The position numbers and the translations under genes were made by a program. A stretch of 51,496 bases of DNA from contig CDROCS010006440.1 in NCBI GenBank assembly GCA_977020255.1, positions 1-51,496 of the forward strand, read 5' to 3'. Positions 1 through 51,496 of the stretch are shown here, in pieces (the stretch's first letter is position 1; each line of letters begins with the position of its first letter). The stretch comes from Obrimoposthia wandeli. Taxonomy: Eukaryota. The notes under the pieces were generated by a model that worked only from the letters and a program-made list of their open reading frames with translations, ran no database searches and had not been told where the DNA came from.

Positions 1-48
1 TAAAAGGTTTAAGAGAAGAAAGTTTAGAGCTAAAAATAGCCTAAACAT
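1..48 (-). CDS. 5' fragment of a gene running off the window (MFRLFLALNFLLLNLL, signal-peptide-like); possibly the PDZ-domain protein that follows panD-ybaB in Campylobacterota
   Basis: ATG at 48 immediately after the ybaB stop at 49; hydrophobic N-terminus; identity inferred from recalled synteny only. Confidence 0.5.
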   Translation of the reverse strand, partial: MFRLFLALNFLLLNLL

Positions 49-366
49 TTATTTTGATCCAAAGGGATTCATACCACCCATACCGCCAAGCATTCCCATA
101 GCACTACTTTGTCTGTTAGCTTCTACCATCTTATTGGCATCATTGAGAGCACCAATAAGAAGTATTTGTAGAGAGTCTTTGTCACTAAGAAGTGAGTCAT
201 CAATATTTATATCAATAACCTCACCCTTACCATTCATGATAACTTCAATTAATCCGCCACCACATTTGACATTAAAGATTTTAGACTCAAGTTCAGATTG
301 AAGTTTACCTGCATTTTCTTGCATACCTTCGAGCATCTTACCCATGTCGCCTAAATTTTCAAACAT
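49..366 (-). CDS. ybaB: YbaB/EbfC nucleoid-associated protein
   Basis: 105 aa with GGGLIEV.MNG.GEV..I.ID and LQ.LLI.A.NDA motifs. Confidence 0.92.
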   Translation of the reverse strand: MFENLGDMGKMLEGMQENAGKLQSELESKIFNVKCGGGLIEVIMNGKGEVIDINIDDSLLSDKDSLQILLIGALNDANKMVEANRQSSAMGMLGGMGGMNPFGSK

Positions 367-731
367 TAGATGCTTTCTGCTACGTAATCTATATCATTAT
401 TATCATCTAAGATAACAACTTTTGGTTTGTAAGTCTCAAGATCTTTTTCATCATAAGTTGCATATGCAACTATAATTACTTTATCACCCTTGTGAACTTT
501 TCTTGCAGCCGCACCATTTAAACAGATATCTCTTTTGCCTCTTTCGCCTAAGATAATATATGTTGAAAATCTTTCACCATTATTGACATTTAAAATTTCA
601 ACTTTTTGTCCAACTCTCATCTTTGCAGCTTCTAAAAGCTCCTCATCAATAGTGATAGAACCAACGTAATTTAAATTAGCATCTGTAACAGTGGCACGAT
701 GAATTTTGCTGTACAACATTTCTATAGTCAT
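366..731 (-). CDS. panD: Aspartate 1-decarboxylase
   Basis: [17 protein letters not shown] (Gly-Ser self-cleavage site), NGAAAR. Confidence 0.97.
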
Positions 732-740
732 TATCTTTTC

Positions 741-1115
741 CTACATTCCCATCTGTTTTTTCATGTCAGCAGGAGTTATTGGCTCATCCCACAGCTCAGA
801 ATCAATTACATATTCACAAACAACGTTTCCACCAAGTATATGCTCTGTTACTATTCTATCAATTTTTTCTTTAGTAAGACCTGCATACATAACATGACCA
901 GGTTCTACTAACATAACTGGACCTGCAGAACAGCGGTTTAAACAAGAAGTACGTATTGGTTGAACAGTTCCCATAATGCCTGCTTTCATTAATCTTTGTG
1001 CAAGATGCTGAAAAAGGTCTTGAGTCGCAGGTGTAACACATGATGGTTTTGGCATACCTGGAGGAGCCGATTGTTCACATTTAAACATGTAAAATGATGG
1101 TTGAGGAATTCCCAT
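741..1115 (-). CDS. Thioredoxin-like [2Fe-2S] ferredoxin
   Basis: Four Cys (FKC, PSC, SCLNRCSAGP) and V.EH..GG..V pattern; AAGGA SD. Confidence 0.85.
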   Translation of the reverse strand: MGIPQPSFYMFKCEQSAPPGMPKPSCVTPATQDLFQHLAQRLMKAGIMGTVQPIRTSCLNRCSAGPVMLVEPGHVMYAGLTKEKIDRIVTEHILGGNVVCEYVIDSELWDEPITPADMKKQMGM

Positions 1116-1142
1116 AAAACTTATCCTTGGATTTTTAATGGA

Positions 1143-1148
1143 ATTATA
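1143..1148 (-). promoter_or_regulatory. Putative -10 (TATAAT) for the ferredoxin-panD-ybaB operon, overlapped by a 9-5-9 palindrome
   Basis: attata on + strand about 28 nt upstream of the ferredoxin ATG. Confidence 0.5.
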
Positions 1149-1174
1149 ACTAAAATATAGTTATAAAATCTCGT

Positions 1175-1203
1175 ACCCAAACAAGCTCTTCTTGCTTTTG
1201 GGT
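1175..1203 (-). terminator. Hairpin downstream of the MCP gene
   Basis: ACCCAAA-CAAG...CTTG-C-TTTTGGGT inverted repeat. Confidence 0.55.
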
Positions 1204-1231
1204 TAAAATAAGTAATTATTCAACTTATTAC

Positions 1232-2927
1232 TTATGTCCTAAATTCAGACAATTTAGCATTTAATGTTTCAGTCATGTTATTTAAATGTTCTGCAGCACT
1301 AACAATTTCTTCAACACTTCTAGCATTATCACTAGATAATTTATTTACATTTGTAACACTTTCTATAATACCTTGTATATCATCTCCAGTTGCTACATAG
1401 TTGCTAACAGTTGTATCAGACATACTTACTGCATGGCCCATAGATTCACTCATCTGAGTAATCTTAGTTTCTACCTCACTAGCAACTGTAGTTAACTCTT
1501 CTATTTGTTTCGCATTTTGAGTCATTTGACCACTAGAATCAGAAATGCCTTGAACAATTACATTGATAGTTGCATTAATCTCTGTTAAACTATGCTGTGT
1601 TCTCTCTGCTAGCTTACGAACTTCATCAGCAACAACTGCAAATCCACGGCCATGTTCTCCAGCCCGTGCTGCTTCAATAGCTGCATTAAGAGCAAGTAAG
1701 TTTGTTTGATCTGCAATATCATTAATAACAGTTAAGACTTCTTTAACTTGTTCTGCATCTGTGCTAAGTTGTTCTATCCTTTGTGATAGTCCAAGTTCTG
1801 CATCTGCACTCAGTTGAATTTGCTCAGAAAGGTGTGTGATAGAAGAAGTTGCTTCTTCTATATAGCCATTGGCTTTTTCAAGTTCTTCTTTACTATTATT
1901 TGCCTCTTTAATAGAGTCTTGCATTTCAACTTTGATATTTTCTGCTTTATCAGTAGTACTTTGAATGATAGATGTAGAATCTTCAACTCGTCTTCCGGTT
2001 GATAAAGAAGAAGTGGATAATTCATGAGCGATAGATGCATTTTCAGTAGAAAGTTGTTTAGCATCTGCAATTAGAATACGTACCTTTTCAATGAAGTCAT
2101 TAATTGCCAAACTTGCTTGTGCAATTTCATCTTTGCCATTAACCTCTAGTTTGTGAGTAAGATCACCATCACCACTAGATAGATTTTGAGCACGAAGAAT
2201 TAATTGATTAAGCGGTGTTGTTATTTTGAACCTAATGATAACAATAGCAATAATACTAATAAGAAGAGTAATTACAAAGGAAATTCCTGCAAAAAATTGC
2301 ATGTCTTGTCTCTGCTGAGCTCTAACTGTCTCTTGAAGGTGCTTTACATTTGCATCTACGTTATCTATATAAACACCTGTTCCTAACATCCACTGATAAG
2401 GTCCAAAAGTAAGCGTATAACCTAACTTAGGAAATGGTTTTCCACCTTTTTCTTTAGGATACTGATAAATAACAAATCCACCATCTGATTGCTTAGATAC
2501 ATCAATTAATTCTTTAACAAATAAATTGCCATCACTATCTTTAAGTTGTGACCATATTTTTACCATGAACGGAAGGTTTCATTCCATGAGCAATATTATT
2601 TCCAAGTATAATCATAAGCAACATATAACCACTATTATCATTAAAAAATCTAAACTCTTCTAGTTTTGAAACTATATCTTGTTTAATAGTTTCATCATCT
2701 ATTCCAACAGCTTTTTTCTCTTTATATATCTGTTGAGCAACCTTTAAAATAATAGCCATTTCACTTTTTAACTCAGCTTTTCTTGCTTTTATAAGTTCTT
2801 CTTTATACTGCTTAGTAAAAAAAGAAACTTCTTCGTTTGAAAAATGGGATGACAAAAGTCCTAAAAGAATTGTTAACGCAATTAGCGCACCAATAATCAT
2901 TGATAATATTCTTGTAGAGAGTTTCAT
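1232..2927 (-). CDS. Methyl-accepting chemotaxis protein (TM, single Cache, TM, HAMP, MCP signal); split by a frameshift near 2550-2600
   Basis: [37 protein letters not shown]; Cache motif W.LGTGVYID; AAAGGA SD before ATG at 2927; ORFs 2541-2948 and 1232-2566 overlap in different frames. Confidence 0.92.
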
Positions 2928-3203
2928 TGTAAATCCTTTGTAATACAATTTAATAGTTAAAAACTACTTGTACAATTGTACTTTATTAGTATTTTATTGT
3001 TTTATTATATTGATAATAATTAATGATTATAATTATTATTATTTATTACATTTACTAATACATTGGGTCTAAGAGTATAAATTACTAAATATTTAAATAT
3101 TTAAAATGTAGTTGAAAAATACTCATATAATTTATAACTAAATACCATTTTATAAATTCACTACTAGATGCAAGTTTTATTTCAGGATAAAGAATATCTT
3201 TTT

Positions 3204-3212
3204 TGCTATAAT
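3204..3212 (+). promoter_or_regulatory. Extended -10 promoter TGCTATAAT
   Basis: Matches the Campylobacterota sigma70 TGnTATAAT consensus, about 37 nt before the TTG at 3249. Confidence 0.65.
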
Positions 3213-3248
3213 TCACACAATAAATTTCAACAATAACAAGGTATAAAA

Positions 3249-3788
3249 TTGAAAAAAATCATATTATTCTCACTCCTTATAACATCTCTTTACTCAGATG
3301 CAAAAGTTTATATGGGTGTAGGTGCATAAGGTGCATGTAGCATTTACAGTGAGTGCAATAATGAAAAAGAAGAAACAGAAAAATAAAAATAAATAACAAA
3401 GTGGAAACAGAGAAGAGTATGTGCAATAGAATTCTCATTTGATTATTTTAAAAATGACGAAAATGTTTTTTCATCAACAGGAAAAGACAGTGACAAGTTT
3501 GGAATGAATATAGAGCTTGTAAAAGCACTTGAAATAGATACCTTTTTCAATCCTTACTTTAAAGCTGGATTTGGTGCTGGTTTTGTTGATGTTAACCATG
3601 ATGATCAATCATCATTAAACTATAGTACTTTTAATCTTGGTTTTGGTTTTTATATTCCAATAAATGAACATCTAGATATTGACTTAGGTTATGATTACAA
3701 GTATATATCTTATGAAGAGCTAACGAGCACAAGTAGTAAAGTTACTTCTAATTTAAATGGTGCTTATCTAGGAATAAACGTGATTTAA
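3249..3788 (+). CDS. Outer-membrane beta-barrel protein (porin/OmpW-like); N-terminal third scrambled by indels
   Basis: TTG start and signal peptide LKKIILFSLLITSLYSDAKVYMGVG; frame resumes IEFSFDYFKNDENVF; PY.KAGFGAGF and LGYDYKY strands. Confidence 0.7.
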
Positions 3789-3799
3789 CAGAGAGCTAT

Positions 3800-4969
3800 G
3801 TGAACTCCAAAGATAGTGAAAAAAGAATCTTAACTCTTTGTCCATTTGTAAAAGATATAGTAGTCACTATTGAAAATGGACATCCTTTTGCTACTATCTA
3901 CCCAAATTTTAAAGCATTAAAATCAACACATATTATAAATATAGAAAATGAGCTTCGTTGGTACGGAGTTGAGTTATACAATCTCGAAGTTGAAGAGTCT
4001 CAAAAAGTTAAAGGCTACCGCGTCTCGAAATATCCTTTAGTAAAAATCAGTTCTAATCAAAATACAATAAATGATGAACCAACTGATGATTTATACCAAA
4101 GTATAAAGTCTCAACTATCTACTCAAAGTAGTGAAACTATTTTATCTGATTCGCATCTAGAACTTGACCTTGGACTTGATTCTCTTGACTATGTCGAATT
4201 ATTTGTTTTTATTGAGAATAGCTACGGAGTTAAAATAAATGAGAAAATTTTCTCTGAAATTATGACTATGCAAGATTTATATAAGTACATAAAAGAACAT
4301 AAAAAATATATAAAACCTACGAAAACACAATGGGAAGATATTTTAAATGAAAATCACGATGAAAAATTAATCTTCTCTCCTTTTATAATGTTTATGTATA
4401 AAGTACTTCTTTTTCCACTCTTCAAACTCTTCTTTAGACTGGAGATAAAAGGAATAGAGAATGTTCCCTATTCATCTTGCATCATAGCTCCAACTCATCA
4501 GAGTATGCTTGATGGTTTTTTGATAGAAGCAACTCTTCCCTACCCCATATTAAAAAATAGTTTTTTCTTAGCTTTTAAACAGGTTTTTGGAACAAAACTA
4601 CTCCATCCTATTGCAACATATGGGCAAACTATTTTAATAGATGCAAATATCAATCTAAAAGAGACTATGAAACACGCTGCTCTACCTCTAAAGGAAAAGA
4701 AAAATCTTGTTATATTTCCAGAGGGTGCGAGAACAAGGGATAGAAAGTTACTCGAGTTTAGACCATTTTTTGCGATGCTATCAAAAACACACAATGTTCC
4801 TATAGTTCCTGTAATCATCGATGGTAGTTTTGAAGCACTTCCTAGTGGAAAAATATTTCCAAGACCAAGAAAAATAAAACTTACTTACTTAGAGCCAATT
4901 TATCCTAGCGATATCAGTTATGATGAACTCACAGCACTTGTAAAACAAACTATTAAAGAGTCAATATGA
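3800..4969 (+). CDS. Acyl-carrier domain plus PlsC-type acyltransferase fusion
   Basis: LGLDSLD phosphopantetheine motif; HQSMLD (HxxxxD); FPEGAR. Confidence 0.88.
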   Translation: MNSKDSEKRILTLCPFVKDIVVTIENGHPFATIYPNFKALKSTHIINIENELRWYGVELYNLEVEESQKVKGYRVSKYPLVKISSNQNTINDEPTDDLYQSIKSQLSTQSSETILSDSHLELDLGLDSLDYVELFVFIENSYGVKINEKIFSEIMTMQDLYKYIKEHKKYIKPTKTQWEDILNENHDEKLIFSPFIMFMYKVLLFPLFKLFFRLEIKGIENVPYSSCIIAPTHQSMLDGFLIEATLPYPILKNSFFLAFKQVFGTKLLHPIATYGQTILIDANINLKETMKHAALPLKEKKNLVIFPEGARTRDRKLLEFRPFFAMLSKTHNVPIVPVIIDGSFEALPSGKIFPRPRKIKLTYLEPIYPSDISYDELTALVKQTIKESI

Positions 4970-5730
4970 GTTTCTTAGACCTCTTTAAACTACCTTGTCT
5001 TATAGGAGCTCATAGAGGATCACATGCTAAATATCCAGAAAATACATTTTCTGCACTTAAAAATAGTTTTGGTCATTGTGATTTTGTTGAACTAGATGTA
5101 CAACTAAGTAGTGATAAAGTAGCTGTAATTATGCATGATGAAACCTTAGAGAGAACAACTGATATAGAACAAATAGAGATATATAAAACACGTGTTCCTT
5201 ACAAACTCTCAGATTTTACTTATGCAGAGTTAGCAAGTCTTGATTATGGAAGTTGGTTTTACACTAACGATATGAAAGCTGAAACACTGCTTAGTCTAAA
5301 AAAAGCATTAAAATTTATCAAAGACAATAGTTTATATATCAACATAGAAATTAAAGATATACATGACTCATTTAGTGACAAAGAAGTTATATCAAATATT
5401 CACCAAGAAATAAAAGATGCTAAAGTAAAAGAGTTTATTTTACTCTCTTCTTTTAGACATGAGTACTTATCTTTATCTAAAAGTATAGAACCTAGCATAC
5501 CCACAGCAGCACTGGTTTCAAATGTACATCCAAAAAATCTCTTAGATTATCTAAAAAGATTTAAAATAGATGCTTATCATTTTAACAATAAACTTGTAGA
5601 CAAAAAAACGATAAAGAAATTAAAAGAAGCTGGTTATTTTATTAATATTTACACTGTTAACGATTCTATTCGACGTCAACAGTTATTTGATATGGGAGTG
5701 AATGGAGTATTCACTGATTTATTGGAGTAA
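4966..5730 (+). CDS. Glycerophosphodiester phosphodiesterase
   Basis: AHRG, ELDV, HDETLERTT, NIEIK, GV.GVFTD. Confidence 0.93.
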   Translation: MSFLDLFKLPCLIGAHRGSHAKYPENTFSALKNSFGHCDFVELDVQLSSDKVAVIMHDETLERTTDIEQIEIYKTRVPYKLSDFTYAELASLDYGSWFYTNDMKAETLLSLKKALKFIKDNSLYINIEIKDIHDSFSDKEVISNIHQEIKDAKVKEFILLSSFRHEYLSLSKSIEPSIPTAALVSNVHPKNLLDYLKRFKIDAYHFNNKLVDKKTIKKLKEAGYFINIYTVNDSIRRQQLFDMGVNGVFTDLLE

Positions 5731-7026
5731 TTAATTTATATTTAGAAGTTCTCGAACAATTTCTCTATCATCAAATGGTAATTCTTTATCATAAATAATT
5801 TGAAATGCTTCATCACCTTTTCCAAGAATAACAACTACATCTTCATCTTCTTGATCATCTAGTGCCATCTCTATTGCTTTTTTTCTATTGAGCTCTACAC
5901 TGACAATACTTCTATCTTCAATACCTTCAAGTATATCATCTACAATAGCTTGTGGGTCTTCAGTTCTTGGGTTATCACTTGTAATATAAACTTTCTTTGC
6001 AAGACTCGCAGCTATTCTACCCATCATGGGTCGTTTTTCTCTGTCTCTGTCGCCACCTGCTCCAAATACAACTAAAAGCTCTTTTTCTTTTAAGGCATTT
6101 AGAACTTGTTGCATTCCATCTGGAGTATGAGCAAAGTCAACTATTACATTGGGTAGTTCACATACTTGTTCCATTCTTCCACTAACACCTGCAAAGTTAT
6201 CAACTACTTCAACAATTTTTTCTAATTTTTCTTCAACCAGTAAATCAACGGCACCAATAGCAGCCATTAGATTATAAAGATTGAAAAAACCATGTAGTGA
6301 AGATGTAAAAGGAACTACTTCAGTAAAGTGCTGAATAATCCCGCTAGAAGCATCGTTTAATGAATACGCCATTAGCTTGTATGAAGAGTTATTTTCTATA
6401 CCATATGTGAAAGTATTTTTAATATTAAAAGCAGCTCTTGGCTCATCTTTATTTATAAGTTTTTTGCCTTCATCTTGAAAAAAACTATTTTTTACAGATA
6501 TGTATTCACCAATAGTCTTATGATAATCTAGATGATCTTGTGTAATATTTGTAAGTATTTTAAGCTCAAAGTTCAGGCCTTCTATACGCTTTTGAACAAT
6601 TGCGTGAGAACTTACTTCCATAATAAAGAACTCACAACCTGCTTCTACCGCTTGATAGATATGTTTATAAGTATTTAAAACACTTGGCGTAGTAAGAGAT
6701 TTACCCTCTACAACATCATCATTTGCAAAAAAACCACGTGTTCCCTGCATTGCAGTTTTGTAGTTCAAATCAAGTAAAAAAGAGTAAATTGCACTTGCAG
6801 TTGTAGTTTTGCCGTTTGTGCCTGTGATTCCAATTATTTTTATTTTATCGATGCCAAACAGTGAAGCAATTTCTTTAATATTAATTATTGAATGTGCAGC
6901 ATTATCTTTAGCATCTTGAAGATATTTTTCATTTTGAGTGCTGAGGACAAATGCTGTATCGGCACAACATTCACCAGAGTCTTCTGTTATGTATTTATAT
7001 GCTTGTTTTGGTAATTCAATTTTCAC
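5731..7026 (-). CDS. murE: UDP-MurNAc-dipeptide--meso-DAP ligase
   Basis: GITGTNGKTT, MEVSSH, DFAHTPD, DNPR (DAP-type motif). Confidence 0.97.
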   Translation of the reverse strand: MKIELPKQAYKYITEDSGECCADTAFVLSTQNEKYLQDAKDNAAHSIINIKEIASLFGIDKIKIIGITGTNGKTTTASAIYSFLLDLNYKTAMQGTRGFFANDDVVEGKSLTTPSVLNTYKHIYQAVEAGCEFFIMEVSSHAIVQKRIEGLNFELKILTNITQDHLDYHKTIGEYISVKNSFFQDEGKKLINKDEPRAAFNIKNTFTYGIENNSSYKLMAYSLNDASSGIIQHFTEVVPFTSSLHGFFNLYNLMAAIGAVDLLVEEKLEKIVEVVDNFAGVSGRMEQVCELPNVIVDFAHTPDGMQQVLNALKEKELLVVFGAGGDRDREKRPMMGRIAASLAKKVYITSDNPRTEDPQAIVDDILEGIEDRSIVSVELNRKKAIEMALDDQEDEDVVVILGKGDEAFQIIYDKELPFDDREIVRELLNIN

Positions 7027-7618
7027 TTTTTTTACTCTTTGCTAATTTTTTAAGTAGTTTTCTTAGTAACTCATCACTAGGGTAAACACTAAGTGCATTT
7101 TCCAAGTATGTAAGTGCCATTTCTGCAAAACCATATTCAATTAGATTCTCTAAAAAATCTATAAAATCTTCTTTTTGAGTAATTATTACACGAGTTGAAA
7201 ACATGATATTTTCAAAAGTTTCTTTAAACCCAGCACCTTTATCTAAAATGGCTTTAAAGTCTTGATAAAGAATACCATCTTCAAACTCTAGTCTTTCACG
7301 TAGAGGTTCAGCAAAAACTTCACTAAGTTTTTCAACTGTGCCATCCATAGTTTGTAAAATATCACTCATGATATTATCTGCTGATTCTTTATCTTCATCT
7401 TTTAATATTTCATAATAATCAAATAAAGCTTCGGCACCACCTTCACCGCTTAGAGCCATCTCAGATAAAATCACACCATTATATGCCTCTTTAGAGTTAG
7501 GAAAGTCTTGCAAAACTACTGCAAACTTTTCCAATGCACTTTTATAGTCTGATTTACTAAAGTAATCTTTAGCTTGTGTTAATGTCTTATGTTTACTGAT
7601 GCCATTCATTATATTCAC
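7016..7618 (-). CDS. Conserved TPR-like protein found between nfuA and murE in Campylobacterota (start may be 7609)
   Basis: Helical TPR-like N- and C-terminal segments; recalled synteny. Confidence 0.75.
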   Translation of the reverse strand: MNIMNGISKHKTLTQAKDYFSKSDYKSALEKFAVVLQDFPNSKEAYNGVILSEMALSGEGGAEALFDYYEILKDEDKESADNIMSDILQTMDGTVEKLSEVFAEPLRERLEFEDGILYQDFKAILDKGAGFKETFENIMFSTRVIITQKEDFIDFLENLIEYGFAEMALTYLENALSVYPSDELLRKLLKKLAKSKKSEN

Positions 7619-7623
7619 TTATT

Positions 7624-7899
7624 TTATAAATTATCTATATCGTTTTCCATACCTACGGGTACATTTACAACCGTTAGTTCTGGATGTATATCCATTCTAA
7701 GTTGTCTTTCTACACCATATTTTAGTGTACTGCCACTACTTGCACATCCTACACATGCACCTTTTAACTGCACATAAACACTTCCATTTTTAACAGTTAT
7801 AAAGTCTATATCTCCACCATCTAAAGCCAAAGATGGACGTATCTTTTCAATTGAAACCTTTACAGGGTTTATTAACTCTTCATCACTGAATGGAATCAT
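7624..7899 (-). CDS. NifU/NfuA C-terminal-domain Fe-S carrier
   Basis: IRPSL..DGGD and GAC.GC motifs. Confidence 0.92.
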   Translation of the reverse strand: MIPFSDEELINPVKVSIEKIRPSLALDGGDIDFITVKNGSVYVQLKGACVGCASSGSTLKYGVERQLRMDIHPELTVVNVPVGMENDIDNL

Positions 7900-7982
7900 T
7901 TAGTATCCTTTATTATTCTATATACATAAAATATGACAAAATAGCTTAACAAGTCATAAAAAATTAAATTACCTTGTTAGTT

Positions 7983-9200
7983 TTAGTCTTTCAAGGCTAA
8001 AATTTCATGTAAATAACTTGGTTTTCTCATCCCAACTAATATATAGTCTATACTCTCTTTTTGCATTAAAAATTTAAGTGCACACTCTTGGAGAGTAGAT
8101 TCACAATCTTTAAAAAATTCTTTTAAAGCCGTTCTTGTATTTTTAGAACACTCATGGAGAACCATTTTTCTATATTCTATAAAAAATAGGTCAATAAAAT
8201 TAAGCATAGTATCTTTATTTTGATCATCTATAGCATCTAAAGAAGTTCTCATGTGAGGGATTATTTGAGAATAAAAGAAAGAGTCAAAATCACCTATCCA
8301 TCCAAACTTATGCTTAGATGCTTCTAACTCTTCTAAAAGGTTATATAGAGGCTTAAGCATCTCATTGTCACAAACTTCAAGTAGTTCATTTAAATGATGA
8401 TAATATTCATTTGACTCAGCATAGTCAGCTAGTCTATACATAAGTTTTTCATGTTCTGCATTAAGTGGTCTATTAACTAGAACTCTTAATCCATTCTCTT
8501 TTGCCCATGCAGCACATTTTAAACCTTCACTCTCTAAAATATTGATTGGTAGCTCAATTGTTGTAAAACTATGAGTATCATTACCAACTTCTTCAGAAGC
8601 TCTATCTGCAATTGTTATTAGATCTTCGTATGGTAAAAATTCATCGCTACTTTGATCTTTTGCAAAACTGTTTGAACTAATTCCATAAGAAGCTATTCTT
8701 TCATTTTTCACTTCTTCTTCTAATGCAACAAAAGCTCTGTATAGTCTTCTGTACATTTCATCTAATCTCTCATCTTTATCAACTTGCTTATTAATAGCGT
8801 CTAAAAGGTAGTACTCAGGATTATGTATAAGATAACAGTCTAGCTTTTTCATCTCTAGACGTTTTAGAGATTCACTTAGTTGATCTTGAATGAAAGATTT
8901 TGAGATAGAATGAAAACAATCTTTAGAAAATTCTACAACTTCTTCGAATGCGTCATCTTTATGTCTATCCATATTAGCACCTTGGATATATCCAAATTTG
9001 CTAACTATTTCTACATTAGATTTAACATCTTCATCAAACTCTCTAAATGCTAGTGATATAGCTCTCTCAGCACCACCATCCATATAATTAGATGAAGTAT
9101 CAATCATAGTTATACCAGCTTCTATGGCCTCTTTTAATGCTTCTATGTGTTGGGGGTTGTAATCACTTATTCTGTAAGTTCCAAATGCGAAATTACTCAT
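7983..9200 (-). CDS. Aldo/keto reductase family protein
   Basis: FGTYR, IDTS.NY.DG, SKFG, LIHNPE, GISSN. Confidence 0.85.
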   Translation of the reverse strand: MSNFAFGTYRISDYNPQHIEALKEAIEAGITMIDTSSNYMDGGAERAISLAFREFDEDVKSNVEIVSKFGYIQGANMDRHKDDAFEEVVEFSKDCFHSISKSFIQDQLSESLKRLEMKKLDCYLIHNPEYYLLDAINKQVDKDERLDEMYRRLYRAFVALEEEVKNERIASYGISSNSFAKDQSSDEFLPYEDLITIADRASEEVGNDTHSFTTIELPINILESEGLKCAAWAKENGLRVLVNRPLNAEHEKLMYRLADYAESNEYYHHLNELLEVCDNEMLKPLYNLLEELEASKHKFGWIGDFDSFFYSQIIPHMRTSLDAIDDQNKDTMLNFIDLFFIEYRKMVLHECSKNTRTALKEFFKDCESTLQECALKFLMQKESIDYILVGMRKPSYLHEILALKD

Positions 9201-9251
9201 ATTAAGTCCTAGTGTTAAAGTATTTTAGAATTGGGAAGTTTTGAAGATTTT

Positions 9252-9278
9252 AAACACTAAGAGAGTCTCTTAGTGTTT
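9252..9278 (-). terminator. Hairpin downstream of rplQ; probable end of the alpha operon
   Basis: AAACACTAAGAGA-G-TCTCTTAGTGTTT, 13-bp perfect inverted repeat; T-tract is weak. Confidence 0.65.
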
Positions 9279-9291
9279 TGGAACATTGAAC

Positions 9292-9642
9292 TTATACTAG
9301 TTCAATAAATGCCATTGTTGTAGCATCACCACGACGAATTCTTGTTCTAGTAATTCTAGTATATCCACCAGTACGGTCAACGTACTTAGGAGCTATTTCG
9401 TTTACTAAAGTTTTAGTTGCTTCTTTACTTTGAAGCGCCGCGAATACTGATCTGTGAGCGTTAGAGTCATTCTTACCAGCGATTGTGATAAGTTTTTCAA
9501 CGTATCTACGTAACTCTTTAGCTTTGATAGCAGTAGTTTCAATTTTACCATGTTCTATTAACGAAATACTAAGGTTCTTAAGTAAAGCAGCACGGTGTGC
9601 GCTTGTACGACTTAGTTTACGGTATCCATGACGATGTCTCAT
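9292..9642 (-). CDS. rplQ: 50S ribosomal protein L17
   Basis: [17 protein letters not shown]. Confidence 0.99.
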
Positions 9643-9656
9643 CTATAATTCCTCTA

Positions 9657-10655
9657 TTAAGCCTGTGCGGCTTCTATTTTCTTTTTTAACGCACTAACTA
9701 CATCATCAGCAAGGTCTGCACCAACGGCAAAACCAAACTCTTGTAGTTTATCTACGATTTCATCATATGATTTTTTACCTAGGTTCTTAACATTTTTAAG
9801 ATCATTTTGACTCATTAATGCTATTTCACCTACTAGTTTAATGCTTGAGCGGTCAAGACAGTTAAAACTTCTTGCACTTAAACCTAAACTATCAATATGA
9901 GTTACTAGTTTTTTAAGATCAGGATTTTCTTCAACACGTTCTATAGTTGTTGTAGCTTTAATACTAATCTCTGAGTTAAATACAGCTAATTGAGCATACA
10001 TAACTTCTAAAGAGTTTTTAAATGCATCTAATGGAGAAATTTGACCATCAGTTTTAATATTTAAAATTACTCTTTCAAAATTAGGATTGTCTTCTACAAG
10101 AACATTCTCAATTTTGTAAGTTGCACTACGAACAGGAGTGAAGTAAGCATCTAATGCTATATATCCATCTTCTAATTCATCGTGTGTATCTTCACTAGGA
10201 ACATAACCAATACCTTGTGCAATTTTGATCACAAAGTTTAAGTTAGAATCTTCGTTAAGAGTCGCTAATGGAGCGTCTGGTGTTACCACTTCAACTTCAT
10301 CACTATTAAGGTCTGAACCTTTAATAGTACATGGACCAGCAAAACTGTAATTAATTTCTGCTTCAGAAGCTTCATCTTTAAGCTTAAAGCGAATCTCTTT
10401 AAGGTTTAGGATAAAGTCTGAAATATCTTCAAGCATACCACGCACAGAGTCAAACTCGTGCTTAGCGCCTTCGATTTTTATAGCAATTGGTGCGTAACCA
10501 ACTGAACTACTTAATAGAAAACGGCGAAGTGGATGAGCAAGAGATATAGCATAACCTGTTTCAAAAGGATATGCCATAACGTTAGCTTCATTCTCACTAA
10601 TCTGTTCTACCTCAAATTCTTGAGGAGCAAGTGGAGTAGTTTTAATTTTTTTCAT
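9657..10655 (-). CDS. rpoA: RNA polymerase alpha subunit
   Basis: [14 protein letters not shown]; alpha-[19 protein letters not shown]. Confidence 0.99.
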
Positions 10656-10678
10656 TCTCTGACGCCTTATATTAACTA

Positions 10679-11305
10679 TTATTTCGAGTAAAGTTCAACG
10701 ATTAAACGCTCTTCTACAGGTATAACAACTTCATCACGTTCAGGTATACGAGTAAAGATACCAAATACTTTGTCAGCATCGATATCAACCCATGGAGCTA
10801 AACCAGTTTGGTTAGTTAATTCCATAGCACGAACAATTTGGTTGTTTTTCTTACTTGCTTCACGAACTTCAATTTTCTGACCAGCTTTAACACGGTAAGA
10901 AGGAATATCAAGTTTTTTGCCATCTACAAGTAGGTGACCGTGAGTAACAAGTTGACGAGCGAAACGACGCGTTGAAGCGAAGCCCATTCTATAAACAACA
11001 TTATCAAGTCTGCTTTCGATTAGAGTAATAAGGTTTGTACCAGTATTACCTTCACGACGCTTAGCTTCAACGAATAGTGCGCGGAATTGCTTCTCAGAAA
11101 CACCATACATGAATTTTGCTTTTTGCTTTTCATTAAGTTGTAAACCATACTCAGAAACTTTCTTACGACGCTGACCATGTTGACCAGGACCATAAGGTCT
11201 TTTTTCTAATGCAGATTTACCCGCTAAACGACGCTCACCTTTTAAGTTAAGGCTTACTCCGAATCTTCTTTCGATTTTTTCTACTGGACCTCTATATCTT
11301 GCCAT
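10679..11305 (-). CDS. rpsD: 30S ribosomal protein S4
   Basis: [23 protein letters not shown]. Confidence 0.99.
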
Positions 11306-11316
11306 CAGTAATCTCC

Positions 11317-11709
11317 TTAAACTCTACGACGCTTAGGTGCGCGACAACCGTTGTGTGGTAATGGTGTAACATCTTTCATAAATGTAACACGAATGCCTTC
11401 GATTGCACCAACAGCTTTAACAGCTGTCTCACGACCTGAACCTGGACCTTGTACTTTAATACCAAGATCTTTAATACCATGAACCTGTGCTTTTGCTACT
11501 GCATCTTCAACAGCTGCTTGAGCCGCGAATGGAGTAGATTTTTTAGAACCCTTGAAACCAAGGCTACCAGCAGAACTCCAAGCAATCATATTACCCATTT
11601 CATCAGTAATAGTTACAAGTGTATTATTGAATGATGCAGCGATATGAACGATACCACGAGCAATATTCTTTTTTACTACTTTTTTTCTAACAGCTTTTCT
11701 TTTTGCCAT
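11317..11709 (-). CDS. rpsK: 30S ribosomal protein S11
   Basis: [20 protein letters not shown]. Confidence 0.99.
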
Positions 11710-11719
11710 CTGTTAATCC

Positions 11720-12082
11720 TTATGCCGCGCCGACAGTCTTACGTTTACCCTTACGAGTACGCGCATTTGTCTTAGTTTTTTGTCCACGACATGGAAGACC
11801 ACGACGGTGACGAAGACCTCTATATGAACCTAAATCCATAAGTGACTTAATATCCATAGCAACTTTCTTACGTAAGTCACCTTCAACCATATGGTTGGCA
11901 CGGATTTCCGCAGTAATTGCTGCTACATCTGCTTCGTTTAATTCGAAAACTCTTTTGTTATAGTCAATACCTGTCGCATCTAAAATTAGACGAGAAGCAT
12001 GTAAACCAATTCCATAGACGTATGTTAGACCATACTCTATTCTTTTCTTTTTAGGTAAATCAACACCAGATATACGAGCCAT
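11720..12082 (-). CDS. rpsM: 30S ribosomal protein S13
   Basis: [23 protein letters not shown]. Confidence 0.99.
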
Positions 12083-12084
12083 GG

Positions 12085-12198
12085 TTATCCTTGTCTCTGT
12101 TTATGTTTTTTAACTTTGCAGATTACTCTTACAATGCCTTTTCTTTTAACAACTTTACAGTCATCACACATCTTCTTTACTGAAGCACGTACTTTCAT
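12085..12198 (-). CDS. rpmJ: 50S ribosomal protein L36 (Zn-ribbon form); not in the supplied ORF track
   Basis: Translated by hand: [37 protein letters not shown]; AGGAG SD. Confidence 0.99.
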
Positions 12199-12409
12199 TG
12201 AAAGCTCCTATATTTTTCTCATAAAATCTGAACTTGTCATCTTTTATTCAGTCACTAAAGCCACACCTTAAGGTGAGCCTTAATGAGTTTTTAATTTATC
12301 TTTGCTGCATGTAGGCAAACAATATTTTTTGCTTGCCAATACTTTTATCTATATAAATAGTATATAAAGATAGAAATACTCAACTATTATGTTAAAACAG
12401 CAAAGCGGA
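12199..12409 (-). ncRNA. Candidate structured 5' leader of the alpha operon
   Basis: Nested inverted repeats whose G-U pairs work only on the minus strand; lies between a -10 element and the rpmJ SD. Confidence 0.55.
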
Positions 12410-12414
12410 CGAGG

Positions 12415-12425
12415 ATTGTACCCAA
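12415..12425 (-). promoter_or_regulatory. Alpha-operon promoter -10 region (TTGGGTACAAT) followed by a GC-rich discriminator
   Basis: Identical 11-mer lies upstream of rpsJ (47221-47231). Confidence 0.7.
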
Positions 12426-12610
12426 TTTAATGTAAAAGATTTATTAAGGGAGTTAAATTTACTAATTTAATTACACAAATAACTTATTAATAAACATAAT
12501 AAGCCCTAATTATCCTAATAAATAAAAATTACTTGAGTTTTCACTTTTATAAACATATTTAAAGTTTATGGATATAATCAAACTTGAATATAATTATTAC
12601 AGGTTTATAG

Positions 12611-13889
12611 ATGAAAAAAGTATTAATCGCTAATGATAATCAAAAAATCTTATCTTTATTAAAAATAGAGATAGAAAAACATGATGACATTGAACCATAC
12701 TTCGCTAAAAGCTATAAAGAAGCTGTGGACATTATACTTATGCAACAGGGCAAGTTCCATGGCGCTTTACTCGATATTGACTTACATGATAAAAAGATGA
12801 GGAGATAGTAGAACTCGCCAGTTTTTACAATATACCCTCTATTATAATGACAGACATTGATAACCTAGAGATACAAAACACTCTAATCAAAAATGATGTT
12901 ATAAATATAATTTCCAAAAATGACCACTCTGATCTCGTATGTGCTGTAAATGAAATGTCAAGAACATTAAAAACTATTACGATACTACTATTTTAATAGT
13001 TGATGATTCAGCTATATATAGAAAAATTTTAAAAGAGCATAGTCTAAAAAAAATAAAACTGAAAATATTAGAAGCTTCTGATGGCATTGAAGCATTAAAA
13101 ATACTACAAAGCAATAAAAATATATCTCTAATTCTCACAGATTATGACATGCCTAAGATGAATGGACTTGAGCTTACCTTTAGACTTAGAAAGCAATATA
13201 AAAAAGACCAACTTGGAATTATTGCAATCAGTGTAGTTGAAGAACAGAATGTAATAAGTAAGTTTTTAAAGATTGGTGCAAATGATTTTATAAATAAAAA
13301 ATTTACACATAATGAAATAGTAACAAGAATAAATTCAAACCTTGAACTCTTAGATCTCTTTGGACAGATAAAAGATATGGCAAATAAAGACTTTTTAACC
13401 GGTGCATATAATAGACGCTTCTTCTTTGATACAGGAAAGTATGTATATGAAAAGAGTAAAAGAAGTAAAACTTCTTTAGCCGTTGCTATGATAGATATAG
13501 ATAAGTTTAAAAATATCAATGATAGATATGGTCATAATACCGGAGATATAGCTATACAAGAAGCAAAACGAATATTAGATAATAATTTAAGAGAGTCTGA
13601 TCTTATGGCTCGTTTTGGAGGAGAAGAGTTTTGTGTACTTCTTGAAGATATCACATACGAAAATGTAAAACTACTTTTTTTTTTTGATAAGATCAAATAT
13701 AAGTTTCAGCATAACATTATTAGAACCAATCAATATACTATTACTTATACTCTGTATCTATTGGAATATGTTTTGGTTTAGTTGACTCACTTGAAGATAT
13801 GATAAGGTTATCTGATGAAGCTCTATATAGCAAAAGAAAGTGGTAGAAATAGAGTTGTGATTAATCCAAGTAGTTCTAATCCCATATAA
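12611..13889 (+). CDS. REC-REC-GGDEF diguanylate cyclase, paralogue 1; several frameshifts, span reconstructed
   Basis: LLDID; reading through shifts gives ILIVDDS and LTDYDMP; DFLTGAYNRR, RESD I-site, ARFGGEEF, C-terminal AKESGRNRV. Confidence 0.85.
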
Positions 13890-14223
13890 CACTTACTCCA
13901 TATTCTTGATTTAATTTTACATACTTGTTGTAATAAACTTTTTTACCATGCTTTTTACTTAATAACTCCAGTTCTAAAGAATCTTCTTCTAATAACTCTC
14001 TAATCTCTTTATAAGAAAGCCACTTGCCATATCTTGCTAATGCATTTTGCCATATCTTAAAATCACAAGTAGAGTTTTGGGTAAGCTCATACATCTCACC
14101 ATCTTCTGTTTTCCAGTTTGCGTTTGAACAAGCGTATAGTTTAACCTTTTTCCCGCTTACTTCTTTATCTCTCCCAACTTCAATCGATCCATCATCACAG
14201 TATGGACATTTACCTAAAATCAT
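13876..14223 (-). CDS. Small Cys-containing protein resembling a type IA topoisomerase C-terminal repeat
   Basis: CPYC...Y.CSN...C.FKIW...L.YKEIRELL pattern; GGAG SD. Confidence 0.6.
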   Translation of the reverse strand: MILGKCPYCDDGSIEVGRDKEVSGKKVKLYACSNANWKTEDGEMYELTQNSTCDFKIWQNALARYGKWLSYKEIRELLEEDSLELELLSKKHGKKVYYNKYVKLNQEYGVSVIWD

Positions 14224-14409
14224 CTATAACTCCAAATAGTTTATAAGTAAGAAATTTTATCTAAGATAATGATTTGAGATTGAAAAAATGACACTTTGCA
14301 ATATTATTAATATGAAATCTATTAAAATACAATTATTTTTAATCTAATCTTCACCCTATACAGTTATAATGTATATAGATAGTAATAAATATTAAATAAG
14401 GCATGCCTC

Positions 14410-15670
14410 ATGAAAAAAGTCTTAGTAGTTGATGATAGTCCAATAATTTTAAGTATGTTAAAAATAGAAATAGCAAAGTATAATAGAATGGAACCATACT
14501 ACGCTAAAACTTACAAAGAAGCTTTTCGTTTACTTAGAGAGCACAAGGGTAAATTTCATGCTGCTTTACTCGACCTAAATCTTCCTGATGTTCCCTCTGG
14601 AGAGATTGTAAAACTAGCAAACTCTCATGGAATACCATCAGTTGTTTTAACGGGTAAAGTAGATGAAGAAGTTCAAAAATCTCTGTTAAAAAAAGATGTA
14701 CTTAGTGTTATTTTAAAAAATGACCATGCAAGCATAAAAGTTGCAGTTGCAGATATATCAAGAACTCTTTCGAACTATGATACAACTGTTTTAATTGTTG
14801 ATGATTCTAAACTTTTTAGACAAATATTAAGAAAGAGTTTAGAAAAAATTCAATTAAATGTCATAGAAGCACGTGATGGTGAAGAAGCTTATAATATATT
14901 GCAAAATTCTAAAGAGAAAATTTCTTTAATCATTACAGACTATGAAATGCCTAAAAGAAATGGTCTAGAACTTACTTTAAAAATTAGAGAAACATATCAA
15001 AAAGATCAGCTTTCAATAATTGCTATCAGTGCAGTAGAGACAAAAGATGTCATCAGTAAGTTTTTGAAGTTTGGAGCAAATGACTTTGTTAATAAACCAT
15101 TTGAGCATACAGAAGTAGTTACTAGGGTAAATGCCAATCTAGAATTATTAGACCTATTTGGCAAGATTAGAGATATGGCGAACAAAGACTTTCTTACAGG
15201 TGCATATAACAGACGTTACTTTTTTGAGAGTGGAGAACCTATATACGCCAAAAATAAAAGAAAAGATAACACCAATGGCAGTAGCTATGATAGATATTGA
15301 TAAGTTTAAAAATATCAATGACACATATGGTCACGATATAGGTGATATAGCTATTCAAGAAATAAAAAAAATACTAGATAAAAATCTAAGAACGTCTGAT
15401 CTTATGGCACGTTTTGGAGGTGAGGAATTTTGTATACTACTTGAAGACATAACAATCCAAGATTGAGGATAAAGCAACTTTTTTGAAAAAATAAGAAAAA
15501 AGCTTTTGAAGAAAATGTATTAGATAAACGGAACAGAAATATCATATACTGTATCAACAGGTATTTATTATGGTTTTTCAACCTCACTTGATGATATGAT
15601 TAGACTTTCTGATGAAGCACTATATACAGCTAAAGAGGGTGGAAGAAACAGAGTTGAAATCAAATCATAA
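14410..15670 (+). CDS. REC-REC-GGDEF diguanylate cyclase, paralogue 2; frameshifts near 15260 and 15460-15540
   Basis: VVDDSP, LLDLNLPD, ITDYEMP, DFLTGAYNRR, RTSD I-site, ARFGGEEF, AKEGGRNRVEIKS*. Confidence 0.88.
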
Positions 15671-15690
15671 AATAAAAGTAATAAACATTT

Positions 15691-15699
15691 TGCTAAAAT
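15691..15699 (+). promoter_or_regulatory. Extended -10 TGCTAAAAT, 7 nt before the ATG (leaderless arrangement)
   Basis: No SD between the element and the ATG at 15707. Confidence 0.6.
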
Positions 15700-15706
15700 T
15701 GCATTT

Positions 15707-16964
15707 ATGAATACATATTTAAACAAATTTAAATTGTATGACTCAATCCAAAAAACTCTTTTTTATAAACTCCCTGAGAATGAACAAGAGTTTATAAAAA
15801 ATAAATCACTTGAACTAAAGTTCTCTCATCAAGAGATAAAACAAATAATAGATATTGCTAGAGACCTAAGTACTTGGGATGAAAAAAATATAGTAGATAT
15901 TTTTCCAGACCATGACCAAAAAAAAGTTGTCTTTACTAGACTTCGTAAGGCTTATGAAGATATAAGAAATAAACCAAACTCTTATGAAAACTTTGAACTT
16001 AAAAATATTCCTCAAGAACAGAAGTTCACTTTTAAAACGCAAGCTAAAGATGGCTTTGGCCTTGGGCTTTGTCCTGTTGCATCTGAGAAAACTAGATGTT
16101 GTAATCTTTTAACTCTAGATGCAGTGGAGAGCTGTGGATTTGATTGTTCATACTGTTCTATTCAGAGTTTTTACAATCAAAATACAATCACATTTGACTC
16201 CAACTTCGCGGATAAACTAAAAAACCTAAATCTAGATAAAAACAAGACTTACCATATAGGTACAGGTCAAGCTTCTGACTCACTTATGTGGGGAAATCGT
16301 GAAGGTATCTTAGATGCACTTTTTCTTTTTGCAAAAGAGAATCCAAATGTTATCTTAGAATTTAAAACAAAATCAGACAAGATAAGCTATTTTCTAGAAA
16401 ATGAAGTACCAAATAACATACTATGTACTTGGTCACTTAACACTCCTACAATCATTGAAAATGAAGAGCATCTAAGTGCTTCTCTTGATAAGAGATTAGC
16501 ATCTGCAAGAGCTGTTGCAGATAAGGGTGTAAAAGTCGGTTTTCACTTTCATCCAATAGTACAATATGAAAAATTATCTAGATGATTATGCTCTAGTGTA
16601 TGAAAGACTTTTAAAAGAGTTTAAATCTAGCGAAGTTGCACTTGTAAGTTTTGGTACACTTACCTTTATAAAGCCTGTTATCAAACAACTTAGAGATAGA
16701 GAATTTAAAAGTAAAATAACGCAGATGCCTTTTGAAAATGCAAGTGGAAAAAGTTCTTATCCTGATTCTATAAAAGTAGAGATGTTTAAACATGCTTATG
16801 AGAGTTTTACTCCTTGGCACAAAGATGTGTTTTTCTACCTTTGTATGGAAGAACACCAGATGTGGAGCAAAACCTTTGGTTATCAATACTCTACAAATAA
16901 CGACTTTGAGAGAGCTATGCTTAGTTCTTACTCTACAAAACTAAATTTGGAGTTTTTAATATGA
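15707..16964 (+). CDS. Spore-photoproduct-lyase-like radical SAM protein; frameshift near 16570
   Basis: CGFDCSYC (CxxxCxxC), LEFKTKS, WSLN, RL.SA, GFHFHP, YLCME. Confidence 0.85.
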
Positions 16965-17623
16965 AATTTTTTAAAATCATCCTAGTCTTTGCAGTGTTAA
17001 TATTTTCAAACACTTTAATGGCTACAGAATCAAAGTTTATTAGCGTTAAAGAGAAAAAAGAGATATTTCGCTCTCTTATTGCACCGGCTGTAGATAATGT
17101 CTATAAAGAGCTAGATGCACAGTTTCATGATATATCTAAAAATCTTAATAATCCAAAATATAATAAAAGAATAAAAAGTCTAAAAACAACTTATAAAGTA
17201 AAAAGTAATGAAGATTTACTAATGGCACTAAAACCACATCCAAGAAGTATAGCAATAGCACAAGCTGCAATGGAGAGTGCTTGGGCAACATCTAGATTTT
17301 TCAAAAAGGCTAAAAATATTTTTGGTGTTTGGTCATTTAACAAAAATGAGCCTAGAATCGCTGCAGGTGAAAAAAGAGGTAGTAAAACTATATGGCTTAG
17401 AAAGTACTCAAGTATTGAAGATTCTGTTAGAGACTATTATAAGACATTAGGACGCTCTCACGCATTTAAAGAGTTTCGTAAACTCAGAATGAAAACAGAT
17501 GATCCATATAAATTAGTTAAAAAATTAGATCGTTACTCTGAGATGGGTGCTAAATATGGGGAAGAATTAACTTCGATGATAAGATTTAATAAGTTTTATC
17601 TTTACGATAAGAAAATAGTTTAG
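16961..17623 (+). CDS. Exported glucosaminidase-domain (Bax/FlgJ-like) peptidoglycan hydrolase
   Basis: Signal peptide; AQAAMESAWATSRF, NIFG, YSE.G..Y. Confidence 0.85.
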   Translation: MKFFKIILVFAVLIFSNTLMATESKFISVKEKKEIFRSLIAPAVDNVYKELDAQFHDISKNLNNPKYNKRIKSLKTTYKVKSNEDLLMALKPHPRSIAIAQAAMESAWATSRFFKKAKNIFGVWSFNKNEPRIAAGEKRGSKTIWLRKYSSIEDSVRDYYKTLGRSHAFKEFRKLRMKTDDPYKLVKKLDRYSEMGAKYGEELTSMIRFNKFYLYDKKIV

Positions 17624-17635
17624 AGGTGGAAAGTC

Positions 17636-17878
17636 TTAATGACTTCCACATCCACCGCCACAACAGCCGTTGCTTGTTGACTCAGCAAAAGCAATAACAA
17701 AGTTACGACCAGCTTCTTGAACTTTAAATTCGTGTTCACCACAAAACTCATCATTCATCTGGTTTCTCATTTCTATTGACTTCATAAGAGCATCATCTTT
17801 AGATTCTAATTCAATGCCATTTTGAAAATCACTTTTTACAAAACACTTACACTCTTTTTCTATAATTATTTTAAACAT
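17636..17878 (-). CDS. Small Cys/His-rich hypothetical protein
   Basis: 80 aa, GAGGA SD, ECKC...FCGEH...CCGGGCGSH. Confidence 0.75.
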   Translation of the reverse strand: MFKIIIEKECKCFVKSDFQNGIELESKDDALMKSIEMRNQMNDEFCGEHEFKVQEAGRNFVIAFAESTSNGCCGGGCGSH

Positions 17879-17947
17879 AGTCTATCCTCGTATTTATATA
17901 TACTCGTATATTATCGGAGTCAACTTGTTCTTAACTGATGTAATAAA

Positions 17948-19248
17948 CTAGGTTCTAAATTTAATCAAAACCATACCGGCAAATTTATTTTTAGTGTAAT
18001 ATTCAACTCTATAAATAGTGCCTTTTTTATCAATAGAGAAATGCTTTGGTATCTCTTTGTTCTTTATCTCTATACCTGTCTCTTTTTTCTTTTTGTTTGT
18101 ATAACCTATAACATTAACTCTATAACCACTATTTTCTTCTACTAAAAAATTGTTCTCAACATCTACAAGTGATCCAAACTTAACGTCTTGTAATTTTCCA
18201 TCAATCTTTAGTTGTACGCTCTTTGGCTGGGCATCTATATCTTGATAATCAGCTTTTAGCCTTGAGAGTCTTCTATTACCATATTGGATAACGTAAGTGT
18301 TCTTCTTTTTGATAATTGTAAGAAGAGGATTACTAGCTTTAAAATCTATCGCACCATCTTTTTTAATTGGAAATATTTCACCATATCTCTTATTTGTGAG
18401 AGAGGAAGTTTAATCTTGCCATCGTACAAAGATATATATATATCATCATTAATTGCTTTATAAACACCTCTAGCATCTAACGTGAATTTTCTTTTATACT
18501 CTATTCCCATAATATCCATATATTTTTCTAGAGCTAAAAGATGGTAATAAACTCTTTTATGAGTTGGAAGATTTTTACTTGCTTCATTACCAAAGGCTGC
18601 TTTACCATGATTGATAGCAAAATAAGTAAGAGTCTTCTCCATCTCCTTATCACCCTCTTTAGTTCTAGTGTTATGAGTATGATAAATATCTTCATTTTTA
18701 ATAAGGTTTTTATTTACATACTTTACAACTTGGGATGATATGTCTTCAAGATTGCCATAAAGAGGTATGTTGATGTTTGATTGGTCTACTATAGAGCACT
18801 GTCCCCATCTACTAGGTGAATGCATACTATCTTCATACTCTGGTCTGTAAAAGCCACTTCCATCATGAAGATTTACTACAAGCTTTACACTATCATCTTT
18901 AATATAGTTTTTAATTCTTGTAACTGCTTCATACTCTGGGTCTTTTTTAGAAAGCTTTGCGAACTTTCTATTCATATCTCCATATGGTCCTCTACTTCTT
19001 TTGATAATGCTATAAAAGTTTAGGTTTGGAACTATCCAGATTGAGCCTTTTGTAATTTCATAGTGAGTTGCAAGTATAGATGCAGATATAAATCCACCGG
19101 GCTCATCTCCTTGTATTCCACCAACTCACTAAAAGAGAAATATGTTATCTAATCCTACTCTCTTTTGTATAAGGTCAAATTTAAAGCCATTTTGAGCACT
19201 TAATGCAAGAGGTAATACTAAGAGTAATACTAAACTATATAACTTCAA
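17948..19248 (-). CDS. M99-family peptidoglycan DL-carboxypeptidase (Csd4/Pgp1-like); several frameshifts, span reconstructed
   Basis: TTG start and signal peptide; GGIQGDEPGG, PNLNF, GDMNRKF, NLHDGSGFY, GNEASK; C-terminus KFAGMVLIKFRT*. Confidence 0.85.
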
Positions 19249-20002
19249 CATGCCACGGTTCAAATCGTACTCCATCACTATTATTTTTGTTATATCTCAT
19301 ACTAATATAATCAAGTTTTGTCATCTTTTTAAACTCCAAGGTTGAAGCAAATGCATCTGTAAAATTTTTATATCCCCATCCTTTACGACCAACATCAAAA
19401 TCACTGATAGTATGATAAGAATATGAAGGAGGAGCTATACTCATAGAAGCTTGAGTAACATTTCCACCATTGTTGTAAAGCTTATTTGCGTATAGACTTA
19501 ACTGCTTTACAATATTTCTTACACCTGATGTTAATACTAAAGTATCTCCAACATCTTTTTTCAATTTTTTATAGTCATCTAAGGCAGTTCCCTTAAATAA
19601 AAAGTGTCCAGTATAAGGAATCTTAACAATATCTCTTTTAGAAATCTTGTTATTGATATTTGAGCATGTCATTGCACCATAGAAGCCATATCTATTAGGA
19701 TTTTCAGAAAAAAGTTTATCTACAAGGGCTAGTTCATCTTTTGTAAACACGCCAATCTTAGAATAATTACGTCCATAATATAGTGCTTCATTAAATGAAA
19801 CAATATTAAAGTTAGCAAATCCTATGTATCTTCTAAGAGTTTTAAGCCTATTATTTAGTCTCTTAAGAGTTGTGTACTCATGATATGAGAGATAAATATC
19901 TTGGTTGTTTTCTATAATATCATTTGCAAGAAGTGGTGATAGTGATAAAGTTGTTAAAAAAGCTCTTCTATTCATAGTCGAAATTGTACCTAATTTATCC
20001 AT
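19235..20002 (-). CDS. M15B (VanY-like) Zn peptidase with a twin-arginine-like N-terminus; start at 20002 or 19975 rather than 20047
   Basis: TSGVR, SYHTISDFD (SxHx5D), EPWH; MNRRAFL. Confidence 0.85.
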   Translation of the reverse strand: MDKLGTISTMNRRAFLTTLSLSPLLANDIIENNQDIYLSYHEYTTLKRLNNRLKTLRRYIGFANFNIVSFNEALYYGRNYSKIGVFTKDELALVDKLFSENPNRYGFYGAMTCSNINNKISKRDIVKIPYTGHFLFKGTALDDYKKLKKDVGDTLVLTSGVRNIVKQLSLYANKLYNNGGNVTQASMSIAPPSYSYHTISDFDVGRKGWGYKNFTDAFASTLEFKKMTKLDYISMRYNKNNSDGVRFEPWHVEVI

Positions 20003-20035
20003 TACTTTTTCCAATGAAATAAAATTAAGTACTTG

Positions 20036-20059
20036 ATACATCAACATATCTTGATATAT
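20036..20059 (+). promoter_or_regulatory. Putative ArsR operator ATACATCAA-N6-TTGATATAT overlapping the -35 of the ars promoter (-10 TGTTATACT at 20070-20078)
   Basis: 8/9 inverted repeat directly upstream of arsR. Confidence 0.7.
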
Positions 20060-20110
20060 GTAATTTTTATGTTATACTTTTATATTAAAATCTAAAAGGA
20101 ACTTCAAATA

Positions 20111-20422
20111 ATGGAAATATTTTTAAAAACTATTAGCTCCATAAATGATGAGACTAGAGTAGAAATACTTCACTTCATAGATAAAAATGGTGAAGTTTGT
20201 GTGTGTGATATTGAAGATTCTTTTAAGATGATACAGTCTCGCATCTCTCGGCATCTAAAGATTTTAAAAGATGGTGGATTTTTAAAAGTAGATAGACGTG
20301 GGAGATGGGCATTTTATTCTATTAAAAGTCCTATGGATGAATTTAGACAATCAATATTAAAAGAGATTAACTTCTCACAAGTAAAAATACCAGAGTTAAA
20401 TAAAGGATGTAAAAGTGAATAA
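20111..20422 (+). CDS. arsR: ArsR family repressor
   Basis: ETRVEIL, CVCDI, QSRISRHLKILK. Confidence 0.93.
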   Translation: MEIFLKTISSINDETRVEILHFIDKNGEVCVCDIEDSFKMIQSRISRHLKILKDGGFLKVDRRGRWAFYSIKSPMDEFRQSILKEINFSQVKIPELNKGCKSE

Positions 20423-20819
20423 AAAAGTTTTAATACTATGTACTGGAAATAGTTGTAGATCTATCATCGCAGAAGCTGTTTTAAACAAATATCTTCATGG
20501 AGTAGATGCCATGAGTTCAGGAGTAAAAGCAAGTGGAAAAGTAAACCCAAATGCAAAAAAACTTTTAGAAGCAACTGGATTATGGAGAGATGATTATCAT
20601 TCAAAAACTTTAGATAAAGTTATAGACACAGAGTTTGATTTAGTTGTTACAGTTTGCGATAACGCAATGGAGTCATGTCCAATATTTCCTAAAAATACTA
20701 GAGTTATTCATATAGGTTATGAAGACCCAGATGGAAAAAACTACTCTGCATTTGAGAAAACTCTTAAACTTATGAAGATGGAACTAACTCCAATAGTAAG
20801 AATCGAGTTAGGTCTGTAA
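20415..20819 (+). CDS. arsC: Thioredoxin-coupled arsenate reductase (LMW-PTP fold)
   Basis: CTGNSCRS and VCD...SCP. Confidence 0.93.
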   Translation: MNKKVLILCTGNSCRSIIAEAVLNKYLHGVDAMSSGVKASGKVNPNAKKLLEATGLWRDDYHSKTLDKVIDTEFDLVVTVCDNAMESCPIFPKNTRVIHIGYEDPDGKNYSAFEKTLKLMKMELTPIVRIELGL

Positions 20820-22080
20820 TGATTTTAGCATCTATAATATTCCTAATCACTCTTATTTTTGTTATCTGGCAACCTCGTGGTTTACAAATAGGAACTACTG
20901 CTATTATCGGTGCTATTATTGCACTTGTTTTTGGAGTAGTTAGCTTAAGTGATGTTGGTATAGTTTTTGACATCATCTGGGATGCGACTCTGGCTTTTAT
21001 CGGAATAATCATCCTATCTATGGTTTTAGACGAGATAGGTTTCTTTGAATGGGCGGCTCTTAAGATGGCAAAACTTTCTCATGGAAATGGGCATCTAATG
21101 TTTTTCTACTTCATCATACTTGGAGCGATAGTGTCTGCTTTGTTTGCAAATGATGGAGCTGCTCTAATCCTTACTCCTATCTTACTTGCAAAGATGAACA
21201 TTCTTCGTTTAAATACAAAAACAATCCTAGCATTTTTACTTGCAGGTGGTTTTATTAGTGACAGTGCATCTCTGCCTTTTGTATTTTCAAACCTAACAAA
21301 CATCGTAACTGCAAACTACTTTGACATTGGCTTTGCAGAATTTTTCTCAAATATGATTCTTCCTTATTTTGTAAGTATACTATCCTTTTTATCTATGGAT
21401 GTTCTTTGGGTAGTTTTAAGAAAAGATATACCAACAAAAGTAGATATCAACTTACTGAAAAATCCGAACGATGTTATAAAACATAGAGGTTTATTTAACT
21501 TTAGCTGGTTATTTTTAGCTCTTTTACTTAGTGGTTATTTTATCGGAGATGCTTACGATATTCCTGTTTCTGTCTTTGCTCTTGGTGGTGGTGTTTTGTT
21601 TTTACTGATTGCATCAATAACAAAAACTGTAGAACCTAAGCGCATTATCAAAGAAGCACCTTGGCAAGTTGTATGGTTCTCTCTTGGTCTTTACATCGTT
21701 GTTTATGGTCTAAAAAATGCAGGACTCACAGACTATATAAGTGAGATACTTGTATATCTAAACTCTCAAAGTGATGTTGTTGCAGTCTTAGGAACAGGAT
21801 TTTTAGCAGCATTTTTAAGTGCTTTTATGAACAATATGCCAACAATCATGGTGATGGATATAGCACTTGTTGACATTGCAAATGAAGCAATGATTTACGC
21901 AAATATAGTTGGATGTAATCTTGGTCCAAAAAAATGACACCATTTGGCTCACTAGCAACCCTACTTTGGCTTCACTCTTTAGAGAAAAAAGGTGTTCACA
22001 TAGATTTCTGGTCATATTCAAAATTTGGTCTTATAGTAACTCCGCCTGTTCTTCTTGTAGTTTTACTATCCCTTACGTAA
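20819..22080 (+). CDS. arsB: Arsenite efflux pump; +1 error in the A7 run near 21930
   Basis: [24 protein letters not shown]; corrected C-terminus [17 protein letters not shown]. Confidence 0.92.
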
Positions 22081-22093
22081 AGGTTATAAAAAA

Positions 22094-23026
22094 TGTGGAA
22101 AGATAACAGATTGCTTTACATATATGATTTTTAAAACTTCAAGAGACATCTAGGGAAAACGTTAATTTCTTCATCTATGACACTATAAATATATGTTTTT
22201 TACTAATACCTATTATATTTGTAGTCTCATATCTAAGAACTCATTTTAATACAGAATACGTAAGAGCACATCTACAAGGAAAATCTCAATTATATGGAAA
22301 TGTATTGGCATCTTTATTTGGGATAGTGACTCCATTTTGTAGCTGCTCTGCAATACCACTATTTTTAGGTTTTATCCAAGCTAGAATTCCTTTAGGTGTT
22401 ACTTTTTCATTTCTTATAAGTTCACCTATGAATAACGAAATAGCTATAGCACTTCTTTTTGGACTTTTTGGTTGGAAAGTGACAGCTATATATATCGGTT
22501 TTGGTCTTTTAGTTTCTATTCTTGGTGGATACTTCATCGGTCGCATGAATATGGAGAAATACATTCTTATGGATGTTAAGCAGATGCAAGGAGAGCTTGA
22601 AAAAGTTCAAATAAGTCTAACTCAAAAAGAACTGACAAAAATAATTATACTTGATATTTAAAAAATATATATTTATGTTCTCATAGGTGTCAGGATTGAA
22701 CAGTTATACAGCAAAAATATATTCCAGCTGACTTTATAGCATCTTACACAGGAGCAGATAATCCATTTGCAGTAATCATAGCTGTTATTATGGGAATACC
22801 AATGTATTCAAATGCAGCAGGAGTTATGCCTCTTGTTGAAGTACTAACGGGCAAAGGTATGCTTCTTGGAACTGCACTTAGTTTTATGATGGCAGTTACT
22901 GCACTTAGTCTTCCAGAAGCGATGATACTAAAAAGAATACTTCACGTTAAACTTATCGCTATGTTTTTTGCCATTGTTGGTTTAGGAATCATTGCTATAG
23001 GCTATATGTTTAATTTTATACTATAA
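22094..23026 (+). CDS. arsP: ArsP/DUF318 permease; multiple frameshifts
   Basis: TPFCSCSAIP, FLISSP, GIPMYSN, LSLPE..IL. Confidence 0.85.
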
Positions 23027-23036
23027 AGGAAAAATA

Positions 23037-23270
23037 ATGAAAATAGAAATACTTGGCACAGGCTGTGCAAAATGTAAAACACTAGAAGAGGTTGCAAAAC
23101 AAGCTATCTCAAAAATAGGTGGATTTCACTCAGTTACTAAAGTTGATGATTTACAAAAGATTATGGATTATGGAGTCATGAATACACCTGGTTTAGTTGT
23201 TGATGGTGTTGTTAAAAGCACTGGAAAAGTTTTGAGTGTTGAAGAGATGCTAACTATTTTACAAGCTTAA
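23037..23270 (+). CDS. Small thioredoxin-like redox-active disulfide protein
   Basis: ILGTGCAKC, VMNTPGLVVDG. Confidence 0.92.
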   Translation: MKIEILGTGCAKCKTLEEVAKQAISKIGGFHSVTKVDDLQKIMDYGVMNTPGLVVDGVVKSTGKVLSVEEMLTILQA

Positions 23271-23333
23271 CAATTCAAGCTATTATTTGTTATACTACCT
23301 CATAAAAAGACTTCTTTACAAAAAAGGATAAAA

Positions 23334-23915
23334 ATGAAAAAAATAATAATATCTGCTTTATTGGGATGTAGTTTATTATCTACTCAACTCTTAGCAGAAG
23401 ATAGTACTATCTATATTGGTATTGATGGAATTAATAGTAGTAATACTTTTACTTACAAGCTAGATGGTTACACGGGGGATACTGAATCCACTAGTAATAG
23501 TAATGCCTTAAAGCTAAAACTTGGTTGGATAAGAGAAAATGGTTCCAGAACACAAATTTATTATCTACAAGAGAGATATGATGACACCATTTTTGACACT
23601 TCTAACAATACTCTTACTGAAGTTGGCCTTGATTTTATAAAAGATTTTCAGCTTAGTCCAGTACTATCTCCATTTATCCAAGCTGGTATAGGATATGGAT
23701 GGATGAATATTGATGGTTACTCTGAAAGTGAGATATCTGAGGTTAATGCAAAAGCAGGTGGTGGTCTTATATTTAGAGCATCTGAAGAAATTGAACTTTT
23801 AATAGGGGTAGATTTTCAAGTTAAAAGATGGTCAGATAGAGAATCTGGTTCTTCTACAATAGAAACTAATGAAGATTCTACTAAGTACTACATAGGTGCA
23901 AATCTTCTTTTTTAA
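23334..23915 (+). CDS. Outer-membrane beta-barrel protein, paralogue 1
   Basis: Signal peptide, PFIQAGIGYG, terminal Phe; own TGTTATACT promoter upstream. Confidence 0.85.
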   Translation: MKKIIISALLGCSLLSTQLLAEDSTIYIGIDGINSSNTFTYKLDGYTGDTESTSNSNALKLKLGWIRENGSRTQIYYLQERYDDTIFDTSNNTLTEVGLDFIKDFQLSPVLSPFIQAGIGYGWMNIDGYSESEISEVNAKAGGGLIFRASEEIELLIGVDFQVKRWSDRESGSSTIETNEDSTKYYIGANLLF

Positions 23916-23975
23916 CTCTTTAAGATTATTATTTGTTGTGATTTAATATAATCAAAATTATGTAAACTAAAAAGG

Positions 23976-24563
23976 ATGAACATGAAAAAAGTAATTATAG
24001 GTGCTTTATTAGGTTGTAGTTTATTATCTACTCAAGTATTTGCTGAGAGCAAAAACATATATATTGGTCTAGATGTAACCAAAAGTAGTAATGAATTTTC
24101 AACTGATAAAGATGGTTATTCAGGAAGTGTAACAAGAGACAGTGATAGTAGTGCATTTAAACTAAAAGTTGGTAGATTACTTGAAAATAACTGGAGAGCT
24201 CAACTTTACTATCTTCAAGAAACATATGATGATGCTATGTTTGATTCAACAAATGAGTCTCTTAGTGAGGTTGGTTTTGATGTTATAAAAGAGTATGAAC
24301 TTAGTGATGTACTATTTCCATTTGCTCAAGTTGGAATCGGTTACGGATGGATGGACATAGATGGATATTCAAGTTCTAGTATTAATGAAGTAAACGCTAA
24401 ATTTGGTGTAGGTCTTATATTTAAAGTTGCGCCAGCATTTGAAATCTTAACAGGAGCAGATGCTCAATATAAAAAATGGTCAGATAGAGAAATTGGCTCT
24501 GCTACAATAAAGACTAGTGAATCATCTACTAAGTTTTACATAGGTGCAAACTACCACTTCTAA
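23976..24563 (+). CDS. Outer-membrane beta-barrel protein, paralogue 2
   Basis: Signal peptide, PFAQVGIGYG, IGANYHF terminus. Confidence 0.87.
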   Translation: MNMKKVIIGALLGCSLLSTQVFAESKNIYIGLDVTKSSNEFSTDKDGYSGSVTRDSDSSAFKLKVGRLLENNWRAQLYYLQETYDDAMFDSTNESLSEVGFDVIKEYELSDVLFPFAQVGIGYGWMDIDGYSSSSINEVNAKFGVGLIFKVAPAFEILTGADAQYKKWSDREIGSATIKTSESSTKFYIGANYHF

Positions 24564-24579
24564 TTCAACTATTAAAGTT

Positions 24580-24611
24580 AATAGCTATAGAATATAAACA
24601 CTATAGCTATT
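24580..24611. terminator. Hairpin between the convergent OMP2 and dctP genes
   Basis: AATAGCTATAG-N10-CTATAGCTATT, 11-bp perfect inverted repeat. Confidence 0.65.
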
Positions 24612-24638
24612 CTCTCATACCTCTCACTTTAACCTAAA

Positions 24639-25695
24639 CTATCTAGTTTGTAAATAAACCTTGTCACTTATATCTGTCCAAGCTTCAGCTTTTTTCTGAT
24701 ACTCTCTTTGTGATTCTAATATCTCTTTAAACAAAGGGTCTTTTCTTGCTTGTTCATCAAATATCTCTTTTGAAGCAACTTTTAATGCGTCTATTATCTC
24801 TTTTGAAAATGTCTTTACTTTAATATTTGGATAGTCCTGTTTTATCTTAGCCCACGTTAGAGCATTTTGATAATTTGCTTTTTGCATCATTTCAAAAGTA
24901 GCTACTTTAAATGCACTTTTTAGGATTACTTGTAAATCATTTGGTAATTTTTTAAACTTTTTCTCATTTATTATAAATTGTAACTCACTAGCTGGTTCTT
25001 GCCAAGCAGTATAATAAAATGGTGCAATTTTATGCAAACCCAACTTAGTATCAAAGTATGGACTAACCCACTCAACTGCATCTATAGTCCCTAACTCTAA
25101 AGACATATAAAGTTCACCAGGAGCTATATTTACAGCATTTACACCTAGTTTTGCCATAACTTCACCACCAAGACCAGGGATTCTAAATTTTAAACCTTTT
25201 AAATCATCTAAATGTTTGATCTCTTTTTTAAACCAGCCACCCATTTGAATACCGGTGTTTCCTCCCATAAAAGTAAGTAAGCCATGCTTTTCATAAACTT
25301 TTTGAGCCAGTTCTTTTCCTCCACCTTCATAGTACCAAGAGTACTGCTCATTTGGAGTCATACCAAAAGGAACTGTAGTAAAGAAAACCATTTTAAAATC
25401 TTTTCCCTTATAGTAGTAAGATGCAGTATGACCTATATCGTAGAGTCCTTGCTTTACAAAATCAAAGATTCCAAAAGGAGCCTTATGTTTTTCTGCTCCA
25501 TCTACTCTTATTTTCAAACGACCATCTGACATTTCATTTGCAAGCTCGGCTGCACGTAAAGCTGTTGCAGCTAAGATTGGTGTTGTTTTTTTCCATGACA
25601 TAGCCATTTTCAATTTATGTTTTTGCACTAAGTCCTGTTGTAGTTAAACCTAAAACTACTAAAGAGCCTAAAGCAACTTTTACTAAAATATTCAC
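24639..25695 (-). CDS. TRAP transporter substrate-binding protein (DctP/TakP-like); signal peptide region frameshifted
   Basis: FTTVPFGM, GNTGIQMGGWF, LKFRIPG, GELY.SLE.G.ID; GTG at 25695 with AAAGG SD gives MNILVKVALGSLVVLGLTTTGLSA after indel correction. Confidence 0.88.
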
Positions 25696-25871
25696 AAGTA
25701 AACCTTTGTTATCTAAATTTGATAAGATAATATCTTATTGTTATTTATAAACTCTTAATTTAAGTAAAATCTCCCTTTAACAATCTTCATATAACAAAAA
25801 AGATACAATGTCAGCAATAATTTACGTTGCAAATCACGTAAAGTAAATAACGGAATAACCAAGGAAAAACA

Positions 25872-26726
25872 ATGAAACAAAGCGAATACCTAGAACTAGG
25901 TCAAATGAACACACTTTATATAGACAGACTCACAACTCCAGGCGCATACCTGACAGCACTTGATGGAAATGATGTACTTCTACCAGGACAATACCTAACT
26001 CCAGAAATGAAAGAAAGAACATTTATAGATGTATTTTTATATACTGACTCAGAAGATAGACTTGTAGCTACAACACTAACTCCAACTGCAAAACTTGATG
26101 AGATGGCACTATTTGAAGTTATAGACACTGCACCTTTTGGAGCATTTATGGACTGGGGTTTAAGTAAAGATCTCTTAGTTCCCAATATGTTTCAAAAAAC
26201 TCCTTTTAAAGTAGGTGAAAAAAGATTTATAAAAGTAATCTACGATGAGAGAGAATACCGTCTTATTTAAGGAACTGAAACTTGGTGATTTTTTGAGCAT
26301 AAGGTTAAAGGAATCAAAATAGCTGATGAAGTTAATATGTTAGTTATTGCAAAAACTCCACTTGGCTACAAATGTATTGTAGAAGACAAATACGAAGGTC
26401 TTATTTATCATAACGAAATATTTGAAAATCTAAATCTTGGTGACAAGAGAAAAGCTTATGTAAAAGGTATTAGAAAAGATGGAAATATTGATTTAAATCT
26501 TAGAAAAGCCGGTAGTAAAAAAAGTTCTGGACCTTCAGATAAAGTTCTTGAACTTTTAAAAGCAAACAATGGAATTATGCCGTACAACTATAAAAGTGAT
26601 GCAGAACTTATCAAAGATATTTTTGGTCTTAGCAAAAAAGATTTTAAACGTTCACTTACAGCCTTGCAAGATGCAGGGAAGATTGAAGTAAAAGATACTG
26701 GAATATATATAAAGGATGGAAAATAA
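25872..26726 (+). CDS. cvfB: CvfB-family S1 RNA-binding protein; frameshift near 26260-26300
   Basis: GAYL, VFLYTDSEDR, GAFMDWGL.KDLLVP, winged-helix FGLSKKDFKR. Confidence 0.88.
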
Positions 26727-26938
26727 TGGGAAAGAAAAAGAAAAAAAGTATAGAACTTTCAGATAAAAAAATCAAATTTACAGTTGATAAAATTTCATAC
26801 AAAGCAATTCGATACTATCCTACTGCTATGAGTCTAGATGCTATGGCTACAGACGAAGATGGTGAAAAGATAGGTGTAAAAAACCTTCCTTTTGCATATA
26901 TTCCAAAAGATATAAAGAAACTTATTAAGCCAAATTAA
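26726..26938 (+). CDS. Small basic hypothetical protein
   Basis: 70 aa ORF overlapping the cvfB stop by one base; AAGGA SD. Confidence 0.75.
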
Positions 26939-26975
26939 CTATAATTGTTCCAAATATAAAAAAGGAACTACTTTC

Positions 26976-28188
26976 ATGTCTACACCTTACTTAGAGTCAA
27001 CTCCAGATGAAAATGGATTTTTTGGAAAATTTGGAGGCTCTTTTATCCCTCCAGTTTTAGAAAAACCATTTGCTGATATCACTCAAGCCTACAAAGAGTT
27101 AAAAGATTCTCCGGAGTTTATTAAAGAACTTAAATATGTTAGAAAGCACTATCAGGGGAGACCTACTCCTATCTCTTTTGCAAAAAATTTAACCCAGCTT
27201 TGTGGCGGGGCAAAAATCTACTTAAAAAGAGAAGACTTAAATCATACAGGAGCACATAAACTAAACCACTGTATGGCTGAAGTAATACTGGCAAAGCATC
27301 TAGGAAAAACAAAGGTAATTGCTGAAACTGGTGCAGGACAACATGGGGTTGCTCTTGCAACAGCGGCAGCTTACTTTGGACTAGAGTGTGAGATTCATAT
27401 GGGTGAGGTAGATATTGCTAAAGAGCATCCAAATGTTATTCGCATGAAAATTCTTGGTGCTAAGATCATCCCTGTGACTCACGGATTAAAAACTTTAAAA
27501 GAAGCAGTTGATTCTGCATTTGACAGCTATGTTATAAACAGTATATTTACTGCACCTATCAGGCGTTGTTGGACCTCATCCTTTTCCAATGATGGTAAGA
27601 GATTTTCAGTCTGTTATAGGACATGAAGCAAAAGAGCAGTTTTGTGAGCATGAAGAGAATCTTCCAGATGCAGTAGTTGCATGTGTTGGTGGTGGAAGTA
27701 ATGCTATGGGTATCTTTGCTGGATTTATTGACGACAAAGAAGTAGAACTTCACGGTGTTGAACCAATGGGTAAAGGTGACAAACTTGGTGAACACGCTGC
27801 ATCTCTTACTCATGGAGAAGAGGGAATAATGCACGGATTTAACTCTATAATGCTTAAAAGTGCAGATGGTGAGCCTGCTCCTGTTTACTCTATTGGTTCT
27901 GGTATTGATTATCCATCTGTTGGACCTGAACATGCACATCTTCAAGCAATAGGCAGAACAACTGTTGGTCTTTGTAATGATGAAGAGGCAATAGATGCTT
28001 TCTTTAAACTTTCTCAACTAGAAGGTATCATACCTGCATTAGAATCTGCTCACGCTGTAGGATATGCGATGAAGTTAGCTAAGACTATGAGTAGCGATCA
28101 AACTATCCTTATAAATCTAAGTGGTAGAGGAGACAAAGATATTGACTTCATGGTTGAAAACCACCCTATTCCAAACGCTAAATTTTAG
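26976..28188 (+). CDS. trpB: Tryptophan synthase beta subunit, stand-alone; frameshift near 27530-27590
   Basis: [12 protein letters not shown] (PLP Lys), [41 protein letters not shown]. Confidence 0.95.
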
Positions 28189-28196
28189 ATTTTATA

Positions 28197-28226
28197 TTCA
28201 CATTTGAGATTACTCTCATATGTGAA
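28197..28226 (-). terminator. Hairpin between the convergent trpB and MarR-GNAT genes
   Basis: 12/13-bp stem; loop reads GUAA (GNRA) on the minus strand. Confidence 0.65.
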
Positions 28227-28239
28227 ATAAACAACACTG

Positions 28240-29193
28240 CTATAAAATTAGCTCCATTGCATAGTTTGATCTCTCATAATCACTTTGATAATTCATCACC
28301 TGTTGAAATCCTAACTTTTTATACATAGACATTGCTGGAGTTAGTACAACATTTGTTTCTATAAAAATAGATTTTGCGCCAAGTTCTTTTGCTTTATCTA
28401 TAGCAACATTTGCTAACATGAACCCTATACCTTTTCTTTGATATTCTTTTTCTACAACCATCTTTGCAAGTTCAAAATCATATTTAGAATCATTTAGTTT
28501 TACTAGAGAGCAAACTGCAATAGCTTTACTCTCATATAAAGCCACAAGAATAGCACCACCCTTGTTTATAATAAGCTCTTGGGGATTATCTAAAACTTTA
28601 ATGTCTTTTTCTTCCATTGTAAAAGACTCTTCTATCCACTCTTTATTTAGCTTTTTAAAATCATTCTTGTAAATATCTTTATATGAAACTATTTCTATAC
28701 TATCTGCTTCTCTTTTTCTCATTTGTTTTAACATTCTTGGATAAGTTGATTCTACGTCTAATAAATTTTCAAATTCTTCTAAAGCAAGCCATAGATTATG
28801 TTTCATACCACCTATCATATTCTCTAGTACAATCTCTGCATCTATGTGTTGAGATTTCAAACCTTTTATCCGCTCTCTACCGTAAGAACTAAAACTTATG
28901 TTTGTTTTTCTTTTGTCATTTTCATCTTTTGTCTCATCTAACATCCCAGCTTTTGACATCTCTTGTACAATTTTTACAACTGCGACATGCGAAAATCCAA
29001 GCTCTTGAGCAATTTGCGTAACTGTTGTAGACTCAGTGTCTAGAAGCAAAAATACAACTGGATACCATTTTGGTTTTATATCTACACCATATAGTTCATA
29101 TATTTTTTCAGACTCTTTTAGTACTCTTTCACTTAGAACTCTCATTCTTGTTCCAACTGCTTTTACTCCAGTTTTGTCAAATAGTTTATTCAT
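28240..29193 (-). CDS. MarR-type HTH fused to a GNAT acetyltransferase
   Basis: IAQELGFSHVAV...D..DKRK; ELAKMVV..YQRKGIG; LET/IETN..L.PA..MYKKLGF. Confidence 0.92.
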   Translation of the reverse strand: MNKLFDKTGVKAVGTRMRVLSERVLKESEKIYELYGVDIKPKWYPVVFLLLDTESTTVTQIAQELGFSHVAVVKIVQEMSKAGMLDETKDENDKRKTNISFSSYGRERIKGLKSQHIDAEIVLENMIGGMKHNLWLALEEFENLLDVESTYPRMLKQMRKREADSIEIVSYKDIYKNDFKKLNKEWIEESFTMEEKDIKVLDNPQELIINKGGAILVALYESKAIAVCSLVKLNDSKYDFELAKMVVEKEYQRKGIGFMLANVAIDKAKELGAKSIFIETNVVLTPAMSMYKKLGFQQVMNYQSDYERSNYAMELIL

Positions 29194-29205
29194 ATTTTTT
29201 TCCTA

Positions 29206-29346
29206 TTAAAGTGATAATAATTTCCATTCGTATACTCTTTTAATTTCTTGTTTTGCTGGATGTATAACTTTATGACTTCTACTAATTGTAGATTCAAAAA
29301 TGATTATCATAAATAATATTACTAAGATAATTCCAATATATTTCAT
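29206..29346 (-). CDS. 46-aa small membrane-anchored protein (below the ORF-track cutoff)
   Basis: MKYIGIILVILFMIIIFESTISRSHKVIHPAKQEIKRVYEWKLLSL*; AAAGGA SD 6 nt before ATG. Confidence 0.65.
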   Translation of the reverse strand: MKYIGIILVILFMIIIFESTISRSHKVIHPAKQEIKRVYEWKLLSL

Positions 29347-29359
29347 ATCAAATCCTTTA

Positions 29360-29407
29360 TATGTAACTGATTACGTAATTATATACATATTCTACTGGAT
29401 TTGTCAA
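29360..29407 (-). promoter_or_regulatory. Sigma70 promoter (TTGACA 29402-29407, 18-nt spacer, TATAAT 29378-29383) with palindrome TATGTAA-CTGA-TTACGTA (29360-29377) over the start site
   Basis: Consensus hexamers read directly; 6/7 inverted repeat. Confidence 0.7.
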
Positions 29408-29414
29408 ATTAATA

Positions 29415-30599
29415 TTATTTTACACCCTTTTTGTACTCAATTCTTTTTGCATAAAATAAAAAGAATATGCCTATAAACACTATTAGCGCGGTTAGATAAA
29501 GAGTTGAATTATAATTTCCGAACTTTTCTATTAGCGCCACGCTGTAAAGTGGTGCACTAACTTGTCCGATGCCATATGCAGCTGTCATAGAACCCATAAG
29601 CACTACAGGGTTTTTACCAGCTAGTTTTCCACCAAGATTCATAAACAGAGCAACCAAACCTATAAATGTACTTCCGTACAAAGCACCACTTAGTAAGTTT
29701 AAGTAGATGTTTGTACTTAGTGCCGGAATCAAGATGCCAATCACTTGTAAGGCCATAGCTAATATTATAATATTTAAACTGCCATACTTATGAGCTAATA
29801 TCATCCAGATTATGGAAGATGGTATCCCCGCTAATCCTACTATTAACCAAGCAACACTTCCATAACCACCAAGTCCCTCTAAAGAGTTTATAATATCTGG
29901 TAGAAATGTACCTTGAACAACAAAACCTGCACCAGCTGTAAAGTATGCAAGGATTAAAAGAATTACCTGTGTAGAGAATATAGACTTTGATAGTTTATGC
30001 TTGATGGCATCTAGTTTTAATACCTTATCAAAAGAGAGGATATACATACAGTATAAAGATACGACAAATGCACAAAGACTCAAAGTAAGCCAAGAATCAA
30101 CCCAACTACCGTTTTGCAGTGTATATTGGCTTATTAACTCACTAGACACTATAGCAATACCAATTCCGCTAAAGTGTATGCCCATAGCCTTTGTTTTATC
30201 CTCATAGTTTAATTTGACCATAACTAATGCTCCACCAACTATCAAAACCATAGAAGAACCAAAACCTGCGACAATTCTTGAGACTAACCATAAAGTCTCA
30301 TTATCAGTTGTTGCTAAAACTATTGTGGTGAGAACACTTAAAACAAGCCCCAGTCTAAAATACTTTACTTTGGTGTTTATATCTTTCATAAAAATAGTAA
30401 AAATAGAACCACTAAGATAACCTGCAAAATTAAAAGAAGCCAAGACTCCTGCATCTGTAATAGTTAAAAAGTCATCGAGCATAGACGGTAAAAGAGAAGT
30501 AAAAGCAAATCTTGCAACACCTACACCTACAAAAAGAGTGAGTATTCCCGCAAGTAATATTGCCGCATTATTATTTCTGTCAAATAAGTTTATATTCAT
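29415..30599 (-). CDS. YbfB/YjiJ-family MFS transporter
   Basis: G.ARFAFT.LLP.M, AS.NF.GYL.G; about 12 hydrophobic segments. Confidence 0.9.
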   Translation of the reverse strand: MNINLFDRNNNAAILLAGILTLFVGVGVARFAFTSLLPSMLDDFLTITDAGVLASFNFAGYLSGSIFTIFMKDINTKVKYFRLGLVLSVLTTIVLATTDNETLWLVSRIVAGFGSSMVLIVGGALVMVKLNYEDKTKAMGIHFSGIGIAIVSSELISQYTLQNGSWVDSWLTLSLCAFVVSLYCMYILSFDKVLKLDAIKHKLSKSIFSTQVILLILAYFTAGAGFVVQGTFLPDIINSLEGLGGYGSVAWLIVGLAGIPSSIIWMILAHKYGSLNIIILAMALQVIGILIPALSTNIYLNLLSGALYGSTFIGLVALFMNLGGKLAGKNPVVLMGSMTAAYGIGQVSAPLYSVALIEKFGNYNSTLYLTALIVFIGIFFLFYAKRIEYKKGVK

Positions 30600-31312
30600 A
30601 ATATTTTCTCTTTTAAAAAACAGCCTACACCATAAGGCTTTTTAGAATAAAACTCTTTAGAGTGGTTTACTATAAGTGCATGATACTCTTGAAAAACTAT
30701 CACTCTGTCTTTTTCATCTTTGATAGATGCTTCTAAAGAGTCTTGCATCAGTTTTTTCATATCCTTATATTTTGCCCTCTCATCTATAAGTCCAAGTTCT
30801 AAGAGAACTCTTTTAGTATATGCATCTACTTTAAACTCTGGCATCTTATATCCATATAAGAGTATAGAGTCAGCAGTTTCTTCTCCTATCCCTAAAACTG
30901 ATAAAAGCTCATTTCTTGAAGGAACTTTTGCATCTAAAGATTCAAAAAAGGAGATAAACTCTAAAATATACTTAGCTTTTTGATTATGATATCCAGATGG
31001 TTTTATAGCAAGTTTTAGCTCATCTATATCTAAATCTTTTATTACTTTTGGAGTTAATGCATCTAAGTTTTTTAGATTATGAAGAGATTTCACAACGGAA
31101 GTAAAACTTGTATTTTGTGTAAGTATAGAGCCTAAACAAACTTCAAATAGCTCGTTTGCATCTCTTGGAAAAGTATAGTCCTCTATATGATAACCATCAG
31201 TATTTCCATTTTTAGACTTGTTTGCTCCATCATGGTTTATAAATGGCCACCAACCCTGAGGTCCATAAGCTTCATAAAGAATTTTATAAATATCATATAT
31301 TTTATTTGTCAT
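30596..31312 (-). CDS. HhH-GPD DNA glycosylase without an Fe-S cluster (MagIII-like)
   Basis: GPQGWWP, ILTQNT, IKPSGY..QKA, GIGEETADSILLY, VDAYT.R. Confidence 0.88.
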   Translation of the reverse strand: MTNKIYDIYKILYEAYGPQGWWPFINHDGANKSKNGNTDGYHIEDYTFPRDANELFEVCLGSILTQNTSFTSVVKSLHNLKNLDALTPKVIKDLDIDELKLAIKPSGYHNQKAKYILEFISFFESLDAKVPSRNELLSVLGIGEETADSILLYGYKMPEFKVDAYTKRVLLELGLIDERAKYKDMKKLMQDSLEASIKDEKDRVIVFQEYHALIVNHSKEFYSKKPYGVGCFLKEKIL

Positions 31313-32146
31313 GTCTCTCCTTCATTGCCTCGTAAGCAAGTATAATTTTTTTTCTCTGTATTGTCCATCTATAACCACTCATAGCACCTGACTTCTTCCT
31401 ATAACCCTATGACATGGTATAAGATAAGATACATCATTCGAGCCTATAGCAGTTGCAACTGCTCTGACTGCCTTTGGTTTATCTATGTAGTTTGCTATGT
31501 CTTGGTAAGTACTAAGACTTGCATCTGGGATATTTAAAAGTGCTTTCCAAACATTTATCTGAAAGTTGGTTCCTTTGACAAATATATCCACTTTTTTCTT
31601 ATCTAAAAATATACTCTTTAACTGTCCATTTATTTTTTTATCATCACGAATTAAAAGAGCATTTGACCAACTTTTTTCTAACTCGTTGAGTAGTTTTTCT
31701 TCATCTTCATCAAAAGCTAAAAAACAAATGCCTCTCTTTGTAGATGCCAAGAGAGCTTTACCAAAAGGAGTATCACCATATCCGTAAACTATCTCTGTAT
31801 CTTTACCAAGCTCTTTATACTCTTTTGGAGTCACTCCAACAAAGTTGACAAACATATCATGAAGTCTACTTGAACTTGTAAGACCAAGCTCTAAAGAGGT
31901 CTCTAGTATACTCTTTGACTCTTTTAGGTGTGTTTTTGCGTACTCCAATGTAGTAGCATGCAAAAACTGAATTGGCGTTACACCAACATACTCTTGAAAA
32001 AGTCTACTAAAGTGAAACTTACTTAATCCTACATGTTTAGCTATTGTATCTAGTGAAGGTTTTTCTTTGAAGTTTTCATCTATATAATTTATCACTTCTT
32101 CTATCTTTTTATAATTATCACTATCTATTTTCAAACTATTTTGCAT
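31302..32146 (-). CDS. AraC-HTH plus O6-methylguanine-DNA methyltransferase (Ada-like); frameshift near 31395
   Basis: HFSRLF..YVG.TP, GT.FQ..VW..L, PCHRV active site; corrected tail SGAMSGYRWTIQRKKIILAYE. Confidence 0.9.
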
Positions 32147-32297
32147 CTATAGCTCCTAAGTTAAAGCAATTAAAAATAGTATAACAAAAACAATGCTTAG
32201 CAACAATCCAAATATTGCTAAATAGCAAATTTAAATCAAAACAATTATACCAAACACTAAGGCAAAATATAGGATAATGAAACAAAGTAGGAGTGCA

Positions 32298-33089
32298 ATG
32301 GTGGTTTTAAAATTTATAGAGAATATTGGCGATAAAACTCTTTATACACTCTCTTCATTTTATGAAGCTCTAAAGTTCACATTTATTTGTATAGTACACC
32401 TTCTTAAACCTAGTAGTTATAATCCTGCAATGAGAATGGTTCTTACAAAACAAATATATTTTACAGCAGTTGGAATTATTCCACTATTTATGACTATGGC
32501 AATTTTCTTTGGCTCTATAATCATCGGGGTTGTTATTGCTCTTGCAACTGAGTATAATTTACAAGATCAGATTGGTTCTATTATTATTACTTTTGTTGTT
32601 AATGAATTTTCTCCTTTTTTCACTGCTTTACTAATTTCTCTTAGGTCTTCAAGTGCAGTCAACACTGAGATAGCAGTTATGAAAGTAAATAAAGAACTTA
32701 ACACATTAAAAGAGTATAAAATAGATCTTATTGGCTATCTATTTTTACCAAGGATAATCAGTGGAATGATTAGTGTAGTTTCTCTGTCTATTTTATTTGC
32801 AGTTATCATGCTTAGTAGTGGGTACTTATTTACTCTTTTTTATATGAATATGGATTTTCATACTTATAAATATATACTCATTAATGCCATAGAGGTTAAA
32901 GATTTAGTAATTTTACTTATTAAAAGTATGGCTTTTGGTTTTGTTACAATGCTCATCCCAATCTATAGTGGGCTAAATACAGCAGATGCATATACAGCGA
33001 TTCCCATATCTGTTTTAAACGGAATGGTTAAGCTTTTTATAGCATTATTTTTCATTGAGGTGTTATCATTACTACTACAACTAATATAA
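32298..33089 (+). CDS. mlaE: MlaE-family ABC permease (ORF track start 32277; 32298 has an AGGAG SD)
   Basis: KQIYFT, NEFSPFFTALLISLRSSSA..TE.AVMKV..E...L, LPRIISG. Confidence 0.88.
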   Translation: MVVLKFIENIGDKTLYTLSSFYEALKFTFICIVHLLKPSSYNPAMRMVLTKQIYFTAVGIIPLFMTMAIFFGSIIIGVVIALATEYNLQDQIGSIIITFVVNEFSPFFTALLISLRSSSAVNTEIAVMKVNKELNTLKEYKIDLIGYLFLPRIISGMISVVSLSILFAVIMLSSGYLFTLFYMNMDFHTYKYILINAIEVKDLVILLIKSMAFGFVTMLIPIYSGLNTADAYTAIPISVLNGMVKLFIALFFIEVLSLLLQLI

Positions 33090-33545
33090 AACTATTTGAG
33101 CAATACAATGAGATAGACAACTATCTAGCAAATGCAGAGGACTACTCTTTAATCTCTAAAAACACACCTCTTATATCTAATCTTAATATGATAGAAAATA
33201 TTGCTCTTATTAAAGACAAGTACATGAGCATTTAGCAAGTACCCTCAGGCACAAAAATTGCAGAGTGATTATCTTAAGAAAGTCAACCTTGAAAATATTG
33301 GACTAAATAGACTAACCCAATGTAATTCATTGGAAATATTTTACGTCTGCTTAATCCGTGCACTTATGAGTAAAGAGATGAATGTTATAATAATATCTCC
33401 ATTTCGTATTATTGATAATTTAAGCGACATAGAGATAATTGTATCAGCCATAAAAAAATTAGATGCTATAAAAAATATTCTAATTTTAGACATAATCTCA
33501 TACAAAGCACACTATAAAGGATCTTTATGCAATATAGTAAAATGA
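33090..33545 (+). CDS. Degenerate ABC-ATPase-like protein lacking Walker A, signature and Walker B; frameshifted, start unclear
   Basis: PLISNLNMIENIAL...L..VNL...CNSLE...LIRALM...IIISP aligns by eye to the middle of an ABC nucleotide-binding domain. Confidence 0.6.
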
Positions 33546-34462
33546 AACTATCAGTAGGTATTTTTGTAATTATTTTTTTCCTTACTATAGTATCTGCACT
33601 ATATATGCTTCTTGAAGATAAAGGTACGTTTGACAAAAGATATAATTATCATTTTACAACTGATAGTGCTGCATTTTTTAGCGTAGGAATGCCTTTAAAA
33701 TTTTCTGGTTTTGATATTGGGGTAATTGACAATATATCTTTGAATGATGATGGAACTGTTTATATGACATTTTCTGTTAATGAGAAAAATAGAAGATGGA
33801 TAACAAAAGATAGTGTTTTAATGATTATAAAGCCACTTATTGGTTCAGCTCATATTGTAGTTTATTCGGTAATTGACAATGAAGTACTTGAAGTAAATTC
33901 TGAACTAGCAATCGTAGAGAGTGATGATATAAACGACATGATTTCTAAGCTAGAACCTGCTGTTGATAAAATTATAGATATTATAAATAACATAGACACT
34001 ATTACAACTTATATTGCAAGTGAAGATTCAGACTTAATGAGAGCTCTTCATAATATTAAAGTCTTTACTTCAAATCTATCAAACAACGATTCATTATTGA
34101 CTAGTTTAACAGGAGATAAGGAATCTACAAACAGTATGATTGCTTCTTTAAATAAAACAACGCAGATAATGCAAGAACTGCATAATATAAGTAAAAATAT
34201 CAGTAAAACAACATCTAATCTTGATAAAGAGATAATAGACCCTTCATCCTCTGTAATAAAAGAACTAGAGGGAATTATGAAAGATGTAAAGCAAAAGTTA
34301 GATGCACTAGATGGAACAGTTAAAGCTGTTGGAACTTATGATAGTGATTTAGTAGAGTTAAAAGAGCAGATATCTGTAAGTGTTCAAAAGTCTAATCAAA
34401 TCATGGAGAAGGTAGATGCTCTAATGCAAGATGAAACTAAACAGGAGGTATCACTGCCATGA
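33527..34462 (+). CDS. mlaD: MlaD/MCE-domain protein with a long helical extension
   Basis: N-terminal TM, VG.PLKFSGFDIGV..I.L, long amphipathic C-terminus. Confidence 0.88.
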   Translation: MQYSKMKLSVGIFVIIFFLTIVSALYMLLEDKGTFDKRYNYHFTTDSAAFFSVGMPLKFSGFDIGVIDNISLNDDGTVYMTFSVNEKNRRWITKDSVLMIIKPLIGSAHIVVYSVIDNEVLEVNSELAIVESDDINDMISKLEPAVDKIIDIINNIDTITTYIASEDSDLMRALHNIKVFTSNLSNNDSLLTSLTGDKESTNSMIASLNKTTQIMQELHNISKNISKTTSNLDKEIIDPSSSVIKELEGIMKDVKQKLDALDGTVKAVGTYDSDLVELKEQISVSVQKSNQIMEKVDALMQDETKQEVSLP

Positions 34463-35112
34463 TTAAAATAATAGTTTTGTCTATTGGTTTACTTCTATTT
34501 AGTGCTTGTTCTTTTAAATCTGTCCCTAATCAGTGGCAATACAAAAGTACAACAGCCTTTGACTCTTACAAAACAAACTTTCTAAGTTCTAAAGATGCTT
34601 TAGCAAAAAATGATTTAAGTCGAGCAGTAAAACATGCAAAACAGAGTGCAGATTTAAATATGCTTGCACGAGTTTATTTAGGTAAATGTGCTTTAAATAT
34701 TAGTGTTGGAGAAGATGACAAGTGTCAAGAGTATGTTAATATCTCTGATTTAGTAAATAACAAAACTCTAGATGCTTATTATAATTTTATAACATTAAAA
34801 AATGAATATATTATAGATGACCTAAATAATACATATAAAGACTTTGCTTCGCATCTTATGCAAAAAGATTTTAAAAAATCAAATGAAGAAATACTACAAA
34901 TTGATAAAGTGACTTCCAAACTTTTAGCTGCATCTCTAATAAGAGATAAATTAACGCAATCAACTAGATATGAGCTTATAAAGAATGCTTCTTTTTATGG
35001 TTATAAAAAAAGTGTATTATTTTGGTTGAATGAGGCAAGAGTTAATGCTATAAATGAAGATAAACGTAATAACTTATCTAAGAAAATATCTATTTTGAAA
35101 TCAAAGGATTAA
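34459..35112 (+). CDS. Predicted lipoprotein
   Basis: Lipobox LFSAC at residues 13-17; ATGA overlap with mlaD. Confidence 0.8.
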   Translation: MIKIIVLSIGLLLFSACSFKSVPNQWQYKSTTAFDSYKTNFLSSKDALAKNDLSRAVKHAKQSADLNMLARVYLGKCALNISVGEDDKCQEYVNISDLVNNKTLDAYYNFITLKNEYIIDDLNNTYKDFASHLMQKDFKKSNEEILQIDKVTSKLLAASLIRDKLTQSTRYELIKNASFYGYKKSVLFWLNEARVNAINEDKRNNLSKKISILKSKD

Positions 35113-35301
35113 AAAGTTTCAAGGAGTTAAAAGAGTATGTAGAGCCTTAGAGTCAAGTTAAGGCTATACATGGAGAATCGTAAAAGTATTATATTATGTA
35201 ATAGTTACTAAATTGTTAACGAAGTCTTATCTCTTTTTAGATAACATTACTTATATCAAGTAATAAACTACAAAAAAAGAACAATAATTAAGGAAATATA
35301 T

Positions 35302-35595
35302 ATGGTTGAATGTAATTCACTCGAAGAAGTTAGAACAGAAATAGATAAACTAGATACTAAACTAGTAGAGTTAATATCTCAACGTAGTCGTTTTGTAAGA
35401 AAAGCTGCTTCATTTAAAGATACGATAGATGATGTTAAAGCTGATGACCGTATTGAATATATTATGCAAACAGTTCGTCATAAAGCGATAGAATTAAATT
35501 TGTCTCCAAATATGATTTCAGAATTATTTACAATTATGATAGATGAAATGGTAGAACTAGAAATCTCTGAATTTAGTAACACTGAAACATTTTAA
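35302..35595 (+). CDS. Monofunctional AroQ chorismate mutase
   Basis: LEEVR.EID.LD..LVELI..R, V.A.DR. Confidence 0.88.
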   Translation: MVECNSLEEVRTEIDKLDTKLVELISQRSRFVRKAASFKDTIDDVKADDRIEYIMQTVRHKAIELNLSPNMISELFTIMIDEMVELEISEFSNTETF

Positions 35596-35603
35596 AGATA
35601 AAC

Positions 35604-36485
35604 ATGAAATTTTTTTTATTAATAAGCATAAGCGTCTTCACACTTCTTGCATCTGATGCTTTTATCACTCCCAATGAATTAAAAAACTCACTTGAAAAAA
35701 AGAATTTAATTATCATAGATGTTTCAGATGCTCTTACTTATAAAACCAGTCATATTAAAGGCGCTATTAACTCTGATGTTTCTAAATTTATAAATCAAGA
35801 ACCAGAAAATGTATACTCACTTATGAACTCACCTGAGATTATCCAAGAAGAGCTAAGAAACCTTGGTATTAATCAAGATTCTCACGTAGTTATTTATTCG
35901 CATAATACAGATAAGGGTGTTTTAGAATCTAGTTATTTAGCTTTCTTGTTACTATATAGTGGCTTCGAGAACCTTACAATCTTAGATGGTGGATATGTAT
36001 CTTGGGTATTTGAAAATGAAAGATTAACTTCTGCAACTCCTACAGATATTGAAGATGAGGGGAATATAGTTGTAAAACCTAATAAAAACTTGTTAATAAC
36101 AATGGATTCAATAAAAAGCTCTTTAAGTTCAACGATTATTATAGATGCTAGATCACCACAAATCTATTATGGTATAGAACGTTCAAATGGGATAAGTTCA
36201 ATTGGACATATTCCACAGGCTAAAAGTAGTTTTTACAAAAATAATTTTTTAAGAGACGGTTAACTTAGAAATCAAAATGAGCTAGAAAAAATCTATATAG
36301 ATGGACATGAATTAAAAAGTAGTGATGAAATAGTTGTATATAGTAATAATGTTTTTTCTGCAAGCATGGAATTTTATATTTTATATAAACAAATGGGATT
36401 TAAGAATACAAAACTTTACGAAGCTTCGCTTTTAGAATGGGAAAATAATTCAGATTTACCTATGACTAGGTTTAAGTGGGAATAG
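35604..36485 (+). CDS. Exported tandem rhodanese-domain protein with no Cys; frameshift near 36260
   Basis: Signal peptide; HIKGA, LDGGY..W, IDAR...Y.G, GHIP.A, LYEASL.EW. Confidence 0.85.
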
Positions 36486-36511
36486 AGGTTTTGGCATAAA
36501 TGCCAGAACCT
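36486..36511. terminator. Hairpin between the convergent rhodanese gene and infA; ends the S10-spc transcript
   Basis: AGGTTTTGGCAT-AA-ATGCCAGAACCT. Confidence 0.75.
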
Positions 36512-36518
36512 TTATTTT

Positions 36519-36737
36519 CTATTTGTAACGATAAGTGATACGTCCCTTATCAAGAGAGTATGGTGTTAACTCTAATTTAACTTTATCACCTGGAAGTATT
36601 TTAATATAGTGCATACGCATCTTACCTGCGATATGACATAAAATAATATGTCCATTTTCTAATTCAACACGGAAAGTTGCATTCGGTAATGCTTCAATAA
36701 TCTTGCCGTCAACTTCTATAACATCAGCTTTAGCCAT
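36519..36737 (-). CDS. infA: Translation initiation factor IF-1
   Basis: [27 protein letters not shown]. Confidence 0.99.
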
Positions 36738-36759
36738 TTATAAGTCCTTTTTCTAACTC

Positions 36760-37518
36760 TTAAGCAAGAGATAATATCTCAGCTTTACCATTAATTACTG
36801 CAACAGTATGCTCATAGTGTGAACCGCGTAAATTATCGGCACTAACAACATCCCACTTATTTTCTAAAATAATTGGTTTTGATTCTTTTTGACAGATCAT
36901 CGGCTCAAGACAAAAAACCATTCCGTTTTTTATCTTTGGTCCAGATTTAGGATTATTACCATTTAGGTAATTTGGTATTTCAGGCTCTTCATGAGGCTTC
37001 TTACCAATTCCATGTCCACAAAAATTATACAGAGGAACAAAACCTCTAGCTCTAATAAATTCTTCCATAATTAAAGAAAGTTCTTTAAATCTCATTCCAT
37101 CTTTGATTTCACCGATTGCATTATATAAAGTATCTTTAGCACATGCTATTAACTCTTCATCTAACTTATCGACTTTACCTACAGGAACTGTAATAGCAGC
37201 ATCTCCATACCATCCCTCAAGCTCTGTACCGATATCATAACCTATTACATCGCCCACTTGGAGTTTATAATCTGTTGGTATACCGTGAATGATAACTTGA
37301 TTGAGTGAAGTACATACTGCATTAGGGAAGCCGTAGAGACCTTTAAAAGATGGTCTAGCACCATGTGATCGGATATAATCCTCTGCCATAGCATCTAGTT
37401 CTTTTAAAGAGATTCCTACTTTTGTATTTTGAGCAAGAAGTTCTAGCGCACCACCAACAATTTTGTTAGCAGCACGTAGTTTCTCAATTTCTTGAGGTTT
37501 TCTAAGCGCGATGGCCAT
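36760..37518 (-). CDS. map: Methionine aminopeptidase type I
   Basis: CTSLN..I.HGIP, DIG, GHGIG..HEEP, EP, HYEHT. Confidence 0.98.
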   Translation of the reverse strand: MAIALRKPQEIEKLRAANKIVGGALELLAQNTKVGISLKELDAMAEDYIRSHGARPSFKGLYGFPNAVCTSLNQVIIHGIPTDYKLQVGDVIGYDIGTELEGWYGDAAITVPVGKVDKLDEELIACAKDTLYNAIGEIKDGMRFKELSLIMEEFIRARGFVPLYNFCGHGIGKKPHEEPEIPNYLNGNNPKSGPKIKNGMVFCLEPMICQKESKPIILENKWDVVSADNLRGSHYEHTVAVINGKAEILSLA

Positions 37519-37521
37519 TAT

Positions 37522-38783
37522 TTATAGTCCAACAGCACTTAGCGTCTCATATTTACTCATGTAAACCTGAGCCTCAATTTTTCTCATAGTATCTAGAGCA
37601 ACTTGAACAACGATTAAAACCGCTGTACCACCAAAGAAGAAAGGTACACCCATCCCCTTGATAATCATAAATGGTAGAGTTGCAACAAGACCAAGGTATA
37701 AAGCACCTGTAAAAGTTAATCTACTAGCAGTTTCATTTAAAAACTCCATAGTAGCTTTACCAGTACGGATACCTGGAATAAATCCGCCTTGTCTCTTTAG
37801 ATTGTCTGAAATATCTTTTGCATTAAATGTAATCGAAGCATAAAAGAATGCAAAGAAACAACAAAGCAAAATGTCATAAAGTTAAAAAAGTAACTATTAG
37901 GATTTAAAAAGTCAGCAATTCCCTGAATAGTAGGGTTTGTACTACTTGATAAAACTGTCATAGGAAACATTAAAATCGCAGATGCGAAGATAACTGGAAT
38001 AACACCAGCTAAGTTTACCTTGATAGGAATATAATTCATTACTCTTTTATTTTGATTTTGCATCATAACTTTTTTAGCATATGTAACAGGTACACGACGC
38101 TCACCAAGTTCAACGTAAATAATAATTGCTACAGTACCTAATATAAGGGCTAAAATACCTATTACAGTTAAGAATCCCATAGCACCAGTATTTACCATTG
38201 TAATCGTTTGACCAATTGCACTTGGAATAGCTGAAACAATACCAGCAAAGATAATAAGTGAAATACCGTTACCGATACCACTTTGTGTAATCTGCTCACC
38301 AATCCACATTAATAACATAGTTCCTGCTAACATTGAAACAGCAGAAAGAATTATAAATGTATTATGATCAGCTAAAATAGCACTATTACCATTTGGACCA
38401 GTTAAACTTTGTAGACCTACACTAATACCAATCGCTTGAATAATTGTAATAACAATAGTCGCATAACGAATTATTTGCATGTACTTAACCATTCCGTCAC
38501 GTTCTTTTTTCATTTGACCTAGAGGAGCGAAAGTAGCAGCTAAAAGTTCCATGATGATTGAAGCAGTGATGTAAGGCATAATACCAAGAGCGATGATAGA
38601 CATTCTCTCAACAGCATTTCCACTAAACATATTAAATAGACCTAGTGCGTCAGCTTGGTGTGAATCGAAAAATGAAGCAATAACAGCAGTATCTACGCCA
38701 GGAACTGGCACGTATGCCAGTAGGCGGTAGATGAATAAAAACCCGATAGTAATAAGTATCTTATTTACAAGATTTTTATTCAC
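37522..38783 (-). CDS. secY: Preprotein translocase SecY; homopolymer frameshift near 37845-37880
   Basis: SIIALGIMPYITASII, GIGNGISLII, IPIKVN.AGVIP, LKRQGGFIPGIRTG, GGTAVLIVV. Confidence 0.98.
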
Positions 38784-38785
38784 GA

Positions 38786-39187
38786 CTATTTACCTGTTGT
38801 AGTAACGTTGTCGTCTTTGATTTTTGATGCTAAATCTTTAGCAGATGCACCAACTAATTTAACTTTAGAAACAGAAGCACCCATTTTGTGAACACCACGG
38901 ATAGATTCCATAGTAATTTCAGCTAACTCAGCTACTGCTTTAATTCTTTCCACGTTAATAACGTAAGGCTTTACGTTATGAGAAAAGAATCCAACTTTAG
39001 GAAGACGTTTTGCAAGTTGCATTTGTCCACCCTCAAAGTTTCTTTTTCTCTTATAACCTGAACGAGATTTTTGACCTTTTTGACCACGTGCAGCAGTCTT
39101 ACCAGTACCAGAACCTTGTCCACGACCAACTCTTTTGCGGTTACATGTAGAACCTACGGCTGGTAATAAATTTTCAATACCCATCAT
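38786..39187 (-). CDS. rplO: 50S ribosomal protein L15
   Basis: [26 protein letters not shown]. Confidence 0.99.
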
Positions 39188-39628
39188 CTATCCTTTTATA
39201 CGAGTTAGTGCTTCAACTGTAGCACGAACAAGTGTTCCTGGATTGTTTGAACCAATTGACTTTGTAAGTATGTCTTGAATACCTGCAAGCTCAAGAACAG
39301 GACGAGCTGCTCCACCTGCAATAACACCTGTACCTTCAGATGCTGGCTTTAAAAGAACACGACTTGCATTGTATTTATGCTCAATATCATGTGCTATTGT
39401 TGTACCTTTAATACTTACAGTTGTAAGATTCTTAAAAGCATTATCAACAGCTTTACGTATAGCGTCAGGAACTTCTTTCGCTTTACCCATACCGTAACCT
39501 ACAGTACCATTTTTGTTACCAACTACGATAAGTGCAGTAAAACGAAATCTTCTACCACCCTTAACAACTTTAGTAACACGACCAATGTTTACAATTGATT
39601 CTTCAAAATCTTCTCTATTGATTTCCAT
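39188..39628 (-). CDS. rpsE: 30S ribosomal protein S5
   Basis: [24 protein letters not shown]. Confidence 0.99.
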
Positions 39629-39636
39629 ATCAGCCC

Positions 39637-39993
39637 CTAAAACTTAATTTCGTTAGCACGAAGTGCGTCACCAAATGCAGCAATAACGCCGTGATATTGG
39701 TAACCATTACGATCAAATACAACTTCAGAAATGTTAGCTTTTTTAAGTGTTGCAGCAAATGCTTCACCTAGTGCAGCAGCACCTTCTTTGTTTGATTTAT
39801 GACCAGTTGACTTTGAGTTAAGTGCCGCTAGTGTTGTTGCAGATGCATCATCAATAGCTTGTACACTTAAATAACGATTTGAACGAAATACAGAAACACG
39901 AGGAAGTGAAGCACAACCAGATATTTTTGCACGAATACGACGCTTACGCTTTAAACGATTAGCAATTTTCGATTTTAATACTTTAGCATTCAT
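39637..39993 (-). CDS. rplR: 50S ribosomal protein L18
   Basis: [18 protein letters not shown]. Confidence 0.99.
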
Positions 39994-40006
39994 TTATACT
40001 CCTCCC

Positions 40007-40540
40007 TTATTTCTTAGCAGTTTTACCGGCTTTACGCACGATATGTTCTTCCATGTATTTAACACCTTTACCTTTGTAAGGCTCTGGTGGACGGAATGAT
40101 CTGATCTCAGCAGCTACTTGACCAAGCTTTTGCTTGTCATGGCTTTTAAGAGTAATAACATTCTTTTCAACTAAAGCGTCCATACCTTCTGGTAAATCAT
40201 AATTAATATCATGAGAGTGACCAAGTTGTGTTGGCAACCTGCCTTTAACAGCAGCACGGTAACCAACACCATTGATTTCTAATTGCTTAGAATAACCAGT
40301 AGTTAAACCAACAACGATATTTTGAGCTAATGCTCTATATGTTCCCCAGAATGCTCTGTGAGCTTTTTCATCTGATTTTGTAGCAAAAGATAAAACATTT
40401 CCTTCTACAGAGAAGTCTACATTTCCTTTTGTATCTAAATCAACACTATTTTTGCCTTTAGCAAAAGTTATAACATTTCCATTTGTACTAACATTAATGT
40501 CAGCTGCAAATTCTACCGGTTTTTTACCAATTCTTGACAT
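40007..40540 (-). CDS. rplF: 50S ribosomal protein L6; locally aberrant segment KGRLPTQ suggests compensated errors
   Basis: MSRIGK, GVGYRA, RPPEPYKGKG. Confidence 0.98.
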   Translation of the reverse strand: MSRIGKKPVEFAADINVSTNGNVITFAKGKNSVDLDTKGNVDFSVEGNVLSFATKSDEKAHRAFWGTYRALAQNIVVGLTTGYSKQLEINGVGYRAAVKGRLPTQLGHSHDINYDLPEGMDALVEKNVITLKSHDKQKLGQVAAEIRSFRPPEPYKGKGVKYMEEHIVRKAGKTAKK

Positions 40541-40549
40541 GCTATCTCC

Positions 40550-40948
40550 CTACCAAACTGTACACATAACTTCGCCACCAATGCCAAGCTCAAAAGCTTT
40601 GTCATTTGATAGTACGCCATGTGATGTAGTAACAATAATAGTTCCGTAACCATTTTTGAATCTTTTGATATCTTCTTTGCCTTTGTAAACACGTCTACCA
40701 GGCTTAGAAATTCTCTTAATTTCATTAATTACAGTTTTTCCTTCTTCGTTGTACTTAAGTACAACTTTGATAGTCTTCTTAACGCCGTCTTCAACAACGT
40801 TACAACTCTCAATATAACCTTTTTCTACTAAGATATTTGCTACAGCTTCAACACTCTTAGAGTGAACTAAAGTAGTAACTGGTAATCTTCTCATACCTGC
40901 GTTACGAACACGCGTTAATGCATCTGATACTAGATCATTTATTGCCAT
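40550..40948 (-). CDS. rpsH: 30S ribosomal protein S8
   Basis: [30 protein letters not shown]. Confidence 0.99.
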
Positions 40949-40964
40949 TTATATTTCCTTATTT

Positions 40965-40998
40965 GTAGTTATTTTATAATTACTTATAAAATAACTGC
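40965..40998 (-). other. AT-rich hairpin in the rpsN-rpsH intergenic region
   Basis: 13-bp perfect stem with a GUAA loop on the mRNA strand. Confidence 0.6.
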
Positions 40999-41023
40999 TA
41001 ATGAATAGTAGTTTCCTCTTGGG

Positions 41024-41209
41024 TTACCAAGAAGACTTTCTAACACCTGGGATTAATCCCTCATTTGCCATTTTTCTGAAACATATACGACAGATACCAA
41101 AGTCACGAAGTACTGAATGTGGACGACCACAGATTTGACATCTTGTGTATCCACGTACTTTAAACTTAGGTTCTCTTTTCGCTTTAGCGATCATAGACTT
41201 CTTAGCCAT
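41024..41209 (-). CDS. rpsN: 30S ribosomal protein S14, Zn-binding type Z
   Basis: RCQICGR...[15 protein letters not shown]. Confidence 0.99.
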
Positions 41210-41754
41210 TAGTTACTCCCTTTAGTAAAAGGCATACCCATTTTCTCTAAAAGAGCGAATCCTGCCTTATCTGAATCAGCAGTTGTAACAACTGTGATAT
41301 TCATACCATGAATTTGCATGATTGAATCATAACCAATTTCTGGGAAAATTAGTTGCTCTTGAAGACCGAAGTTATAGTTACCACGACCATCAAAACCATT
41401 TCTTGGAACACCACGGAAATCTTTCACACGTGGAAGTGCGATAGATACTAGACGATCAAGAAAGTTATACATGTTTTCACCACGAAGTGTTACACGGATA
41501 CCAACTGGCATACCTTCACGAACTTTAAAACCAGCAACTGATTTCTTAGCGATTACTGTAGTTGCTTTTTGACCAGCAATTTTAGTAATTGTGTCTTCGA
41601 TGTTTTTGATAAGCTTGTTATCTTTCATTGCGAAACCAGCACCAACAGAGATGATAATTTTATCAACTTTTGGTGTTTGCATAGGATTTGTAATACCTAA
41701 ATCAGTTTGTAATTCAGATTTTAAACCTAAATATTTTTCTTTTAAACGAGCCAT
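41209..41754 (-). CDS. rplE: 50S ribosomal protein L5
   Basis: [22 protein letters not shown]. Confidence 0.99.
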
Positions 41755-41758
41755 CTAA

Positions 41759-41989
41759 TTATGCCTCCACTTTGCGTACATTTGAAATATCTATAGGCAT
41801 TTCTTTATTGATATGTCCGCCTTTAGTATTATCTTCTGTTGGCTTGATAGCTTTCTTAGCAACTTTACAACCCTCAACTATTACCTTATTTTTCTTAGGT
41901 AATACTTCAAGTACAGTAGCTTTAGTTCCACGATCATCACCAGCGATAATTTCTACAGTATCGCCTTTTTTGAAATTAAATTTTGCCAT
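41759..41989 (-). CDS. rplX: 50S ribosomal protein L24
   Basis: KKGD.V.IIAG.D.G, E.PIDISNV. Confidence 0.98.
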
Positions 41990-42357
41990 TAAACAACCTC
42001 CGGTGCAAGAGATACAATTTTCATGAATCCTGCGTAACGTACTTCACGACCAACAGGGCCGAAAATACGAGTACCAATAGGCTCTCTCTTGTCATCAAGT
42101 ATAACTGCTGCATTGTCATCAAAACGAATAAGAGAACCGTTTTCACGGTGAACCTCTTTAGCAGTTCTAACGATAACAGCTTTTACAACTTTACCTTTTT
42201 TAACTTTAGCAGTTGGAGTCGCTTTCTTAACAGAAGCAACGATAACGTCACCTACTGAAGCATAACGACGCTTAGAACCACCAAGTACCTTAATACACAT
42301 AATCTCTTTTGCACCTGTATTATCAGCTACAACTAAACGAGTAAAACCTTGGATCAT
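41989..42357 (-). CDS. rplN: 50S ribosomal protein L14
   Basis: ADNTGAK, FDDNAAV, SLAPEV. Confidence 0.99.
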
Positions 42358-42605
42358 TACTTAGCTCCTGATACTACTGTTTTAAGTCTAAAAGATTTAG
42401 TCTTAGAAAGTGGGCGACATTCGATTGCAATAATCTCATCACCAACTTTTACTTCATTACGCTCATCATGTACTAAGTACTTTTTGAAACGTTTTACAAC
42501 TTTGTGGTAACGAGGATGCATTACACGACGTTCAACAACTATAGAAACTGTTTTTTCGCCTGCAATTGTAACTACTTTACCTTGAATTTCACGCTTATGT
42601 GTCAT
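42357..42605 (-). CDS. rpsQ: 30S ribosomal protein S17 (ATG at 42605)
   Basis: [21 protein letters not shown]. Confidence 0.98.
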
Positions 42606-42615
42606 TATCAAGCCC

Positions 42616-42804
42616 CTAGTTTGCCACTGCAGTTAAAGCAGTGTTGATTTTAGCAATATCTTTTTTAGCAACACGTAGTTCACTAGTGTTATTCAATTGC
42701 ATCATCTTTTGTTTAATTTTCAAAGTAAACAGTTCTGTTTTCTTTTCTTTTAGCATAGCATTAAGCTCTACTGTGTTTTTATCTGCTAAATCAGAATATT
42801 TCAT
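42616..42804 (-). CDS. rpmC: 50S ribosomal protein L29
   Basis: [15 protein letters not shown]; position. Confidence 0.97.
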
Positions 42805-43216
42805 TGCTCATCTCCGCAGTAATAATTTTAGTTTTGAATGGTAACTTGTGCATCGCAAGAGTAAGCGCTTCACGAGCTATATCATGTGGAACACCAGCCA
42901 TTTCAAAAATGATACGACCAGGTTTGATATTCATTACCCACTGATCAACAGCACCCTTACCTTTACCCATACGAGTTTCAAGCGGTTTTGCAGTTAATGG
43001 CTTAGCAGGAAATACACGAATCCAAATCTTACCTTGACGTTTAATGTGACGAGTAGCTGAAATACGAGCTGCTTCAATCTGACGTGAGTTAATACGACCT
43101 GCTTCAACCGCTTTAAAAGCGATATCACCAAATGCTAATGTATAACCTGAACGAGCGTAACCACGGTTACGACCTTTCATTACTTTACGATATTTTGTTC
43201 TTTTTGGCATTAACAT
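42791..43216 (-). CDS. rplP: 50S ribosomal protein L16
   Basis: [18 protein letters not shown]. Confidence 0.99.
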
Positions 43217-43218
43217 AA

Positions 43219-43920
43219 TTAATCAGCCTTTCTCGGAGCACGCTTTCTAGGACGCTCGTTTTTCTCTTCTTTTACTTCTGCAGGGATACCTTTAGTAAGT
43301 ACCTCACCTTTAAAAATCCAAACTTTAACACCGATAATACCGTATGTAGTTTGAGCTTCTGCAAAACCATAATCAATTTTAGCACGAAGTGTATGTAAAG
43401 GAACACGTCCCTCTAAATACCACTCAGTACGAGCCATTTCAGCTCCACCAAGACGACCTGCAACTGCAATTTTGATACCTTTAGCGCCTGAACGTTGTGC
43501 ACCTTGCATAACTTTCTTCATAGCACGTCTAAAAGCAACACGACGCTCAAGTTGAGTAGCTACATTCTCAGCAACAAGTTGTGCTGAAGTTTGAGCTTTT
43601 TTCTCTTCTTTGATATTAACAGAAACTGTTTTACCAATTAACTTTTGAAGAGAAGTTTTAAGTTTTTCAATGTCCGCGCCTTTTTTACCAATAATGATAC
43701 CAGGGCGAGCAGCAACGATAGTTACACGAAGTCTCTTAATTGTTCTCTCAATGATGATGTTAGCAACACCAGCATAGTAAAGTTCTTTTTTCAAAAATGT
43801 ACGTATCTTGTGATCTTCACCTAAAGCTGCTGGTGCAGTTTTAAAATTAGGGAACCAACGGCTCTCCCAATTTCGGTTGATACCAAGACGTAAACCAATA
43901 GGATTAACTTTATGACCCAT
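43219..43920 (-). CDS. rpsC: 30S ribosomal protein S3
   Basis: [33 protein letters not shown]. Confidence 0.99.
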
Positions 43921-43921
43921 A

Positions 43922-44239
43922 TTATTTGCCCTCTACTTCTACTAAGATATGTGCAGTTGGTTTACGGATACCCGAAGCCATACCACGTGCTCTTGGACGG
44001 AATCTCTTAAGAACTGGACCGTTATCAACACGACATGATGTAACAGTACAATCTTCAGCTTCACTACCACTGTTAGCTACTGCAGATGCAAGAACCTTAG
44101 AAATAATTTTAGCTGCTTTGTTTGGTGTGAATTCTAAAGCTGCTAAAGCCTCTTCAGCATTCATACCTTGAATCTCTCTTGCAATAAGACGAGATTTAAT
44201 TGGTGAAACACGGATAAATTTTAATAATGCTCTAGCCAT
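43922..44239 (-). CDS. rplV: 50S ribosomal protein L22
   Basis: [14 protein letters not shown]. Confidence 0.99.
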
Positions 44240-44241
44240 GA

Positions 44242-44517
44242 TTACCCCTTCTTCTGAACTGAGCCCTTATGGCCCTTGAATGTACGAGTTGGTGCGAATT
44301 CACCAAGTTTATAACCAATATGGTTCTCTGAAATATGAACAGGAACGAATTGACGTCCGTTGTGTACATTTAATGTAAAACCAACCATTGTAGGTATAAC
44401 CATAGATCTTCTTGACCAAGTTTTTATAGGTTTTTTGTTGCCTTCAGCTCTAGCTGTTTCAACTTTTTTCATTAAATGGTCATCAACAAATGGACCTTTT
44501 TTTACTGAACGAGCCAT
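44242..44517 (-). CDS. rpsS: 30S ribosomal protein S19
   Basis: [24 protein letters not shown]. Confidence 0.99.
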
Positions 44518-45362
44518 TAGCCTACCCTTTTTGCATTTGGTTTACGGCGAGTAATAATTAGTTTATCACTAGCTTTCTTACGACGAGTTTTAGCACCCTT
44601 CGTTGGTTTACCCCATGGAGTAACTGGATGACGACCTGAGTTCGTTTTACCTTCACCACCACCATGCGGGTGATCAATTGGATTCATTGCTGAACCACGA
44701 GTTTGAGGACGAATTCCAAGATGTCTTTGACGACCAGCTTTAGCGATAACAATGTTACCAAACTCTTCATTACCAACTGAACCGATAGTAGCTAGACATT
44801 CGCCTAATACTAAACGCATTTCAGATGAAGGCATACGAAGTGAAACATACTTGCCATCACGACCCATAATTTGAGCAGAAGTTCCAGCAGCACGACACAT
44901 TTGTCCACCCTTACCAGTTTTAAGCTCGATATTATGAATTAATGTACCAACTGGGATATTTTTTAATTTCATTGTGTTACCAGGTTTAATATCTAAACCA
45001 GAATCAGCAGAAGAAATTGTATCACCAACTACTAGGCCTTTTGGTTGAAGAATATATTTCTTTTCACCATCAGCATAAGTAACAAGCGCAATACGACAGT
45101 TACGGTATGGATCATATTCAATAGCACTTACTGTAGCTGGAATATCGAATTTATTTCTTTTGAAATCAACGATACGGTAAAGCTTCTTAGCACCTGCTTG
45201 TCTATGACGAGATGTAATACGACCATTGTTGTTACGACCAGCGTGAGCAGGTAATTTAACTAGTAATGAACGTACACTTGCTTTTGCAGTAATGTCAGAC
45301 GAATCAACATTAGTATAAAAACGACGAGACGGAGTTAACGGTCTATAAGTTTTAATTGCCAT
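44517..45362 (-). CDS. rplB: 50S ribosomal protein L2
   Basis: [19 protein letters not shown]. Confidence 0.99.
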
Positions 45363-45363
45363 G

Positions 45364-45645
45364 TTATACCGCCAAACTTTCTATTTGTGCACCCTCTGGT
45401 AACTTAACATAAAACTTTTTGAAGTCATTTTGTTTACCAGCAACACCACGAAAACGTTTAACTTTTCCGCTTTGATTAAGTGAGTTAATGTTTAATGGAA
45501 CGATTCCAAAATACTCACGAAATACCTCTTTAAGACCTGTTTTAGTCATACGTGTAGAAGTTTGTACAACGATAACGTTGTCTTCTTGCATTCCTAAAGT
45601 CTTCTCTGTATATAGTATAGATTTAATATCTGTAATATCTGCCAT
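45364..45645 (-). CDS. rplW: 50S ribosomal protein L23
   Basis: TEKT, GK.KRF.G, KKFYVKL. Confidence 0.98.
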
Positions 45646-46259
45646 TATTTAGCCTCACCTACAAGATTTTCCCATACCGCTTTTTCGATCACTATAGAGC
45701 GATAGTTAGCAGCTAAATAAGCATTTAATTCATTTGATTCAACTACGTAAGTACTTGAAAGATTCTCAAACGCTAAAAAAGTATTTTCATCTAAAAGAGA
45801 TTTTACTATTAGTACATCTCTTTGATTTAGTGCTTTAAACATTGCAGCAGCATCTTTAGTCTTACCAGATGCGATTTCAATGTTATCAACGATGAAAAGA
45901 CTACCGTTTTTTGCATGCTCATTAAGAGCAAAGTTAAGAGCAAGTTTCTTTTGCTTCTTATTTACTTTAAGGTCATAATTACGATTGTTCTTAGAACCGA
46001 ATGCTTTACCACCACCCACAAAGATTGGAGAACGACGTGAACCAGCACGAGCGCGACCGCCACCTTTTTGAGCCCATGGTTTCTTACCACCACCTCTAAC
46101 TTCACTTCTACCTTTTGTAGTAGCAGTGTTTGCACGTTGTGCAGCTTGCGCTGACTTAACATACAGGTATAAGTTATGAGGGTTAATACCAGAAAAACTC
46201 TCTGGTAATGCTAACTCAGATGCTTTTTCCATTTTTTCATTTAAAACGATTGCGCTCAT
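45645..46259 (-). CDS. rplD: 50S ribosomal protein L4
   Basis: [23 protein letters not shown]. Confidence 0.99.
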
Positions 46260-46834
46260 TATTTAGCTACCTTTACACGACCTAATGCGCCATTAGCTCC
46301 AGAAACTGAACCTGACACCGCAATGATGTTGTTTTCAGCGTCAAAAGAAACGATTGCATTCTTAACACTATTTTGTACATTCCCGTATTGTCCAGGCATT
46401 TTCTTACCCTTCATAACGCGACCTGGCCACTCAGCCATACCGATTGAACCTGTTCTACGACCCATTCTATGACCGTGAGATGCAGGACCACCACCGAAAT
46501 TCCAACGTTTCATTGCTCCAGCAAAACCGCGACCCTTAGTAGTAAAAGAAGATCTTCCAACTTTAGCTTCTACTAAAGGTGTTAAATCTAAATCTCCAGC
46601 TTCAGTGTTAGCAACTTGCATAGTCGCTAAACGATTAAACTCAGATGAAAGGCTATACTTCTTTTGCTGACCTTCAATTGACTTATTCATTTTTTTACCG
46701 CTATTGTAAGCTACAATTGCAGTGCCTTCGTTAACTTCACATACCTTAGTTTCTAATACTCTTAAAAGAGTAACAGCCTGACTTGGCACTGTGATTGTTC
46801 GGCTCATACCGATTTTTTCAACAATATATTCCAC
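46259..46834 (-). CDS. rplC: 50S ribosomal protein L3
   Basis: [26 protein letters not shown]. Confidence 0.99.
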
Positions 46835-46842
46835 GACTACTC

Positions 46843-47154
46843 CTACTTATCCATAGAGCGAACTTCAACGTCCACTTCCGGTGCAAGATCAAGCTTCATT
46901 AGAGAGTCTACTGTTTCTGGCGTAGCAGAAACGATGTCGATAACTCTAGCGTGCATACGGATCTCAAATTGCTCACGAGCTTTTTTGTTAACGTGAACTG
47001 ATTTCAATACTGTATATTTACGAATCTTTGTTGGTAAAGGGATCGGGCCACGAATTACGGCACCTGTACGCTTTACAGCCTCAACTATTGATGCTACTGA
47101 TCTATCTAATACACGATGATCGTAAGCTTTCAATTTTAAACGAATTTTTTCCAT
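46843..47154 (-). CDS. rpsJ: 30S ribosomal protein S10
   Basis: [23 protein letters not shown]. Confidence 0.99.
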
Positions 47155-47220
47155 GTTTTTCCTTCTAAAGAACTCGTTAGATTTAACTAACTATTTGCCT
47201 AACTATTTTAAGGGTTCGGA

Positions 47221-47231
47221 ATTGTACCCAA
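47221..47231 (-). promoter_or_regulatory. S10 operon promoter -10 region (TTGGGTACAAT)
   Basis: Identical to the alpha-operon promoter 11-mer; about 66 nt upstream of rpsJ. Confidence 0.7.
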
Positions 47232-47306
47232 ACGGAAGCTTATATTCAAGGATTTAGGGGGTAAAAAGAGAAATAACTAAAAATTTACTTCCTTTAAGAA
47301 AGGAAA

Positions 47307-47315
47307 TGATAAAAT
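47307..47315 (+). promoter_or_regulatory. Extended -10 TGATAAAAT, 6 nt before the ATG (leaderless arrangement)
   Basis: Nearest AAGGA is upstream of the -10 and too far from the ATG to be an SD. Confidence 0.6.
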
Positions 47316-47321
47316 ATCTTT

Positions 47322-48386
47322 ATGGAAATATTACTACAAGAACTATATAAAACTGATATTTATATGGATAAATTTCATTTTCGAAAAGTATATTTAGAAG
47401 ATTTTAGTTATCAAATCAATGGAATTTCTCAAAGTGGCAAATCTAAACTGGTAAAAAATTATCTTCTAGGTCTTAAAAAGAGCACTTACCTATATATAAA
47501 TTGTGATGATGTTAGACTTGATATAGAAGAGTTGAATAATAATCTTGCTAGATTTTGTAATCATAATAAGATTGATACTTTGGTATTAGATAATTACAAA
47601 CAAGATATAAAAATAGTAAATGTGTCTCAACTCATTATATGTTGTGAGAATAATATAGAAATGGATTATCTAAAAACTATTCAACTATATCCTCTCGATT
47701 ATGAAGAGTTTTTAGCTTATGAGCATAAGTATGACTCAACAGCACTGAATCACTTTTTTCAACTAGGTGCTTTCCCATCTATGCATAAGGTGCAGAGTGA
47801 TGAAAGAAATATATATATTCAAAAGACTCTAAAGTACGCTTTAGAGACTATGGAGTTTGACATACTTATATTTTGTGCGAAGATGATGGCTCAAAAAGTT
47901 TCTCCCTATTCTATATATGAACGACTCAAACAAACAACGAAGATATCTAAAGACAAACTATATAAGTCATATGAGAGTCTTTGTAATAAAAACTATATAC
48001 ACCTTTTAGAGAAAAATAATCACCCTAAGGCTACTAAGAAAATTTATCTTTGCGATATATCTTTAAAGTCAGCACTAAGCCTTGACAAAAACTTTGGTAG
48101 GTTATTTGAAAATATGGTTTATCTTGAACTTTTAAAGTCAGGTATAGAGTGTTTTTACGATGATGGAATAGACTTTTACATCCCAGAGAATGATGAAGTA
48201 ATCTTATGTACTCCATTTGCAGATGAGAGAATACTATTTAAAAAGATGCAAGTAATAGAAGCATTTATCTTTGGTTACGGTATAAAAAAGGTTACTGCGA
48301 TAACAATGAATAATGAAGGTAGTGTAAGTCATCCATTTTCAAAGGTTGAGATGCTACCATTCGATATATGGGCAATAGGGGATTAG
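47322..48386 (+). CDS. AAA+ ATP-binding protein with a DUF4143-like C-terminus
   Basis: GISQSGKS, LYINCDD.R, YPLDYEEF, KKIYL.D, GRLFENMV..EL, IDFY. Confidence 0.85.
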   Translation: MEILLQELYKTDIYMDKFHFRKVYLEDFSYQINGISQSGKSKLVKNYLLGLKKSTYLYINCDDVRLDIEELNNNLARFCNHNKIDTLVLDNYKQDIKIVNVSQLIICCENNIEMDYLKTIQLYPLDYEEFLAYEHKYDSTALNHFFQLGAFPSMHKVQSDERNIYIQKTLKYALETMEFDILIFCAKMMAQKVSPYSIYERLKQTTKISKDKLYKSYESLCNKNYIHLLEKNNHPKATKKIYLCDISLKSALSLDKNFGRLFENMVYLELLKSGIECFYDDGIDFYIPENDEVILCTPFADERILFKKMQVIEAFIFGYGIKKVTAITMNNEGSVSHPFSKVEMLPFDIWAIGD

Positions 48387-48941
48387 ATGTTAAAAAAATT
48401 ATGTGGAATAGATGAAGCTGGTCGTGGACCAATTGCTGGAGATATGGTTATAGCTGGGTGCATATTGAATTCTCATATAGAAGGTCTGAATGATTCTAAA
48501 AAACTTAGTGAGAAAAAAAGAGAAGCTCTTTATGAGTTAATCATCAAAGACTCTGTTTATCATATAGTAAAAGTATCTCCGCAGGCCATAGATGCAGACG
48601 GTATATCACTTTGCATGAAACGTGCTCTAGAAGAGATTATAGAAAACTTAGAATGTGAAGAGTATCTATTTGATGGTAACTCAAATTTTGGAGTAACCGG
48701 TCTTCCTACTATGATAAAAGCAGATGGGAAAGTTGCGGAGGTTAGCGCTGCATCTATACTTGCAAAAGTCACACATGACAGAGATATTATTAAAGAGGCG
48801 AAAAAGTATCCTGAGTATCAGTTTGAAAAACATAAGGGATATGGAACTGCTCTGCATGTTGAGATGATTAAAAAACATGGATATTGCGATATTCATAGAA
48901 GAAGTTATAAACTTAAAGCTCTTGAAGCGACTCTATTTTAG
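48387..48941 (+). CDS. rnhB: Ribonuclease HII
   Basis: GIDEAGRGP.AG, LNDSKKL, IKADG, AASILAKV..D, KGYGT..H. Confidence 0.97.
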   Translation: MLKKLCGIDEAGRGPIAGDMVIAGCILNSHIEGLNDSKKLSEKKREALYELIIKDSVYHIVKVSPQAIDADGISLCMKRALEEIIENLECEEYLFDGNSNFGVTGLPTMIKADGKVAEVSAASILAKVTHDRDIIKEAKKYPEYQFEKHKGYGTALHVEMIKKHGYCDIHRRSYKLKALEATLF

Positions 48942-48956
48942 AGTCTGTTTTGTTTT

Positions 48957-49508
48957 CTACTTAGATGTAGTTGCGTTTAAAGCAAGTATTGCCATATTTT
49001 GCATATGAATCGTAATATCTTTTTTAGCTGTTATAGCTTTTTTAAGCTCATCTAAAAAGTACTCTTTAGTTCTCTCATCAGCCATATTGAAAATATGAAG
49101 TACCCACTCAGTGTTTAGTTTGATATCTTCTTCTTGTTTAGTTACTTCAAATACTTTATATAGATTGATATCTGTCTTTTGCAGAAGTTTTAAAACTTTA
49201 TTGTAAAAAGGCGGTACATCATAACTGATAAGAGATGCTAAATCATCTTTTGGAATACTTGCATCTGTATCGAACAAGCCATCCTTTCCAACAATAAGAG
49301 CATTACCAATTACAAGTTGTTCACTTACAAAAAATGGTTTCATTTTTTTTGATATTGCATTTGCATCACTATGAATAGTATGCGTATCGAGTATCGACAG
49401 CTCATCTGTTAAGATAGAGTCAAAAAAGGTATACACAGTATTAGCGTGCATCTCTATATCTATCTCTTTTAATTCTTGTTTTGTTGAGTCAATCGAATAT
49501 GCTTTCAT
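48957..49508 (-). CDS. Hypothetical protein in the Moco operon
   Basis: 183-aa ORF starting directly after the reconstructed moeA stop. Confidence 0.75.
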   Translation of the reverse strand: MKAYSIDSTKQELKEIDIEMHANTVYTFFDSILTDELSILDTHTIHSDANAISKKMKPFFVSEQLVIGNALIVGKDGLFDTDASIPKDDLASLISYDVPPFYNKVLKLLQKTDINLYKVFEVTKQEEDIKLNTEWVLHIFNMADERTKEYFLDELKKAITAKKDITIHMQNMAILALNATTSK

Positions 49509-50728
49509 CTAAAAATTCTCCAATAAAATTATATTTACAAAAGTGCCTTCTTCGAGATCACCATCATCTTCACCTGTAACCATTAAAGCACTAGAGTTTA
49601 ACATATTAGTAAGGATTGCCAGAACTTCCCTACTTTTTTGTCTTTAAAGTTTACAAAATGCTCACCATCAACAATTTCAACATTACATGCAGTAAATTCT
49701 GTCAAACGACTTCTTTTTGTAAATCTCTCACTTAGTTTTGCTTCTACTCTTTTATATGGCTCACTTTTGCCTAGCATCTTAGACACAAGAGGTAATCCAT
49801 AAAGAATAGAAACAACAGTTGAAGAGTATGCAAAACCAGGTAGAGCTAAGATAAACTTACCTGCTCTTTGTGCAACCATAATATGTTTTCCAGGCTTAAT
49901 TGCTACACCCTTGTAAACAATTTGGGCACCAAGACGTGGAACTATATCTTTAACAAAATCATAATCACCAACTGCTACACCACCAGTACTAATAAGAATA
50001 TCTGCAGATGCAAGAGCATTTTCAAAAGTCTGCATGATTTCATCTTTATCATCAGGAGCAGTTCCAAGTTGTATAGTCTCAGCACCAGCTTGCTCAAACA
50101 AAGCACATAAAGTATAGTTATTTGAACTTCTTATTTGTGCTGGATTATCACTTTGTTCACCAAGATCTAAAATCTCACTACCAGTAGAGATAACAGCAAC
50201 TCTAGGTTTAAGAGCAACTTTTACCATTACCTTGTTAAGACCAGCCATTACACCAATCTCAGCAAAACCAATTTTTGTACCTTTTTTTATCAGTACATCT
50301 CCAGATTTATAACCTTCGCCAACAGGACGAATAGAAGAGCCAAAATTTACTTTTTCATCTATATATATTTTATCGCTATTTTCGCTCACACTTACATTTT
50401 CTATTTGGATAAGAGTATCAGCACCTTCAGGCATCATAGAGCCTGTAAAAGTTTTAATACACTCTCCATCTTCTAGAACTCTTCGCTCATCATTTCCAGC
50501 AGGGTTATCTCCAAGTATAGAGATACTATCACTATCTAAGTTAGCATGTTTTACAGCATAACCATCCATAGATGCAGTTGGGAACTGAGGGTCGTTATAC
50601 TCAGCAATAATATCTTGAGCTAATATTCTACCAATAGTAGAACTTAGTGGAAGGTTCTCACTTCTAAAGCTTCCAGTATCTAAGAGGTCTAACATATTTT
50701 GACTTGTCTCATATGATAATAGTTTCAT
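49509..50728 (-). CDS. moeA: Molybdopterin molybdenumtransferase; frameshift near 49620
   Basis: SMDGYA, TGS.MP.GAD, STG.E, STGGV.VGD.D, IKPGK, LPG; corrected tail SSAILTNML...LLENF*. Confidence 0.95.
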
Positions 50729-51162
50729 GATAATAATCCACTCCCTTTAATTGCAGTTGATCTATCAAGTGCATAAACTCTCTGTCCATCTTTGAGATCG
50801 TACTTCCAGATAGGTGCAGAAGCTTTAAAGTCTTCAACAAACTCATCTATAAACTCTAATGCAACTCTTCTTTTTGGAGAAAAAACTGCAGCTATATATG
50901 ATGATTCATGAAGCATTACATCTCCACGAGAGTGTGCCATTTTTATTACTGCGCCCTTCTCTTTTGCCTTATCTTGCCAGTCATTAAACCACTTATTTAA
51001 AATAGGTTCATAAATATCAAAACTAAGACCATCTATATCATCTTCACTTCTTACAGTTCCAACAAAAGGGATATAAGCACCATAGTTACTATTTGCTTCT
51101 GATTCATACCAATCTTTTAAAATATTTGGTACATCTAAAGAGCCATCATAAAGATATAGCAT
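50725..51162 (-). CDS. moaE: Molybdopterin synthase large subunit
   Basis: GA...FVG.VR, HS.G, S..RR, FK..APIWK. Confidence 0.95.
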   Translation of the reverse strand: MLYLYDGSLDVPNILKDWYESEANSNYGAYIPFVGTVRSEDDIDGLSFDIYEPILNKWFNDWQDKAKEKGAVIKMAHSRGDVMLHESSYIAAVFSPKRRVALEFIDEFVEDFKASAPIWKYDLKDGQRVYALDRSTAIKGSGLLS

Positions 51163-51165
51163 CTA

Positions 51166-51387
51166 TCAGCCTCCGCAAACAGGAGGAAGAAGTGCTACTT
51201 TATCACCATCTTTTAAAGCAAAGTCTCTACTGCTTACAAGTGTGTCATTTACTGCAACTGCTGAATTTTCTAACCACTCTTTCATCTGAGGATCATCTTG
51301 CAGTATTGTTGCTAACTCGTTTAAATTTGTAATATCTAACTCTAAAGGCTCTTTTTGTATAGGCCCTAAAAATTCTACTTTAACCAT
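51166..51387 (-). CDS. moaD: Molybdopterin synthase sulfur carrier
   Basis: VAVN, DGD.VALLPPVCGG C-terminus. Confidence 0.96.
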   Translation of the reverse strand: MVKVEFLGPIQKEPLELDITNLNELATILQDDPQMKEWLENSAVAVNDTLVSSRDFALKDGDKVALLPPVCGG

Positions 51388-51420
51388 ATTGTAGACTCCA
51401 AAACTATATTTATTTAAGCG

Positions 51421-51429
51421 ATTATATCA
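51421..51429 (-). promoter_or_regulatory. Extended -10 TGATATAAT for moaD-moaE-moeA
   Basis: Consensus match about 34 nt upstream of the moaD ATG. Confidence 0.65.
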
Positions 51430-51479
51430 AAGATAAGTTAAGTGATGTATAATTCAATCAATTTATTTCGGAGTTAGAT

Positions 51480-51496
51480 TTGGTTTTTGGAAAAAT
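51480..51496 (+). CDS. Start of a gene running off the window (TTG, MVFGK...); resembles the MqnA-family N-terminus
   Basis: TATAAT at 51448-51453, GGAG SD, TTG GTT TTT GGA AAA; only 5 codons visible. Confidence 0.35.

Follow-up and report, generated by a model that had tools for sequence, protein, structure and literature searches.

A previously uncatalogued structured leader RNA precedes the rpmJ ribosomal-protein operon in Sulfurimonas and its relatives

Results

The rpmJ operon of a Sulfurimonas begins with a structured leader

The ribosomal-protein operon rpmJ-rpsM-rpsK-rpsD-rpoA-rplQ of a Sulfurimonas is preceded by a conserved leader RNA of roughly 210 nt, which we confirm as a real and previously uncatalogued family of a known functional kind. 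The leader lies in a window of 51,496 nucleotides (contig CDROCS010006440.1), which is the whole stretch of DNA analyzed here and belongs to a Sulfurimonas. Its two domains, a core three-way junction (D1) and a second module (D2), occupy the space between the promoter and the Shine-Dalgarno (SD) sequence of rpmJ (Table 1). An initial annotation of the window had outlined a long leader at this place, and a check against the sequence found its helices and its -10 box to be correctly located.

About 410 nt of non-coding DNA separate rpmJ from a divergent, fragmented response-regulator gene. This response-regulator/GGDEF gene is present as two tandem fragmented copies on the plus strand (12611-13781 and 14410-15466). 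In the first copy, a 65-aa REC-like start is followed by 210 aa that contain part of a REC domain and a GGDEF domain; in the second, a double-REC piece of 296 aa comes before a GGDEF piece of 102 aa that overlaps it. In most Sulfurimonas loci, a gene for a 114-aa protein lies directly 5' of the rpmJ promoter; its counterpart in the window has been pushed to 13876-14223 (minus strand) by these fragments and encodes a 115-aa cysteine-rich protein with a CPYC...C motif and no Pfam match. Across loci, the gene 5' of the leader varies (the 114-aa protein, FecR, NrdD, EF-Ts, a Y-family polymerase or, in the window, the response-regulator fragments), indicating that the D1 element travels with rpmJ. 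We also considered whether the leader could be a relic of infA. This was rejected, since infA is intact in the window at about 36.6 kb, where it closes a large ribosomal-protein cluster some 24 kb from rpmJ and not 5' of it, and since in genomes where infA adjoins rpmJ the leader sits between the two genes.

Table 1. Features of the rpmJ leader and its operon, in window coordinates
Feature	Position	Strand	Basis or remark
Conserved putative upstream promoter element, CTTAATAAA (12448-12440) and TTTTACA (12437-12431)	12431..12448	minus	Sulfurimonas comparison
-10 box TACAAT	12415..12420	minus	Sequence; all type-C loci have TAYAAT at an equal distance from the core
Predicted transcription start, most likely T12409	12407..12411	minus	Analogy with C. 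jejuni dRNA-seq start; opens conserved (G/A)UCCGC 5' end
Domain D1, core three-way junction	12300..12409	minus	Covariance model R2 and covariation
P1, outer helix, CUUUGCUG with CAGCAAAG	12405-12398 with 12307-12300	minus	8 bp, perfect
J1/2	12397-12381	minus	D1 model
P2, long hairpin	12380-12338	minus	D1 model
P3, 9-bp hairpin	12337-12314	minus	D1 model
J3/1	12313-12308	minus	D1 model
Domain D2	12214-12288	minus	Two covarying hairpins and conserved strand AGCUUUAGUGA
H4 with extension, AAGGCUCACC-UUAA-GGUGUGGCUUU	12281-12257	minus	Sequence
D2 hairpin H4, CUCACC-UUAA-GGUGUGG	12261..12277	minus	Covariation, 13 copies
D2 conserved strand CUUUAGUGACUGA, within the (A/G)GCUUUAGUGA signature	12248..12260	minus	Near-invariant columns in alignment A7
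D2 hairpin H5, AAUAAAA...UUUUAU and distal part	12221..12247	minus	Covariation
GAGAA, 3' strand of possible closing helix H6	12216..12220	minus	Moderate support
10-codon uORF MTSSDFMRKI, judged not functional	12208..12240	minus	Ends on SD; ATG in 5' strand of H5
SD AGGAG of rpmJ	12205..12209	minus	6 nt 5' of ATG at 12198
rpmJ ATG	12198-12196	minus	Sequence
Regulated operon rpmJ-rpsM-rpsK-rpsD-rpoA-rplQ	9292..12198	minus	ORFs and Pfam
rpmJ (L36)	12085-12198	minus	ORF and Pfam
rpsM (S13)	11720-12082	minus	ORF and Pfam
rpsK (S11)	11317-11709	minus	ORF and Pfam
rpsD (S4)	10679-11305	minus	ORF and Pfam
rpoA (RNA polymerase alpha subunit, RpoA)	9657-10655	minus	ORF and Pfam
rplQ (L17)	9292-9642	minus	ORF and Pfam

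The core junction is conserved and covaries in Sulfurimonadaceae

To collect related leaders, we searched with S13, which yielded 80 Campylobacterota loci. D1 was present in all 51 Sulfurimonadaceae loci examined (44 distinct leaders), always just 5' of rpmJ, and the 5' ~110 nt of the leader are conserved in Sulfurimonas and Sulfuricurvum. These 51 loci, hereafter type C, include six metagenome contigs recovered as covariance-model matches and 30 contigs from exact look-ups of L36, every one of which carried the core. A pattern scan of metagenomes was too loose, with real leaders at 6 of 78 loci, and two human-gut metagenome loci (L141 and L158) were excluded from all later steps.

The outer helix and both hairpins of the junction proposed in the initial annotation are borne out by covariation among the 51 leaders. 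In an alignment of 31 D1 sequences (A5), 93.5% of the cells were paired, compared with 39-51% when the pairing partners were slid, and compensatory changes occurred at 13 of 29 pairs; A5 was fitted to the covariance model, and an earlier MAFFT alignment had compensatory changes at 10 of 27 pairs. Parts of the junction do not vary at all. The basal helix of P2, in which AGUAUUU pairs with AAAGUAUU and two of the pairs are G-U, is invariant, as is the UUGG joining P2 to P3. A covariance model of the P1-P2-P3 junction with its invariant AAAGUAUUGG (R2) matched the window at 12291-12410 on the minus strand with 107 bits (E 4e-19), the window sequence being one of the 16 R2 seeds.

The leader is structured on the minus strand and is continuous with rpmJ

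The minus-strand RNA from 12409 to 12190 has a predicted folding energy of -61.6 kcal/mol, compared with -38.7 +/- 3.9 kcal/mol for 200 shuffled sequences (z -5.8), none of which was equally stable. The plus strand of the leader folds much more weakly (-40.4 kcal/mol, z -2.1), which supports the earlier argument, drawn from G-U pairs, that the minus strand is the functional one. Similarly, R2 scored no more than 15 bits on the plus strand. Taken with the minus-strand R2 match, the folding energies uphold the proposal that the rpmJ-rpsM-rpsK-rpsD-rpoA-rplQ mRNA has a structured leader that is in cis and specific to one strand.

A putative promoter element lies upstream of the -10 box. Within the 45 nt preceding the core, the string CTTAATAAA-N2-TTTTACA is near-identical among Sulfurimonas loci. 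TTTACA is only 10 nt from the rpmJ -10 box, a spacing that is not standard for a -35 element, and TTAATAAA is found before Sulfurovum rpmJ promoters as well. In C. jejuni, dRNA-seq of two strains assigned a primary transcription start site (TSS) and a 132-nt 5' UTR to rpmJ (Cj1591) (Dugar 2013, PMC3656092, supplementary file 10). At the C. jejuni locus in our set (L050), this mapped start lies 5-6 nt past the equivalent TACAAT. By analogy, the window transcript probably starts near 12409, about 6 nt past its TACAAT, and P1 would thus form the 5' end of the RNA. The mapped 132-nt UTR contradicts, for the family, a start close to rpmJ, which the initial annotation had named as an observation that would speak against a long leader. 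In the same data set, C. jejuni rpsD (Cj1594) and rplQ (Cj1596) have primary TSSs of their own, with UTRs of 50 and 213 nt, respectively (Dugar 2013, PMC3656092, supplementary file 10); internal promoters thus exist in the C. jejuni operon, and S4 synthesis is partly uncoupled there from the rpmJ leader.

Metatranscriptome contigs of related Sulfurimonas join the leader continuously to rpmJ and rpsM. Their ends fall roughly 20-25 nt inside the predicted start, and no contig reaches across the rpmJ promoter, although, being contigs assembled from relatives rather than true 5' ends, they cannot prove a start. A terminator scan found no terminator-like site on the minus strand of the leader, whether after D1 or after D2. 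Accordingly, the suggestion of a separate co-transcribed non-coding RNA did not hold, as the RNA contigs continue into rpmJ and no terminator lies 3' of the structure; an attenuator was rejected for the same lack of a minus-strand terminator.

These observations also bear on the most skeptical reading, in which the structure would be a chance product of AT-rich sequence, an element of the plus strand or an independent small RNA. The region is indeed AT-rich (27% G+C), and its sole terminator-like hairpin lies on the plus strand (12311-12336). However, no plus-strand gene ends there, and folding energy, covariation and covariance-model scores all favor the minus strand, where a small RNA would lack a terminator and where transcription runs on into rpmJ. 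We therefore regard this reading as extremely improbable.

A second module occurs at several sites

An extension of 82-202 nt lies 3' of the core in 18 of the 44 distinct Sulfurimonadaceae leaders (about 40%); in most of these, that of the window among them, the extension is D2. To characterize D2, we aligned 13 copies without fitting them to a model (alignment A7). In hairpin H4, 89.7% of the cells were paired across the 13 copies and compensatory changes were seen at 4 of 6 pairs, with variants in relatives such as CUUGUC/GACAUAG and CUCGCC/GGCGAAG. The corresponding values for hairpin H5 were 91-92% and 8 of 12 pairs, and for both hairpins together 91% and 12 of 18 pairs. Between H4 and H5 lies a strand (AGCUUUAGUGA-CUGA) that hardly varies. 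A third helix, H6, which may close the module, has moderate support (72% of cells paired, compensatory changes at 4 of 8 pairs); its 5' partner could be CUCAU at 12287-12283 in the window, and in relatives it is UUCUC at the base of H4.

This comparison revises several details proposed earlier for the 3' half of the leader. The core of the AAGGCUCACC-UUAA-GGUGUGGCUUU hairpin (CUCACC/GGUGUGG) covaries, whereas its long extension, UCAUUAAGG with CUUUAGUGA, is lost in relatives. The proposed CUGAA/UUCAG stem is merely an alternative fold in the window, and the helix that covaries instead is H5. The 10-codon uORF has no start codon in the closest relatives (its ATG is absent in L002, L209, L231 and others). 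When the D2 copies were inspected by eye for a K-turn, a tRNA-like fold or an SD decoy, none of these was consistent across copies; weak Rfam matches to a C/D-box snoRNA over D2 were dismissed as chance.

The position of D2 is variable. In the window, it sits between D1 and the SD, and a third covariance model (R3) places it at three sites among the leaders: 3' of P1, within the loop that caps P3, or after P3 but ahead of the 3' strand of P1. Some leaders contain two or three copies (for example, two in L203). D2 is also found beside rpmJ in leaders of another structural type (type A, described below; L061 and L075), and a D2-like module lies directly 5' of infA in two Campylobacterales MAGs (L072:1843-1934 and L075:1620-1713; R3, E about 5e-4), where the (A/G)GCUUUAGUGA signature is present upstream of infA too. 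Three D2-like copies are present in L075: two separate the D1 core from rpmJ, and the third precedes infA. Based on these sequence comparisons, its varied sites and its occurrence before infA mark D2 as a facultative and autonomous module and not as a part that docks with D1.

Related leaders precede rpmJ in other Campylobacterota

We found a related junction before rpmJ in Sulfurovum, Campylobacter, Sulfurospirillum, Nitratifractor and further MAGs. In these type-A loci, the leader is often the infA-rpmJ spacer, with its own -10 box. In type-A leaders, P1 is short and is accompanied by a conserved GAAGAA strand; P2 and P3 are again joined by UUGG, and the P2 loop forms a 5-bp pseudoknot with sequence located 10-25 nt upstream of the SD. 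These leaders also have an extra hairpin at the extreme 5' end. In an unfitted MAFFT alignment of 37 type-A leaders, 92% of the cells were paired, compared with 73% in shuffled and about 40% in slid controls, and compensatory changes occurred at 20 of 29 pairs. The pseudoknot was 99.5% paired with GC/CG/AU exchanges. Its sequence depends on the clade (GCACC:GGUGC, CCACU:AGUGG and others), and the window type has none. A covariance model of this type (R1) recovered 50 loci at E below 1e-4, all 5' of rpmJ. The leaders of Arcobacteraceae also fold into this junction; their P1 is long, and they lack the pseudoknot.

The best non-self matches of R2 were weak and fell at exactly the orthologous spot in eight loci of the other types, and R1 gave 10.9 bits on the window over the P2-UUGG-P3 part. 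These weak cross-matches, together with the shared position and architecture, are what ties type C to the others, and they suggest that the pseudoknotted, Arcobacter-like and Sulfurimonas-like types are diverged versions of one leader. We infer that a structured leader is shared across the Campylobacterota sampled and that the window carries its Sulfurimonadaceae form. The comparison of rpmJ upstream regions from Sulfurimonas, Sulfurovum and Arcobacter, as recommended in the initial annotation, thus uncovered a phylum-wide family with covariation.

Further matches and motifs were observed along the way. The window contains another R2 match (29433-29515, plus strand; 25 bits, E 0.05) and an R1 match (26101-26226, plus strand; 17 bits, E 2), both probably due to chance. 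Among long type-A leaders of rpmJ or infA (L030, L031, L073 and L078), a hairpin with a GGGGCUUUGCC-type loop recurs, followed by AAGAA and the SD, as does a GCGUGAGCC...AGCGUAG segment.

The leader matches no catalogued family

The leader is absent from Rfam 15, a search that the initial annotation had called for. At gathering scores, there were no matches in the 51-kb window or in 18 diverse Campylobacterota loci, and permissive scans (E up to 10) of the window, L031 and L050 leaders returned noise only. The only match to Alpha_RBS (RF00140) lay at 12050-12156 with 14.8 bits (E 0.77), short of the gathering score of 38 bits. We rejected it, as it covers the 3' end of rpmJ and the start of rpsM rather than the leader and reflects coding similarity with a mismatched helix.

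Several known systems resemble the leader in organization. In E. coli, S4 represses the alpha operon via a pseudoknotted leader (PMC10931766). That leader (Alpha_RBS) lies at the 5' end of the mRNA and governs the same genes, rpsM-rpsK-rpsD-rpoA-rplQ, and the Sulfurovum and Campylobacter forms share with it a pseudoknot between a hairpin loop and downstream sequence near the ribosome binding site. However, the nested pseudoknot of E. coli includes the rpsM ribosome binding site, whereas the window structure precedes rpmJ and excludes the start codon; it is a three-way junction with no pseudoknot, at least 6-90 nt before the SD, and matches Alpha_RBS neither in sequence nor in structure. The candidate S4 leaders of Clostridia and Fusobacteriales are likewise lineage-specific and upstream of rpsM-rpsK-rpsD-rpoA-rplQ, with S4 assigned from prior knowledge only (PMC7247131). 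They belong to other phyla, and those included in Rfam 15 matched neither the window nor the 18 loci nor the three leaders. The rpsD leader of Bacillus subtilis also mediates autogenous control by S4 through 5' UTR structure, yet it serves a monocistronic rpsD elsewhere in the genome and has no pseudoknot (PMC10931766); the window leader, again, has no Rfam match.

A 2024 review states that epsilon-proteobacteria keep an E. coli-like alpha operon and names no operator (PMC10931766). Eckert and Weinberg (2020, PMC7247131) give S4 leader candidates for Bacteroidia, Clostridia, Flavobacteria and Fusobacteriales only, and none for Epsilonproteobacteria or Campylobacterota. In the literature that we searched (ribosomal-leader and structured-RNA surveys, transcriptome and motif-discovery papers), we found no description of a Campylobacterota rpmJ leader.

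Discussion

The leader is very likely a functional, conserved cis-regulatory element. It has the properties expected of a ribosomal-protein leader: it lies in the sense-strand 5' UTR of a ribosomal-protein operon, its structure covaries, and it is close to the ribosome binding site. Some 8-12 nt lie between the SD and the last domain, be it D1 or D2; the distance is about 8-10 nt from the end of P1 in short leaders and about 6-10 nt from the end of D2 in the window. Because the structure ends close to the SD of an S4-encoding operon, contains invariant junction nucleotides and is followed by no terminator, we favor, on balance, an autogenous translational operator of the rpmJ operon with S4 as the preferred ligand as the best overall explanation. 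By analogy with known systems, the ligand is probably a ribosomal protein encoded in the operon; its identification as S4 is tentative and guided solely by precedent.

Such an operator could work as follows. When an operon-made ribosomal protein exceeds the available rRNA, its free form would bind the junction; by precedent, S4 is the likeliest candidate. The bound protein would then block or trap the 30S subunit at the rpmJ start, and repression might extend to the downstream genes by translational coupling, which we propose because just 2 nt separate the stop of rpmJ from the start of rpsM.

Similarity to the S4 site on 16S rRNA gives no clear guidance on the ligand. The Sulfurovum pseudoknot GCACCG/GGUGCAA equals the base of helix 18 of E. 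coli 16S rRNA (positions 500 and 541), and GAAGAA occurs at positions 410 and 494, a resemblance that is suggestive for Sulfurovum only. The k-mer comparison is, however, unspecific, as conserved leader 6-mers match about 25 places all over E. coli 16S rRNA. Moreover, the shift of the pseudoknot sequence between clades and its absence from the window type speak against the leader being a strict mimic of the S4 site on 16S rRNA.

The same leader might instead bind S13, S11, L36 or L17, or D1 and D2 might bind two different proteins. That the leader precedes rpmJ and not rpsM or rpsD, that C. jejuni rpsD has its own TSS, that D2 is autonomous with its own covariation and conserved strand, and that the 16S comparison is unspecific would all fit. 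Nevertheless, S4 was assigned in every characterized or proposed case for this gene cluster (E. coli, and the candidates in Clostridia and Fusobacteriales), and S4 belongs to the primary rRNA binders, while S11 and L36 join late in assembly. We thus judge a different ligand to be rather unlikely. A purely S4-centered model does not predict D2 standing alone before infA in two loci, and this observation, with the separate rpsD TSS of C. jejuni, leaves room for other ligands and for a two-factor arrangement. In the latter, D1 would be the phylum-wide operator for one ribosomal protein and D2 would bind a second factor, such as a ribosomal protein or IF1. We hold such a two-input operator to be unlikely; if it were correct, D2 would have changed place repeatedly during evolution, both within the infA and rpmJ leaders and from one to the other.

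Quite improbable, in our assessment, is a leader that binds no ribosomal protein and acts as a 5'-terminal mRNA stabilizer, an RNase processing signal or a sensor of a small molecule or ion. Hairpins at the 5' terminus shield mRNAs from 5'-end-dependent decay, P1 begins within 2-4 nt of the predicted 5' end, and type-A leaders add a hairpin at their extreme 5' end. The conserved junction nucleotides and the pseudoknot recall riboswitch aptamers, and the occurrence of D2 before infA would suit a stabilizer or a sensor as well. Yet a stabilizer would need neither the invariant junction sequence (UUGG, GAAGAA and the AGUAUUU/AAAGUAUU helix) nor a covarying pseudoknot, and riboswitches serve several gene families, whereas D1 occurs in a single gene context, 5' of rpmJ, at about 130 loci. 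Direct pairing of the invariant 5' UCC with the SD was also considered and rejected, as it would amount to no more than 3 bp and there is no covariation at the fourth position.

Leaders of ribosomal-protein operons differ from lineage to lineage, and the literature that we searched describes none for Campylobacterota. The phylum includes Campylobacter jejuni as well as the sulfur-oxidizing Sulfurimonas and Sulfurovum of vents and sediments, and the family reported here provides a concrete, testable candidate operator for its alpha-type operon. Its C. jejuni member has a mapped 5' end, which makes experiments straightforward. The three structural subtypes offer a natural series for studying how one RNA-protein interaction gets rebuilt, and the relocatable D2 represents an unusual case of domain shuffling inside mRNA leaders.

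Follow-up and report, generated by a model that had tools for sequence, protein, structure and literature searches.

A conserved ABC-domain gene, predicted to encode a product without ATP motifs, in the ATPase position of an MCE transport operon

Four consecutive genes were found on the + strand of the window, i.e. the whole stretch of DNA that was analyzed (51,496 nt; contig CDROCS010006440.1 of the Obrimoposthia wandeli assembly GCA_977020255.1). They are, in this order, (i) an mlaE-like permease gene (32277..33089, 270 aa; PF02405, E = 2.5e-43, 148.6 bits); (ii) a gene apparently derived from an ABC ATPase, here called the pseudo-ATPase gene; (iii) a gene for a long MCE (MlaD-like) protein (33527..34462, 311 aa; matches to PF02470, TIGR04430, and TIGR00996); and (iv) a lipoprotein gene (34459..35112, 217 aa; lipobox LLFSAC). 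The same order had been proposed in an earlier note on this DNA and was borne out by the Pfam matches and the lipobox. Of the ~150-aa ORF that the note had placed second, the ABC-like slot stands, but the window copy is read in three frames and not as one ORF. With the pseudo-ATPase gene between mlaE and mlaD, the layout corresponds to the E-F-D order of the canonical Sulfurimonas operon. The second in-frame ATG of the MCE gene (at 33542) overlaps the stop codon of the pseudo-ATPase gene, and the lipoprotein start overlaps the MCE stop codon, in both cases as ATGA; the four genes therefore form a tightly coupled operon. A scan for promoters and terminators stayed at chance level in this AT-rich DNA. 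No competent ATPase subunit is encoded in the operon.

The components of an Mla/MCE ABC transport system, an MlaE-family permease and an MCE-domain protein, are both present. The permease aligns to residues 3–245 of E. coli MlaE (E = 3.6e-18), and its best-conserved stretch in a conservation profile is the coupling-helix region (residues ~111–160). In MlaE, the coupling helix lies between TM2 and TM3 (PMC7790496). The MCE protein, which scores 31 bits against PF02470 (cut-off 25.1), is built from a TM helix, one MCE domain, and ~180 helical residues. For the lipoprotein, the AF2 model (pLDDT 92.8) is all-helical and TPR-like with 12 helices; a PDB fold search returned only weak, generic TPR-type matches, and uncharacterised Atlas clusters matched with TM 0.81–0.87. 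Pfam gave nothing over the cut-off for this protein, only a weak match to DUF2624, and the PqiC family was absent among the weak matches. The 120 matches listed in a protein search with the lipoprotein profile were all either unnamed or named from Campylobacterota or unclassified bacteria.

Within the window, the pseudo-ATPase coding sequence is split into three pieces on the + strand. Piece 1 (33068..33217, residues 1–50) was detected by a family-profile match at 33068–33220 (E = 2.7e-17) and includes the most conserved block, TPLISNLNxxENIAL. Piece 2 (33220..33240, residues 51–57, VHEHLAS) was placed by DNA alignment and translation, and piece 3 (33243..33545) comprises residues 58–157 and the TGA stop codon; a further family-profile match (E = 7.0e-33) falls mainly on it. 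DNA alignment located two frame breaks of two extra bases each, one at 33218..33219 (extra compared with all orthologues) and one at 33241..33242 (extra compared with orthologues, in a variable loop). The three pieces sum to exactly 157 codons, the usual length in the family, and ten out of ten family-invariant residues are kept.

The catalytic motifs of ABC ATPases are missing from this sequence. Walker A ([AG]x4G[KR][ST]) was found neither in any forward frame of 33000–33560 nor in 33 orthologues. In the window copy, QCNSLE occupies the position of LSGGQ, the Walker B position (hhhhDE) reads IIISP without Asp-Glu, and the expected H-loop strand reads ILILD with no His. The corresponding family columns are (N)QC(S/N)S.E for the signature, (I/V)II.(T/S)P for Walker B, a variable K/S/I at the Q-loop, and ILD(T) at the H-loop; the Walker B Asp is retained as VIDRP in two distant members. 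The protein also has two conserved cysteines. The earlier note had reported the missing Walker A, CNSLE, IIISP, and the lack of an H-loop, and all of these were confirmed by the motif scan, the window translation, and the family columns.

The ABC origin becomes visible at the level of the family. The window's separate pieces gave no match in Pfam or NCBIfam, and only one of the 33 orthologues matched PF00005 (ABC_tran, E = 0.13). A profile of the 33 orthologues searched against the PDB matched ABC ATPases almost exclusively (two weak non-ABC rows, E 0.3–0.5), best of all MacB (E = 3.2e-6), which upholds the ABC-ATPase resemblance first noticed by eye. The match starts just past the Q-loop and extends to the H-loop strand. 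The AF2 model of the pseudo-ATPase (pLDDT 89, pTM 0.86), in which the first strand and first helix are joined by only 2 residues, was compared with known structures using Foldseek (E = 1.7e-8, TMq 0.72), and the best 50 of 371 matches (E ≤ 0.001) were all ABC domains, MlaF included. With VIA-align, 152 of the 157 residues of the predicted model superposed (Z 14–15, rmsd 2.6–2.8 Å) on a part of MlaF spanning residues 33–217, the pseudo-ATPase being ~30 residues shorter. Both the RecA-like core and the helical subdomain of the NBD fold are seen in the predicted model. Compared with a normal domain, the first ~30 residues, ~30 internal residues including the P-loop, and the C-terminal tail are missing; the Q-loop Gln, the signature, the Walker B Asp-Glu, and the H-loop His are lost as well. 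Judged by motifs and model, the gene product is a putative ABC nucleotide-binding-domain derivative without ATP motifs. With the P-loop and the remaining motifs gone, canonical ATP binding or hydrolysis by the pseudo-ATPase would not be expected.

Beyond the window, the same slot is filled by an intact orthologue in 37 loci, comprising 34 of Sulfurimonadaceae and three of distant Campylobacteria. Orthologues are 156–170 codons long, nearly all 156–158, and share the truncated architecture; a check for motif loss, as the earlier note had suggested, found none that restores a full ATPase. The family amounts to 444 clusters in the protein database; among the 120 of these that were listed, clusters are labelled 'hypothetical' or as generic ABC ATPases and carry no precomputed Pfam domain. 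For the closest pairs, dN/dS was ~0.15–0.3, with a median of 0.28 for pairs with dS < 1.5. The pseudo-ATPase gene is under purifying selection. That every catalytic motif is gone, that gene callers differ on the start, and that no Pfam family exists could be taken to mean that the ORF is a non-functional relic in every lineage, kept only through overlap with or adjacency to functional sequence. This is hardly credible and already contradicted by the selection analysis: the low dN/dS extends over ~470 nt, of which only ~22 nt are shared with mlaE; the frame is open over 156–158 codons in 35 of the 37 loci despite saturated synonymous divergence; a confident fold is predicted; and the gene strictly co-occurs with the lipoprotein gene (of 251 genomes sampled, 11 had both and none had only one). 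The earlier description as a 'dead remnant' was thus not borne out, given a conserved family, purifying selection, and conserved translation signals. As far as its sequence indicates, the pseudo-ATPase is catalytically dead but genetically not dead. In two Arcobacteraceae loci, the permease, the MCE protein, and the lipoprotein are present and the pseudo-ATPase gene is absent, so the subunit is dispensable in some lineages. A family-profile search of the window's assembly for a second copy yielded only the window copy and weak matches to full-length ABC proteins.

The translation signals lie within the 3′ end of mlaE. A Shine-Dalgarno-like hexamer, GAGGTG (33057..33062, + strand), is situated 5 nt upstream of an ATT codon (33068..33070, + strand), which we propose as AUU start codon based on its conservation across loci. 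Both elements were found in this position in 42 of 42 loci checked. Third-codon positions of GAGGTG are 100% and 97% identical across 39 sequences, vs ~0.36–0.6 at most nearby conserved codons. The hexamer is preserved in three distant members and is replaced by GAATTA or GAGTTT in the two Arcobacteraceae loci without the gene. For codons 8–24 after ATT, pN/pS was 0.44 in the pseudo-ATPase frame vs 1.05 and 1.29 in the other two frames. No canonical start is conserved (13 of 28 species lack any ATG, GTG, or TTG in codons 1–40), and the coding-frame signal extends upstream of any such start. Possibly, the domain could instead be made as a fusion to MlaE via programmed −1 ribosomal frameshifting near the mlaE end, as the ORF overlaps mlaE in the −1 frame, a canonical start is absent, and Shine-Dalgarno-like elements such as the upstream GAGGTG can stimulate frameshifting. 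We regard this as very improbable: there is no conserved slippery heptamer between GAGGTG and the TAA stop, the −1 frame is shut by a TGA directly before the Shine-Dalgarno-ATT unit in many species, and the spacing from Shine-Dalgarno to ATT is optimal for initiation, with ATT found in all 42 loci checked.

The two frame breaks of the window copy, which had not been recorded in the earlier note, are probably assembly errors on a noisy bacterial contig within the 1.35-Gb host assembly. We read them in this way because secY and four other genes of the contig (an Ada/Ogt-like gene, a 425-aa gene, a rhodanese gene, and an SplB-like gene) are also broken. That the window copy is instead a true pseudogene, in which two real 2-nt insertions recently inactivated a subunit functional in relatives, is a possible but distinctly weaker reading. 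It would fit the nature of the breaks, which are dinucleotide extras and not homopolymer slips, the loss of the subunit in Arcobacteraceae loci, and the apparently unbroken state of both ribosomal-protein operons on the contig, which slightly favours real decay over random error. Moreover, contigs of one public run match the window, without indels; this read support consists of low-depth contigs (depth 1–10), probably derived from the source sample itself, and may miss both break sites. Against recent inactivation speak the break of the essential secY at a T-run on the same contig, the proportion of broken genes (five of ~13 syntenic ones, with ~70–95% identity on both sides of each break), and the otherwise perfect ORF of 157 codons with all invariant residues.

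The complete genome of a relative, Sulfurimonas sp. CS5, provides a reference for the canonical system. It carries a separate mlaE-mlaF-mlaD operon with intact Walker A and B in MlaF; the intact MlaF elsewhere that the earlier note had surmised thus exists in this one complete relative genome. The two permeases are 27% identical to each other. By position, the ancestor of the pseudo-ATPase gene is probably mlaF. In hhalign, the family aligned to CS5 MlaF with E = 1.5e-4 over residues 82–190; against the family HMM, CS5 MlaF ranked 10th of 19 CS5 ABC domains, with all scores weak (23 bits or less) and MlaF not singled out by them as the ancestor. Neither MlaC (PF05494) nor MlaA (PF04333) gave a match in the complete CS5 genome, which makes the previously suggested bridging of the periplasm by a long MlaD without MlaC plausible. 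A split ATPase with a separate small P-loop protein was also considered and rejected for CS5, as no short P-loop-only fragment was found: full-length ABC_tran matches all lay in open frames of at least 190 aa, and partial matches covering only the P-loop lay in frames of 208–1195 aa.

Taken together, we consider it likely that the gene encodes a conserved, selected ABC-domain subunit docked on the permease, and that the frame breaks in the window are assembly errors. Translation would begin at the AUU, 5 nt after the Shine-Dalgarno GAGGTG within the mlaE 3′ end. The product would retain the helical subdomain that normally grips the coupling helix of the permease, and, docked on the MlaE-like permease dimer of a second MCE system, it may serve as a structural cap; the docking is inferred from conserved surfaces. 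This second system would consist of the permease, a hexameric tube of the long MCE protein, and the TPR-like lipoprotein in the outer membrane, and it would not be ATP-powered at the pseudo-ATPase subunit.

Since the ATP-handling motifs are lost, the transporter would either borrow an ATPase or work without ATP. It might be driven by ATP in trans, through a canonical MlaF or an orphan ABC ATPase, with the pseudo-ATPase in the role of a regulator or placeholder, either competing for the coupling-helix sites or sharing them. The intact MlaF at another locus of the CS5 genome and the strongly conserved coupling helix are consistent with this, as is the precedent of mycobacterial Mce systems, which share one ATPase from outside their operons (PMC9947336). 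We nevertheless think it rather unlikely, as the two permeases have diverged so far (27% identity), the same docking block is preserved in the pseudo-ATPase, which would itself fill the site, and the degenerate signature of the pseudo-ATPase could not complete a partner's ATP site. A more far-reaching and rather less probable reading is that the MlaE-type permease functions wholly without ATP hydrolysis, that a P-loop-less vestige of its own ATPase, started from AUU, is an obligate structural cap, and that lipid crosses a bridge of permease, MCE tube, and TPR-like lipoprotein free of ATP.

The operon combines features of several known systems. As in MlaFEDB of E. coli and A. baumannii (PDB 6XBD; PMC7790496), an MlaE-type permease with a coupling helix is followed downstream by an MCE gene, and the predicted model of the protein encoded between the two can be superposed on residues 33–217 of MlaF. 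It differs from MlaFEDB in the loss of Walker A, Q-loop Gln, signature, Walker B Asp-Glu, and H-loop His, and in having neither the MlaF C-terminal extension nor MlaB here, with no MlaC or MlaA found in CS5; the operon also encodes a long MCE protein (311 aa) and, after it, a TPR-like lipoprotein. The MlaEFD of Veillonella parvula is a minimal Mla system that lacks both MlaA and MlaC; the long helical extension of its MlaD has been proposed to span the periplasm (PMC10665443). A long MCE protein is shared with this 'bridge' type, as is the failure to find MlaA or MlaC (in CS5), whereas Veillonella has a normal MlaF where here a P-loop-less derivative fills the ATPase slot and an extra lipoprotein gene is added. 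Mycobacterial Mce1 and Mce4 have YrbE permeases and no ATPase in the operon, and use a shared MceG from another locus (PMC9947336, PMC9882608). An MlaE-like permease whose operon encodes no ATPase is common to both; unlike the mycobacterial operons, which have no NBD-like gene, the present one contains a conserved dead NBD.

ATPase-free MCE systems with a helical needle or tube are known from E. coli as PqiABC and LetAB. Their inner-membrane partners, PqiA and LetA, are not MlaE-type ABC permeases, and Pqi has an outer-membrane lipoprotein partner (PqiC). An MCE protein and a lipoprotein gene without an ATPase in the operon recall PqiABC; unlike in PqiABC and LetAB, the permease here is MlaE-type and the lipoprotein is not PqiC-type but a predicted TPR-like helical repeat. 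Finally, ABC domains without catalytic motifs are retained in other transporters, e.g. ABCB5-beta, whose N-terminal NBD lacks Walker A (PMC10828454). Such degenerate NBDs belong to multi-domain eukaryotic proteins and have a competent NBD as partner, whereas the pseudo-ATPase, in which all motifs are lost, is a bacterial subunit standing on its own, with no competent partner in its operon.

MCE systems carry lipids across the Gram-negative envelope; their energy source and the direction of transport are still under debate. In the literature searched, neither this family nor an MCE system with a motif-less NBD was found to be described. The finding defines an unannotated protein family of 444 clusters; its start codon is consistently annotated at the wrong place, as translation appears to start from the conserved AUU. 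Should transport indeed prove free of ATP, no ABC-type MCE transporter would have been shown before to run independently of ATP, and the subunit would be the first free-standing 'pseudo-NBD'. A widespread, selected combination of an ABC-type permease with a motif-less ATPase is a direct natural test case for the energising of MCE transport: either the scaffold of an ABC permease is able to function with no motor of its own, or one motor serves several systems, as in mycobacteria.

The assembly containing contig CDROCS010006440.1 comprises 1.35 Gb in 6912 contigs, many of them bacterial; the window covers this contig in full and is free of N. A gene at 32277-33089 (plus strand) encodes an MlaE-like permease (PF02405, E = 2.5e-43) whose closest relatives occur in Sulfurimonas and other Sulfurimonadaceae genomes (67-86% identity). 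The contig therefore belongs to a Sulfurimonas-like bacterium, co-assembled with a large host genome. The permease gene opens a four-gene operon, followed on the same strand by (i) an ABC-like reading frame located in a gap of 438 nt between mlaE and the MCE gene; (ii) a gene for a 311-aa MCE protein (33527-34462; PF02470 score 31 bits, cut-off 25.1) that comprises one transmembrane helix, a single MCE domain, and some 180 helical residues; and (iii) a gene for a 217-aa lipoprotein (34459-35112). Each of the two genes downstream of the ABC-like frame shares an ATGA overlap with the gene before it, which makes the operon tightly coupled.

In 34 Sulfurimonadaceae loci, the slot between mlaE and the MCE gene is filled by a single open frame, 156-170 codons long with only two loci outside 156-158, and in three more distant Campylobacteria genomes it is likewise one unbroken frame within the same four-gene order. 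The product, an ABC-like protein that has lost its ATP motifs, is referred to here as the pseudo-ATPase. Its dN/dS (Nei-Gojobori) was 0.11-0.27 for the eight closest pairs, with a median of 0.28 for pairs with dS below 1.5. The pseudo-ATPase is thus a protein under purifying selection, not the dead remnant of an ABC subunit that the earlier note had proposed. The family comprises 444 database clusters, whose names are all either 'hypothetical' or a generic COG-style ABC label; among the 120 clusters listed, none carries a Pfam domain. Gene callers disagree on where the protein starts, since its predicted length varies between 117 and 149 aa. Among 251 evenly sampled Campylobacteria genomes, pseudo-ATPase and lipoprotein occurred in exactly the same 11. 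Translation of the gene is coupled to that of the other three operon genes, and its phyletic distribution is linked with theirs.

The window copy itself is discontinuous: the first frame ends at 33217, a second frame serves for seven codons (33220-33240), and a third takes over at 33243 and runs to a TGA stop (33543-33545). Compared with six orthologues, it carries two extra dinucleotides (33218-19 and 33241-42); once these are removed, the pieces add up to 157 codons (50 + 7 + 100) and each of the ten invariant residues is in place. Further breaks were found on the contig by tblastn with orthologous ORFs. The essential secY gene (37522-38783, minus strand) is split into two overlapping ORFs at a T-run (37868-37871), with 82-96% identity to orthologues on both sides (91-94% to the nearest), probably through a single-base error of the assembly. 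A tandem rhodanese gene (35604-36482, plus strand) contains an in-frame TAA (36261-36263) where orthologues read through as one ORF of about 280-310 aa; contig errors should be allowed for when reading its residues. Single frame changes were also detected in a SplB-like radical SAM gene (15968-16961, plus strand; near 16570, against a single 331-aa orthologous ORF in locus L025), a 425-aa gene (26916-28185, plus strand; near 27533-27556), and an Ada/Ogt-like regulator-methyltransferase gene (31305-32155, minus strand; near 31382-31394), the last two relative to orthologues. Across the syntenic 12 kb, with its roughly 13 genes, five genes are broken, and identity remains at about 70-95% on either side of each break. 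Because essential secY is broken too, we regard the breaks in the pseudo-ATPase gene as a likely assembly or consensus artefact. A real, very recent inactivation is the less likely reading, although the ribosomal-protein operons on the contig look unbroken, the extra dinucleotides are unlike homopolymer slips, and the sole public run with this stretch agrees with the window without indels; the low-depth contigs of this run, which is probably the source sample, may miss both sites.

The separate pieces of the window frame gave no Pfam or NCBIfam match. A profile of 33 orthologues (A1) matched almost exclusively ABC nucleotide-binding domains (NBDs) in the PDB, led by MacB (E = 3.2e-6), a pneumococcal ABC ATPase (2e-5), and ArtP (9e-5), with LptB, LolD, and others ranking lower; profile positions 25-145 align from just past the Q-loop to the H-loop strand. 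An AlphaFold2 model from the A1 alignment (pLDDT 89.1, pTM 0.86) gave 371 Foldseek matches (E ≤ 0.001), the best 50 of which were all ABC domains, including Escherichia coli MlaF. VIA-align superposed 152 of 157 residues (Z 14-15, rmsd 2.6-2.8 Å). In MlaF the match extends from residue 33 to 217, a stretch some 30 residues longer than the model. Compared with a normal domain, the protein therefore lacks the first approximately 30 residues, some 30 internal residues, and the C-terminal end.

A Walker A pattern is absent from every family member and from all forward frames of the window region. The column at LSGGQ reads (N)QC(S/N)S.E, that at Walker B (hhhhDE) reads (I/V)II.(T/S)P, the Q-loop Gln is replaced by a variable residue, and ILD(T) stands at the expected H-loop His; the Walker B Asp is retained in two distant members, as VIDRP. 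The aligned columns thus bear out the earlier readings of CNSLE, IIISP, and missing Walker A and H-loop motifs, and make them properties of the whole family. Every ATP motif is lost, and an NBD fold is predicted. Two near-invariant Cys residues lie at the signature Ser/Gly position and close to the C-terminus; together with a conserved His and an invariant Tyr (A1 positions 84, 147, 148, and 153), they may constitute a metal or redox site.

The strongest conserved block, TPLISNLNxxENIAL (P34, N38, L39, E43, and N44 invariant in A1), aligns past the Q-loop, where the helical subdomain begins. In ABC transporter structures, this region forms the groove for the permease coupling helix. The permease aligns over its full length to E. 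coli MlaE, and its stretch of TM2, coupling helix (position from PMC7790496), and TM3 is among its most conserved parts (column identity 0.85-0.97). From both features we infer that the pseudo-ATPase still docks on the permease. Two Arcobacteraceae operons (L046:4935-7393 and L047:3351-5726) encode permease, long MCE protein, and lipoprotein with the ATPase slot empty and no ATPase nearby. The coupling-helix region of the L047 permease, a single sequence judged by eye, is strongly diverged.

Conservation of the pseudo-ATPase starts right after the mlaE stop (TAA in 41 of 42 loci checked, TAG in one), in the -1 frame. For codons 8-24, pN/pS was 0.44 in this frame versus 1.05 and 1.29 in the other two, although 13 of 28 species lack any ATG, GTG, or TTG within the first 40 codons. 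Within the 3′ end of mlaE, all 42 loci checked carry GAGGTG (GAGGTC in one locus) and, after a five-base spacer, ATT. In the mlaE codons GAG-GTG and TCA-TTA, third-position identity is 97-100%, versus about 0.36-0.6 at most neighbouring conserved codons, and the two Arcobacteraceae loci without the gene read GAATTA or GAGTTT instead of GAGGTG. We conclude from these sequence patterns that translation probably starts at AUU behind a near-optimal Shine-Dalgarno motif. AUU start codons are known from infC. The weak start would be frozen in because the overlapping mlaE Leu codon permits only xTT.

The complete genome of Sulfurimonas sp. CS5 contains exactly two MlaE/MlaD loci: the pseudo-ATPase operon and a canonical operon of mlaE (363 aa), mlaF (247 aa), and mlaD. 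The MlaF of the canonical operon has intact motifs (GPSGSGKT, ISGGM, LDEPT, SHD), in keeping with the earlier suggestion of an active MlaF encoded elsewhere. Use of this MlaF in trans, making the system ATP-driven, seems improbable. The canonical MlaE (L051:740-2571, minus strand) carries an extra N-terminal domain of about 100 aa before the permease core, which may be a fused STAS/MlaB-like module. A separate P-loop fragment complementing the pseudo-ATPase was ruled out in CS5 by the lengths of all ABC_tran-matching frames (full-length matches in open frames of at least 190 aa, partial P-loop-only matches in frames of 208-1195 aa). The slot between mlaE and mlaD is the position of mlaF in the canonical operon, and hhalign matched the family to CS5 MlaF (E = 1.5e-4). 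The family HMM scored weakly against all CS5 ABC domains, with MlaF not on top; descent from mlaF is therefore suggested by position.

MlaC and MlaA models had no match in CS5, and both its MCE proteins are long, resembling the Veillonella 'bridge' type (PMC10665443); that survey notes MlaDE clusters lacking MlaF but offers no analysis of them. The lipoprotein model (pLDDT 92.8) is a 12-helix repeat with only generic TPR-like matches in the PDB and close structural matches to uncharacterised Atlas clusters (TM 0.81-0.87). A full-text literature search found no description of the pseudo-ATPase family, of a Sulfurimonas MCE system, or of a motif-less NBD subunit in an MCE transporter. The pseudo-ATPase would cap the MlaE-like dimer via the coupling-helix groove, and the capped permease complex, the long MCE hexamer, and the lipoprotein would form a trans-envelope conduit, through which fully ATP-independent lipid flow is conceivable but doubtful.
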